From Oikopleura dioica (Eukaryota > Animalia > Chordata): a stretch of 64,000 nucleotides of DNA. The notes below the pieces were generated by a model, which was not told the DNA's origin, did no database searches, and was given only the letters and a program-made list of their open reading frames with translations. Where the stretch lies: positions 4,712,001 to 4,776,000 of the forward strand of contig OU015569.1 in the NCBI GenBank assembly GCA_907165135.1. The letters run 5' to 3'. Every line of letters starts with the position of its first letter. Position 1 is the stretch's first letter. A program made the translations under genes and the position numbers. Of this stretch, positions 1 to 64,000 are shown in pieces.

Positions 1-3000
1 GCTGTGCACGACGTTGATTGCAAATTCATTACACCGGAGAAGCTTTCCGTTCAGTTCACAAGCAAAGACAAAAACTTCCTGGCTGAACATTCGCAGGGGA
101 GCAATGAGTACTTTTGTGTCAATCTCAAAATGTCTGAGGACGCGATCGACAAAGAGAAGATCGCCATAAGAGGCGTCAGAAGAAAAACATTCGAAGTTGA
201 AGTCACCTATTTGAAAGGCATGGGAATAAGCACACTTTATGAGAACAAGGGGAAAATAATTGCCGTGGTAGGAAAAAAGGTAGCTCGAACTCCTCAGATC
301 TTCATTGAGATTATAAAATGCTAAACCCAAGAAACAGGAAAAGACCCGATTCCAAAAGCCCCGCCGCCACCAGCCCCCTCGGCGCGGAGTAGCAGCAGCA
401 CCTTGAAATTGCGACCCGAGTCAAAGAGCGAAAAGACGGAAAAGCCAGTGGCAACTGTGGCCCCAATGACAAAGGCTGGCTACACCGGGCTGATTAACGT
501 CGGGAATACTTGCTTCATGGCGTCAGGAAACGCGTTTTCAATAATTTTGTCTGCTTGGAAGCGTGAAATTGAATCTTTGTTTCATCTTTGAGTCGAGTGA
601 TGAAAGAGTTTCTTAATTGCGACCGCGAAAGTTTATGAAAACAAATCTCTTGAAAACAAAGCAAAGTGATCCAATGTTTATCCAACATTCCAGCGTTGCG
701 CGATTATTTTCTATCACGAGGTGCGAGTGACCATCTCCATCCGACGAAAAACAAGCAATTCTAATTAACTGCCTTTTAGACTTCGAGAATGACATCAATT
801 GCGATAACCCGCTCGGCACTGGCGGCAAAATGGCCAACGCTTTCTACTTTCTATTGACACAACTCTGGTCAGGAAGGCTTAGATAGAGTCGAGTAGTGGC
901 TTTTCGAAGCAGTAGATTTACCAAAAAATAAGCGATACTTTTATCTTTTCAGCATTTTGATTTATCACTTCTCTTCTGTTTTACGAAAAGCTCGATGCAT
1001 CTTTAGAGCCCTTTGGCTACTTTTAATGATGATCGATTAATCTTAGAAATCTTAAGTCTCTGACGATTAGATATTTTCCATCCTAAGCCTGCGACAGGGA
1101 AGCACAAAGCGGTAAAGCCGACGCAAGTGAAGCAAGTCGTCGGAGAGCGAGCCCCGCAATTCCAAGGCTACTCGCAGCACGATGCACAAGAGTTCTGCGC
1201 CTACATACTCGACCTGCTGCACGAGGACGTCAACTTAATCAAATCAAAGCCATACACGGAGTCTAAAGAAGCTGATGGACGCCCGGACAAGGTAGGAAAT
1301 ACAAGCGAGAAGCATTGTCAAGCAATGCTACCAAATCACAGAAATAGATTGTTTCGATATAAGCAGATTAGGTTTTGTTTTCGCGAGTGGCTCTGGACTC
1401 CATCGCCGTTCATCCCATGTTTCGAGCGTAAATAAAATGCTACTCGCGAAAATGAATGATGCATCCACGATTCTAATTCGCATTTGAAAGGTCTCATTAT
1501 AAAGTTAAGCTTGGACATGCATTTTACATTTTCGCGTGTTCTATTGTTTTGAATGCGAAATCAACTCAATTTGTCAAAGCGCGCTCGAGACATGGCGTCG
1601 TATTTTGATAACAGTTTGAGTTGGCTAGTCGCGACCTTTGGCAAAACCAAAATTTTAAGGTGGTGGCGGAGGAGTCTTGGGACATTTTCTCGCGGCGCAA
1701 CAAGTCGAAGATCGTGGATCTACTCTACGGGCAGTACAAGTCCAACCTGCGATGTCCAAAATGTGAAAAACAATCGATCACCTTCGACCCCTTTGTTTAT
1801 TTATCAGGTAATGAGCCAGAACTTCAGTTAACATCAATGTTTTCTACAAACAGTGATATGCAACAAGCATAATAAAAATAGTCAACAAAGGCAGGCGCAG
1901 CAACGGGATAAAGGTCACTTCAAAGGGGGAGGCGATGGTTCAAAAATGCGTATTCAGGAGTAGGGCGATCCCCTTTCGCGGTGTATATGTCCTGGGCTCA
2001 ATATTTATTTAGGCGAAAAATAGCAAGAATTATTAAGGAGCGTTTGAAACATCATCGGCGAAAGGTTACCGGCCAATAGGTCAGTCAGGAGGAAAAGGCG
2101 ATTATTCTAGGGTAAATAAAAAGATTCTAGATGGACGGATCTCTTCAGTCGCTTTCTTTGGATTTTAAAAAATTGGGACATCAGATTTATATAAGTAATA
2201 AAGCGGAGGGTACCAAAGGAGCGAGCGAGAGTCCGACCGGACGTTTTAGATCAGAGTGCGGGACGAGATCATAAATAAGATAGAGATAAGTAAAGATAGA
2301 GATTGCAATTCTCTCCTCTCAATAAGGGTTGATGAAAGAAAGCACTTGGTTAAAGTTGTAAGGGCTCATTTGGTTGTACCAGGAGCCGTCCATCAAGGCG
2401 GGCATGTCGTTCACCGTCGGATGCGGCATGTTGTAAATGCAAAACACGCAGCCGGACTGGAAGGCGTAGTCCATTGACATCGGCAGCATCCCCATCGACT
2501 GTGCGATCTCCTGGTTACTCTGCGGGTTGTCGGAGGAGTTGTCGCTCTAAAATCGCCAATTAAATCGAGCCTTGTATTTTTCATGTAAATCAGAGTGCGC
2601 ACTTATTGATTAGGGTTTTTATCTTTCTAAATCGTCTTTGAACACCTTTTGTTCAAATTCTAGCTAAAATACTAATCTACATAAGCAGTAAAGCTAGCTC
2701 GCTAATTTTCATGTAAATTTTAAGTTCGACTTTAGAAGCTATCCGAAATAGCGTCATAAGCTCGTTAACTACGAGTGCTAGTGCTAACCTAATCGCATTT
2801 TCCCTGCGAAATAAATTAGCGCCTCTGTTCGGAGCGTTACCTGAATTCCGCTGTCCATCGCTGGACTCGGGCTATTCAGATCCATCTTCTGCATTGATTG
2901 GCTGATTTCGACAGGGCTGTATGATTCTTGGGGAACGTAGGCTTCAGCGGGAGCGTATAGTTCTGGAGATGCATATCCTTCCGGGGGAGCGTAGCTTTCT

Positions 3001-6000
3001 TGAGGGACGTAGGCTCCCGGGGGCGCGTATCCAGCCTGGATCGCGTAGCTGGGGTCATAGTGCGGGGTCGAGGGACTCTGCACAGGTGGCGTGGAGAGCG
3101 GGCTTTCACGTCGTTTCACGCTCTGAAAAAGTCAATTGTCAACACATCCTGTTTGTCTACAGTTTTGACGGATGGCTCTCCTCCCTCCTTTCTGGGAGAG
3201 CGCCCTTCTCAGACGAGCTCTATTTGAACTACTTACGGGAATTTCGAAGGGAGGAACAACGGCTTCCTGAATGTTGATTCGGAAGCCATCGAAAGTGCGC
3301 GGGTGACGATCCATCAGCTTCTGAGCACATGCAACGGTCGTGAAGATCACGAAAAACTTCTTCAAGTTCTTCTTTGAGCTTTTCTCCTGAAGCTCTTGAA
3401 TTGCATCGTCTTTGTATCCGATCTTCGAAAGCGCCTTGTGCAAGTATCTGAAATACAGTCTTAGAAACGTGAGAATCGCTGACTTCTGAATATACAGGAG
3501 CATCTGTTCAGTTTACAATAGAGGTCACTTCCGGTTCCTCTAACGCCCATTATTTGTTATTAAAATTAAGCTCACATTCGTTAAACAGTACTTTTCACCG
3601 TATAAGCGTATTTTATTGATCTCGGCTCGTCAAACTTCAATAAAGGGTTGAGTTGACAAAGCGCGGCCTGAAGCAGGTGACGTGGGATAACGTCGTAATT
3701 CAATAGGCCTTGATATGACATTTGTAAAAATTCACAGGAAGGACCACCCTTTACCGCGCGAGTGTGGTAGGAGATTCGCGATGGCTCCTGATTCTGGTCG
3801 CGGGCTTTCTAATTATGGGCTTTCTCGTTTATAGTGTCTCCTCAAGAATGCACGGAGCTTAATTTGAGTGAATTTACCTGACAAGCTTCTCTTCTGCATC
3901 ATTTCCACTGTAGGGAAAGGATATCTGCAGCCCGTTGTCGATTACTGTATAAATTTCCCGCCGCGGAATCATGATACTGTTTGGCCTGACAATAGTGTGT
4001 TCTCTCTTCGACTTTTCTTTCACTCGGAATCGCTTCATTTTCTCTCTTTTTTTCGTAATTCAAAAATAAAAATAAAATCTAATCAAAAAGTAACTAATGT
4101 TTGCCCACTTTTTGTGTTTTAGTTTTTAGTAAGGTCGTGCGGGTTCTTATTTCTTTCTGTTTTTTGGGTGAGTCGTGCGCCGCGCTCTCTGGCCCGCTCT
4201 GGCCTGGCTCGATGGCGTCGCGTTTTTCCTTTTCTATTTCTGCTGTGGTGGTTCAGGAAGTGGTTCGGAGTGTCCAGCTCGTTCTGGCTCTCTCCCGTGA
4301 CTCCCTCGCGTGACTGTTTGCACTTCTTTGCTTCAGAAGGAAAGGGGTGGGCCCGCTGCTGACCACATTGTTACGTAATCGCCCTAGAGCCAACTCCACT
4401 ACTAAAGTCTTTGTTCGCTTTGAAACTCTATCGCTGCCTAACTCTTGTTGTCCCGTCTCGCCCTTGCAAACGAATACATCTTCGTCAAATCCCCATGCTT
4501 CTTTCCAATTACGATTTTGGACTTTTTCTGCTCATTTGACTCCTCAAGTGATCGCCTCGGGCGAAATATTTGTTACTACGACAAATTGACTCCCTGATTG
4601 CTCATAATTTCTGAATTTCAGGTTTTGAATAATTCCAGTTGTAGAATGAACTAGATATGATTTACTGTTATTATAATTTCGGGGAAATAATAACTTACGC
4701 AAACGCATTTTTTCAAAATAGCTTATTGACAATAAGTTATTGTCCAATTACTTTAATAAGAAAAGTCTCGGTCACGAATTCCTGAGAAGAATGCTGACTA
4801 AAGGGGTTAAAATTACTGGCATTAGATTCCAGAGTCTCATCGCCGTCTATAGTCATTTCATTGAGAATGGTCAATTTTTCAAGTTGCAACAGAAATATGC
4901 TTTTGGTTTGTTCGCATTCCAAAGTGTACATAAGAATCTCCCGGTTTTCTTCACAAATATGCAGTGGCCCATTTCTCTCATCGGAAGCAAATTTACTCTG
5001 AGAAATCGGCCAGGCGATCCGATTGCAATCAGCGACTCGTGTATCCTAAGCAGCGTTCCAAGAAGGTGGCTTTGTTAGTCTCGCTTTGAAATTGAAGCGA
5101 TTGAGTAGATAAACTAAACCTCCATGTAAATCTAAAGTCACCCTATTATTAAACTGAACCTGTGAATGTCCGAACTTGTGAAACTCCGAAGGATATGGAT
5201 CGTCAGAAAACGATTTTATTCTTAAAAAATCCCGTCGCCATCGAATCAAAAAAGCGTTGGCTAAAATGTACTTTTAGTGCCGCTGCCACGAGAGCTACGA
5301 AAACTGTCAGTCCTTTTCTTCTTCGCATCGCCCGAGAAGAGACCCCGTCGCTTCGAAATCCAAGTCTCGAAAAAGGGCGGAAGTGTTCGCGAAATCTACC
5401 TCCAAGTCTCTAAAAACACCGATGTTCCGGTAAGGCGCCTCACTCGATGGAAAAATCATCGTCGCTTTTCCCATGCTGCATAAATCGCACCGCACCCACT
5501 TTTCCAATAATGAGAAAATAAGAAACATTCACAATGGAAGCTACTTCTTTATTAGTAGTGTTAACCTTCCATTATCTTTCCCGAACTTTTCGACGTAAAA
5601 TTTATACTTTCAACTTCTTTGAAGAATTTTTTGACATTTCTTCTTAATTGATAAAGGCCTTCATATGCTTATTGTAGAACCAAGAAGTCAGATAAAAATA
5701 TTTTTCCATAAACTTTGAAAATCCGCCTTGTTAAATTTCACAAAAAGCGATGAAGCATTGAACTGATAAGCAGTCCTGATTTATCGCGTCTATTTTTTTT
5801 TAACTGAATAATTGTTGCTTATTTTGGAGATTTTCCAGTCGCTTATCGGTTTATAATTGTTTCTAGCTGGATGCGCTGCGCGTTCTGACTAGCTATAAAA
5901 AACGGCTGCACAAGAGTCATCCCCCCACCGGCGACCTCGACGACATCGACTCGACCAGCGAAGTCATTGCCTCACAAATCAAAAATGATGAAGAAAATGT

Positions 6001-8819
6001 CGTCATTGGCCTTTCTCACAGGAAAGAGCTCAGAAAAGGTATTTACAATCGCAGTTGATACTTCTCCAGAAGAATTCTCAGATCGTAATAGATTCTCAAA
6101 TTGACTACAAGGGAGATCCCTTCGCTGGCCTTGGACCTGACTTAGGTTCTCAAGAGCTAAAATGAAATGCCGCGTAATACGGCCCGCGTATTTAAGCTCT
6201 TTAAAACCTGACTCAGGTTTTTTACACAGGTTGCCGAGCCCAGGCCTCTTGGATCGATTCGAGACAATGCTTGAAACAGCCAAATCTAAAGCTGCAGGTT
6301 TCCAGGGCGGCCTTGAATTTCAACCGCGGCGATTATAGCACGCGTCAAGTGTCAAATCAGCCGTCTTTTGCCCACCTTTGAAGTTCAATTTGAACTTTGG
6401 CGGAAAAATATCGTGACCCCGTGTATTTTTTGTGGCCGGTTGAGATATCCAAGTTAATCCCATTTTTAAGTGTCCGATCCGGATAAGTGTCAATGCTGCG
6501 GGGTCGAGCACAGTGAGAAAAGCTTGAAAAGATGTGCCAAGTGCAAAGATGCTTGGTTCGTATCTATGAGCGTATTTCGACTTTAGAGACATTAGCTGTT
6601 CTTTGAGGACAATTATGCTTTGACTCTTAGGATAAATTAATGATTAGAAAATTATATATATAATTATGAATCATATAATATGATAAAATCAACTTTTATT
6701 GAATCATCTAATCAGGTACTGTTCAAAAGAGTGCATCAAGGAAAACTTCAAATACCACAAGTCAAGTTGCGAAGGTAAATTCTAAGGACTAGTTGTATAG
6801 TATTTCATATAGCGAGGCTCGTAAATCTTGCAGCTGCGAAATTATCACGTGATCCGTATTCCCGTATTTCGAACAAAGACTCTTTTCTCTGCAGAAATAG
6901 AGCGTCCGAAATCGGGTTAAACTTTCTTTTTAGTTTCAAAAGAGTTTATCGGAAATCCGCTTTTCATATCTGTCCCGCGGCGAATTTCGCGCTCTACTCT
7001 TCACAAACTCATCCTCGATTACGCGGCGTACTCGATTGACTACAGTTGGAGTGTGGAGTCACTCGAACGGCAAAAGAATGCCACTTCCGGTAGTTTAAAG
7101 ACTTAATTTCGTTCGAGACTAATGCTCATTTTTCATTCAGACTACGAAACACCCCCAAGCAGTCCTGAACAACCGGAATTAGGCGATGACTTTGAAACAG
7201 AAAATCAAGAATCCACTACTCTCAATCAACCTATCAACAAGACACGGCCAGAATCCCAGCCACTGGTGCCTTTTAGACTCATTGCAACCACACAAGTAAG
7301 TGGCTTAATCCCCATGAGGAAACGCCGTGCGGAAACGGTCCCTAAAACGGAAATAACAAAAAAGACTGTTCTTGTGAAACAATGTCGTCGGAAATTTTAA
7401 CGTTGTTTTCTTAGCACGGAACAGACTTGGCAAAACAATCGATGACGGAAGAAGAAGATGTATATTTGCTCGACGATGTGACGAATCTTACGGCAGAATG
7501 GTTAAATGACAAAGTAAGAGATTAATTTAATACTTCTGGTCAAGCTTGCAGTTTTTTCTTACTTTGATTCGTAATTTTTAACCTCTGCGGTTACGAGGAT
7601 AGATTTATGAGTATTTTGAAAACAAATAATCCTTGCATTTAACTTAATTTTCAAATAAGCAGGTGAGTATTTCGAGTGTGAAGGGCCCTTCTAATTAAAC
7701 ACGAAATTACAAATTGCCCGCTTGAAGGGTTTTTGTTTACTAATTTGAAATTGATAGCATCGAGTCGCAAAAAAAGATGAGCCCTACGTCCCGTGGCTCG
7801 AGTCAGTCAGCTCAGTCAATCATGAAGACATTCGCGCCGATCGCATGTCCAGTTACGACGATACAGTTACGCTCGAGCGCTGCATTGAGCTGTTTTCTGA
7901 AGCGGAAATACTCGAAGAGGATGACTTTTGGTACTGTGGCTCTTGTAAGGTATGCCTTCGTCTACAACAGTTTTATTTACAACACAAGAATGATTTCTTT
8001 AGTTTTCGGGTTGCCATCTTTTGAATGCTTTTCAGTAGTCCGTTTCTATTTGCCGCCAAATATTCGAAGCTGACAATTCTCGTGTGTTTATTAAAATTTA
8101 GGAACACGTGGCAGCGCAGAAACAGCTGTCTCTGTGGAAGCTGCCAAAGGTGCTTATTTTCCACCTGAAGCGCTTCCATTACCGACAGAGCCAATCGCAC
8201 TACTCGATTCGACGGGACAAGATTAACAAGCTCGTGGACTACCAAGTCGAAAACCTGGACATGAGCCCGTTTGTGATCGACCCGAAAGAAGCTTGCAACG
8301 GAGTGCCGCCCAACTACGAGCTCTGTGGCGTCGTCAACCACATGGGCAGCATGGTCAGTATCGTCAACTCAATTCCCCATTCATCTACCCTTTCCTTCAG
8401 AGCTTCGGCCATTACACCGCTTATGTCAAACATCCAGATAAGGAGAGCCAATGGAGACTGGCAGATGACTCGCATGTGCGCGATGTTCGACAGAGCAGCG
8501 TTGTTAGTGATAATGGATATTTATTGTTTTATAAGGTTCGTTTACTTTTATTTAATGTTGGGGTTCTGTTTCTTCATTAGCATCCTTTATGTCATCATGC
8601 TTTATCTAACTCTGTTGATTATAGTTGAAAGAACCGACAAAATCAGATTCTAAGCCGAAGCTGAATATACAGTCGTATGAAGAAGTCAAGCTTGAGGAGC
8701 AAATGGAAAAACTGACATTCGAATCACTGAAAGAAACCTACGAAGCTAAAGAGCAGGAGAAACTCACCGAAGACGAAGAAGAAGAAGAAGACTCGAATGA
8801 AGACGAAAGGAGACACTAA
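1..8819 (+). CDS. USP19: USP19-like ubiquitin C-terminal hydrolase (CS/p23-like N-terminal part, USP domain split by a MYND finger); 5' end outside window; multi-exon
   Basis: Hand-spliced exons give Cys box GLINVGNTCFMASVIQCLSN, QHDAQEF, DLLYGQYKSNLRCPKC, FDPFVYLS|VPLP, MYND KCQCC..KRCAKCKDAWYCSKECIKENFKYHKSSC (6486-6775), LWKLPKVLIFHLKRF and His box GVVNHMG..GHYTAY. Introns include 527-666, 721-779, 873-1097, 1292-1659, 1808-5277 and 5430-5866. Confidence 0.9.
2319..4038 (-). CDS. Nested antisense gene: divergent RRM protein with Tyr/Pro hexapeptide repeats (Boule/DAZ-like candidate)
   Basis: Exons: RRM-like KKFFVIFTTVACAQKLMDRHPRTFDGFRINIQEA (3132-3460), YAPxEx repeats, and last exon SDNSS..SFINPY* ending 2319, joined by GT-AG. 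The 5' exons (ATG 4038 or 3719) are not fully resolved. Confidence 0.65.
2913..3029 (-). repeat. 18-nt-period coding tandem repeat (YAPPGA YVPQES YAPPEG YASPEL YAPAEA YVPQES YSP)
   Basis: Tyr every 6 residues; the AYVPQESY unit occurs twice, 72 nt apart, with synonymous differences. Confidence 0.85.
4119..5250 (-). CDS. Second nested antisense gene of unknown function with a basic C-terminus
   Basis: Open frame RNWKEAWGFDEDVFVC..KRTKTL joins through a 44-nt GT-AG intron (4402-4359) to QRAHPFPS..RRHRARPERARERG..KN* (stop 4119). Upstream exons unresolved. Confidence 0.4.
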
Positions 8820-9051
8820 GCTAATTTATTTCAAATACTGTATTTACTTGCGCATTGGTTGCCAATCCTCCTATTTATATATTGTACTAGACTTTCCCTA
8901 TACAAACGTTACAGTTCTGACATCCTCTGCTACTGATTCTTAATTTCTCAAAGTGATCAAAAAGTAGCTGTTTGAAATTCTAATAAAGGATAATTTTATA
9001 TCAGAAACAACTGATGTGACATGTTTTTAAGCTTAAGATTTGATTGTAAAA

Positions 9052-9351
9052 ATGGACATAGACCGGGATGATGGTGGCTACTCCGATATGGACGTAGGAA
9101 GGTGCGCAGATTATAAAATTTGGTTAAAAGTTGTGGTTAAAATTTGTTCACTTTTTGCAAGATGTGATTGAATCCAACTCCTCCTCCTCAACGCGTCAGC
9201 CCGCGGTAAGCTTCTTTTTGTTAATAAACACGAGAGGCTATTTATTTAGAAAGAGGAAAAGAAGAACGAGTCGAAACAGAACACGATTTTGCATGCCGAC
9301 TACTGGAAGGACTTCGAGGACCCCTTCAAGACGCTCGTGAGGAAAAACTGA
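9052..9351 (+). CDS. COP9 signalosome subunit 9 (CSNAP/MYEOV2)-like acidic microprotein, about 63 aa, 3 exons
   Basis: Spliced product MDIDRDDGGYSDMDV-DVIESNSSSSTRQPA-KEEKKNESKQNTILHADYWKDFEDPFKTLVRKN*. LHADYWKDFEDPF resembles the COPS9 motif VHADFFNDFEDLF (recalled). Requires GA-AG intron 9098-9161. Confidence 0.55.
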
Positions 9352-9493
9352 CTGCCCCAAGCTTACTGTATACAATTTCTTGTGTTATAAAAGATTGAAC
9401 ATTATCAAAGACCCGAAGTGGCCCTAGATCCGAGCAGAGCGGCCACTTGATACTGAACTCAAGTTTCTTTCAGCAGTATTGAAATAAGAGGAT

Positions 9494-10336
9494 TTATTCT
9501 GGGCAGAAATAGTCCTTCTGGCCTCTTATCATGCCGGAAGTGTATTCGAAATTTGGAGAAAGCTGCAGACGTGCCTTGTCCGTGATGTTGCACCCGTCTG
9601 GTCCAAACGTCCACACAGCGCAATGTCTTAGGAAATATTTTTAAATCTCGCTTCTTTCCGTCGGGTAATACCTGATGGCTTCGCACATTTCCTTGCATGC
9701 GGCGAAGGTGCTCTCGGTCAACTCAACCAATCGAGAATGCTCTGTAACAACCTAAATCATCAAGTGATAATGGATGAGTCTGGAGTCTCACTTTCATTCC
9801 GTATCTGATGCACTCATTTTCGTACAAAAAGGAGGATGTGTCTTCATCGTGATGTTCATGAGTCCTGTTGCCGGCGAGGAAGTCGCGCAAACTATGCTCG
9901 TCTTTATCAAGTTTGAGTTCATTAAAATTAGTTTTTTTTATGCTCAATGGCATTTTCCACCGGGGGAAAATGCTCTTTACATCTCTCATATGGTTATTTC
10001 TAGCTTCATATGACAGTTGCTAGGTTGACATAAAACTGGGCCGGGTTACCCGATCAAATTAGAACTCGTGTCATGCGCACTGTCAATTCTGCCTGTCCAT
10101 TCTTTCGTCTCTTCTTCGAAATGTCCCTGGTAAATCTCGTGGACATACTCCGCTAGAAAAGACTTATTTTTGGCTGTCATTTTGAACGTAGAAATTAATG
10201 ATCGATTTGAAATCGACGATTTCCTAATAAAATACAGCCACTACTCACATAACACAAGCATACAAACGCCAAGAATATACAATGCAAGAAATGTCAAGAC
10301 TGTGAGATCTTTTTGTGGATCAGAAAGTCCGGACAT
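9494..10336 (-). CDS. Type II membrane protein with a C-terminal PAN/apple-like domain
   Basis: N-terminal hydrophobic LTVLTFLALYILGVCMLVL; C-terminal exons read FAACKEMCEAIR|HCAVWTFGPDGCNITDK..EYTSGMIRGQKDYFCPE*, a PAN-type Cys/W-x-F/SG pattern. Confidence 0.55.
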
Positions 10337-10654
10337 TTATTTTTTCTTTTCTAGCTAATTCAAAATTCTCTAAACGACGCAGTCTTTTTGCCAATTGCAA
10401 AGAATTAGCACCCAACAATCCAGCCTTAGGCGCCCATAAAGTCACCCCTGAATGAGTTTATTCCTATGTTACCTTTTTTGGCAATTCTTGACAATCGTTT
10501 TCTGAGTTTTGAATCTTTTTAAAGTTAGGTACCTGCTGAAAGAAACAATAGTCAATAATGAGAATCAATAAGGAGACTGTAGTTTTCGGCAGTCGTCGAT
10601 TTTTATTCTAACATTTTATTCAATGAGACTTAAAAATGAACAAATACAGGCAAA

Positions 10655-11545
10655 AATCTCATTTCTGTGCATCCTTCTTGGCAGAAACTTGCTTTCGCGC
10701 GGCGTCACGACGGATATCCTCGACCGCTGTTTCAACCAGTTCCCGGAGATCGACCGGAAGTTCTTCGTTGATTTCGCCTCCCTCAAGTCTTTTCTCAACC
10801 TCCTCTGAAAAAGTAATATGTTTAAGTTTCCAGTTGGAGAAAACGTACCTTGGTAAAGCTCAAAGTCTTTCTTTCTGTCTTCGGCAGCCATTTCTATAAG
10901 AGGGCGGAGTTGGGGAGGAAGATCTTGAATCTGGGCTCAGCAAACTGAATTTTCAAGTTCTCGCGAAGCCGCTTCCCGAAGAAAGTGAAGATCTTTCAGT
11001 ACCCTGAGTCAGCTTTACGACAAAGACCGCCGAGCCCAGTCTTGAACAGCATCAGTTTCCTGATACGCCTTCTTTGTTGTGTTCGTTTCTGGTACGTCTT
11101 CCATTGGTCGTTTTTGGGCCGACTTGAACCTGTAAAGAATCCCTCCTAAAAGAAGAGTGTTTTATTTTTTTCTGAAATCAAAGGTGAGTACCGTAATCAC
11201 AGGGGAGGGTCCCGGTACTAAAGCAATCCAGGCAAACTGCAGTTCCATCGCCCATATCGACCAGAGATGCAACATTGTCGTTCCTACCGACTTCTCTGGC
11301 GGAATTCTCATCAGCAGTCCGCGTCGATTCGACGTCGTCTTCCGCTTTTTCTTGAGAAGAGAGCTCTTCCAACTTCTGGGAGAGTTGTTGAACTTCCACT
11401 TGTGCCTAAAACAAAGAATAACATAACGAAAGAAACATTGTCTAACCTCATCTTGAGAAGAAGGAGGAGCTGGCTGGGAAGGGTCCTTGCCGGCTTCGTT
11501 TGGGACGTCCTCGTGGTTGTTTTTCATCTCTGGCTGGGAGCCCAT
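10655..11545 (-). CDS. Unknown acidic/coiled-coil protein, multi-exon
   Basis: GT-AG junctions SQDE|AQVEVQQ, PCDY|GSSR and ELYQ|EEVEK..DAQK*; one internal junction unresolved; TATA box upstream. Confidence 0.5.
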
Positions 11546-11612
11546 CGCGATATCCTGCGTTTTTTGTGTTTTTCAACAAGTGAATTGTGAGTTTTTCTGC
11601 TGAGACGCAGGC

Positions 11613-11620
11613 CTTTTATA
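11613..11620 (-). promoter_or_regulatory. TATA box
   Basis: TATAAAAG in a GC-rich context about 70 nt upstream of the ATG at 11545. Confidence 0.55.
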
Positions 11621-12759
11621 CGGCGGTTTCCACGTGCAAGGGTTTTCGAGCGGGGGCCTTAGATCCCGAGCGGATGGTTGGTCTGTCGTCCGCCTCCCTA
11701 TTTTTCATCAAGAGTCCGTTCGAATCGGCGCGAGAACTGCTCCTCGTTGAGGTCCAACGCTGAAATCCTACTAAAAGTATTTTTCGTGTTGCCTTGAAAA
11801 TCCTACAAAGGCGACATTTCTGGCAGACCTAGTGAGAAGCTTTTGAAAGCAATGCAAGTCCTCAACATGTTAATTAATTTATTTTCTCCGAAAATTGTTT
11901 TATGATCGCCATTGAAGCTAACACATGATCTGCGCGTTATTTCCTCTGCTGGATTTGGCAGGACTGGGAGAGTGTCGGCCGTGCTGTTGCTTGTCGGTCA
12001 GCTGGGTGTCGGAGAGACCCTCGGAAGTGCGAGCAAGTCGTTTAATTTTTCCAAATCGCTGTTTCGCGTGCACGGTGATGATCGATCGCGCTAGATCTGA
12101 GGACACGATCTATCTCAACTGTCCTCAACCTACCTTGCCCAGTCGACAAGACACAAACACCAGCACTTTGATCACTTGCGAATGAATAGAACCCAGTCGT
12201 AGACATTTCCGTAAATTTCGAAACTCACTATTAATTCATTTTTGGAGACATAGAGGAGATACTCCGGGTACTCGACAAATATTATTTCAAGTTGAAGTCA
12301 TAAATGTCTTATTCTGAAAAAGTGATTCATTCAAGCATTTTTCTTTCATTATTCGACAGAATATTCCTCTCGAAAAGTATTCATTGGAATTTCCAATTTG
12401 GAAACATTAACATTGAACAGCGAGTACGATCTATACTATCAGAAATTAAAATACTAATAGTCTGTTTAAAATTATAACTTCATTAAATCATTATGTCATA
12501 TTTAATAAATTTTGATCATAAATCATTTTTATGCCAAAACTGAGGCCCAAAAAGAGATATTCGCAGTGTGAGAAATTTTATATAGTACTGGGAGTTTCAG
12601 ATGTGGCGTTCCCACAAATAGAAATTAGCTCAATGCGATAAAACTCGTTTTTTCCATTTCACGGTGTTCGTAAGTTGAACCGATATTCAGTATGTGTGGC
12701 GATAGTTGATCAGTCTAGCAGATAAATTGGAGAAGCCGGAAAGAAAAGAGACTTTTCGG

Positions 12760-14150
12760 AGCCGCGCTGGCAGTTGTGAAAGGGACGAAAGAAGGAATCA
12801 CATCCGACCACTTTTGATACTGCCCGTATGAGACGCCGAGTAGCTTGTCAGACACTGATAGTCCTGCTGCATCATGCTATTCGCATCATCGTCGCGTTGA
12901 AGACCGCTAACTACAGTCAGACTGGCGTGACATGAATGGGCGTTACGCCGGAGGTGAAAAGGGTTCCCTCGTTAACCTCATCATGAGAATGGCAAACGGT
13001 ACTAACTTTTTCCTAGTCAAAATATTTGACTCAAATACATAGTGAATTTCCTCCATAAATACGCTTTCGATAATAGCAAAACAAGAGAAAGTGTTGTTAT
13101 CGAAATTCAAAGTTCTCGAAATGTCTCTAGAACCGAAGTTGTTGTGAGGGCTCATTTTCAAGTTTCAGTCAGTCTGCGTACTTTCGCGGTCCGAAAAGGC
13201 CAAAAAACAGGTAATTCTAATTTCATTTTGTGTAATATATCCGTATTTACTGTGTTTTATGATTCTTTCAAGTAAAAATATACTTTTAGTTGATCCCGAG
13301 CCACAAGATCTTCGAAAATCGAGGAACATCAAAGAAAGAAAAGGTCCTGAAAAGGTGGTTCGTGGATCACAGATATCCTGAAAAGGGATGATTACGGAAA
13401 TAAAGTTCGGAAAACCGGAACAAATTTATAACGTCCCCTGAATAAAATCAATTTCCTCAAAATTATTTTGTGTCCTTCTTTGTTTCTTTTGCAGGCTGTT
13501 AGTGTAGTTTATATGCGGTCGGTTGTAGCGAGAGTGAAGCCTTATGTATACGGTAGATGTCCGTAGAGGCTGTTCTAACTTCGGATTTAGGACAGCTCTC
13601 TAAGGAGAGTCAAAAGGACAAGGAAAAGTCCTCAGAAGTCGGAAGTGTTTTTGCATCTCCAAAGGGGAGGTGATCTAGGTCGTTGCTTGCTAATATATGT
13701 CAATACAGTCGATGTCAATTGCGCATTAGCTGTAGATTCGAATAATTTATCGATATCGGCGAAATCGGCGGCGCAGTAGGAGCTTACATGCCCCTGAACA
13801 AGCATTTTCGGCGTAATGACCCCATGGGGAGGAATGAGGCCGCCTCTCACCGAGACTCAAGGTCGACCAGCGGCAGCATTCTAGGGCGCTTCTTCGGCGA
13901 ACCTGTCTTATCCGCTGTCCGATAAAAATCGCAAATCGATAAGGTGTAATTCTAGGCGGCAACAGACGCCGTAATTTGCCAAATCTGATCCCGGCAGCAC
14001 AAGAAACAGGGTGACAGCGGCGACGTAGGTGTTGTAAAACTCCGAAATTGATCTTGCAAATACGATGCTCCCGAGGTGTCAAACAGTTCAAAAGCTATGA
14101 ACTAGTTCAGAATCGAAACTGTCATAAAATGTACTGCCCATGGGAGCACA
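12760..14150 (-). other. Unresolved coding-like region, possibly a multi-exon gene
   Basis: One clean phase-0 GT-AG junction (FAIIES|EKVSTVCHSH) plus several open stretches; no recognisable domain. Confidence 0.25.
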
Positions 14151-14766
14151 AAAAATTTGCACAGGCGTATACAAAGACAATATTTTCGTCGCAAGCTATT
14201 CCTCCAAAAATAAAGGATCATACCTAATAATACAACTCAGAGTTCGATGAGCAGGGAAAAAACAACTTTTTTGCTAGAAAAAGTAGTTATCCCAATTTGA
14301 GATTGCTTCGGAACTACTCGCTCATTATTCAGGTTTGATACAATTTTGCGTGAATCTACTTTTAATTTCTACTCCTAGATTTTTACGACCATTTCCCTTT
14401 AATATCTGCTTGTTTTCCTAAAAATCTCATTGTAACGAAGATGAAACAGATAATTTTTGGTGGCAAGGATGGTTAATCTTCATTTAGTATAGTTTTGGAG
14501 TGCATCGTTTGAAGATGCTTAAAATGGCCATCCGGAATGTTGATTAATTCTCGTCGATGTTTCCGTAGCAGGCGATTCGTTGTCGGCCGGTGGCGCGCGG
14601 CAGCCCCGGTATCTGGTCGTTGCGTGGCGCTGTCGCCTATTCCGTCGATCGTCCAATTTCTCGTCGCAGAAATCCGTCAGACATCGATATTAGCTTGTAA
14701 AGTAATCCCGAAAACGCAACAAAAAACTTAACATTGCCAAGTTAAATTAGAGAGAGCTGTAAAAGG

Positions 14767-16048
14767 ATGAACTCGCCAGACCTTATGTTCCGCAATGGCT
14801 TTCCACTTGCCTACCAGTACTCCAGTGCGCAGCCTTATCACCAATCAGGTACTCCAGCGGGTGGAACTTACTACATGTGGTCCGGCAGTGAGCCGACTGC
14901 AAGTACGGCACAGACGTTGAATGAAACCGGCGATAGCGTTGGAAACTCCTCCACAATGTCATCTGGCTCTCCTCCGCCACAGGAAGCATTGGTAGAACAC
15001 CAGGTCCTCCATCCTCACAACGGCCATCCTACCCACGTGCCCATCAAAGTCGAAGATGCCTACGGAGGAACCGCCTACCCGACAATGCAAAATCACCACT
15101 TTCATTACCAGCCTCAGATTCAGGTTTGTCCCTTTCCCTCTCGCCGTTGATCATAAAATTATCGAATGAATGATGAATTTGTGGTGCCTTGCTAATTTTA
15201 GCCTACCGGAACTAAACTTAATTCATAGGCTTTGCCCGGGATAACATCGCTCTCCTGGGCTGGCTCCGAACAGGAGGAGTGGAGACTTCGACATCAGATT
15301 CAACATATTCATGACCGTAAGCTATGAGTAAAATCTACTTGAACTCATTTCTTTTCTAGCTAATAAGACTCGAACGCGGGAAAAGTACCGAGTCGTCTAC
15401 ACGAATTTTCAACGGCTAGAGTTGGAGAAAGAGTACAGATTCAATAGATACATTACCATCAGCAAGTAAGTTCAAATGAACTTGTGGAAATTGAAAATTT
15501 GTCAGAAGGCAATTTTTATCTTTGAAATATTAATCTTTTCTTTTCAGAAAAGCCGAATTGGCTAAACAACTTCAACTTTCTGAGCGACAGATCAAGATTT
15601 GGTTTCAGAATCGGTAAGTCCTTGTTGCTATCAAATCCCGGGCGCAGGCAAAATTGAGCGTTGAGTGATCAACCGCCCAGACATTACTTTTCTCAGACAA
15701 AAATGAGCCATTGTCGTCATCTCAGGAATTTAGACGTTTTTTTAATGTCTTTTTTTTAGCCGCGCAAAGGAGCGCAAACAAACCAAAAGAGTCGGCTCCG
15801 AGTCGGAAAACGGCGGCGATGACATCGACGGGGCAGTGAATGATGACATCCTCGTCGGTAGATCTCCCTCTTCGGAGCAAACTATCACTGAAGGAGAGCA
15901 GGAAATCGCAGCGTTGCAGAGCAGCTCGTCCTCAAGCGGTTCTCCGCCTGGCCAGTCTCCTGCAATTCAGAGCATTATGGACAACCTTGTTGATTGCACT
16001 GAGAAGTACTTGAGCAAGACAGAATGGATAAAGTTTGAGCCTAAATAA
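14767..16048 (+). CDS. Cdx: Caudal-type (ParaHox) homeobox transcription factor
   Basis: Spliced homeodomain [63 protein letters not shown]; KYRVVY and RAKERK are Cdx-diagnostic. Homeobox introns at 15466-15547 and 15614-15759. Confidence 0.92.
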
Positions 16049-16497
16049 GATGACTAGTCATCGGTCCACATTCAATAAGTATAAAAAACCCGTAATTTTA
16101 CTGTGCCCGTCATCAAGACTTGAAAAATGAACTGTCTGAATTTTGCTCACTGCAAATCATTATATTTGCAATGTCACTGTACATTTTATTGTTCACTGCA
16201 ACACCATCACCGAGTTATGTTATTTCATCAAATTGCTTAATAAAGGTCCAGAATAAACCCTCTTTATTCTTCTTGATTTCCCAGCTCCACTGCCATTTTT
16301 TCCTACTAGAATAGCAAAGTGTTGACCTTGTAATTTTGTAATAATTGATAACAAAGTAGTAAACAGGGCAAAAAAAGTTCCCAAGTCAAGATTGTAATTG
16401 ATTAGGTAATTTATTACGAGGCGATTATCATGAATGAACATTTTATGAGCGCGAGTCTATTTAGAGATGTCTAGTTGGCAGTTTTCATTTAAAAAAA

Positions 16498-18060
16498 TCA
16501 GCAATTGAATTCATTTTCTGGCCACAGTCCATCGTTGCAAAATATTGTGCGTTCTTCATCCGCGCAGGAGATGATGCAAAAGTACGGGTTGCAAAATTCC
16601 TGAACTTCATTTGGTGTCAGTGCTTTGGGTGTTTCCTTGCAGAAGATAGGACGTTCTTTCACTAATAAAATGGACAAATGTTCATTTAATCAATTTAAAG
16701 TTGTGTCCCGCGAATACGAATTAAATAAATGAGTCACAGATAATTTTTTTTGCCCATTTCCTAGGAAATCAATTAAACTTATTTCTGGGTCGAGCATGCG
16801 ACAGAATACCTTCTCAGCGAACTCAGGAAGGATCCATTCATTAGTTTCATTATTACAAATAAGATAGGGTATGTTCGGGGATCGATTCATGGGGCATGAG
16901 AAAAAACACTCTGCGACGCGACAATCGACGCTGACGAGATCGTCGATTTCAACTTGTTGCGAGACATCAGCGCACTCCCCTAGCTCGTAAACTTGATTTT
17001 GCTTCGTAGACGGATTATTGATGAAAAGATCGGACTGCTGCGTGCTTGTCTCCAACCACTCCATTTCCGATTTTAATGACGCCGTTGTCTCCATGTAAGT
17101 TGTCGTTTCAGAATGTGACTTACCAACAGATGTCGGATTTGATACTGTTGTTGCTTCGTTTGGCTTAGTCGTCGATTGTGCAGATGTGGACGTTGTTAAA
17201 TGTTTTGTTGATGTTGTTATAGTCGTTAAAGTAGTAGATCTGGTAGTGGAAGATGTTGAAGTCGTTGAAGTCGTTGTACTAGTAGTTGTTGTTTTCGCCC
17301 AGTGAGGAGTTGTTGTAGCTTTCGGTTTTCGTTTGCGTTTCTTCGGTCTATTGAAAGATTGAAAATATTTTTCAATCTTCATTCAAATGATAATACCTTT
17401 GAGTAGTTACTGGCGCTTTCGTGAATTGAATCCAATCAAGAAGACTATCATCCGCTTCTTCTACAGTTAGTATCAATGAACAGTCATCGTTTCCGCTACC
17501 GCTATGTGTATCGTAAGCAGTAACGATTCCTTTGAAGCGCTTTTTCGATGAACTTTCTTCTGTTTCGTTTTTAGAATTGAATTCGCCGTAAACTGCCGCG
17601 CCTTGATAACTTTCGCATTTTACATTATTCATAAGGACACACGGAGAAGAACCATTTTCATCAATTTTGCAGTCGTTAGTCCATATTCCATTTTGTACGG
17701 ATGCATGACTTAGTACTGTCACCTTGCTTCCGTTCGGCAGCGCTGAAGATTCAATTTCTTCTACTGTCGGTAAGCAAGCAGGCTTTTTTTTGAGTGTCGA
17801 ACATGAAATTTGTTTATAAAAAGAAATGATCGACTAAAGTTCGAAACAGACCTGTGTGAACATGACGTAGTCTTCTAAGTGAAGCAAGCAAGTGGATATT
17901 GAGCCTTTGTAAAATCGCCTGATGATCTTTTCCAGGTTGAAACTAGACTTTTCTGGAAAGCGAAAAATGAAAGAGTTTGAACCGAAGCCGGAGCACAAAT
18001 GATCCAACGACGCCACGCGAGACTAAAAGCGTAGCATCATCAGGGCAACAGTCTGCATCA
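16498..18060 (-). CDS. Extracellular protein with a Thr-rich mucin-like linker and two degenerate CCP/sushi-like modules; 5' end uncertain
   Basis: ORFs 17372-17722 and 16690-17382 (poly-Thr tract; CRVAECFFSC..ICNNETNEW); last exon FCNPYFCIISC..FCNDGLWPENEFNC*. Confidence 0.55.
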
Positions 18061-18625
18061 GTAAGGACTCTGTTCGCAAGATCGCCAAGAACCACTCCAG
18101 AGCAGTCATTAAAATCTACAGCAGGATGCAAGACTTTGTCTTTCTGTCATATTTATAAATGTAATTTGCAAGCCTGTTCTGGACTCTGAATTTTCACCAT
18201 CCAAGGCGGCGGGCCAAACGAATTGATCTCTACTTTTGAGCATTGCTGAGCTCGCAGATAACTTATATAAAAAGACAGAAATATCAAACGACACATTGTT
18301 ATTTCTTTTTTTAGCCCTGCAAAAAGTTTCACTCGTGGAGACTAGCAGACTTCAACCGCCTTGCCCAATTCCTCGCCGTTATCCTTAAATTGGCACCTTG
18401 AATATTTGCTGACGGGCAAAATACTAGGCTGGAAATATCGAACTTCGACATAAACACGTAGAATGTGGTATTTATTATTTACATTCAGTAGTTTTAACGC
18501 AAACTTTTTACATATATTATCAATGAGCTTAAATGCTGAAAAGATTGTTTCCTCACAGAATAAGCTATAGACAAGTGTTAGCAAAAGAATTGCTGATAGG
18601 CATATCATATGCCGCATATGAGAAG

Positions 18626-20009
18626 TCACAGAATATTTTTGAGCTCCAAGGATTCAACCGACGCTGCTGCAAAACGTCCTTGATCAGCATTGCGATTGTG
18701 AGACAGTGTTTTAGCAATTCTACTGATTTTTTGCTTTCGTCGCCGTGCTCGTTCGTGGCGCAGGATATTCGCTGTCTAAAAATAATTATTGATTCTGAAT
18801 CCAGTGACCGTTGTGAAGCATGTCTCTTGGTAGACTTACGATGGCGTAAAATGAGATGAAGACGATGATAAATATGCAAAAGCCACCGCCCAGCTTGAGG
18901 AAAATCTTGCCGTCTTTTTGATACTTTAACGTGTTCCCTTAACAGATGCTGGTCGTCGTTTCTTTTCTAACGTTTACCATCTGAATATCCGCTTTTATAG
19001 ACACAATCATTGTGGGTGAAAATACTCTGTTGAACTTTGCACTTGAGTTTTTCTTCTTTTTCAAGTGTTCCGGGGTCGCAACTAGGTATTTATCGGAGAA
19101 AATAATCTGCTCTGATCCTGTCATAATACCTGCAATACCATCCTTGAGTTGTTTCTAAAGAGCTGAGGCATTTCTCGTTGATGTCTTCCGGACATTCCAT
19201 ATTCCAAAATATTTCGATGGGACAGTCCACGTTCAAGTTCACATACGCTTCTCGGCAGTTACGATCGCTAGAAACAATGTTCAGTAAGAGCTTGGTAAGC
19301 GCGTGAACCTTAAACAGTCGTGGTAAACATCATTGCACGAGTAAAAGGTGTGGTTTTTCTCCAGACAGGGCCATGGTAAGTACTGATCTTTCATTCCTTT
19401 GCAAGAATCGGCAGTCGGGCAGCATTCAAAATGCTATTATGTCGTTACGACTTCGATAACGGAAAAAGCTCCTTACAGGTTTCGTGAAGCGATAGCCGTT
19501 TTGCTTAGCGTGACCTCCGAAAAAGAATCCAGAAAGTGCAGAAACACAATTTTCTCGGTTGCAAGGCACTTCATCCGTATGATAGCACTACGAAACAATG
19601 AAGTGTTTACGGTCTCAGAGCTCTGAGGGAAAAGGTCTTGAGGATAAAAGTCAATGAGCGGCCGTACATTTTAAATGTCGCTCGGATTTAAGCAAACAAA
19701 ATTGCCACTTCAAGCTACGTTAGTATCAACTTACGCTCATTGAAATATTGGCCATGTATTTTCCACACTGTTCAACGTTATCGAGGCATTCGTCGAAGTA
19801 TCTCTTACATGAGGCGTCGGACTGGTAACAGGTTTTCTATTCGAACCTCTAGCACTCTGCAAATCGCTTCTAGTAGGAACCTGTTTCTTTTCCATGGTAC
19901 GTAGTTGCTTCTCAAAGACTCGGCCACCGAGCGACTGTAATGTGTGTCCGCTTACTAGCTCAGTGCCAGTAGCCTTGATTATCAAAATGCTAATTTCAAT
20001 CAGCATCAT
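18626..20009 (-). CDS. GDNF-family-receptor-alpha (GFRalpha/GFRAL)-like single-pass membrane protein, 318 aa, 8 exons
   Basis: Exons 20009-19881, 19836-19735, 19587-19477, 19433-19309, 19267-19130, 19081-18978, 18937-18840 and 18775-18626 join by GT-AG introns of 40-147 nt with consistent phase. Product: signal-like N-terminus, two Cys-rich GDNF/GAS1-type domains, TM segment GGGFCIFIIVFISFYAI, then RHERARRRKQK. Confidence 0.78.
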
Positions 20010-20308
20010 TCTGGCAGTTTTACTTACGCTTGCGTGAGCATATGATACGGATCATAGTCGCATATCAACTGAATTTAAGCTATTTCTAATATTTGAAAAG
20101 AAGGGAATAGAGATTTTGTCACGATACGTTATCGCCTCTTTTACTTTAGTCATAAAGTTCGCGAAGTACCAGAAATTATTACGCCCGTTGTGATTTCGAC
20201 TATTTTATAATAAAAATATAGCTTCCTTTCATGAAAACCGACTCAATAACCTTTCAGGAAGATAAGCTTGTAACCGACATTTTCTCTGACTCTGGGGAGC
20301 GTTACGAC

Positions 20309-21687
20309 TTATGGTAATGGTCCACTAACTGTCAGAAACGAGGGGGCCTCTGGAAAACAATAAAAAAATCTTTCCCACAAATACATACTTGGTTCGCAGT
20401 CAGGAGCTTCGCACTTGTAAGAATAGTCCGCAGTCTGAGCAGATTGAGAGTAAGAAGTCAACGATTTCATGAAGAGTTCGGCGTCCGTCTGGTACTCACT
20501 GATATGGCGAATTTCGGCGAATTCAACTTCTTCAAATCGAGTGTCCAAGTTAAAACAGACCTTGTAAAGGTTTTGGCTGTAAAAGTTCAGTGCGTTTGTT
20601 GCTTTTCGTAGACAAAGCATCGAAAAAATACTTTCGGTTGAACTCTGTTCCTAGTCTGACGGCTATACTCGCCATCGATTTGAAGCTGGACATCCGCATC
20701 TGAGCCAGCCTTCTGAGAGCTCCAGTTAAGACTAGCGCCTCCGCCCGTTTGATCAATTTCTTGCAAGTCCGTGATTTCGAAGGTCTTCGAAACGTAGCCG
20801 GGGAAGAAGGTAGTATTACCGTAGAAGGCATCAAATTCATTAGAGAATACGCTTGTCAAGTTGGCTTTGGCATCATCAACCGATGTCTGGTCAGCGAAAT
20901 CGACAACACCCTGGTAAGCTTCATAACATCCTTGAGTGTTCACATCAAAGTATCGACATTCTTGCTCGCTAGTTCGGCAGGACTCGTGGTAAAGACCAGG
21001 TTCACGGAAGGCAAAGTCGGGGTTGAGGTCCATAGCCTGGGTGTAATAAGGGTCGCCCTCGAACTTTGCGTTAACTCCAAGAGCAGCAGTGATCGCAGCC
21101 TGGACATCTGCCTGGGCAAGATCTCCTGAAATTATTTTGTAAAAATATTCAACTGTGCGCTATAATTACCCTGGTACATGGCTTGCATGATCAAGTAGTA
21201 GTTGAATGTATCGAGAGTCCGTTGGTAAAAGTGTCGATAAACAAACTTATTGATTCGTCTGAAAGATGTAAAGGGAATCTCTTTGGTAGTATCTTTATAT
21301 ACCGAGCGGTAGCAATTTGCCCATTTTCTCCCATAGCCTCAACGTTCACATCAAGAATTGCAGGCATCTGTTCTCGGATGTCGTTCAAGTACATCAATTC
21401 CATTGGTCGCTTTCGAGGTCAAAATTTAATATCTTATACTTTCATATTGAGGTTTAAAATTTGTGACCGTCCGTAAGAGGTATCATATCCTGCAATGATT
21501 CCAGTTCCAGGCAGCGACTCCAAAACATATACAAAGCCTAAAAGTAGATTAAACCTTCGATCTCTTGGAGCTTCGGTAATCTTCAGTATGAGTCTCTATT
21601 TTCTCTAAATCGAAAAACTTTACGTTCGGATTTGTAAGTTTCCTGCGCCTGGGCAAGCCCAGCAAGGAGCGGGAGGGAGAGCTTCAT
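20309..21687 (-). CDS. Secreted Cys-containing protein of unknown function, multi-exon
   Basis: Signal peptide MKLSLPLLAGLAQAQE at 21687; exonic ORFs 21191-21403, 20587-21033 and 20309-20620. Confidence 0.55.
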
Positions 21688-21959
21688 CCAGCAGCCGATT
21701 GAAAAGTTGTCGAGTGGTGGACCTCTCTCGTCTAAAACTAAAAAGGGATGAGTGAAAATGGCAAGCCGAGGCAGAGTCGTGAGCTGTTTACGAAACAATA
21801 AGCGCGTTCGGCCGCCGACGACGACAACCGGGGCTGATAACCGCGAATCCGCCGGGCCGATCCTTCAGGAAGCTTATTCACATCACAATTTCGCAGTTCT
21901 TTGATTCTCTTGTAATCCTAGCACCAAGGCGTCTCGTCGAAATTTAGTTCGTTATTGAT

Positions 21960-23150
21960 ATTGAAGCTTCGACTCAAGCTAGTTAGAATTCCACGTCAAG
22001 ATTGCACTTGGAGGACCTGGTATGTAAGCTTTCAAGAATTTATACGCAACATTGTCAGGTTTAAGTATAACTTTGGCAGGTTCATCCAGGTTCTATCGCG
22101 TGTTTCTCTTCGAGCCAAAGAACATTTTAAAAATAAATGAAGAAAACCATTCCCAAGTTCAAGTGTATTCTGGGGTTGGCTGCATCTTCCTATTCACTAA
22201 TAATTCACTAATTCAGTTATCCCTTTGATGCATGTATTATTTGTTCCTATACATAAATAATAGCTGGTGTTAAAAGTGTCGCATATTCTTCATTTTCATT
22301 CTATTCAGATCCCTCGACTATTAGATGCAAATAAAGAGTTTCAGGATAATCACAAGTTGCATTATGCTCTGAAACAGAGATACTTGTTTAATACATTCCA
22401 TTGCATAGTCCAGGACTATAAAAATTGAGAACTCTGATAAGTTACAGACTTATATGCTTCCTTCTTCCGGTGATACATGGATGGAAATCGGCAGATAAAT
22501 CCAGTAGAGATTTGGATTATGGTTGCAAAAGTCAAAGTAATTTTTTTCGTCCATTTTTCTAATTTATATAATTACTAAGTAAAATTCTTGAACCATCGAC
22601 AAGATTTTCATGAAAAAAGCGGTATGGATGATTGTTACATTATTCGAAAGTTGACACTTCTATCGACTGAAAAAAGGCTCAAAGCGGAAGCATTTTATGC
22701 AATGACAGGTTTTCCAAGATATTTTTATTTGTCTCATCTTTTTTTAGCGCCGGGAATGCTCAAGCGATGCTCTTCATAGTACTTTTTGACACTCTGTGTT
22801 GACAAGCAACCATTGTACTTACTTTTTTATTTGTTAAATAAAAGCACTGACGAACAATGACTGGAGAACTTTTATGAGCAATTCAACATATCATTCCTTT
22901 GATCAGCGTATTATTTTTTACAATGATTCGCGTTACTGAAAATTGGGTCAGAGAATTCATAATCAATAAAGGACTAAAGAGAGAACTTGGAAAGGATCAT
23001 CTAAGGAACAGTTTAAACAGTTTTGTGCACTCTGCTGTCAATTATTTGAAAACAGATTAATTAACTTTCGAATAATTTGCGTGAACCTGTGACAGTCGAC
23101 TTATTGATTCCGTCGAGCGCTTAGAATTCGATCTCAAAAACGAAAGAGAA
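21960..23150 (+). CDS. Possible multi-exon orphan gene or N-terminal extension of the downstream kinase
   Basis: Exon-like stretches EFHVKIALGGP|GSSRFYRVFLFEPKN, IPRLLDANKEFQDNH and FLNHRQDFHEK bounded by GT/AG; full model not resolved. Confidence 0.25.
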
Positions 23151-23189
23151 TGGAAGTGGTTCTCATTCTCCTCAGCTTCCGGCGTCTTT

Positions 23190-24751
23190 ATGGGTTCACT
23201 AATAGACTCTAGGGGCAAAAAAACTCTAAAATGGAAAGCCACGCCACTTCAAGTCAGAATTCTGGAAGAAGAACCAACCCTGCTCAATAATGAACTTAGC
23301 AGTGAGAAGATAAAACCCGACTGTACTAAATGGTGCAGCGAGGCATATTCAAAAGCAAGCTTTCATGGAGGAGAAGCGCTGATTTTTAAAGATGCATCAT
23401 TAGCGGAGAAGAATCTGGCAGTAAGAGTTCAGGTTTCGTGGTTTTCACTTGAACATGTCGCATATTTCAGCCCAATCTTGACATATTGAAGAAACAAGAA
23501 CCTGTCAGAGTCAGTTTTTCTAAAATTTTGAAAGAAAACGCTCGCTTCCAATCTCGGATCAATAAGAAAAACGCATTATGTAACTAAACCATTCCTAAAA
23601 TTATTGGAAGACGCAGCTAGATCATATTTCTCAACATAAAGAGTTCGATCATTGAAGAAAGTCAAAACCCAGAGGAAAGCCCTTTTCGTCTGAATTATTT
23701 GCGCTTGAGCTTGACTTGGACTTAATTAATTATCCACCACTCCTCGAATTTCCTTAAAGCGACGGAAAAGCGGTCGTCATCGTCAGAGGCTCAAAAGTCA
23801 ATCCCTTTACACGACAACGTCGTAAAGCACTTGGCGAATGTGGAGATATTCATGAAAGGAGATCATCGCGACTGTCTTGGCTGGATAACTGTGATGGAAC
23901 TTGCTGATACTGATCTTTGGAAGACTTTAGAACTGAATCAAATCTCATGGAGTGATAGAAAAATACTTTTATCAGAACTGTACGATGCTTTTAAATATTT
24001 AGAAAGCATTGGAATTCATCATTATGATCTAAAGGTGAATGGGCGACTAGAATTCACAAATCTATCATTTTAATCTTCTTCTTTTACAAACAATTGTCTA
24101 TCTTAGTTAACAAATATCTTGATAAAAGATGGAAGCATTCGAATTTGCGACTTCGGCCTGGTCTGGGATGAAACTGGACGTGAAAGCTATCGCCAAATGG
24201 GTTACGCCCGACGTGGCGGGACGCGTGTTCGTAATTTTCTTTTTTACTTCTGTTGACAGATTCATAATGAAACATCTTCGGAGCGGTAATTAACCGTGAT
24301 TTATGAACATGAGTAAGTCGATACAAACGGCAGCGAGGATTCGGACTTGAAGCTGGGACACCGGGCTTCTGCGTTGGTAGCCAGCTCTTTCAGGGCAACA
24401 ACACATCTGATACTTTTTCGCGGCTGATCATTTTTCTTATTTGCGAATGGAAGACCGCCTGGAAGATGCTTTTTCATTCCATTGACGATCAGGAACTCAA
24501 AGTCATCGAAACAACGATAAGAACACTTGTGAGTCTCCTGTTGAGAACTATCTCAAAGAATCGCTTTGTAGGACGGGTGGAAAAAAGGACGAACAGCTGA
24601 AACATTTAGAAGACTTCGAATTAATTTCACGAAGGAATTTGGCAACTCAAAGGTCGACCATAAGTATGTAATGGAATCGGTGAATGGAATGAGCAAAACC
24701 GTGATGCTTCCACTTGGTCAACTGAATTTGAGCATTCCCGGAAAGGATTGA
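23190..24751 (+). CDS. Atypical protein-kinase-like protein, multi-exon
   Basis: Motifs FHGGEALI (Gly loop), LAVRV (beta3), VMELADTDL (hinge), HHYDLK|LTNILI (catalytic loop), ICDFGL and AGTPGF. Confidence 0.75.
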
Positions 24752-24873
24752 TTATATGAAATACTTGATTTTTTATCAATATTGATCTATATTAAGGACC
24801 ACCCCACAGTATAAAATAAATGTAAAAGTAAACCTAATGCAATCCTCAAGCAAATACATGCGAATCAATCGGA

Positions 24874-26091
24874 GTGAATATAATTCGACAAGTTCTTTCG
24901 CGAAAAATCGACGACCAGTTTGTCCATCTATCAGCAAGCATCGTCGACCAAAAAGATTCCGAGCTCTGCGTTTTTCTTTCAGTGACAAGCCTCTTCCGAC
25001 ACGCTGTGAGAAGCTTTCTCGAGGAGCATGGCGAGTTCCTCGACGACGATCGCTTTTTTACATTCGAAAGCGTTTTGCTTGTCATAACGATGATTCTTCT
25101 CCCTCGCAACCTTGCTGGTCTAGAACTTCGCGAAACGCAAAACGAAAGGCGAAAGATTAACGCTCAAAGTGCGAGCATTGTCCACGTTCTCAAGCGATTG
25201 ACACACCCGACGTTCTTCGAAAGAGAGGGCTGGAAAATTATCGCAAGGCAGTGCTGGCTCAATTCGAGGACGACCCTTTTTTCTCGCTCCAATATGAACA
25301 GAATTCGATTGTGCTCGGAAGAAAGATTTCTCAATCAATCACTTGAGCAGGATTGTCCATGGCAGGCGTTCATTTTTGACTTTCTTTAAAAAAATAAGCA
25401 TATAATAAAAAATAGTGTTTTTCCTAAAAACTTGTTGCCTTGGGAAAATTTTGCGTCTTTCTCGTTCACACTTTAGAAACATCAAAATAAAACTGTGCGT
25501 GTTCGCAAGAAATCAAAACATGCGTTTTACATCTGAGCTAGTCTCGAATCTGATCATAAATCTGAACGCTTTGATAGAGACCTCTGGCAATAATCGGCGC
25601 GATGAAGAAGCAAAACTCCAATTCAGTGCAATTCCATCAAATGGTGCTTGACCACATTGATCACGCTGCTGGACAATACGTTATCAAAAACACGCAGCAC
25701 GATTTTCAGCCAGTAACAAAAATCCCTTGTTCACGCGCTCTTTATGTTCGCTTAGGAAGGGTTGACAAGCACAAACTGTTTTGAGCAATTTGGAAGGGCG
25801 GTTCCATCCCGAGATAAGAATTTATAACAGACCTTTACGCGCAAACTAGCTCTACGAAGCTTCAAGGCTCAAATTTAAGCGTCGTTAATGAGAATTTCAA
25901 TGTTAAAGGAAAGATTCTACTCTATGTCTTATTTTTTACTAAACATGAAAAAATGCTTGAAATCGAAAAAAGACTTGCCAAAGATGGCTGAAAATTATTG
26001 GTACCTTCTGCCTCATGCTTACTCGTTGCACTTCGAATATTTGGACGAGCTCGCCCTTTCGCATCAGCGCAAGATTGACGCGATCATTTAG
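24874..26091 (+). CDS. Orphan protein(s); lineage-specific-looking helical domain, then fragmented exons
   Basis: 171-aa ORF 24874-25389 (LLVITMILLPRNLAGL..LKRLTHPTFFEREGWK) followed by short open segments; no known motif recognised. Confidence 0.4.
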
Positions 26092-26825
26092 CTTTCCATT
26101 TTTCTGCATTGATGTGCATAAAATAAATTGGATCAAAATAACAAGTTAGAACCCCGTCTGCCAGAACGAGCATTTCTTTCTTATTTTAGCGGATATTTAC
26201 ATGATGTATTGATTCTGGTATTTTTTATACTGACTGTATATTATACAGTGTAAAAATACTGTATTTCCAGATGTTCAAAATCCATACAACAATTTTAACA
26301 AGCTGCCCCTAATTCTAAGCGTTTCCTTTTTTAATGTTCTATCTTCTCCCGCTTTTCCTAAAGCCGAATCAGAGGAAACGATATGATCGCGATATACTTT
26401 TATGCATATTAAAAGGAACTAGCATACAGTACTTTCCCAGAAAGAGAATTCAAATTCTACACTCGAGATCACGTTCTCACCGTTTCATATCTGGTCAAAA
26501 ATTCGTAAGAACATTTTAAGAAGACGTGGGATCGGAAGCTTTCAGCTTATCATCTCCATTAAAAATTCTAAGTGGATTGTCCTTGCCTAAGAGGGAGAGT
26601 CTTTACCAATTGATATAAAAAGTTATCCGCCGCAGGTTTGATGTGTCAGCAAGTTTGGGAAAAAAGCTAATCAGGATATTATGTGGTCGCTATTATCAAA
26701 TCAGGCTGTTGGGAACTCAGGCGACATTTGCTCACGTTATTCCACGTTAAAAAAGGGGAAGTCACAACTGTACTCGCTTCTGGGACTCAATTTACTGTAA
26801 GTAATGTTCTTGTTCGTGGACAGTT

Positions 26826-26899
26826 GCCTTCTTGGCGCAGTTGGTTAGCGCGTCAGTCTCATAATCTGAAGGTCGTGAGTTCGAGCCTCACAGAGGGCA
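26826..26899 (+). tRNA. tRNA-Met (CAT), elongator type
   Basis: Full cloverleaf: acceptor GCCTTCT/AGAGGGC, D arm GCGC/GCGC, anticodon loop CTCATAA, T arm GTGAG-TTCGAGC-CTCAC; T4 run shortly downstream. Confidence 0.95.
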
Positions 26900-27051
26900 T
26901 CTATTTTGACAAAAAGAGGCCTGGTTCCTCGAATAACCGGTTAGTTTTTTCCAGTTTTATTTTTCAACTTCAGAGAGAAGATCTAACCAAACTTTAGTGA
27001 TGTAAATCATTTATTAAAAATTCTAGAGTGAGCTAACGGACAGCAAGATTT

Positions 27052-28882
27052 TTAATCGAAGACCTTGATGATTTTGGAAGGAGTAAAGCGAGTTCGGCAG
27101 GTCGGGCAGTTTTTCTGTCGAAGGGCTGCGACGCCAGAGTTCGAAATTCCCGCGAACTTTTGCGGGTGCGGGGGGTAGCGGGAACTATGACTGAAATTTT
27201 TCGCGGGGGCGGGGGAGCGGGAACTATGACTGAAATTTTTCGCGGGGGCGGGGGAGCGGGAGCAAGGTCGAAAATTTTTGCGGGAGCGGGGGAGCGGGAG
27301 CAAGTCCAAAAGTTTGCGCGGGAGCGGGGGCGGGGAAGGATTCCTCCTCTCTTTTGCTCCCGCGGGAGCCCGCGGGAAAGAAAAATCAACGTGAGGGCTA
27401 GTTTAAAAAGGTCTTTACTAAGGAAGAAGCCTGGGTCAGGCCTCTTAGATAATTCGACAATTGAGAAATAAAATTGAAAAAAATAAATAGAAACCATAAC
27501 AAAGCTAAGAACAAGAACAATATTACTTCCACATTGAATGGTGGTGGGTGGGGTTGGGGACGAAACTTAGATTGATTGAATTAAGACTTCCCCGGCCTTT
27601 GTCAAGCCCCTTAAATTTAAAAAACAAGGAACGGGGCTGAAACGGCCCGAAGGGCCGTCAAGCCCCTTAAATTTAAAAACCTTCTTCCCCGCTGCTCCCG
27701 CAGCCCCGCGGGAGCATTTTTGAGTTTTCGCGGCGCGGGAAGGGGCGGGAAGAAGGCGGGAAAGAACAATTTACGGCGAGAGCGGGGGGGAGGGGGAAAG
27801 AATATCCAAATATCTTGGGGGAGCGGGGGGCGCGGGAGAAATTGTGCTCCCCCCCCGCTCCCGCGGGGGCTCGCGGGAGCTTGCGGCGCGGGAAATTTCG
27901 AACTCTGTGCGACGCAAGGCTCGCAGAAATGATGACCACAGGAGGCGAGGAGTACTTGAGGACGAGCATTGTTGTACATTTCGAAGCAAACTTTACATGT
28001 CAGTTTGCAATCCATTTTCGCCCGTTTAGTGACGACTGTGCCCTCTAAAAATAATTATTAATGGCTTATTAAAAGGTTAGTCTTACTGAGTTCCTCGTTA
28101 TCTTCTTTCATTGCAATGATGGAGACGAATAAATGACGTTTCTGAACTTTTTTGCGAAACTCTTTTTTCGCAGCAAGAATTTTTCGAGAGTTTTCGACTT
28201 TCCGCTTGGCTTCTTCGAGACATTTTTCAGCCTTTTTCATTTCTTCTTCATCGTTTTCAACGGCTCTCTCCGCAGAATCTTCCTCTGCCCGAGCAATTAG
28301 GTGAATTGTCGAGACCTTCATAAGCATTCCAAATTCATCTGATAAAAACTACTTGTTGACTGATTCACGCAAAATAATACTTACAAGGACCAGATTTCCG
28401 CAAGAGCGATTTCTGACAGCAAGATCCGATTATGTATTGATTATTAGAGAGTTGATTTTCGTTACAGTGTGAACAATTGAATTTCGCATCGGAACGTTCA
28501 AAGACTGCTGTTCGATCTTCAGGAAACTTTATTCTCGCACAACTTCTGCAGTATCTTTTACCGAAAATGAGAGCGGTTGAATCAGGAACGCTAGAATGAA
28601 TTTGTGATACTTGAAAATGCATTGCTATATAGTTGAATTATTCAACTTGAATATTATGTTCGGCGCTATTTTTTTTTGTACTCACGTGTCGCAGTGACTG
28701 CATTTCCCTTTGAGACCGAAATTTGAAACCCTCCTTTTATCGATGCTAAAGTCCGTGATGGGCCTCTTCATTTGTCGTAGTAGTACTGCGGTAGTACAGA
28801 CACCCCTTCCGTTCTTCTCCTGCTCTTCTTTCAAGACTCTCTTTTTATGCTTTTTCAAATATCTTTTGCTAGAAACTAACAA
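27052..28882 (-). CDS. CxxC zinc-finger + coiled-coil + C-terminal RING-HC protein, interrupted by a MITE; 5' end uncertain (may reach about 29380)
   Basis: Exons give CSHCDT|VPDS..YCRSC, NCSHC, a coiled coil (28058-28327) and RING CKVCFEMY..SCGHHFCEPCVA[insertion]ALRQKNCPTCRTRF..KVFD*. Confidence 0.75.
27135..27907. mobile_element. 773-bp non-autonomous hAT-type MITE
   Basis: TIRs CAGAGTTCGAAATTCCCGCG (27135-27154) and CGCGGGAAATTTCGAACTCTG (27887-27907); perfect 8-bp TSD TGCGACGC (27127-27134 and 27908-27915); GC-rich subterminal repeats; no transposase ORF. Confidence 0.92.
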
Positions 28883-29601
28883 AAATGAGAAGAGTGCTGT
28901 TTTTCAAACGAAGAGTGTTAAAAATAAAGCTCGTAAGCTGTTTTGAACCTTTGAAATAAGAACGAACCGATACTGAATCATCCAAAATTTGTCACCTTTT
29001 GCATTCCCAGTGGGAATTTCCAAAATGATTCCAACTACGACAGTCGATTTTTGCACGATAAGGTCCCGAGTCGAGACTCTCGACTAAGTCGGCGCGACGC
29101 GTAAGAAGCGCCGCCCAACGCTCTTTTGAATACAGGGGACCGAGTAAATAAAAGATTTGGAAAGAATTTCCTTATAATGGTACAAAATGATCCGGAAGAA
29201 TTGATACGGCTCTTGAAAATCCTAACTTGGCGCCTTCTATTCTTCCTCTGAAAGACGAAATTCGACTTACGCCTAAGCCCTGAAATCTTATATACCACGA
29301 ACGTCTTAATTCGCCCCTGCTTCGCGAAAATCGCGTTGGAACAGGAGCTCGTTTCTTTTTTCAAAAATCTTTTCACGTTTGTTTTTTCTGGAATTTGTCA
29401 AAATTCACGAAGCGTTTTTAGGAAAAACAGATTTATTTAACTCATCCAAAATAAATTTGGCTTAATTGCGCCCTTTGCAGGACAGACTCCTTTTTGGGAG
29501 AAGAAAAGTGTGAGAGTGGATTGATTCTAGCTGGCAACTTCGCTTTCAAAAGCGGAAAAAAGGTTTTGAGTTTCCATCATGGCTGTCGATTTTGAGTCCT
29601 T

Positions 29602-29699
29602 TGGGATTACCCGGCATATTTTTTCCGGGTAGCCCGCAGATTTTTCAACGGGTTACCCGCGCGGAGAGTCTTTTCACAGGCTACCCGCGCTAAATCCCA
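29602..29699. repeat. Short palindrome-rich element, possibly a tiny MITE
   Basis: Ends TGGGATT/AATCCCA; internal TACCCGG..CCGGGTA, CGGGTTACCCG and GGCTACCCG motifs. Confidence 0.35.
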
Positions 29700-30487
29700 T
29701 AAAGAAAGGGCCCTTATAAATTGCTCGAAGGTGGCTCTTCCTTGTACTATAAGAGACATCTTTCAATGATAAGAATTTTTGGTATGTTTAATCCCACACT
29801 TAAGAAGCTTACACGTTGGCAATCAAGCCGGACGACGAACGTATCGGGAGAAGAGTTTTTCTCTCTATCTTTCTTGTCTCTGCTTATTATTCGCGTTTAC
29901 GGTATTTAGAATGACAGGCTTTAGTTGCTTGAAGTAAGCAGAAAAAAGCTGAGATGAATCTTCTTGGAAATACTTCGGACTCTGACGTACTTACATTATT
30001 AAAAGTATATGAAATCACTAGCGGTAGGACACGATCTTTCGCACGATAATCATGAATCGGCGACAACTTCGCCGAATCCCTAATTTTTTTTTTTGTTATT
30101 GCACCTTTACATGATCCGATAATCTTATTCACTCGGAAAAGTAAAAGAAATAACAATTCGTAAGCTGATTTTGACACTTTTAAAAGTTTATTTGATTGCA
30201 GAATCAAATCCCGTAAAGAGTCGTCTTAGGATAAACTAACTTACGGGTTTTAAAAGAATAACAGTGACGAAGAAAGGTAGACATTCTTTTCAATCTTGAT
30301 TCAGTCACCATCTGTGTCACAGTTTGTAACTGCCCTCTGTCGACCTTAGATGAACAATAGCAGTTACGATTTTGGCGTAATCTTCAGACAAAGCCGAATC
30401 TTCGAATCGAAGAAATAGAAAACCACTAGGGCGGAAGTTCACTTACTATAAGTAGAAAGGCAAGAACGAGAATCCCCATTATCGAAC

Positions 30488-31280
30488 ATGAAACTTTTTC
30501 TCTTTTTCATCGGCGTTGTTTTCGGCCAAAAGACTGAGTGGTTTAGAAGGTGCAGTTGATCATCAAATTTATGATTTATTTCCATTTTTAAGATGCGTGA
30601 AACCAACAGATTTTGATTTGGATCCAACAAGGTACCTCGGAACGTGGTGGGAGCAGGCCAGCTACTTGCCAGGCTTCGGCGACGAATCCAATTCGTGCAT
30701 TCGCGCACAGTACAGCGACTATGATGGCAAAAGTATTGCAGTGAACAACAGCTACGTCCGTCCGGAAGGAGACGAACAAGTCTTGGCCTGGGGAACGGGA
30801 ATAGGAGAGATCCCCGATCCGGATACACCCAACAGGAACGTTAGGCCCTATAAAACTGTTTGGTGTAAACATATTTAGAGGCAAACTCCACGATGGTTGT
30901 TAATACAAGTTTTTTAGGCCTTAACTAAAACAAGGCTTATTGTCACGTTTGATAGTGTTCCTGCCATTGCTAATTGGTTTATTAAACTTCTTGGAACCAA
31001 TTATCATGTTATGGACACTGACTATGACAACTATGCCATGGGTAAAATCAGAGTAAAACAAGCTTGAAAACCTTCTTCAGTCATGAGCTGCACGAACTAT
31101 GGAATCTTCAGATCAACGTACTTCTGGATCCTCTCTCGCAACCCGAACTTTCGCAACTTGCCCGAATTCGATGCAGTTCTCAACAAGGCAGTTGCTGACT
31201 ATGAAATCAAGAGCAATTCACTCTTCTACGTCAACACCGTTAACTGCGACTATGACAGAATAGCCGACGAAAATCTGTAA
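30488..31280 (+). CDS. Apolipoprotein D-like secreted lipocalin
   Basis: Signal peptide MKLFLFFIGVVFG; lipocalin SCR1 DPTRYLGTWWE, SCR2 VMDTDYDNYA and SCR3 WILSR; includes GA-AG intron 30836-30934. Confidence 0.88.
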
Positions 31281-32205
31281 ACTTTTTTGACCATTCAAAC
31301 TTACTCAATAAAGTCCGCCCATGTTTGTCCTTTCCCGCGAAAAATTTGCAAGAAATTTCGTCATTAACGAGCAGATGGGGTGAAAATGTACTTTACGGAG
31401 TCTCGGGCCTCTCGTCCATCTTGAAAATTTTGATCTAATGATGTTGAAAAGTCTACAGATCCTGCAAGCGAGAGTTTTGCGTAAACTTTTTTTGAAAAGG
31501 AAATGTATCCAATCCTTAACTTTATTCAGTGCTCTTTATCATACTGCTCAATCTTAACCTATGTTTGTTCAATGCAGCTAAACTTAGACGACTTTAAGGC
31601 TCTATCGGTCCTAATCATCTAAGGACCCTTTTTTTATCGGAGCTCTCGACTTTCGCTAATCTTTGTAAAAACTCTGTCTAAACAGTGTTCGACTGTTTTT
31701 GGAACGGAGCCTCTATAACACGGGCGATTTGGACGAAACGTGGTACAAGCGTTATATTAGCCGCTTTTAACGGGGATTACTCAGGGATCTCCAACGTTGA
31801 GAAATATGAAAGACAAGTAAAGCAAAAGCTCTTTAAAACACCGATCTATATGTGAGACTGCGTTCTAAAGCTTAAAGAAACGACAACTTGGCAGTTCTAT
31901 AAATAAAAATGATTTTGCATAAAATATCCGCTCTCTTCATATAGTTTTATGTACAATGAATTTTAAGACTTTCGATATATCTTTGTAAAATCAAGTTTTT
32001 TATGTACCCATAGTCGATGTAAAATAAATTTATGACTGAAGATAACCACGAGAAGACAAGGAGCGTTAAGAGCGCTAGAAACCGTAAGAAAATCGTGCTA
32101 CGCTCAGGGGGCGCCAACGAGTGCGGCGTTTTCCAGACTTATGGGAAATTCAGACCGAGTATAAAGGATAACACACTCGAAAAAGAGCATAGAGAGATAC
32201 GCTAG

Positions 32206-33100
32206 ATGAAGACCTTTATTTGTTTTGCAGGTAAGACAAACTGGGTTGTGATTTTTAATAGAAAAAATTAAGCCGCGGTGGATAGCAGCCAGTGGGGAGG
32301 AAAAACAGGTTGGACTAAAACTCCCAAACCGCATGGTAAACCTGTCGGACTTCCGGTCAAAGGGCTGGACTTAAATTACAATGTACAGAAAGATATGGTC
32401 TGCGATGACCTTGACAGCACGCAAGACTGGAACTGTAGCGATGGGTTCAAAGAGACTAGGTAAAGAATAAGAAGCGGACTGATTGTGAGTATCAATTTTA
32501 GCGTTTGCCAAACAACCTGTGGAGAAACTGGTTCAGTGAAAACGGAGAAAGTATGTGCCTGTCATAGAATTGTCGGCAACGCGAAGCTTTTTCTTGGATG
32601 CAGATGGCTCAATAAAACAGAAAACGAATGCTTAACCGAAACTAAGAAGCAAATTATCTCCACTAAGATAGACCTTCCAGAGAAAGAACAGAGGATCGAG
32701 AAAGAAAGAGAGATCAAGCCGGAAGAAGATCCAGAGGAAGAAGAATCTCGGATCGTAGTGGTTGAAACACCTAAAGAGAACAAGGTAAAATATGCTACTG
32801 GAAATTGTGAGAAGCTTGAAGATATGGATAATTGGAGTTGTGTACAAGGAACGGTTATTTTCCGAACAAGTTTTTAAAACCAAACAAGGTGTATCCGTCA
32901 TAATTCAATCGTCGCGATGACTTTACTTCGGCAATGTAACCCCAATCGAAGCCAACAAAGATAGTCCAGTAGTCATGACTTGTAGCCGCTTGTGTCAGAC
33001 GAAAGACCGATTCCGAACGGTACGCAATCGTTGCATCTGCATCGCTGGAAAGTGCCGCTGGCAAAAGGCAGCGGTTTTACTCAAGCTAGAACTGATATAA
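32206..33100 (+). CDS. Secreted Cys-rich protein with two short CCP-like modules and an acidic linker; 3' end uncertain
   Basis: MKTFICFA|AAVDSSQW; modules CDDL..WNCS..CQTTC..CAC..CRW and CEKL..WSC..CSRLC..CICIAGKCRW. Confidence 0.55.
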
Positions 33101-34442
33101 TCCCTCTAAATATTTTAATCCATCCTATCATGCGCCGATAATGGTCGAGCGTCCTGTCCTGTTGTTTCAGGGGAAATGATGATAGCTAAAGTAAACCCGC
33201 GGGTCAGGCTCATGTTCAAAGCTGCCCGAATTTGAGAGCGGGCCTCATTCTTCCGCCTGTTTCGTTGAAGAGTGCAGGCTCTGCCGACAAAAGTGAGAGT
33301 CAGTCGCTCTTCTCCGTCTTTTCGGCACACGTGACCGACAAGGCGAAGGTCGATGATTCTAGTGGTAAGTCACCTAACGAGTTAATAATGACATGCTTTG
33401 ATAACTTATCACTAAACAGCACACTCGCACGAGTCAAAAGTTCAAACCCTGCAATTATAACTAAACACGCTCGGTCTCTTTGTACCTTCTAACTATTCAG
33501 GAAAATACGTTCACCCTTTCGAGTTCCTGCAGAAGTTCCAGAGCTGGATGTACGACAGCGGTCTCCTTTCCCCGCAAAATAAAGACCTCCTTATCGAAAT
33601 GTAAATGCGTTTTTACTCTCAGACATTCGGAAATAAGTATAGCAGTATTTCCGTCACAACTTGCACACCTGTACAGTATTTTCCCATAAGTAGCTGTTAT
33701 GTTAATAAATTTCTACCAAACAATGAATTCTTAATACCCCTTCTTCGCTTATAAATATAAGAGATTGCTAATTGCAAGGCAAAACATTTTCACGTGCGTC
33801 TTATCTACTATTAGTTTATATTCTCAATATTTTCATTTCGGGGCACCCACAAAGACAACGTTTTTCTTAGATGTTTCAGGTGAGTGTTATTGTCTCGAAT
33901 CGTTGTTAGTGCTAGAAATCGCTGGAAAACCCCTTGAAATCACAAGTTAGTGTAACTGAAGCATTAGAAAGACATTCGAAAAATACGCTTGCGTAAGCTG
34001 ATTACGCATCGCAGCTGAAAATGCACACAGTTGGCGGATCTACGCCTGCAAATTACAGTTGCTTCGGGTTGATTTAATTTCATGGATATGCGGTACGTCT
34101 TCGATTAGAAATACGAGCTGAATAGTTCCAACAAAACAAACAGTAAATCATACTTGATAAACTGTCATTATTTTCAAAGACTGATTTTATAAATATTTAT
34201 TGATCAGCAAACAATTCATGGTTATCCATATATATAGTTATTATTCTTTAGCATATAATGGTTTAGTTCTGGAGTTGGGAATAGTAGGAGTCAGTAGTCC
34301 AAAGGAAAAATGATAAGACACGATAGATTGCACTTGGAAGTGGCGTGGAAATCAACGAGGAGTAGATAACGAGAAAAGGGTCTCTAAGGTAAGACACGTT
34401 GGCTGGGTGAAAGGATTGAGTCGCTTTGTATGTGGAAATCTT

Positions 34443-36236
34443 TTAGTTCTGAGCTGACTTTTTACCGATCGCCTCGACACGGAAACCAAGGGACAGTAAG
34501 TGACTGAACAGAGTTATTGCAATTTTAGCTGTGGATTACTGCTACCTGTGGGGAAGGATTCCTCTGCCGTCGAAGACAAACGCGGGTTTGAGCATATCGC
34601 TGTATATCCTTCTCCAGTCGAGCGCTTTGAACTCGTCCCACTCGGTGCAAACGGCGACGGCATGCGCCCCTTTGCAGGCTTCGTACACGTCCGAGTGAAG
34701 AGTCACGCATTTGTCGACAGTGTCCATGTTCGAAATCGTAGGGTGGCTACAAGTCTTCTTAGTTACAGTATATTATCAGTCTGCTACCTGAGGTCAGTGA
34801 TGATTTGCTTGTGGGGAACTTTCGGATCGTAGATGTGCAGCTTGGCGCCTTCATCGAGAAGGTATTTTGAGACATAGATGGTGCTACTCTCTCGTGTGTC
34901 ACCGGTGTTTTTCTTGAAGGCGAATCCCAGAATGGCGATTTTCTTATCGGCAACAGTGTTGAACAGGGACGTGATAATTCTAGAGGCAAAACGGCGTCGT
35001 TGATAGTCGTTCATTAAAATTACTGGAAATCGATATCAAACAAGCATTTTTGCTGGTCTACCTTGATTCCAATACGCGGCGCATTCGGGCAAGTTGAGTG
35101 ACTCGCAAAGGTAGACGAGATTCAACACGTCCTTCTGGAAGCAAGAGCCGCCATAGCCGACCGAGGCTTTGAGAAACTTGGGGCCGATGCGCGAGTCTGA
35201 TCCACAAGCATAGGCGACCTGTATGGAGTGTTATTACTATGGAAGGAGAATCAAATGGTTCTTGCCTCGTCGACGTTTGCACCAGTGGCTTCGCAAACAG
35301 CGGACATGGCGTTTATCGAGGATATCCTTTGAGCGAGGAAGGCATTGGCCGCAAGTTTTGACAATTCGGAGCTCCATACATTTGTCTAAAAGATATACCC
35401 GTTACTTTTGTCTATACTTACTCCGATCGTATTTAGTGTCAAAGTTATATTTTCAATCAGGGGTAGTAGCGCTATTCGAAGATTTACTTTTATGATTTTA
35501 TCGACGGGGACCCAGTTTGCGTAAACTGCGGCCAGTGCGTCTACTGCTTGATGTCCCAGCTCACTCTCTTCGCCTCCGATCAGCACTCGATCTGGATTTT
35601 GAAGATCATTCATTGCAGTTCCCTCCGCGAGAAATTCCGGATTAGATAGAACTAAAAATAACCGAGTAAAAATCGATAAATTGCTGTCTAGAGTACCTTG
35701 AAAGGAGTTCTCAGGGTTGGTGTTGTACGATAGAATCGTCTTGATCGAGCCGGCGGATCGCACGGGCACGGTGGACTTTTCAACGACAATTTTGAATCCC
35801 CTGCTGACTTCCGCGATTCTCCTTGCACAGGCCTCGACATATTTCAAATCGGCGGCGCGGCCCTTTCCGACTCCATACGTCTTTGTTGGCGTGTTAACGG
35901 AGATGAAAATGAGGTCGGCGCTTCTGATGTGCGTGTCGATGTCGGTAGAGAAGAAAAGATTCTTGCCACGGCAAGCTGAAAGGAGATTAAACAAATGAAA
36001 GGATCGACGTAAGAGGAGCGCTTTCGTCACAACCTTTCGTCATAATTACCTTTTACGACTTCTTCTAAGCCAGGCTCAAAAATCGGCAGCTCATCAGAGT
36101 TCCAGGCGTCTATTCTGGCTTGGTTAATGTCAACAACAGTCACCTTGATGTGAGGACAGCGAAAGGCGATAACTGAGCAAGTTGGCCCACCGACGTAGCC
36201 GGCGCCGATGCAGCAAATTTCTTTAACCGGTTTCAT
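34443..36236 (-). CDS. UGDH: UDP-glucose 6-dehydrogenase
   Basis: [67 protein letters not shown] and FVFDGRGIL motifs across GT-AG-joined exons. Confidence 0.97.
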
Positions 36237-37986
36237 TCTGAAAATTGAATATTTCTCGCAAAATTGAATTAATGAAATTTTTACAAGACTTCTCGAAGCC
36301 ATTTACGACTAGAACCAATTAAATATTTCGCAAATGTGACTAAGTAGTCATTTAGTCCGTTTTATAGTCATTTAGCGATCCTTTCTCATAAGTTATGGCG
36401 TTATCAGCACCCTTCTTCTGCTCGAATCCTTCTGAAGTTCGTTTCTTCAATTTTTCAAACTGACTTTGCCAGCCCTGCGCTTCTTGAATTTTCAAATTGA
36501 TTGTGTAATTGTCTGTCTCGTCGTTCATCTCTTTGTATCTCTTAATTTTTTTCTTGTTATTGATTACACAATAAAATCAAATGATTAAATCTGCCTTTTC
36601 TATACTTTGCATAATTATCCCTGATAAGTTTATCCGTAGAACTATTAACATGTTTATCTGTTTAGGTTTAACTTGACATTTTCAAACAGAACCGCATTTT
36701 CTCAAGAATAGACATGACATTCATTGATTTAACTGTTGCTGTTACGGAAACGTTACGAGCTACAGAAAATAAACAAACTCATATTTTAAACAATATCGGA
36801 AACAAAGTCTCTTATTTTGGGACGCCCTTGACGTTGGAGAGAAAATGCTCCTGTTTTCGCAAAATATAAAAATCCAGATTCTTATTTCGTCAAAAAGTCA
36901 GTAATGATTAACTCACTTTGAATTCTTTGCTCGCCCAGTCAACATAGTATTGTCTCTCTTTCACGTCCGGGATACGGTAAATACTCCGCTTTGCGAGGAT
37001 TTTCTACCACAATCACAACACATTTAATGGCCGCGTATTTAGCTGGTGACGCGCTACGTAGGAAATCATAAAACAATACTTTCGCTTCTTGCGCCTCGCA
37101 GCGTCCAACTTCTCTTTCAAAATAAAAAAAAAAGGGCTGACCCGTTACGACCAGCCTTGCTCCGGGTAATTCATTATCGCATCCGTAAATAATAGATACC
37201 GCGAAAGTTCGACGATCAGCGAAAAAAAATCCCTGCCAAAAGGCCCTGGTAAAGCTGGAGAATGCGGTTCCGATGCATCCATTGTTTCAGTGATAGTTTT
37301 TCTAAGCCGATCCGACGTGCCATCTAGCAAAACAACTTTTAAAACAAAAATCACCGGCAAAGTTGACTGGCGAGCGCAGTTAATAAGTTCAGATCATTTA
37401 GTTCTTGCGATAAAGGAGTAAAATAGAAGTAAAATCTATTTAAGATCACTCACGTGAAATTGTCGTCCGTAACATTGAATGCTTAGTCTCTGAGTTCAGT
37501 TTTCTCTTATTTTTTGAATTTGATTTTGGCGCTGATTCAATTAACGGCATTGAACGGTGCTGCAAAAATGCCGCTCTTGGCTGGTGTAAACACTTTATCA
37601 GAAAAAGGGATGCCTTGGTAGTACTAGATTCTGATCTGGCTAAAAACATTAGCCCCACCGTTGCCAAAAGGCAGATCCAAAAGTGATATCAATTTCAACT
37701 TGTCAAAAATTCATCACCAAAGAACTGCCAACTACATGGATAAAATTTCTGATGAATGACGCCATCGGATAATCATTCGCCGGATTCGGTTTCAATCAAA
37801 AAACGGTTTTACCGATTCGTAAGAAAGGAGGAGTGGTAGAATTTAAGAAATTCTTGTTTGCGAAGAAAGAATAAGGAAAGTTTTACAAGTAATAAAATTA
37901 ACGCAGGCAATTTGTGCAGAAAATTGTCTCTAAGCAAAACGGCGCTGCTCGTGTCACGATCACATGATCAGGCTGGCTCAAATCGT

Positions 37987-38256
37987 TCATTCCTCGAGTT
38001 GACTGTCCAAGTACGCTTTGAGGGCGGCGAGGTCTTCCACGTTGGAGCGGCGGGCGTATCCGAATGGGGAGCGCGCCACAAACCTGCAAATGTTCTTATC
38101 GCCTTAAACTCGTATTTTCATGACTTACTGTTCTTCCGGGGCGTAGGTCCTTTTAGGCACTTGGAAGCCGAGCTCGGACATCAGCGCTTTTAGCTTCTCA
38201 ACGTCGGACTGAGCCTGGGCCTGGAGGACGAGTGCGAAAAAACCGAAAATTTTCAT
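37987..38256 (-). CDS. 74-aa neuropeptide/peptide-hormone-type precursor, 2 exons
   Basis: Exons 38256-38129 and 38083-37987 (45-nt GT-AG intron): MKIFGFFALVLQAQAQSDVEKLKALMSELGFQVP-KR-TYAPEEQFVARSPFGYA-RR-SNVEDLAALKAYLDSQLEE*. Confidence 0.7.
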
Positions 38257-38323
38257 TTTTGAAATTTTTCGTTTTCGATTTCTCAATTCTTGCTATTTTC
38301 TGATTTTTGCACCTAGATGTCTT

Positions 38324-38335
38324 TATATATATATC
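38324..38335 (-). promoter_or_regulatory. TATA-like box of the peptide precursor gene
   Basis: TATATATATAAA on the minus strand about 70 nt upstream of ATG 38256. Confidence 0.45.
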
Positions 38336-39409
38336 GCCAATAGCCTCCGGTAGTAAATTGCTTTTCAATATTAATCAAATTAATATTAAGAACTGGGCTC
38401 TTATCCTCCCCGAAATATGGCTATTTGTGGGCTCACAAGAGGGTCTGCTCTACATATTTTAAGCCCGACTAAGAATGCGTTTTCGCCTTTCCAAACAAAT
38501 ACCTTGGCTTTGCTTTTTAGTTAACTTTATTTCAGTTGGTTTACATTGAAATGTAAAATTGGCTGTATAACGAAAACACAGTAAAATTAGAATAGTAAAG
38601 TAAGAAGTCGGATCAAAGAAGTACAGATACAGTAGTTGATGGTATGATTCATGTTGGTAGAAGTTACTTTGAGAATAATGAACTTTGATAAAGCAGTATA
38701 CACATAGAAACAGGAACATAGAGTTAAAGGCTTGAAATTTTATAAGGAAAGATCAGTAGGTGTAGTTTTCTTCAGGGGGAATTGAGGTTCACAAAGATAA
38801 GATAGGCCCAGCATGCGAAGAGTAAGTTTTAAGTAAGTAAAAAGAGTAACACTTCCTTTCTAACCAGAAGAAACTATATCCGGAGTTGAAATTGATAGAT
38901 TTGATTAGTAGTTTTTTTTTCGACAAAGAAATTCAAGAGGTTAAGTAATAACTTATAAATAGGCTTAAACCTCAGCTTTTGTCGCCCTTCCAAATGCAAT
39001 ATTTTTAAAAGTGGAATGCCTTTTCAAATTGGAAAGATGCAACAAAAGAATAATGAATATGTGTTTTCACTACGTTCGCTCTCATTTATTATTTGAGACC
39101 AATAAACAGTAGTTTCTTTTTTATTCGTGTGTTTGAGAGTCAGTAAATAACAGTATCACTCTGGGCGTCGGGAGGGTGGAGGGATGAAGCTCAGGCACTG
39201 CCACTTATGGCAGGTAGATATTATGCTGTTCATTTGGGTTTTCGTATTTACAGAGATAAAATGAACATAGGTCGAATGTTATCGTATATACAGTATATTA
39301 CTTTGAGGAGGCAGAAAAGCGCTTGCACCTAGAACGCTTTTCCAAGTAGAAATATTATGGCCATACAGAAATAGTTTAAGGGGTTTTCTTGAAGTAAAAG
39401 TAAGTTCGA

Positions 39410-42400
39410 CTAGATTGGCGTAGAATCGTCCAGGCTCTGCGAGATGCTTTTAGCACCATTGTAGATGAACTCGTACTGAGCAGAGAATGTTAAATAATTC
39501 AACAGCATCATTAGGTTTACCTGTGATTCTGTCTGGACGGAACGTTGCCTTTGGTTTCTCAGCGACTTGACGATTTGAAGGACATCAACAGCTTGCTCCG
39601 ATTTCATTTGATCAATGGCAATGTAAAGGCCTAAAACATTCACTCACGCAGTGGCAAAATACCAACGCTGCATACCTATAAATGCGCCAGTTGCTCCTGC
39701 GCCAGTACTACAGTGTACTGTTATTGGACTCGTATCATCTGAAATAAGGGCTGTCTTTTCATAAGCTAAATATACTCTGGTACCGTTTTGTCTTCGCTGC
39801 GAGTCGATAGAGTTTATCAGGTAGACAATCTCGTCAATGTTTTCAGGCACCTGATCACTCGTCCAGCCACTGATATGATACTGTGAAATCTCAAGCACGT
39901 CCTAAGAGATAAAAAATAACCAAAGTTCATCCAGATAAGCCTTACCTCATGTTCGTTCTTATCAGCGTAGGAAAACAGTTGGAACATGCGTTTTGAGATT
40001 CGCCCTTCAGAGCCTTCCCAAGCTGCGCCGTCCATTGTCTTGATGACGGCTATTTCAGTTTCCATTTCACTCTTGGCGAGGACCATTCGTCCCTCGTCGA
40101 TACTCCACTCGTGCCATTCACGCTCCTGATCCGGCCAGAAGACGGGCAAACCTGCAGAGTCGAAGTCGTTGAGCGTGATGAGCGTCACCGAGCGTTGCTC
40201 GAACATCATTCGCCAAAGATCCTCGACAGTGTCTACCAACGGCGCTTGCGTTGCAATGAAGGTTTTTGGATGGAAGTATCCGTCTGAAATAAACATTTGG
40301 TGGGGCCTACTTTGGGTAAGTTTTGATTAATAGCTAATCATAGAGAGTGGCACCTCCTCAAGCCTAAGAACCCGCATCCATCAAAAAGCAGGATGCTTTC
40401 TTATTCATCATGCCTGCGTTCCAACTTTGTTGGCTTCAGTAATTCATGATTTTATGCATATCGTATTTTGAATATATTTTACCAATAAATGATGCGTTGA
40501 TGTAGTCAGCATCGTCAGTCTTCGTGGTCAGTGGAACTCGGTTATGGTCGAATGGGAGAATCGTACCGATGCGGTTTTTAGCCAAATTCAAGGGTTTGTT
40601 TCCAGAAATAATTCGATCTTGGCGGGTTTTCAAACTGTTCAACTTGTCGAACTATGGGAATTCCGCTAGATAAGGAAAAAAGCGCTTTTCTTTACCTCGT
40701 GTTGAATTCCAGTAGTTCCTCCGGGCATCTGTCGTTTGTTGTTCTCCACCCATTCATGAAGTTCGCTTATTTCAATTTCTGTGTCCCCAACTGCCTTCTT
40801 TTCGACCAGAACGGCGTAGATGAATGAGTACTGCTCCATTGTCTGGACCATTTTCATACGCTGCTGGCGCATTTTCAACACAAATCGAGGTAAATCCATT
40901 TGTCCGGCTTCATCCAGTTGTCGCGTCATTCTGTCTATTGAAATAAAGGTGCCAGCTCGGCCACAGCCCGCGGAGCAATGGACAATAAGTGGTGCGTGAA
41001 CGTCGCAGCCATACGGAACATTGTCTCTTTGGTAGATTCGCATTTTTCGCAGGAATTTAATGAGGCTCATTTCGGAGGTGGTCGAGAAGTCTTTCCAAGA
41101 TGTAAAATGGAACTGGTAAACAGTCCGCGATTGCTTTCCAGGCGAGTTATTGTCTGTGAGAACCAACTGACGAATGACAAAATCCATCAGATAGATCTCA
41201 CGTTCCAAAAAGACATCATAATCATCGGTAGATAGAGTATCGCCGATTTGCTCAGGCCAGTAGCGCTCAGATTTCACTTGAATTGCTCCTGTCGGTCCAG
41301 CTTCTTCAAGATTGCTCAACATCATAATAATGTAACTCTTTTCTTCCCAAATCATTCGCCAGAAGTCGTCGAGTGTGTTTGCCATTGGTGCTGAGGCTGC
41401 AATGTACTCTCTAGCGTACTTGCCATCAATATAAGAAGCATTGATGTAGTCAGAAAAGGGATCGCCAGGTTTTTCTTTCAATCGAACACGATAGTCGTCA
41501 TAAGGAATCACATTGTTGTAGCGGTTCTTTGGCTTATTAGAGTCTTGCATTGCACTCGAGCATTTTTCGTTGTGATTAGGAAGATCGTTGATGCTCTCAA
41601 ACTCCTCCCGCATAAGTTTACTATCGTCAGCAAGTCGCTTTTGATACTCATGCTCTAGCTTTTCGAAGGTAACAGTTGAGTCGGTGAAGAGTGATTCGGT
41701 CATTCGAGAATCTCGGTGAGTGCTTACAGGCCGTCGATTTGTATCAAGAAGATTTTGCAACTCATCGCCACCAGAAAGGCCACTTGAATAGCCAGGATAA
41801 TCCTTGGAAGATTTCTCTCCATCAGATGACTTTTGCCTTTTGTAGAAGAGAAAGCCACCAACCAAGAACCCAACAAGAAGAATAGGGACAATAATTGCAG
41901 CGATGTTCGCCTTGCCAGGTTCATCGTCCTCACCTTCAGGAGGTCCTAGAATCGGGTCGTTCTTTGGAACGACTGGTGTAATTGCCTCTCGCTTTTGAAT
42001 GATTGATGAAAAGTCACTCCAGACTGCACCCACTTCGCTGTCGACTTGACAAATGGTTTGATTTTGGCTGAGCGAATAGTCCTCTGCAAAGTTCTCCTTC
42101 AATTTGAAGGAGCATGTGGAATGAAGTGAATATTTGATTCCTTTCTCATGCGAGCAGCTAATTTCAATTCGCAGTTCCTCATCTAAGTGCACCTCCGTCA
42201 AGTCGGTGCAGCGAGGAATGCACGCTATGTCGTCGGGGACCCAGTTGTCGGTCTTCTCGGTGTCCCAAGAGCTCTTTGAACATCGCGTCTGCAAGTCTTC
42301 AATTTCGAGTAGTTCATACACGTCATTGTTTGGTCGTCGTCGATAGAGCTGTACGTTCTGAAGCTGGGTTTGACAGACAGTGCGACAAAAATTTATCTGA

Positions 42401-45400
42401 TTCTGGAGAATCAATGAGCAACTCCATATGTCAGGATTGGGTGGTCTACATTGGGGGAACTCGTTGCAGATAGCTGTGAGCTCTGCGTCCCAGGAACCGT
42501 CGGACAAGCAGTTGACTGTTTCAACGAGATTCTTCTTATCACCTTTCCAAATTTGGTAGCCATCATCACAACTCAAGGAGGCGGTTGAACCAACTTCAGC
42601 CTGGAGTCCAGAGCTTATTTTGATAACTCCATTGTCAGGCGCTTCAATTAGTGGACAGGTGATCTTTCGGCATGAAGGAAGTGCGTCTATCGTGGCGGTG
42701 AAAACGCCATCAACGCCGCAGATAATTTCCCTGTCGCCGAGAAGCTCGTAGTTCTCGTTACATGACGCGGTACATCTACTTCCGTAAACATCGCCCTCGC
42801 AGTCAAAGACACCATTTTCAAGCGTTGGATTTTCGCAAGTTATTTGCTTGCATTTGCCAGGAACACCAGACCATTTCATATCATTATTTCGAATTTCGCA
42901 AGTGATAACGTTTTCGTTTTCGAGTGTAAAACCCTCTTCGCAGACAGTCCTACAACTTGACTCAAAGTAAAATTCGTTGGAGCATTCCAAATGGCCGCCG
43001 TTGATTTTTCCATCATCAGGAAAGGCAGTGCAAGTTCTTGGAGTACATTCAGGATTTTTATTAACGACATTATCGGAATCAACCCAGTCAAGGCGGCCCT
43101 CTTGCACTTTGCAGCTCAACAAAAGGCTGTTGAGAGATTCCTTTAGTGAGAGAATAATGTGGTAGCCAGAGTTGCATACGAGAGTGCAAACTGAGTTTAG
43201 CCGGTTATCCTCAGTGCAAATTATGTTTCCATGCTGGATTGTCGATAGTTGTTGACATTCCCGTGGAATACAAGTTGCGGGGCTAGAGTCAAACGGCTCG
43301 TTTTTCCACTCGCCAGAAGATCGACAACGTATCTTTTGAACTGAGTTTTCTGCCAGGACGTATCCTTCATCACATACATAGTCGCATTCAAGGCGACCTC
43401 TTGTAGTACACTTGAGCTGTCCATTCTTCGGATTTTCTCTGCGATTGCACTTCGCTTGTCTACAGGTCGGAATGTCAGAATCCCAGCCCTCTTCACCACA
43501 GGTTGATATTTTATTGCCAAGTAGAGTGAAGCCATCGTCGCAGAAGGACTCGCAAGTAGATCCATAGGTACTTCCAGCGCATTTGTAATGACCGTCCGGA
43601 ATTGGACAGACTTCGCCTTCAGGACATCGAGGATTGCAGTATATTTCCATGCAAGTGGGGACTTCTAACTGAGCTGAGTTATCAACATTTACACATCGCA
43701 CTTCAGTAGTTGCTGATTTTTGACCTTCTGGGCAATGAAAAGAACATGCTTCGCCAACTTTTAGATTTGATGGACAGTTTTTATCGGTGATCTCATCTTT
43801 CAAATGGCTTACATCGCATGACAATTGGATGCATTTAGTCTCTGCGGACCAGTTTCCATCTGCCTCGCAAGTAACCAGATCTGGTCCTTGCATAATCGCG
43901 TCTTGATTGCACTTTAGCCGGCACTCAGAGTTGAAGACGTGCCCACCACAGAGATTAATGCCATTGGGGAACGGAAGTTGATCGATGGCCTCGCACTCAA
44001 CTTTCACGCAAGTTGGAACGGGATGGTCCCATTTTTCATTGATGCAAGTCAGCTCTTCGGCTCCATCTAGCCGAAATCCTTCGTTGCAAGAAAAAGAACA
44101 GACTGAGCCTTCAGCGCTAGAACATGCGTTTTTAACGCCATTTATTGGATTCGCCAAAGGTGGGCACTCTTTAGGGATGCAGTCCGTAAATCTATTCGAC
44201 CAGGCGAGATCTTGCTGGCATCGCGCCGAGATCAGTCCATCTTCTTCTGGTTTATAACCTTCATCACACTTGACTGTGCATGTGGAGTCAAAATAGCGCT
44301 GCGTCGTGCACTGAAGTCTTCCCCTGTTTATTTCTATGCTTTCTTTGCACTCTAAACGGCGACACTGCGGTGTCGGCTCCGACCAAGAAACCTTAGAATG
44401 GTCCTCTGATAGTTTGCAGACGATTCTTGAAGCACCAATCAATTCGAAGCCCTTCGGACATTCAAAATCAATCGATGTGCTTGGGTACAGTCGGTCCTCT
44501 TCGGATGAGTCTTCTGCAGAAGCCTTGATTTCCAGTGGAGGCATGATGACGATCTCTTCGCAAACCAATACCTTGCATTTGAGCAATCTATCTTCTGGAA
44601 GAGACCACATTGCTCTTCGAGGAGAGGAAGGCGCAACGATGCATTTGACTTCCGATTCATAGCCTTTTTGAGGAGTGGCGTTCTCATCCAAGCAATTTAT
44701 CTCACATACGTCGCCTACAAGATGTTGTGCGCCATCTTCGCCACTACATTGCTGGTGAACTGTCGGATCCAAGTCGAGTGCGTCGCAGAAGAGAGGCCTG
44801 CAGATCAAATTGTCAGTGGACTGATCCCATGTCCCACCGATGTTACATTTCACTTTGTAGAGATCGATAAAAGAGTTTGGTCCCGAGTCTAGGTAGTATC
44901 CTGCTTTGCATGAAATAGTGCAGCTAGACTTAGCGCCTTTTCCGTCGCAATTGATGTTGCCGTTTTCGGGAGGGAGAATAGCCGGGCAATCCATCGGAAC
45001 GCACTCGAACTCGTCCAACGCCTCGCCAGACCATCCAGAAGCTGTGCAAATCTGAAGCGAGTCTTTTTGCGAGGAAGATTTGTAGCCGGGATCGCATTGA
45101 AGCAAACACTCAGACGAGTACAGATTGTAGGATGTACAGTCCCATTGCCCGAATTCAACAGTGGGTAGTGCTTCGCAAGTTTGGAACTGGAAGTTTGTCA
45201 AGTTGAGCGCGTTAGGACTTTCTGCGCCGACGCTGAAGTCGACTGCTCCGGGTACCGGGATGACTGTATACTGAGAGGAAGCTTTGGGTGACTTGTGAAG
45301 ACGGATTTCGCTATTGCGACTTCTATAGTGGAGATAAAGTTCGGTTCCTTCCACTGCTTCTGAGCTTTTCAGCTGAACGAGAGTAGACTTGACCTTCAAG

Positions 45401-46282
45401 ATTGGACTCCACTGTTGGCCCGCTCCATCGCCGTTGCACTCGTCAAGAATGAGCGCCTGCCCTACTTGATTTGTGAGTCCGCCCTGAGTCGTCAGACAAT
45501 ACGAATTGCTCTCGCCTACAGTTTTCAGGACACTATTTTCGCCCCACTCCCAGTAAGATGTGGCCGGGTCACAGTCTTCCAAGTGGATCTTTTGGCGCGG
45601 CGAGTTCTTTTTGTACGAAACGCATTTTCCATTCTGCTGTAGCATGAACTGCGGCCCGACAGTTTTCGGCGTGCACTTGCAACAGGCCACACGGATTGCA
45701 TAGTCAGAGCAAATAAAGTCGCAGAAAAGACCCTCAGAAACAGAGCAGTATACTTCGCTTCCGTAAGTCGCTTCTGTGTTGGTGTATATGTCCCAGCACT
45801 GGACGCCTTTGGGCTTCTCGCAGATATCATAACCTCGACGTCTGAGTGACTCGAACTTTTCGTCGTCAGCTGAAGAATTAAAAGTAAGCTAAACTTGAGA
45901 GTGGAAAATTGAAACCGACATTGAAATGAATTGTTATCTTTAAAATGCAATTACAAGATGACAAATAGAGAGAGACACGTAAGGCTTACTTTGGCCATTA
46001 CTTTGACTACCAGCAACTAAATCTTTAAAATCGATTGTTAAAAGAAAGTCACAAGCCAGGATTTAGTAAGGTTCCAAAAAGCGACTTACTGTCATCGTCG
46101 TTCTTTTTTGGAGAGTCGGAGCTGATCCATTGAGTCCATTCGCAAGTACAGCGGTCGTTGGGTGGCTCGATTAAAGGAGCGGCACCAGCTTCCCTGTTGA
46201 TCTTGGCCACGTCAAACTCAATGGACTGAGCATGGATAGTTGTCCCGCTAAAGAAGGCGGAGAGAAGCGCTGTTAACCTCAT
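39410..46282 (-). CDS. Receptor-type protein tyrosine phosphatase: signal peptide, mucin WxxW domain, ricin-B lectin, about 14-16 CCP/sushi modules, TM, tandem PTP D1/D2
   Basis: CEWTQWISSDSP..VACC (WxxW); ricin-like YWEWG..QQWSP; repeated 6-Cys CCPs; TM IAAIIVPILLVGFLVGGFLFY; D1 KNRY, DYINAS, HCSAGCGR and QTMEQY; D2 HCSTGAGA. Central exon 45869-40696. Confidence 0.9.
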
Positions 46283-46556
46283 AATTTAATTTGGCGCTGT
46301 TGTTTTTTTCCGATTCCGAATAATTTCATCTAAATTGAAAAATTTGTTCTTGGGCTTTTTCAGATGAACCATTTTGATGGTAATGGATTGAAGAGACTGG
46401 TGGAGCGGCTAGCTCGACAGAATATATATATATATAAATTACAGAACTGTTCGAGCAATACTGTCAGTAATTTTCTAAAGGCAGTCATAAGTTTCCAGCA
46501 ACATCACAAAACGTATCGTAGAAGAGAAACATTTGAAACGGCTACAAATATCAAAG

Positions 46557-48720
46557 TTAGCTTTTGATCAGATAGACAGAATTTAAGTGACGTCGATAAA
46601 AACTCACCTTTCTACAGAAAAATGCAAAGCCGGAATCTGATTCTAAAAAATCGAGAAATGCTTTATGAATTTCAGGATTTCGATGCTCGAGCGCAGCGTC
46701 CGGAAAATCTGATTTTAGATTTGATACTGCCAGTCCGAATATTGAAAAGATGCTGAAGCCAGAGTCGGCGAAGTACTCTTGGTGCAACTTCCCCCAGCAC
46801 AGTCCCGGTCGTTTGTTCTGAAAGGATAGTTTTGAACTTTTTTGAGAATATATCCATGTTTCTCTCTTTCTCTTTTTAAAGGACAACGTCATTAAAAAGC
46901 TGTTTTCTTTTAACTGGGCGTGCGAGCTAAACACAAAAGGATCTATTGATAGCCATCGAGTTCCTTTCTCTAAGGACCTGTCTCCGGAAATCGAGCGCTC
47001 CATTTTTTTGCAATGAGTCGCAAGGGGATCAGGTTTTTCGTTTTTTTTCGGGGATTTTTTAGGACCCGAGGCGGAAATCACCCGCCGCCGTTTTATTGCT
47101 TGAGCGATAATGCGCAATATTTAGGACTCGGGCTTTGGCACAGGCAGAAGTTCGCGGAGAAATAGAATAAATCAACAACGCAGGGGTCAAAGTGTGCGGC
47201 GGGGGTTTTATTGCAGACAAAGCGGAATTTTAGCTGCGTATGCGTTTTTTCCTTTTTGGAAAAGAAAGAAATAAGCTAATATTGAAAAATTCCTCCCTCT
47301 TCACATATTCTAATTCACAAAAATTCATGTCCTCTCACTGTTATTGTGAAAATTTGCCCAAAAGAACTTAATTGGACTGGGATCAAAAACGACCGTCGAT
47401 CGAGGATAATCCTTTTTATTTATATTGCACTTACGAATGAATTCTAACCATCTTTGAGGAGTTTAAATCTCTATGCTTCAATTAGCGAAATTAATAAAAA
47501 TTGGAGGGGATCGCTCTCGGAGTATTTCGCTGGATCGCACGCTTGGGAGGATGTAAAAGGACATAAGGTGCCATAGACTCGTAAAAAGTATATTAATCGA
47601 GGCTGATCAAATCGCCGAAATCGAAAGTCTGCCACTCAAAATCTTACGATTAGTGTTAATTCTCGCGCTCGCTGAAAGAGCAGAGAATGATTATTCTTAC
47701 ATAGTAAAATTAGTTTTACGCGTCCAGTCTTTTTTGTTCATGATTCAGATGAATTTTAATGCCTCCAAATGGAGCTTCATTATCTTACAATCGGAAATCA
47801 CACGAATGACTACTCCGAAAATATCTTTATTGATTTATTCCTCAGCAATTTCAATGTCTCAACAAAATGACAGTGATGCTCGATAAATCTACTAAAAAGA
47901 GAAGATCTCTTCTGAAGATCTCTTCTATGTCTTCAGAAAATATTATTAAATTTCTAAGCTAATTTCCATGCCCGATCCTATTTTTTGATAAGTTTCACTT
48001 CCGTCTCGTGTGGTCCGTTAATTGCTGCAGTCTTACGATAGTCATAAAAAGCTGACTTACGTTTACAACTGGATTCTGGACGTTGTAGTACGCGACTGTT
48101 TCTGGCCGCGCCAGGACGATCGCTCTTGTTTTCTTCTCCTTGTTGAATGCTTTCCCAATAAGTAATTCATTGATCCACTGCCAGGTCGGGAGGACCGTTT
48201 CGTACTCTAGTTTTCCTCCTGAGAGTGCTTCTGTAACTGGTCAACAAACGATTCCCTCTTTGTTATTAAAAAATGCATGTAAGATGTGGAAAGCATGATT
48301 AATAAAACGGTATTTCTCTATTTGGCAAATCTGTGCCATGTCTATTGATTATAACCTGAAAATCGATTGCAAAAGTACGCCATGTGTGTAATTTCAAGCA
48401 GAGGTCACAAGCCGCCCGCGAAAGTATAAAAAGATTCAATTTTCCGCAGGTTTCATGCAATTACCACGCACTACCGCTTTCATCTGATTCAGATGAGCCT
48501 TCTTTTTAAATCCAAAATTAAAAGCTCCAAAATTGAAGAGCTTCGATTCAAATCTCTTCGGAACTGATCTGCAAAAAAGTTCATAAGGTTTTGCATGCTG
48601 ACCCTAAAGATATGCATTCTCTTACTTATAAGTGGGAATATTCGTCGACAGGATCAGAAGAAGGAGAGTTTTCAGACGAGTGGATAGGATCCACTCAAGC
48701 GAAAACAAATGACGACGTTG
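46557..48720 (-). CDS. Unresolved orphan gene(s) upstream of the PTP gene
   Basis: 186-aa ORF 46557-47117 and an AG/GT-bounded exon at about 48059-48238 (VTEALSGGKLEYETVLPTWQWINELLIGK..); no domain recognised. Confidence 0.3.
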
Positions 48721-49299
48721 GTGATCTCAAGGGTTAGCGACTTTGCTTAGTGAATGGAAATTTCAAGGGCCGAGCGGTGACTTATCGGCCACGGTGTTAA
48801 ACGGAAAGATCACTCGCCACTTCGATTAAGCGGACATAATTAGGGGAGACAGCTAGGTAAGCAGCCTGTCAACTTTTTGTCAGAAAGGCAAACGTTTCTT
48901 TTTATTAATAATTCAATTTTAACTTGAATGAATTTTTCATCTGGCGGATAATACCTGACACATTCTGGATATGTCCGACAAAATAATCTTTTAGATATAG
49001 AATACTTAATCTAGTATTCTATTGATAATAAAAGAAATCAACCATATTTCAGGAGTAACTCGACCCTACGCTTATAAGAATAGACGCTATTCTAGTTCTT
49101 TCGAGAAGCACTTTCTTCCTGTACCCGACTGGATGATTTGACTGGCGGATTACTTTTTATTGTTTCCGGATCTTGTCATTGTTCCTTGGAGAATATAAAT
49201 TTAACTTTCATTGAAATGATCTCACAACGCCCCGCCGTGATTGAAAAAGTAAGACTCAGACTCTTGACCTTTGAAAGTTTTTTAAAGAGATTAATTAGA

Positions 49300-49858
49300 A
49301 TGAAGATACTGGACACTTTACTCGCAGCAGTTGCGCTTGGAAATACAATTCGAGAGGATGATGGGAGCAGCCCTAACTCGAATACGATCATTATGATAAA
49401 CATGAACGCAGCGAACGTCCAGATGAACATGGGGGACTTCACGGACACGGGAGCGTCTGAAGGGATCTTCACGGATAGCAAGTCTTGGCAATACGTTTCT
49501 CCGAATAATCGAGAGAAGGAAATTGGCCAACGCACTCTATCGCCATTATCTAACACAACTTATCAAAGATCAGAGTCATCCATCATAATTGTGATCATAA
49601 TAAGTGATAATAAAAATTATCACTTGATAGGGGATTTGGAACCGAAAATGAAATGATGAAAAGCCAAAAAAATAGATCGACGATGTCATGGCAATGCCTA
49701 GCGTGCAGGCGGGAGTAGAAGTACTTGGTAAGAACATGCCCGGTTTCAACACCTTCTACGACGCTATGCTTGTCTCTGTGCCGGAAGAAACGACCGAGAA
49801 AAAGGGCTTTTGGCAGCGGACTCGAGAGGACTGTCCCGTCATGTCCCGCATTCTCTGA
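49300..49858 (+). CDS. Small secreted orphan protein
   Basis: Signal peptide MKILDTLLAAVALG; second exon IDDVMAMPSVQAG..EDCPVMSRIL*. Confidence 0.45.
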
Positions 49859-49880
49859 TTCGAAGGAACACACACTTTCT

Positions 49881-50716
49881 TTAATAAAATCTTTGTTTGA
49901 CCATTCCTGTGTTGCTTTCGTCTCCGCATACATTTCCCGTCACTAAAGCTTCTATGACCTTTCTTCTCTCGTCGAAGTCTTCTAACGAGTCTAAACTTTC
50001 AATTTGAAAAGTTAGCTCCCCGGAGTGCCATAAATGGACTCGATTGAAAAAGATCTTTTTAACACCAACCGATGATGAATAGACACTCATCCGGAGAGTC
50101 AGAAATTATTTTGAGTGCGTTCGCTCTTCTATGCACGTTTCCTGGCAGGTGTTCATTGTGATTGATCGCCTAGCCCCAAGAGTCCCATCCTCGACCCTTC
50201 AAACGAACTTGCCGAATTATGTGCGCTATTAAAGTCTTAAGACTATATTTTTTAATAAAACCGAAATCGGTTATTTATCAATACGAAACTAAATGTATAA
50301 TTTATTTTGACAAATTCTAAAAATAAGATTCTTTCCCAGAATGGATACTAAAATTCCAGTCAAAATTATTCCCTGGGTGGGAGAGTCCAAAAACGAACAC
50401 CTTTCCTGGAGCGTTTCCTTGAAACTCAGCTGGGAGAAGAATCTCGCCTAAGCTGCATTCTTTCTTTTTGGCAAATGTCTTGAGGTGGATGAAGAAGGTG
50501 AAGGTGTCTGGATACTTTTCTTGCTGTATTTTGAGAATTCTTCTGGCAAAGAGCGTTTTCCCATTTCCAGCTTCGGCCAGGAGCACCATCTAAATCGCTT
50601 GATAGAGGAATGTTTGTTGTGACGTAAATCAACTGTATTCGGATTGTTAGCAAATGGCTCGCGAATAAATTTGCATTAACTAGCAACTTGTTGACATTGT
50701 TCAGTTCAGCCACCAT
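49881..50716 (-). pseudogene. NACHT/P-loop NTPase fragment
   Basis: Walker A VLLAEAGNGKTLFARRI..FTFFIHLK and a downstream Walker-B-like LTFQIESLDSLEDFDE, then stop; no further NLR domains seen. Confidence 0.45.
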
Positions 50717-50734
50717 TAAAAATACACATTTAAA

Positions 50735-51244
50735 ATGGCAGAGGTAAAGAGTTGCTAAACTTTGATTAAAAGTGAATTTTCTTAGAACGCGAAAGTCGAG
50801 CTATTGAAGCAAGTGATTCAAGACAAAAACGATCAAATAGCTCGACTTGAAGAAGCCGTCAGAAAATTAAAAAGGCCGCGCTCCTCAATTTTGATCATTT
50901 GATAGAAAAATTGCATTTGTGAGCTTCGAAAAAGAATCACCAGGGATCAATCAATGCAAATAGATCGCCAGCAGAAGACCGTCACCGCCATCCGTATGCT
51001 CGTGGAGCCGGGAAAAGGATCAGTCGCCTTCGCCAAGCACGACTACGAGGCCAGTGAATCGGGCGAAATCAGTTTTAGCAAAGGCCAACGAATAATGGTA
51101 TCAATTCTCTATTGCATGTGTCTCAATAAATATCTATTAAAGCTACTGGAAAAACCAGACGCTGAGGGATGGGCCCGAGGACGAACCGAGGATGGAAGCG
51201 AAGCGATCTTTCCCATCGATTTTCTGGACATAGTTACCTTGTGA
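50735..51244 (+). CDS. Small coiled-coil + SH3 protein
   Basis: MAE|NAKVELLKQVIQDKNDQIARLEEAVRKLK; SH3 AFAKHDYEASESGEISFSKGQRI..EGWARG..AIFPIDFL; GC-AG intron 50875-50943. Confidence 0.8.
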
Positions 51245-51250
51245 TCTGTG

Positions 51251-51710
51251 TTAAATACATTCGCCACAAGTTCTTCTTCGCTTATTGACTTTTGAAAGAT
51301 TGGGTCTTCTTGAACTACGCTTACAAATTGGTTCATTACCGTAACTCGAATACAACAATTTATAAAGATCCATTAATGGACCGTTCCCATAAGATGTGCT
51401 TTTGATCTTTTCGGCAATATCCAAAAAGTTTTCCAGCGAAAATATCTTCATCGGGATATAAAGATCGGATGTATCGAAGGAGTTGTATTTACCGTCTCCG
51501 GAGTCGTCTACAACTTCTTGATCTCGTCTGAAGGCCATGTATTCAGGGTCAGGCGTCTGCATGTTTGAGTCTATGGAATACTAACTCAAACTTGGACATT
51601 TCTCGCAAGCGCGTTTTATCTACCGAGTCTGGAATATTCACTTTGGGGCGGTTCTTCGTCGGCTTCTTGTTTTTCTGAATCGCTTTTTTGCCCTTTCCTT
51701 TAGGCATTTT
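51251..51710 (-). CDS. Small orphan protein with a Lys-rich N-terminus
   Basis: MPKGKGKKAIQKNKKP..; next exon QTPDPEYMAFRRDQEVV..; tail-to-tail with the SH3 gene. Confidence 0.45.
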
Positions 51711-52784
51711 CGATTTGCGCGTTTTTATCTGAACAATAAAACAATCAGCTTCTATCACCACTTGTCCCGTCTTATCTATGACGTTCGTCCCATCTTTGAT
51801 CCCACCTTCGATAGATCTCTTTATATATGTTTTTGCTTCAAGATAAATGTAGACATATGTGGAACTTTCTACTACGATCGTTTGGAGTAACGATAATGTC
51901 GATCCTGCGAGATGGAAACGTAATCTGTTGATATCCAGTTTTAACTGTATTTTCGGAGTACAGAGGATAAATCAGGTCGTTACTGGAACTTGTTCAACTG
52001 TACAAGTTGAAGTTGAGCTTCATTATATGAACAACTAGGTAGTAATTGAAATTCGAATAAATGATAGGCGTTGTACCCGAATCAAGAAGCAAATGTTTTT
52101 TTTTGTTATTTTTTTAAGTAGTAGTATCAAATGTATATTTGTGAGGTTTACGGCGGACAAAATTTTCTATAGACAAATAACTATCACCAGTGATTAGCTT
52201 ATTAGCATTGAAAACGAGTTTATTAGTAATATCGAAGGATTTGTTTTCAGTTCTTCTCTAAATTAAATGATAACAAGGTAACCTTAGGATGGCGTGAGCA
52301 TCTGGCTGTAGGTTTCAAACGTACTGAGACTTGAGTTGTAAAGATGAACGGAAAGAAGTGTCAACTTTTTACAAACACATAAACAGTTACACAGAACCCC
52401 ATCCCACAGTATATAATTTGAAGCCTTGCGCCAGATGTTTTTGAACTTGATTAAAAATGCGTTTAAAAATTTCTTATACTGTTGAACAAACGGATATTTA
52501 CAGAACGAAGTATAAGAAAGGCTTGCGATTGATAATGCAGCATCAGGAGTTTTTCTTTTGTTGGTATTTGTACGGGAGAGAAGAAGCTTTTTTGTCAGCA
52601 AGCATATGAACATTGAAAACGCGCAAAAGGATGGTAAGCACGGCTTCTTATGATTGAAACGACATGGAGTAATTACAATTATTTATATGTTTATAATACG
52701 AGCATAACGATGATCTCAACACGCGATTATCACGTGATGGTGGCTTCCTATGGTCTATTTCGGCTGAATTCTAACAGCAGAGAT

Positions 52785-54918
52785 TTAGCTTTGCAGTAGT
52801 CGAAATTTTTTATTCTTATTTTTGAACTTAAAAGAGGTAACAGTGGTTGCGGGCATGGCATTGCTGGATGATTTCTGAACTCGCGGAAAACTAGCTTTCT
52901 TCGTCTGTGCTTGATTCATAATACTAGCAAATTCATATTTTAGCGAAGAGAATCGGCTGATGATACGTACGGGAACTTTTTTGTCCAAATTTCTTTTATA
53001 CACAAGCCGTTCGTCGAATATCTTTCCCAAATCGCCCTTGACGGCATCTTTCTGGTTTTGTTTCACGCGCGATCGCTTAAAAATGATATATGAACTTCCT
53101 GAGAGCATGATAGTATTCTGTCGAATAGGTTTAATGATATGTTACCTTGAGCTGGCCGTCCCATATTCTATCGACGAGGCCACCAGCTTGGGCGATTTCG
53201 CTCTTGCATCTATTCGCGAAGTCGATTGGCGACTCCATCACCCTCCTGTGCATTACAGGCAAGTAGTAGACATCAGCAACAATTGCCCAACTTGTGAAAA
53301 CGCGCATCAAATAATGCAGCATCCCATACTTCGACGAGTTCCAATACGCGTCTCCGAACCAAGGGTTGTATTTGATCGCCACTGGGTACACACGGTCGCA
53401 CGCTTCGAAACTGCCCTTAATATTATAAGTTGCGTAATTATGCGATAGTCGGCAGTAGAACTGACCTTTTTGAACTGCAAAACACTCGTGTTGTTGACGC
53501 AAGTCCCTTCGGGAAAGATCAACAGCGGGTAGTTGTCATGATCGGCGCAGTGAGCGCGAAGCTTGCTCGTCACTACTTGTCGATCGCGCAGTTCTGTTCT
53601 CTCAAACCAAATGTGCTAAAGACATCATCAGGCTCAATCACTACCGATCTAAATCCTACCTTTGTACACCTGGCTAGTCTTTTCTGCCACCAGCCGAGCG
53701 CACCACCATGAGCTTGGCCGATGAGCGCATACGGTCTGTGATTGGAGAGCGTAACAACATCAAGGATTGTCGTGTGGTTAGCAACACACACTGACCCGTT
53801 CATCGGAAGATTTTCGACGGCGTGATAGTTCACAACAGCTCCAAGAGCGCGCGTGTAAATTCTGAAGGTGACGATGTTCGCCCAGTAAGCCATTTTCAGA
53901 CGCATCGAATGGTGACCGATGATGCTGACTATAATCAGGAGTTAGTATGAGTGAATTGTTTTGTCCGGGAACGCATGCCGCATGCGGAAAGTGATAAATG
54001 AAAGAAATGTGCATTTGATAAGTGAGATTAAAGGATTACTGAATTACTGGGCCAGAATTTAGGCATTGACCGCCAAAACTCTATTGCCTCTGGAGAAAGC
54101 CAGATGAAGTCGACTAGAATAGATTAGAGGTGATTCAAATCAGTCATCTAGACAATGAAACAAGACAATTGCCATTTGAATTGTACCTATAGACATGGTG
54201 ATCATCATCCAAAGGCAGCCGACAATACAAACGACAAGGCGCCAGGGGAAGATGATCATCCAGCGCCAGACAAAGCCGCCGATCCAGACAATGGACATTC
54301 GGAGGCCCAGGTTAAAGAAGCTGAAGTTATTCGTGCGCGCTATGATCAACGTCATTCAAACAAAAAATAGAGATCTTCTACCTAAAAGATTCCAGCCCCT
54401 AATCTGCTGCGAGTGGAAACACTGCGTTACTTCATCTTCTACGATTGCTTCGATTCCCGAGGAAATAAAGAAAACGGCGTCGTCGACGATTTGCTGATGG
54501 TCGGGTCGCTCGAGAACGGATTCTCTTCTAAGCCGACCAAGCTGAGAGATGGAACGATTTCTGTCGATAATTTTTCAGGGTTCGCGAGTTCGTCCATTGC
54601 TTCTTTCGTGATCAGCCTTTTCTTGGTTCTTCCTGGCTTCTCATTTGAATTTTCTTCTTCTTCTTCGATGATTTGCTCGTCTACCATATGCTGCGTCGCC
54701 CAGTTAAAAATCATGTAAAGAGCTTCTATATACTTCCTCCTGAATCCCAACTCCTTCCCCAAAATAGCAGGCACCAACGACAACAGTGAGATAATCAAGC
54801 AGTACCATAAAACTGTATGGCCGCTCACAAATGCCATCAAAATACGCACAGTCGACCATAATGCGACAATACCTTTCAAGGGTTGGTCCCGATCTTTCCC
54901 GAAAAACTTTATACTCAT
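52785..54918 (-). CDS. GPAT3: Glycerol-3-phosphate acyltransferase 3/4 (AGPAT9/6 family)
   Basis: Acyltransferase motifs VCVANHTTILD, IFPEGTCVNNTSVLQFKK and VYPVAIKYNPWFGDAYWN; N-terminal TM segments. Start could be 54918 or 54837; GPAT3 versus GPAT4 not separable. Confidence 0.88.
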
Positions 54919-55674
54919 TGAGGCAGTGCTTTGAAGAATAGAAGGATTTAGCTGCGCAGGCTATTTTGTAGCGAGTATGGCTGTGTTTACAGAGATGCGC
55001 ATTACGTAACTGGTAACATCAGCTGCTGATTACGCTTGCACAAGAACCAGTGATTATCAAAGAAGACTAGAAATGCTGCCCATGCAAATATAAAAAGTTT
55101 ATATTTGGATGCAGTATCCTTTAACTTTAACAGGTAACGTTTAACCCATAAAAGCGATATCAAAAACACAGGCGAAAATTAACCCTTCCTTTTCCAACTA
55201 AGCTTACTTCAGAGGACTCTCTAAAATTAAAAAAGCGCATCTCTGGTTGGCCTTTGAAAACACCGGCAAGTTTTAAAGAATTGCAATCTAGAGACTTTCA
55301 CTGCGGCAATTTGCTTGTCCCATCGAGCAAGAAGGGCACCAGTTACGCAATGCGGACAAATATTAACCCGCTCGTTATTTACAAATCAGGCGGCGTTGGG
55401 TGAGCGGTTCCTGATTTGCTCCAAATCTCCATCCAGAAACACAACGACGCCCACTGCTCCTCAGTCATCGCTGCCATGATTGCCGTTGAGTGGCGGCGCG
55501 GAAAACTAGGAAAACTCAACCTCCGAGTTCAATTCTCTTCCAAATATATCATCTGAATTAATTTTCTTAGAATTATCAATCACAACTTGTAGACAAAGAG
55601 AATCAGGCTTCAAAATATTGCACAAAAACGGAAAGTCAGTAATTTTGACTTGAACTAAAAGACAGAAAAGACGC

Positions 55675-56304
55675 TCATTCTTTCTTCTCCCAAGATGGAT
55701 ACAGTTTTGGATCGTCTTCATCGAGCTCTTCGTGCCACTAAAAATATATTTTCATAAGACTTTCGCTAGTTTTTCTGGTTCTCTTGTCAAAGACTGATTA
55801 TTGAAAGACTGATTTTGACTGCAGTAAAAATCGTCATAATACAATCGTCTTATCCCGTGTCTAGCGACAGTTACGGACGTCTTCGTTGAAAATCATCTCT
55901 TAGATTTTAGGACCTTAAGTGTGATTCCCCGAAAAAAACATTCACCTTGAGTTCTTTTTCTTGAGGGCGCAGCCAGAACCATGGAGGAATCGTCAGGAGC
56001 GATGATAAGGCCGCACCGCCGCCAAGAACGATCATGCCATTCTGAGGGAAACTGGATATCGGAGGAAAAAACGAGAACGATTCTACCTGCATGGATTCGG
56101 TTAGAAAGCCGTAAATCCAGCCAATAACGCCAGAGAGCACGAGAATCACCTGGAACATCTTTTCGGCGCGAGCCTGCCCTTTGTAATCTACGTACCTTAA
56201 TTCATATAAAATAGAGAACAAAGGCCAATTTCAATATCTTACCACCAACGGCCCATATAATTGTTGAGCCAGTCGCCGGCTTCCTGGATCAACGCAAGCA
56301 CCAT
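55675..56304 (-). CDS. SPCS1: Signal peptidase complex subunit 1
   Basis: MVLAL..GRW|YVDYKGQARAEKMFQVILVLSGVIGWIYG..LLTIPPWFW..LK|WHEE..KE*. Confidence 0.9.
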
Positions 56305-56445
56305 TCTATCAAATGGACATTTGAATCAATTGAAACGGATCAAATCGGATCTGTGTATAGACTTGATGAAGAAACTAAGTGGAAGTAATTGCAATTTTCC
56401 ATGATTCAAGTATGAATTAGTTAAAAGAAAATAATTTACAGAGAC

Positions 56446-56987
56446 TCAATTAGGAGTGAAGGTAGCGCTATCGTTGTAACGCACTCGCGAAGCAGCGATG
56501 AGGAATTTCTTCGGATCGCTTGGGTCGTGAACGCCCAAAGGTCCGATCTCGCAATCTGCACAGGTCAGGTACTTGAGTCCTCCCGTGGCAGCTTTGCTAA
56601 AATCGCAACTTTTCAAGCTTTGGTCAATAATTAAATCAAACCTAAAACCGATGTTGTCAAATGTGAACATGTCATCGACGAGCCACCAACTGTCAATCTG
56701 CTCTTCGCCCGCGTCTTTCTGCACTTTCGGTAGTGAGATCATTTCTTTATGTAACTGGGCAGAATCGGCTAATCAAATATATGAGTGATGTTCAGTTGAC
56801 GAATTTTACTTTATTGAATTTCCGCTTGTATATAGCTATAAATGCTACCGTAGATAAATACGCTTATTTAAAGCGATAGGATTCAAATACTTCAAGAGCA
56901 CTCACGAGACAGAATAAGCGAAGGGCATACGGGACATCGGATCTTTGAGCAAAGTTTACTGTCTTTACAGTGATCCTCCAAAGCCAT
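56446..56987 (-). CDS. RABIF: Guanine nucleotide exchange factor MSS4
   Basis: IRCPVCPSLILS, WWLVDDMFTFDNIGFS and LKYLTCADCEIGPLG motifs. Confidence 0.93.
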
Positions 56988-57562
56988 TCTAAACTCTATC
57001 CATTAGGCGAGTTTACGCCGATTCAAGGTCGGACATTGTTAACAGATAGGCGTATCAAACAGACTTGAACCGGAAGTTTGACTTTCGTTACTACTACTGA
57101 ACTTGCTACCTGTATCTGAGATACGGTATCTCCCGTAAGAATCTCAATTCAAGTCTCATGAAACCTCAACGTAAACAATCTTTCTTTCATTTGATTTGCG
57201 ATAGCAAGATAAACTCTATTGCTACAAAGAGTAACTTACAACCATCACCAGGACAAAGGAATGAAATAACACAAGCTATATTCTGCCAAAGATATACCGC
57301 GATTGGCATTTCTGACTGACTGATTCTGATTTTCGAGTGAAATAGCTAATCAACCAATTAAAATTTGACTCTAGTGTCTCTTCTTTGAGAGTTCCGTCAA
57401 ACCAGTGACGCCTACGCAATCTACGTTACAAATCTCCTATGTTTTTAGCATGGAGAATTGTAACGTCAATGTGCATCTTTCAAAAATCAGTCAGTCAGGA
57501 CTGCCAATCGCGGTAGCTTTGAAGGAATAATGGAAAAAAAATTTATTTAGGCATTCAGGAAA

Positions 57563-58518
57563 TTATTTAAATCTGCACTTTGTGTGTGCTGTTGTTGATT
57601 GTTTTACTCTTCTTGTTCCAGAAGTGTAGTGAGCATAGCAGAACACCATGCTCGTGATTCTCAGCCTCTTTATGTCTCCTGAAAACGAGGATGAGAGGTG
57701 AAAAGTGTACGATGTTACCTTTCGCAAAAAGTGTTCGGCAGCTTCGTAAAACACCAGCGTGCTTTCACAAGTCGCTATAATCTGAGTTGTTTCAAATCGC
57801 ATAAACTGGGAGGGAAGTCATTTCAATGAGTAACATTCTAAAGGTAAAAAATTACAGAAGCTGTTAAAAATTGATAGAAATATTCACCCGGATAAGGGTG
57901 AATATCATGGTTTGAGGATGTTTTGGGTTAATAAGAAAGACGAACTGGAATTCAGGTAATATACGGGGCAGTAAATTACCACTCTCTTGACCATTTCCGG
58001 TGAAGGAGTTGTCGAGGAGCGACCTGATCTTTTCAGGTGCTCCCTTGATTCCAGCCTTTCCCTCCTCATTGGGAAAGATGATGGTGAATGCCATCGTTTC
58101 GTCTTCCTCAGGAATCTTCGCTTCGCCTGGGTAGACGAAGGCTCGCAAGTCGCAAAAACAAAAGGGACGTCACAGAACAGGCATTCGAAGGTCTATCTAA
58201 AATATGAAGATTAGGATTTGAAGTCTCGAAATCTCTCAGAAGGAAGTGGAACTTGCAAATTGGTTGCTGTGTCTCGACAAACTAGCAAAATCAAAGTGAC
58301 TGGTTCGAGTTGATACTCATTTCCGACTCGAACTGAAGCATTTCCGAGTCGGAATCCCGACCAATCAGCGGCGACGATAACTGCGCGGGCGGGGCACGCG
58401 ACTTTCGGCAGCAGTGAGCGGAGGAGGGCACTACTGTGCTGGGCGGAGGACTTGCCTGCTTGAAGACTTTCAGAATAGAAGAAAACGCGCAATCGAAATT
58501 TTTAATATCATTAATCAA
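57563..58518 (-). CDS. Unknown protein, multi-exon, within the co-oriented run
   Basis: Exonic ORFs 58211-58518, 57864-58148 and 57563-57802; junctions not fully resolved. Confidence 0.4.
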
Positions 58519-58736
58519 CTGACATTAACGAATTCTTATTTATTTGAACATGTGTACAAGAGGTTTATCCTTGAGAAATGATAGTAGGTTTAGACGCAAA
58601 TAGAACAATAAGGAGACAGTAAGAAGAAGGTTAAAGCATTCGAGTGCGGGTAGGGTGTATAGTTATTTGAAATAACAAAGCTTTGTAACAGTTATGCTGA
58701 CAGAAATTCAATATTATATCAATGTGAAATCATTAG

Positions 58737-59999
58737 CTAGTGACTGTGGCCGAGGGAAAAGATAAGCGGAACTATAGAACCGATGATCATCAGTGATAGT
58801 TTGAATTTATCAAGTGGACCAGCTTCTGGTAACACGTGAACAGTGGCGACGTAGAGAAAGGTACCAGCGGAAAAGAGCATCGCACTACCTGCCCCACCAG
58901 GAATCACTTCTAACGCGTGGTACAGGAATAAGTAAGACAACATTGCTGAAACATTCAATAATTAAAGCGCCACCATTGTGAGTTTCTTACCTGTTATCGG
59001 CGCGGCAAGGGCGAAAACAAGCAAATGGCACCTGATTTTGCTGCGCTCGATTCCCTTTTGCAAAAGAAAAGCAACGAGTCCAAAAGAAGCAGGGGCCTTG
59101 TGTAGCATTATCGCCAGAAAGACGATGAATTGGAGCGAACTGCTGTCGGACGCGCTAGCTGCACCTAAACAAGAAGCGTTAAATCTAGCCCGCGGTTTCT
59201 CGTGGCGTACCTAAAGCAAGACCATCGGCCGCAGCGTGCACAACGAGCCCTAACGTCGCAGTCGAAGCCTTCGATTCGGACACAATTACTTCTTGCTCGC
59301 CCCTAGAAACATTAAACTTAACGAGAAATATTTCTCTATTGGAGTGTACGTTTCAATGAGCTTTTCACTCTCTGCCATGGGCACTGCTTCACTGTGAGAG
59401 TGTCCGTGTCCGCCAGGGATGTTGTCCACAACAAGCATCAGTAAAAAACCGAAAAGCAACGATAAGCCAACGTATTGATGAACCTTGAATGAACAAGAAT
59501 GAGGCTCTAAAAATAAGAAGTTCTTAGCACCTCGTCGTGCTGATGATCTTCGTCTTCGTGCTCGTCATGATCGTGATGATCATCTTCCTGGTCAGCGTCG
59601 ATAAGGGTATCACTTCCATGATGTTCTATGTTCGAAAATATAAGCCTGGGTACTGGAAAGCATATAATTTACCATCGTGATGTTTTTGACTGTAGAGCGC
59701 TGAAACTCCTTCTGGAATAATGACAGAAAGCGCGGTACCGACAAGTAGGCCAGAACCAGCGACGTTCATCTGTTTGATCTTGTTCTCGTTCAAGTTGAAT
59801 GCTTTTTTGGGATATTTAACTTGCACGTAGCAGAATAACTGATCGTGCACCCGTGAAATGAACTTAATTGCTACAGCTAAATTTAAGCAATCGTCCTTAG
59901 AGTAAAGAGTATCCCGTGCTCGAACGGTACAAACCCCGAAATATAGCTTCCAATGAACATGGCCCCACTGAGGAGTAAAACATGCCACACATGTTGCAT
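58737..59999 (-). CDS. SLC39A9: Zinc transporter ZIP9
   Basis: [18 protein letters not shown], His-rich loop, [47 protein letters not shown] and C-terminal GHSH*. Confidence 0.95.
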
Positions 60000-60359
60000 T
60001 TCTGTTCTCTCGAATCTCAATAACGCGCTTGCTGACCTTGATCCCACCGGTTGAGCACCTCGGAGGCCAGAAAATAACCCCAGGGCCAAACTTTAGCGAG
60101 CAGAGTTCTCAATCTTTATTTGATCTAAATAGCGAAAACTTAATTATCGAGATCACTTTGGCATGCCCTAGATTCTCTCAAAGATATGTTACTGTAGGTT
60201 ACAGTCTGTAACATGTCTAAGCCTGCTAGAATGAAAACACAACTCCTGATTTTGCTTTTGAATAAGCTTTCCATTTAAATGTTTATTTTTCCAATTAGTT
60301 ATCAATACAGTATTGAAGTGTCAGGAACCATTAGGCAGTATCTAGCAGTAAGGCACGAA

Positions 60360-63300
60360 TCAATCGTTGGGGAGGATGTAGCTCTTGACGTCCAAGTTGC
60401 TCCAGTTGAGAATGCAATCGAGCAGCCAATCTCGAGAGACACGCGGGATATTATGTTGAGTAGAGAAATCCTTGAGAGCCTCAGTTCGAGAGAGTGGTCT
60501 GGCCTGAAAAGATAGAAACATGTAGTCGAAGATAAAAGAATCAATAAACATACCGCTGGATCTTGATTTTGGCCGCCATGGCAGATAATAATTCCCTTTC
60601 GGCCATCCTTGTCGTTGATAAGCTCGTCCTCGTTCTCAACTACTTTCGCGCCCATGTTCAGCAAAAGCTCGTGCATGTTTGGCTTCGAGAGGCTGATATC
60701 GTAGGGTCGGCAAGTTCTGACGACGAAATCTCCGATCAAACCCTTCTTCTCTTTACCCATTCTTCTTCTAGACTTGTGTCTTCTCGACATTCTTGGCACA
60801 TTCGGAGAGGTGTCCTTAATAAACAAGTCAAATTTGTTAGTCTTTTAAATTTCTTTTACCAGATCAAGGTCGCCGATAATTTCGTAATGATGCTCGTCAA
60901 GAACAAATCCTCTTTCAAGGCTGTCCTTGACCCAGTCGAGTGATACAATCCAGCAACCTTGAGCGATCCCGGCGATATACTTAAATGTTCGGTTGCATCG
61001 TCGAGTTGCATCATCAACGGCGACAACATGAGTGATGGATCTGCACATGCTGTTTCTGAAGGTGATGTTTTGGAAGCGGCTGGAGAAAGCCTTCACCATC
61101 AGTTTCGTTTCCCGCTCCGCTAAACAAAGGTTTGTTCTAATAAAGCATATCTTATTGCCAAACCTTTGGAAAGAGTAAGGACAATTTCCCCTTCGGACTG
61201 ACGGGGCATCTGTCTCGTAGGTAAATGCTGAGATTGACTCTGAGACGGAATGATAAACGGACCGCTTGTTCCTCCGCCAATGGGACTCGGCGGCACCACG
61301 CCTGGCTCCATTTTGATGACTCCGTCAAGTGGGTCGTTCGGCTGAGGAGCATAGCTACCCTGCATCGCAGTCGACTGTAGATGCCCATCAGGATGAGCCG
61401 GACGAATAGAAGAGATTGGTACGTCTATAATGAACTGATAAAGGGGAGTATTAAAGAGTGTTGTTACCTGGCATGCCAATATTTCTGGACGAGCGCTTTG
61501 GAGTTGACATCGCCTGAATCGAGCTCTGTTCTTCATTTTGTGCTTCAGTGCTCTGAGATTCAATAACCGTCGCTGGCTCTTCAGTAAGGGTAGCCTCGTC
61601 GTCCTCATCCCCGAACAAGGCCATTGATGTATTGGAGGGCTGACTCGCGATATCCATTGTCTCCGGAGAGGCTTTCGTTTTACCAGTTCCTAAGAGAATT
61701 GAATTACACTTATTTTTTTTATTTTAACCTTGACTGGATTTGTTCAAGAGCTGCTCGGTCGGATTTTCATTGAAGAGATCTTCGATTTCGCTGTCGCTGG
61801 AAACTGGAGCAGTTTCAGGAGCTGCGACCGTCACGGGAGCTTTCGATTTGTTGAGGCCGTTCATATTTGACTTTTTAGAGTTTTTTCGTGGGTTTTCTGA
61901 CAGTGTCTCGTCGTTCTTCTTGCCATCGTCAGTTGACTGCTCGGTGTTGGAAAGAGGTGAGTATGAAGTCGACTCTTCGTAGTTTTCCGTCGGCACATTG
62001 GATCCCTCAATGTTATTGCTGATGTCGGGCAGAGGAAGCTCTTCGAAAGGAGAGCTCTTTCTTTTTTTCGACTCCTTTGAGCGGGCGCCGTTTTCGTAGC
62101 AGCTTTTGGCCGCTGTTTTTTGTGATTCCAGAAAAGTTTCGAAGAGAGATGTCAAGTTCTGGATTTGTTTGCCGACGAGGGTAATTTCACTCGTATTCTC
62201 TTCACACTTTCGCTGGACATTCTCGAGCTTCTCTGCGAGATTTTTTTGAATAACCTCAAGATTGGTCACAGTTGACTGAGCTGCTTTTTCAACGATGCCT
62301 CTAAGGAGATGCACTTCATTCTTGACTTCTTGATTTTGCTCCCCAAAAGCACTCATTTCGTTTTCAATCTCTTTCAGCTGACTCTCGAAAATATTCTCCA
62401 TATTTGCATTGACGCCCTGAACTTGTTCCGTCACTCGAACCATCTGCTGGGCAAACTCTTCTTCCATCTTTCCAGTAAGCGTTTGAAGCTCGGAGGATAT
62501 CTGCACTTTTATTTGCTGGTTTTCGTGGCGGAGTCTAGCCTCAAGCTCACTGAGCTGCTCAGGAAGGGAAACGTCCATAAGCTTGTCTAATCTTCCTGGA
62601 ACCTCTTTCCACCGAAGAATAATTTTGCATGCTTCTTCGCGACCCAAATCTATGTCTAATTTGGCTTCTACGGGTCCTACAGGGACTAGCGGAGAACAAT
62701 TCTTTCTCAAGTCAATCTTCGTACTTTGAGGAACAGACTTGGCGTCAATGACACTTGGCATAGATTTCTCGGAGATTTTGGTGCTCTGAGGCGCTTCTTT
62801 AGCGTTGAATTCACCTCGACCAGACTCATTGCAAATCTTTGTACTTTGCGGCACATTATTCGGGTTGAAGTCGTGAATAATTCTGTCTTTAGGGAGTTCA
62901 GATCGAGTCATTTCGCCAATTTTTGTAGATTGAGGAAGACCATCAAAATTACCGCTGAAATGGGTGGTCTCCGAAAGCTGCTTCTTCTGAGCTGGAGTTT
63001 CCTCAGTTGGTTTATCTGGTACGTTCGAGAGAGATCTGCTCGAAGGTTTTGTGCGCGACTTTCGAGGAATGACTGTCTTATCCTCGTCGCTTGAGCTCTC
63101 GGAGGCTGATGGGACTCGTTTTTGCTTTATGCCGACTTCTCTCTTTCGGGGAAGGACTGGTTTCTTTGGCTCCGGAGACTCATTGAATGACTGTGACTGA
63201 GAAAGCATATCCTGGCTCATCGGTTGCAGCTGTCTTCGCGGCAAAGCGCCACGATTTCCGAGTGGCTGCGCTTTTGGGAAATTGCTTCGTTCTGGCTTAG

Positions 63301-64000
63301 GAGCTTGAGGTTTGGGGACGGGAGCAGCTTTCTTGGCGACTTTATCAGACTTTTTCGGGATCCTTACTAGCTCCTCTTCAGGAGGAGGAGTTGGTGTGCT
63401 TAGTGTATGCATCGTATTCACGTGTGGATCAGCCAGACGTTTTCGCGGAACATCTTTCTTCTTTGTCAGCTCTGGTTGAAGCTCTGGCTCGGGCTCACTC
63501 GACGGTTTATTGGAAGCTGATTTTCGTGAAGGTTTTGGGTCTGGGACAAGCTCAGGTTCACTGTCTTTTAAAAGGTCAGTCTCGAGTCACTGCTACGAAG
63601 AAAATTCTTGTAATTTACATATAATAAATATCTTTTTCTGACCCTTTCCTGAATCGTGAGAAGGCTTTGGATGGAAGGTGGGCTTTTTATGAAATTTCTT
63701 CGTGCTCTCGGTAGCGAATCCTCTTTCGAATGGATCTTGACGAAGATTGATTTCTTCGTTATAAGCCTGCGATTGAAAGTTGAATTGCGAGAGACCCTGA
63801 GTCTGCGTATGGGGAGCTTCTTCCTCTACAAGAAGATCGTAAAATTTTTCTTATGAAAATCAAGCAAGTAATACCTGTAGCGATTACATAATTATCAAAG
63901 ACCTCCGCCAGCTTTAGGTGAAATTTGCCTGCCTTCCTGCCTTTATTTTTGGTTGCTTTTTGACCACTTCATAGACTTCTGATGTTGCGCGGCTAACCTC
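60360..64000 (-). CDS. BRCA1: BRCA1-like protein (tandem C-terminal BRCT, coiled coil, long disordered middle); 5' end beyond window
   Basis: BRCT1 CNRTFKYIAGIAQGCWIVSLDWVKDSLERGFVLDEHHYEIIGDL closely follows the recalled BRCA1 pattern ([35 protein letters not shown]); BRCT2 ends VSRDWLLDCI..YILPND*. RING not seen in window. Confidence 0.7.

Follow-up and report, generated by a model that had tools for sequence, protein, structure and literature searches.

Vertebrates have the tunicates as their sister group. The GDNF family ligands and GDF15 are considered to have originated within vertebrates, whereas the GFR-like receptors are older, and their roles in invertebrates are largely unknown. 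Previously, no GDNF family ligand was found outside vertebrates (PMC3527400), and GDF15 reportedly originated with the jawed vertebrates (PMC7299427). GFR domains are defined by ten conserved cysteines and five helices each (PMC7299427; PMC4349606), and an RRR motif in D2 constitutes the ligand-binding motif of GFRalpha (PMC7299427). GFRalpha1-4 carry a GPI signal, whereas GFRAL crosses the membrane once, its transmembrane helix being followed by a short cytoplasmic tail (PMC7299427). The Gfr-like protein of Drosophila and predicted ones of sea urchin, C. elegans and Ciona also possess 10-cysteine GFR domains, in animals without GDNF ligands. The locus described here resembles them in this respect, and would add to the GFR superfamily a tunicate branch whose members all have a predicted transmembrane helix rather than a GPI anchor.

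The gene is located in a 64,000-nucleotide stretch of Oikopleura dioica DNA (hereafter, the window). Its product is probably (at roughly 0.75) a type I single-pass receptor with two tandem GFR domains (D2 and D3), belonging to a divergent larvacean branch of the GFR superfamily. The spliced frame stays open over 942 nt, giving 313 amino acids that include 21 cysteines, and all seven introns (59, 147, 43, 41, 48, 40, and 64 nt) are of the GT-AG type (Table 1). The eight-exon model with a clean frame and seven GT-AG introns had been proposed in the preliminary description, and all the peptide stretches quoted there are present on the minus strand; the length of 318 residues claimed for the protein is corrected to 313 by exon joining. 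An orthologue from the North Atlantic lineage of O. dioica, P0001 (315 aa), is 66% identical to the window protein and colinear with it across every junction. The family scans, the folding and the fold searches reported below used P0001 as the query, substituting for the window's own protein; use of the 313-aa joined model was confined to hydropathy, pN/pS and local blastp/tblastn comparisons with retrieved sequences.

Table 1. Exons of the GFR-like gene in the window and the protein parts that they encode
Feature	Position	Strand	Content
GFR-like gene	18626-20009	minus	8 exons / 7 introns; spliced reading of the window
Exon 1	20009-19881	minus	ATG at 20009; hydrophobic N-terminus MMLIEISILII..., then weakly conserved linker
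Exon 2	19821-19735	minus	Start of domain A (D2-like), Cys 1-3; NIS sequon
Exon 3	19587-19477	minus	Domain A Cys 4-6; motif CNRENC-VSALSGFF
Exon 4	19433-19309	minus	Domain A Cys 7-10 including KGMKD; domain B Cys 1-2
Exon 5	19267-19130	minus	Domain B (D3-like) Cys 3-7, with CPIEIFWNMECP and GWYC
Exon 6	19081-18978	minus	Domain B Cys 8-10 (IFTHNDC); start of stalk
Exon 7	18937-18840	minus	Stalk and predicted transmembrane helix (about IFLKLGGGFCIFIIVFISFYAI)
Exon 8	18775-18626	minus	End of predicted transmembrane helix, basic stop-transfer RHERARRRKQK, 49-aa predicted cytoplasmic tail
Stop codon	18626-18628	minus	TGA

From a hydrophobic N-terminus, the encoded protein runs through two 10-cysteine domains and a hydrophobic helix of 19 to 23 residues to a conserved basic tail of 49 residues. 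The N-terminus encoded by exon 1 is likely a weak signal peptide, presumably cleaved; its best 10-mer reaches a KD value of 2.77, with an acidic residue inside the hydrophobic core. Toward the other end, the best hydrophobic 19-mer (KD 2.42) is followed by 44 residues that open with a basic cluster, and AF2 of P0001 predicts a helix at residues 248 to 299 with a pLDDT of 85 to 92. Hydropathy and the AF2 helix agree on the transmembrane helix and basic tail noted earlier. The same arrangement recurs in all six family members, where a hydrophobic 19-mer (KD 2.2 to 2.7) precedes 42 to 94 further residues. A GPI-anchor signal, i.e., a hydrophobic end without a cytoplasmic tail, was found neither in the window protein nor in any of its relatives. 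From these features, we infer a single-pass membrane topology, as in GFRAL.

The ectodomain contains 10 + 10 cysteines, and all 20 are conserved in the six family members, as is the NIS sequon in domain A (6/6). This count confirms two 10-cysteine domains, and their spacing fits published GFR domains. Specifically, the cysteine gaps of domain B (6, 5, 10, 9, 7, 11, 1, 12, 11) equal those of rat GFRalpha1 D3 (6, 5, 10, 9, 7, 27, 1, 9, 11; PMC3527400 Fig. S1) in seven of nine cases, the long D3 loop being shorter in the window (11 versus 27 residues). The gaps of domain A are 6, 6, 10, 7, 4, 26, 0, 5, 11, and those of D2 in the Drosophila protein DmGfrl are 6, 5, 10, 4, 4, 23, 1, 16, 10 (PMC3527400 Fig. 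S1). Furthermore, CNRENC-VSALSGFF in domain A parallels CNRNAC-MSSLQAFY in D2 of DmGfrl (PMC3527400 Fig. S1), so that the two have the motif CNRxxC..L..F[FY] in common. DmGfrl is otherwise a different protein, with more than 1000 residues, a GPI anchor and four domains, against 313 residues, two domains and a predicted transmembrane helix in the window. Domain A also departs from GFRalpha1-4 in that its seventh and eighth cysteines are adjacent (CC, not CxC). By analogy with GFR domains, the cysteines of each domain would be paired in five disulphides.

The predicted fold points to the same family. The ectodomain model (P0001:44-240) is of medium confidence, with a mean pLDDT of 54 (70 to 80 in domain B, about 40 in domain A), and shows 5 + 5-6 helices. 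When it was searched against the PDB with Foldseek, ranks 1 to 27 were all chains of GFRalpha1, 2, 3, or GFRAL. The E values were 6.7e-3 to 0.09 at ranks 1 to 25, then 0.56 and 1.8, none reaching 0.001; ranks 1 to 25 had probabilities of 0.90 to 1.00, and about 200 to 220 columns spanned D2-D3. TM-scores were about 0.4. In VIA, which covered 48,161 representative chains, the top nine rows belonged to the GFR family: GFRAL 5vz4_B came first (Z 7.2, rmsd 3.5 over 87 residues, the best structural match to domain B), with GFRalpha1 D3 (6.8), GFRAL 6q2j_D (6.7), GFRalpha3 (5.9), and GFRalpha2 (5.9) among the other rows. The best unrelated row had a Z of 3.8, and a Z of 7 can be reached by chance for helical models. 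Domain B of the orthologue model superposes as a five-helix fold on solved GFR domains. The structural comparison suggested in the preliminary description thus favors a GFR-type fold in three structure searches, all on the model of the orthologue. A full-length AF2 model was poor (pLDDT 50) and was rejected for use; GFR chains still took ranks 1 and 2 and about 19 of the 50 top rows with it.

In contrast to the structure searches, the suggested check against the Pfam GDNF family (PF02351; gathering score 22 bits) failed to bear out the assignment: even at E ≤ 10, there was no match in the eight exons, in the orthologues P0001 and P0005, or in the cut-out D2-like and D3-like domains. Likewise, sequence searches of the PDB with exons, whole orthologues and family profiles, both single-sequence and profile-based, returned no GFR chain, and word-index protein searches returned only the larvacean-type relatives P0005, P0006, and P0013 to P0015, with no named GFR protein. 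Language-model look-alikes placed P0001 with GDNF clusters (0.80) and P0014 with thrombospondin-repeat clusters (0.87), and were dropped as evidence since the two family members gave inconsistent results. Taken together, the two domains look like GFR domains by cysteine pattern and predicted fold, and appear too diverged for sequence searches to recognize, and probably also for a reliable tree. The window protein is probably a very divergent GFR-superfamily member.

The likeness to GFRAL extends to the relatives. P0006 and P0014 possess three domains, a predicted transmembrane helix and a tail, i.e., the D1-D2-D3-TM-tail layout of GFRAL, whereas only two domains are present in the window gene and in its orthologues from O. 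dioica. PF02351 is the top match to the extra N-terminal D1-like domain of P0006 (residues 5 to 100), at a sub-threshold 14 bits and E 0.086, and the sole Pfam match to that of P0014 and P0013, again sub-threshold (E 2.8 and 3.2). No signal peptide was found in the three-domain relatives, despite an in-frame stop upstream of the ATG. The window gene differs from GFRAL itself in having two rather than three domains, in the absence of RRR, and in sequence similarity that is undetectable. The D2-D3 pair of GFRalpha1-4 aligns with it in Foldseek, in addition to the match in D3 cysteine spacing; a GPI signal there stands against a predicted transmembrane helix and 49-aa tail here. In its two-domain layout, the window gene resembles mammalian GFRalpha4.

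Could the gene instead be a larvacean orthologue of GAS1, outside the GFRalpha/GFRAL kinship, in which a transmembrane helix has replaced the GPI anchor? We consider this unlikely, although it is the best of the alternatives. GAS1 is membrane-attached and has exactly two GFR-like domains of ten cysteines each, the first equivalent to GFRalpha D2; Ciona and amphioxus are reported to have homologues of it, and an ancestral position among GFR-like proteins has been proposed for GAS1 (PMC4349606). In vertebrates, GAS1 modulates hedgehog and RET. Its chain 7rhq_G scored a Z of 5.8 in VIA, no more than 1.5 below the top match, and the ESM-Atlas shape search placed a GAS1-like cluster carrying PF02351 in its first row. 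However, over two domains Foldseek aligned GFRalpha/GFRAL at E 0.007 to 0.09 and GAS1 more weakly, at E 3.1 (rank 29). Besides, the three-domain relatives P0006 and P0014 follow the plan of GFRalpha1-3 and GFRAL, and GAS1 is GPI-anchored, whereas every larvacean member combines a predicted transmembrane helix with a tail.

Somewhat less probable still is a cysteine-rich, helical membrane protein confined to this lineage and without homology to GFR domains, which it would resemble through convergence or modelling bias. Such a reading would accommodate the failure of all sequence-based tests, the low to medium confidence of the models, and Z values below 8, which are possible for helical bundles. 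It would also fit the comparison of the three domain types by hhalign, where only the first four cysteines fell in register and the internal domain-to-domain probability was 4 to 20%. Nevertheless, chance likeness would have to explain why GFR/GAS1 came first in three structure libraries and filled the two PDB searches almost exclusively, why domain B and rat GFRalpha1 D3 agree in seven out of nine cysteine gaps, and why domain A and Drosophila Gfrl share the D2-type motif. Furthermore, PF02351 is the best Pfam match (P0006) or the sole one (P0014, P0013) to the sister domain of the relatives.

If the gene does encode a divergent GFR-superfamily receptor, its ectodomain would form two five-helix bundles with ten cysteines each, equivalent to D2 and D3 of GFRalpha/GFRAL. 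The gene would then belong to a small, fast-evolving larvacean GFR branch, whose other members likewise combine a predicted transmembrane helix with a tail, some adding a third, D1-like domain at the N-terminus. At the cell surface, the protein would most likely serve as a co-receptor or binding subunit, its partner being either secreted or membrane-bound. RRR was found in none of the ectodomains of the six family members; KGMKD stands between cysteines 9 and 10 of domain A, where GFRalpha proteins carry RRR, in agreement with the absence of the triad reported earlier. Since this D2 motif is missing, the canonical GDNF-ligand site is probably unused. The ligand cannot be GDF15, which reportedly arose in jawed vertebrates. 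The conserved basic tail may have a role in sorting or signalling. That transmembrane GFRAL-type receptors predate vertebrates is a more distant speculation, which we consider doubtful. The larvacean family, with its three-domain members and the two-domain O. dioica form, would then correspond to GFRAL/GFRalpha in tunicates and would work together with a RET-like, kinase-degenerate receptor and a divergent cystine-knot ligand; if true, a RET-type co-receptor system would operate without kinase activity. This small, expressed gene (313 aa) provides a handle on the question of which partners GFR domains had before GDNF ligands existed, and on whether the transmembrane anchoring of GFRAL is ancestral or convergent.

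The gene itself is confirmed as real, spliced and conserved. Exons 1 to 8 are 40, 72, 76, 85, 67, 74, 69, and 66% identical to P0001, with exon ends that abut. In exon 1, the 40% identity applies to the N-terminus of P0001/P0005, of which the first 15 residues are kept, and the ccag directly before the ATG is conserved between the window and the mRNA contig L001. This contig (1257 nt) encodes P0001 without interruption. On the O. dioica genome from Bergen (L008) it aligns in eight blocks, with intron positions identical to those in the window. The internal exons measure 87, 111, 125, 138, about 107, and 98 nt in Bergen, and their window counterparts are 87, 111, 125, 138, 104, and 98 nt long, the difference in exon 6 (104 versus about 107 nt) being a one-codon indel. 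Spliced mRNA contigs (L001 and L005 to L007) came from four JGI samples, and a phmmer search with exon 5 among 1.84 billion representatives matched P0001 (68.5 bits, E 1.8e-14). A pN of 0.19 against a pS of 0.76, which is saturated, gives a pN/pS of about 0.25; for stalk, helix and tail taken together, pN is also 0.19. Thus, the gene is expressed in the sister lineage and is under purifying selection. The exon-wise alignment, the mRNA mapping, the pN/pS and the colinearity of the flanking genes place the gene model above chance.

In the metagenome collection, an exact 34-mer of exon 5 had no match, and all the matches to a degenerate pattern were mRNAs of the sister lineage. That the collection yields no exact or near-exact transcript of the window's lineage would fit a splicing artefact, or a pseudogene decaying in that lineage, and either is scarcely credible for eight exons in an open frame with canonical splice sites, every intron position in common with an mRNA-verified orthologue, 20 of 20 ectodomain cysteines kept, and a pN/pS of about 0.25 with saturated pS.

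The locus had been described as hidden, which is true in part: the gene is already in the public Bergen annotation (CBY11931.1 / E4XQ45_OIKDI), only as an N-terminally truncated 'unnamed protein product' of 247 aa. That entry lacks domain annotation because larvacean divergence exceeds the reach of Pfam, which is a practical warning. Pfam gave no match for the conserved ORFs adjoining the gene, and the genes flanking the locus stand in the same order in the window and in L008.

The eight minus-strand exons of the GFR-like gene, whose boundaries were set by anchoring to donor and acceptor sequences, join into a 942-nt open frame that encodes 313 aa and ends in TGA. All seven introns are GT..AG (59, 147, 43, 41, 48, 40, and 64 nt). 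The preliminary description had proposed the same eight-exon, seven-intron model, and the peptide stretches it quoted were all found across the three minus-strand frames; its length of 318 aa was a small miscount. The protein comprises a hydrophobic N-terminus, two blocks of 10 Cys each (domain A, D2-like; domain B, D3-like), a short stalk, a strongly hydrophobic segment, and a 49-aa tail. The joined model was used for local comparison with fetched sequences, pN/pS, and hydropathy; database searches were run with single exons or with the database proteins they returned.

Coordinates of the GFR-like gene and its neighbors in the window and at the Bergen genome locus (L008)
Feature	Window	L008	Strand	Remark
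Exon 1	20009-19881		minus	
Exon 2	19821-19735		minus	
Exon 3	19587-19477		minus	
Exon 4	19433-19309		minus	
Exon 5	19267-19130		minus	
Exon 6	19081-18978		minus	
Exon 7	18937-18840		minus	
Exon 8	18775-18626		minus	TGA at 18626-18628
Upstream neighbor	20310-21900	923-3498	minus	conserved, no Pfam family
Downstream coding-like blocks	17650-18424	5518-7823	minus	56-81% aa identity
Homeodomain gene	15565-16061	8375-9419		PF00046 in Bergen record

A search of 1.84 billion representative proteins with the 45 aa of exon 5 returned the 315-aa orthologue P0001 (68.5 bits, E 1.8e-14). The gene is already in the public annotation, though unnamed and truncated: the 90% cluster of P0001 includes CBY11931.1 / E4XQ45_OIKDI, a 247-aa 'unnamed protein product [Oikopleura dioica]' that begins at an internal Met. 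Exons 1 to 8 are 40, 72, 76, 85, 67, 74, 69, and 66% identical to P0001, in the same order and with abutting ends, and the joined model is 66% identical over its full length. P0001 is encoded without interruption by L001, a 1257-nt JGI contig of the sister O. dioica lineage, which is shorter than the genomic gene and hence a spliced mRNA; three further spliced-mRNA contigs (L005-L007) come from other samples. At the Bergen locus (FN653100.1:18394-27812), L001 maps as eight blocks at 97-99% identity, and the internal exons measure 87, 111, 125, 138, ~107, and 98 nt there and 87, 111, 125, 138, 104, and 98 nt in the window. Therefore, all seven intron positions are common to both lineages and mRNA-verified in the sister lineage, whose transcripts would lend indirect support to the junctions in the window's own lineage. 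Between the lineages, pS is 0.76 (saturated) and pN 0.19 (ectodomain, 0.16), and the adjoining genes are colinear (window 15.5-21.9 kb versus L008). The shared introns, pN/pS, and colinear neighbors thus identify the window as the orthologous region of an O. dioica lineage that has diverged strongly, and the existence of the gene is confirmed.

The defining features of a GFR domain are ten conserved Cys, a fixed pairing of these, and five helices (PMC7299427; PMC4349606; PMC3527400). The Cys gaps of domain B (6, 5, 10, 9, 7, 11, 1, 12, 11) equal those of rat GFRalpha1 D3 (6, 5, 10, 9, 7, 27, 1, 9, 11; PMC3527400 Fig. S1) at seven of nine positions, the other two reflecting a shorter loop and a gap changed by three residues. 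Domain A (gaps 6, 6, 10, 7, 4, 26, 0, 5, 11) carries CNRENC-VSALSGFF, which parallels CNRNAC-MSSLQAFY in D2 of Drosophila Gfrl (PMC3527400 Fig. S1). The GFR-type spacing claimed earlier is thus borne out. The Pfam check proposed alongside it failed: PF02351, the GDNF/GAS1 domain, had no match at E <= 10 in the exons, in P0001, P0005, or P0006, or in the cut-out D2-like and D3-like domains. Likewise, no GFRalpha, GFRAL, or GAS1 chain turned up when the PDB was searched by sequence with the exons, the orthologues, and four family profiles. Word-index protein searches brought up just a few relatives, every one of them from a marine metatranscriptome: P0005 (315 aa), P0006 (441 aa), P0014 (422 aa), the truncated P0015 (299 aa), and some fragments. 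An additional N-terminal 10-Cys domain is present in P0006, P0014, and P0013. When this domain was compared with Pfam, PF02351 was the best match in P0006 (14 bits, E 0.086, profile positions 1-76 of 87) and the sole match in P0014 and P0013 (E 2.8 and 3.2), all below the gathering score of 22 bits; these matches, the sole sequence-level pointer to GFR, may be taken as a hint. A language-model look-alike search was left uncounted: it gave GDNF clusters for P0001 but thrombospondin repeats for P0014.

AF2 gave a poor full-length model of P0001 (pLDDT 50); even so, in Foldseek, GFRalpha3 chains took ranks 1-2 and the GFR family ~19 of the top 50 rows. An ectodomain model (P0001:44-240, alignment A4) reached pLDDT 70-80 in domain B and ~40 in domain A, with 5 + 5-6 helices. 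Its Foldseek ranks 1-27 were exclusively GFRalpha1, GFRalpha2, GFRalpha3, and GFRAL chains (ranks 1-25, E 6.7e-3 to 0.09, probability 0.90-1.00; ranks 26-27, E 0.56 and 1.8), aligned over ~200-220 columns, the entire D2-D3 pair. VIA-align, which is independent of Foldseek, placed the GFR family in all of its top nine rows among 48,161 representatives (Z: GFRAL 7.2 and 6.7, GFRalpha1 D3 6.8, GFRalpha3 5.9, GFRalpha2 5.9, GAS1 5.8; best unrelated chain, 3.8). Row 1 of an ESM-Atlas shape search was a GAS1-like PF02351 cluster, with a weak TM of 0.34. GFRAL, GFRalpha, and GAS1 therefore rank first in the suggested structure comparison, made with the model of the orthologue P0001 rather than of the window protein. 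Since three libraries agree and the matches stay within a single family, one that the Cys pattern had already predicted, homology to GFR domains is much the likeliest reading (probability roughly 0.75-0.8), the single numbers each being modest.

The best 19-mer of the hydrophobic segment has KD 2.42, and all six family members carry such a 19-mer (KD 2.2-2.7) followed by 42-94 residues, basic at the start. This is the pattern of a transmembrane anchor rather than of a GPI signal, in line with the helix and basic tail first described; the tail opens with a basic cluster and is conserved across O. dioica lineages (66% identity in exon 8; pN 0.19 for stalk, helix, and tail together). An NIS sequon in domain A, kept in six of six members, fits an ectodomain on the lumenal or extracellular side. 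In the O. dioica proteins, the hydrophobic stretch at the N-terminus is conserved yet includes an acidic residue, so that we only infer signal-peptide cleavage. In P0006 and P0014, the relatives with three domains, this stretch is missing and the protein opens with the first Cys-rich domain; three independent mRNA contigs have an in-frame stop upstream of the ATG (L002:1-142, L003:1-160, L004:1-60). The missing signal leaves export of their 300-aa disulphide-rich ectodomain unexplained.

Judged by its sequence, the gene is not a GFRalpha1-4 in the strict sense, because GPI signal and RRR motif are both absent. At the site of the RRR motif in D2 of GFRalpha1-4, domain A has KGMKD, as had been noticed; RRR is absent from the ectodomain and present only in the cytoplasmic tail. 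Mammalian GFRalpha4 has two domains, like the window protein. GFRAL, the top VIA-align match, has a transmembrane helix and a short tail (PMC7299427), as does the window protein; its three-domain layout is present in the relatives of the window gene but not in the two-domain window gene itself. An origin from GAS1, which shares the two-domain layout (two GFR-like domains) and has reported homologues in Ciona and amphioxus (PMC4349606), is a live rival, though of fairly low probability. The interpretation first given is partly supported: the fold and Cys pattern favor it, and a PF02351 sequence match is lacking. The gene is most probably a member of the GFR superfamily that is highly diverged, has two domains, and is anchored by a transmembrane helix. 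No paper linking Oikopleura to GFR receptors was found in the literature searched.

The protein probably acts at the cell surface, either as a binding subunit or as a co-receptor. Beyond the vertebrates, no GDNF-family ligand has been found (PMC3527400), and GDF15 is dated to jawed vertebrates (PMC7299427); as the RRR site is also missing, the partner would have to be a different one. As precedents, Drosophila Gfrl has NCAM/FasII (PMC3527400) and GAS1 has Hedgehog/Patched or RET (PMC4349606).

The upstream neighbor, orthologous to a 387-aa Bergen gene (up to 61% identity over 255 aa), ends ~300 nt before the GFR-like ATG on the same strand, and in the Bergen lineage L001 begins only ~30 nt past its annotated end. 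Given this tight spacing, the two genes may be co-transcribed as an Oikopleura operon. The gene start reads ...aactgccag-a-ATGATG in both lineages (window 19995-20025; L001:235-265), and the AG three bases upstream of the ATG could serve as the acceptor site for a spliced leader. Among the conserved blocks directly downstream, which have no Pfam match, is a 409-aa open frame of L008 that the Bergen record does not call as a gene. The homeodomain gene (up to 87% identity over 107 aa) completes the conserved microsynteny block. Two shorter proteins, P0002 (139 aa) and P0003 (92 aa), read through or begin within inserted sequence that sits precisely where exons 4 and 5 of the gene meet; both probably stem from ORF calling on another larvacean's genomic DNA, in which case intron 4 lies at the same position there.
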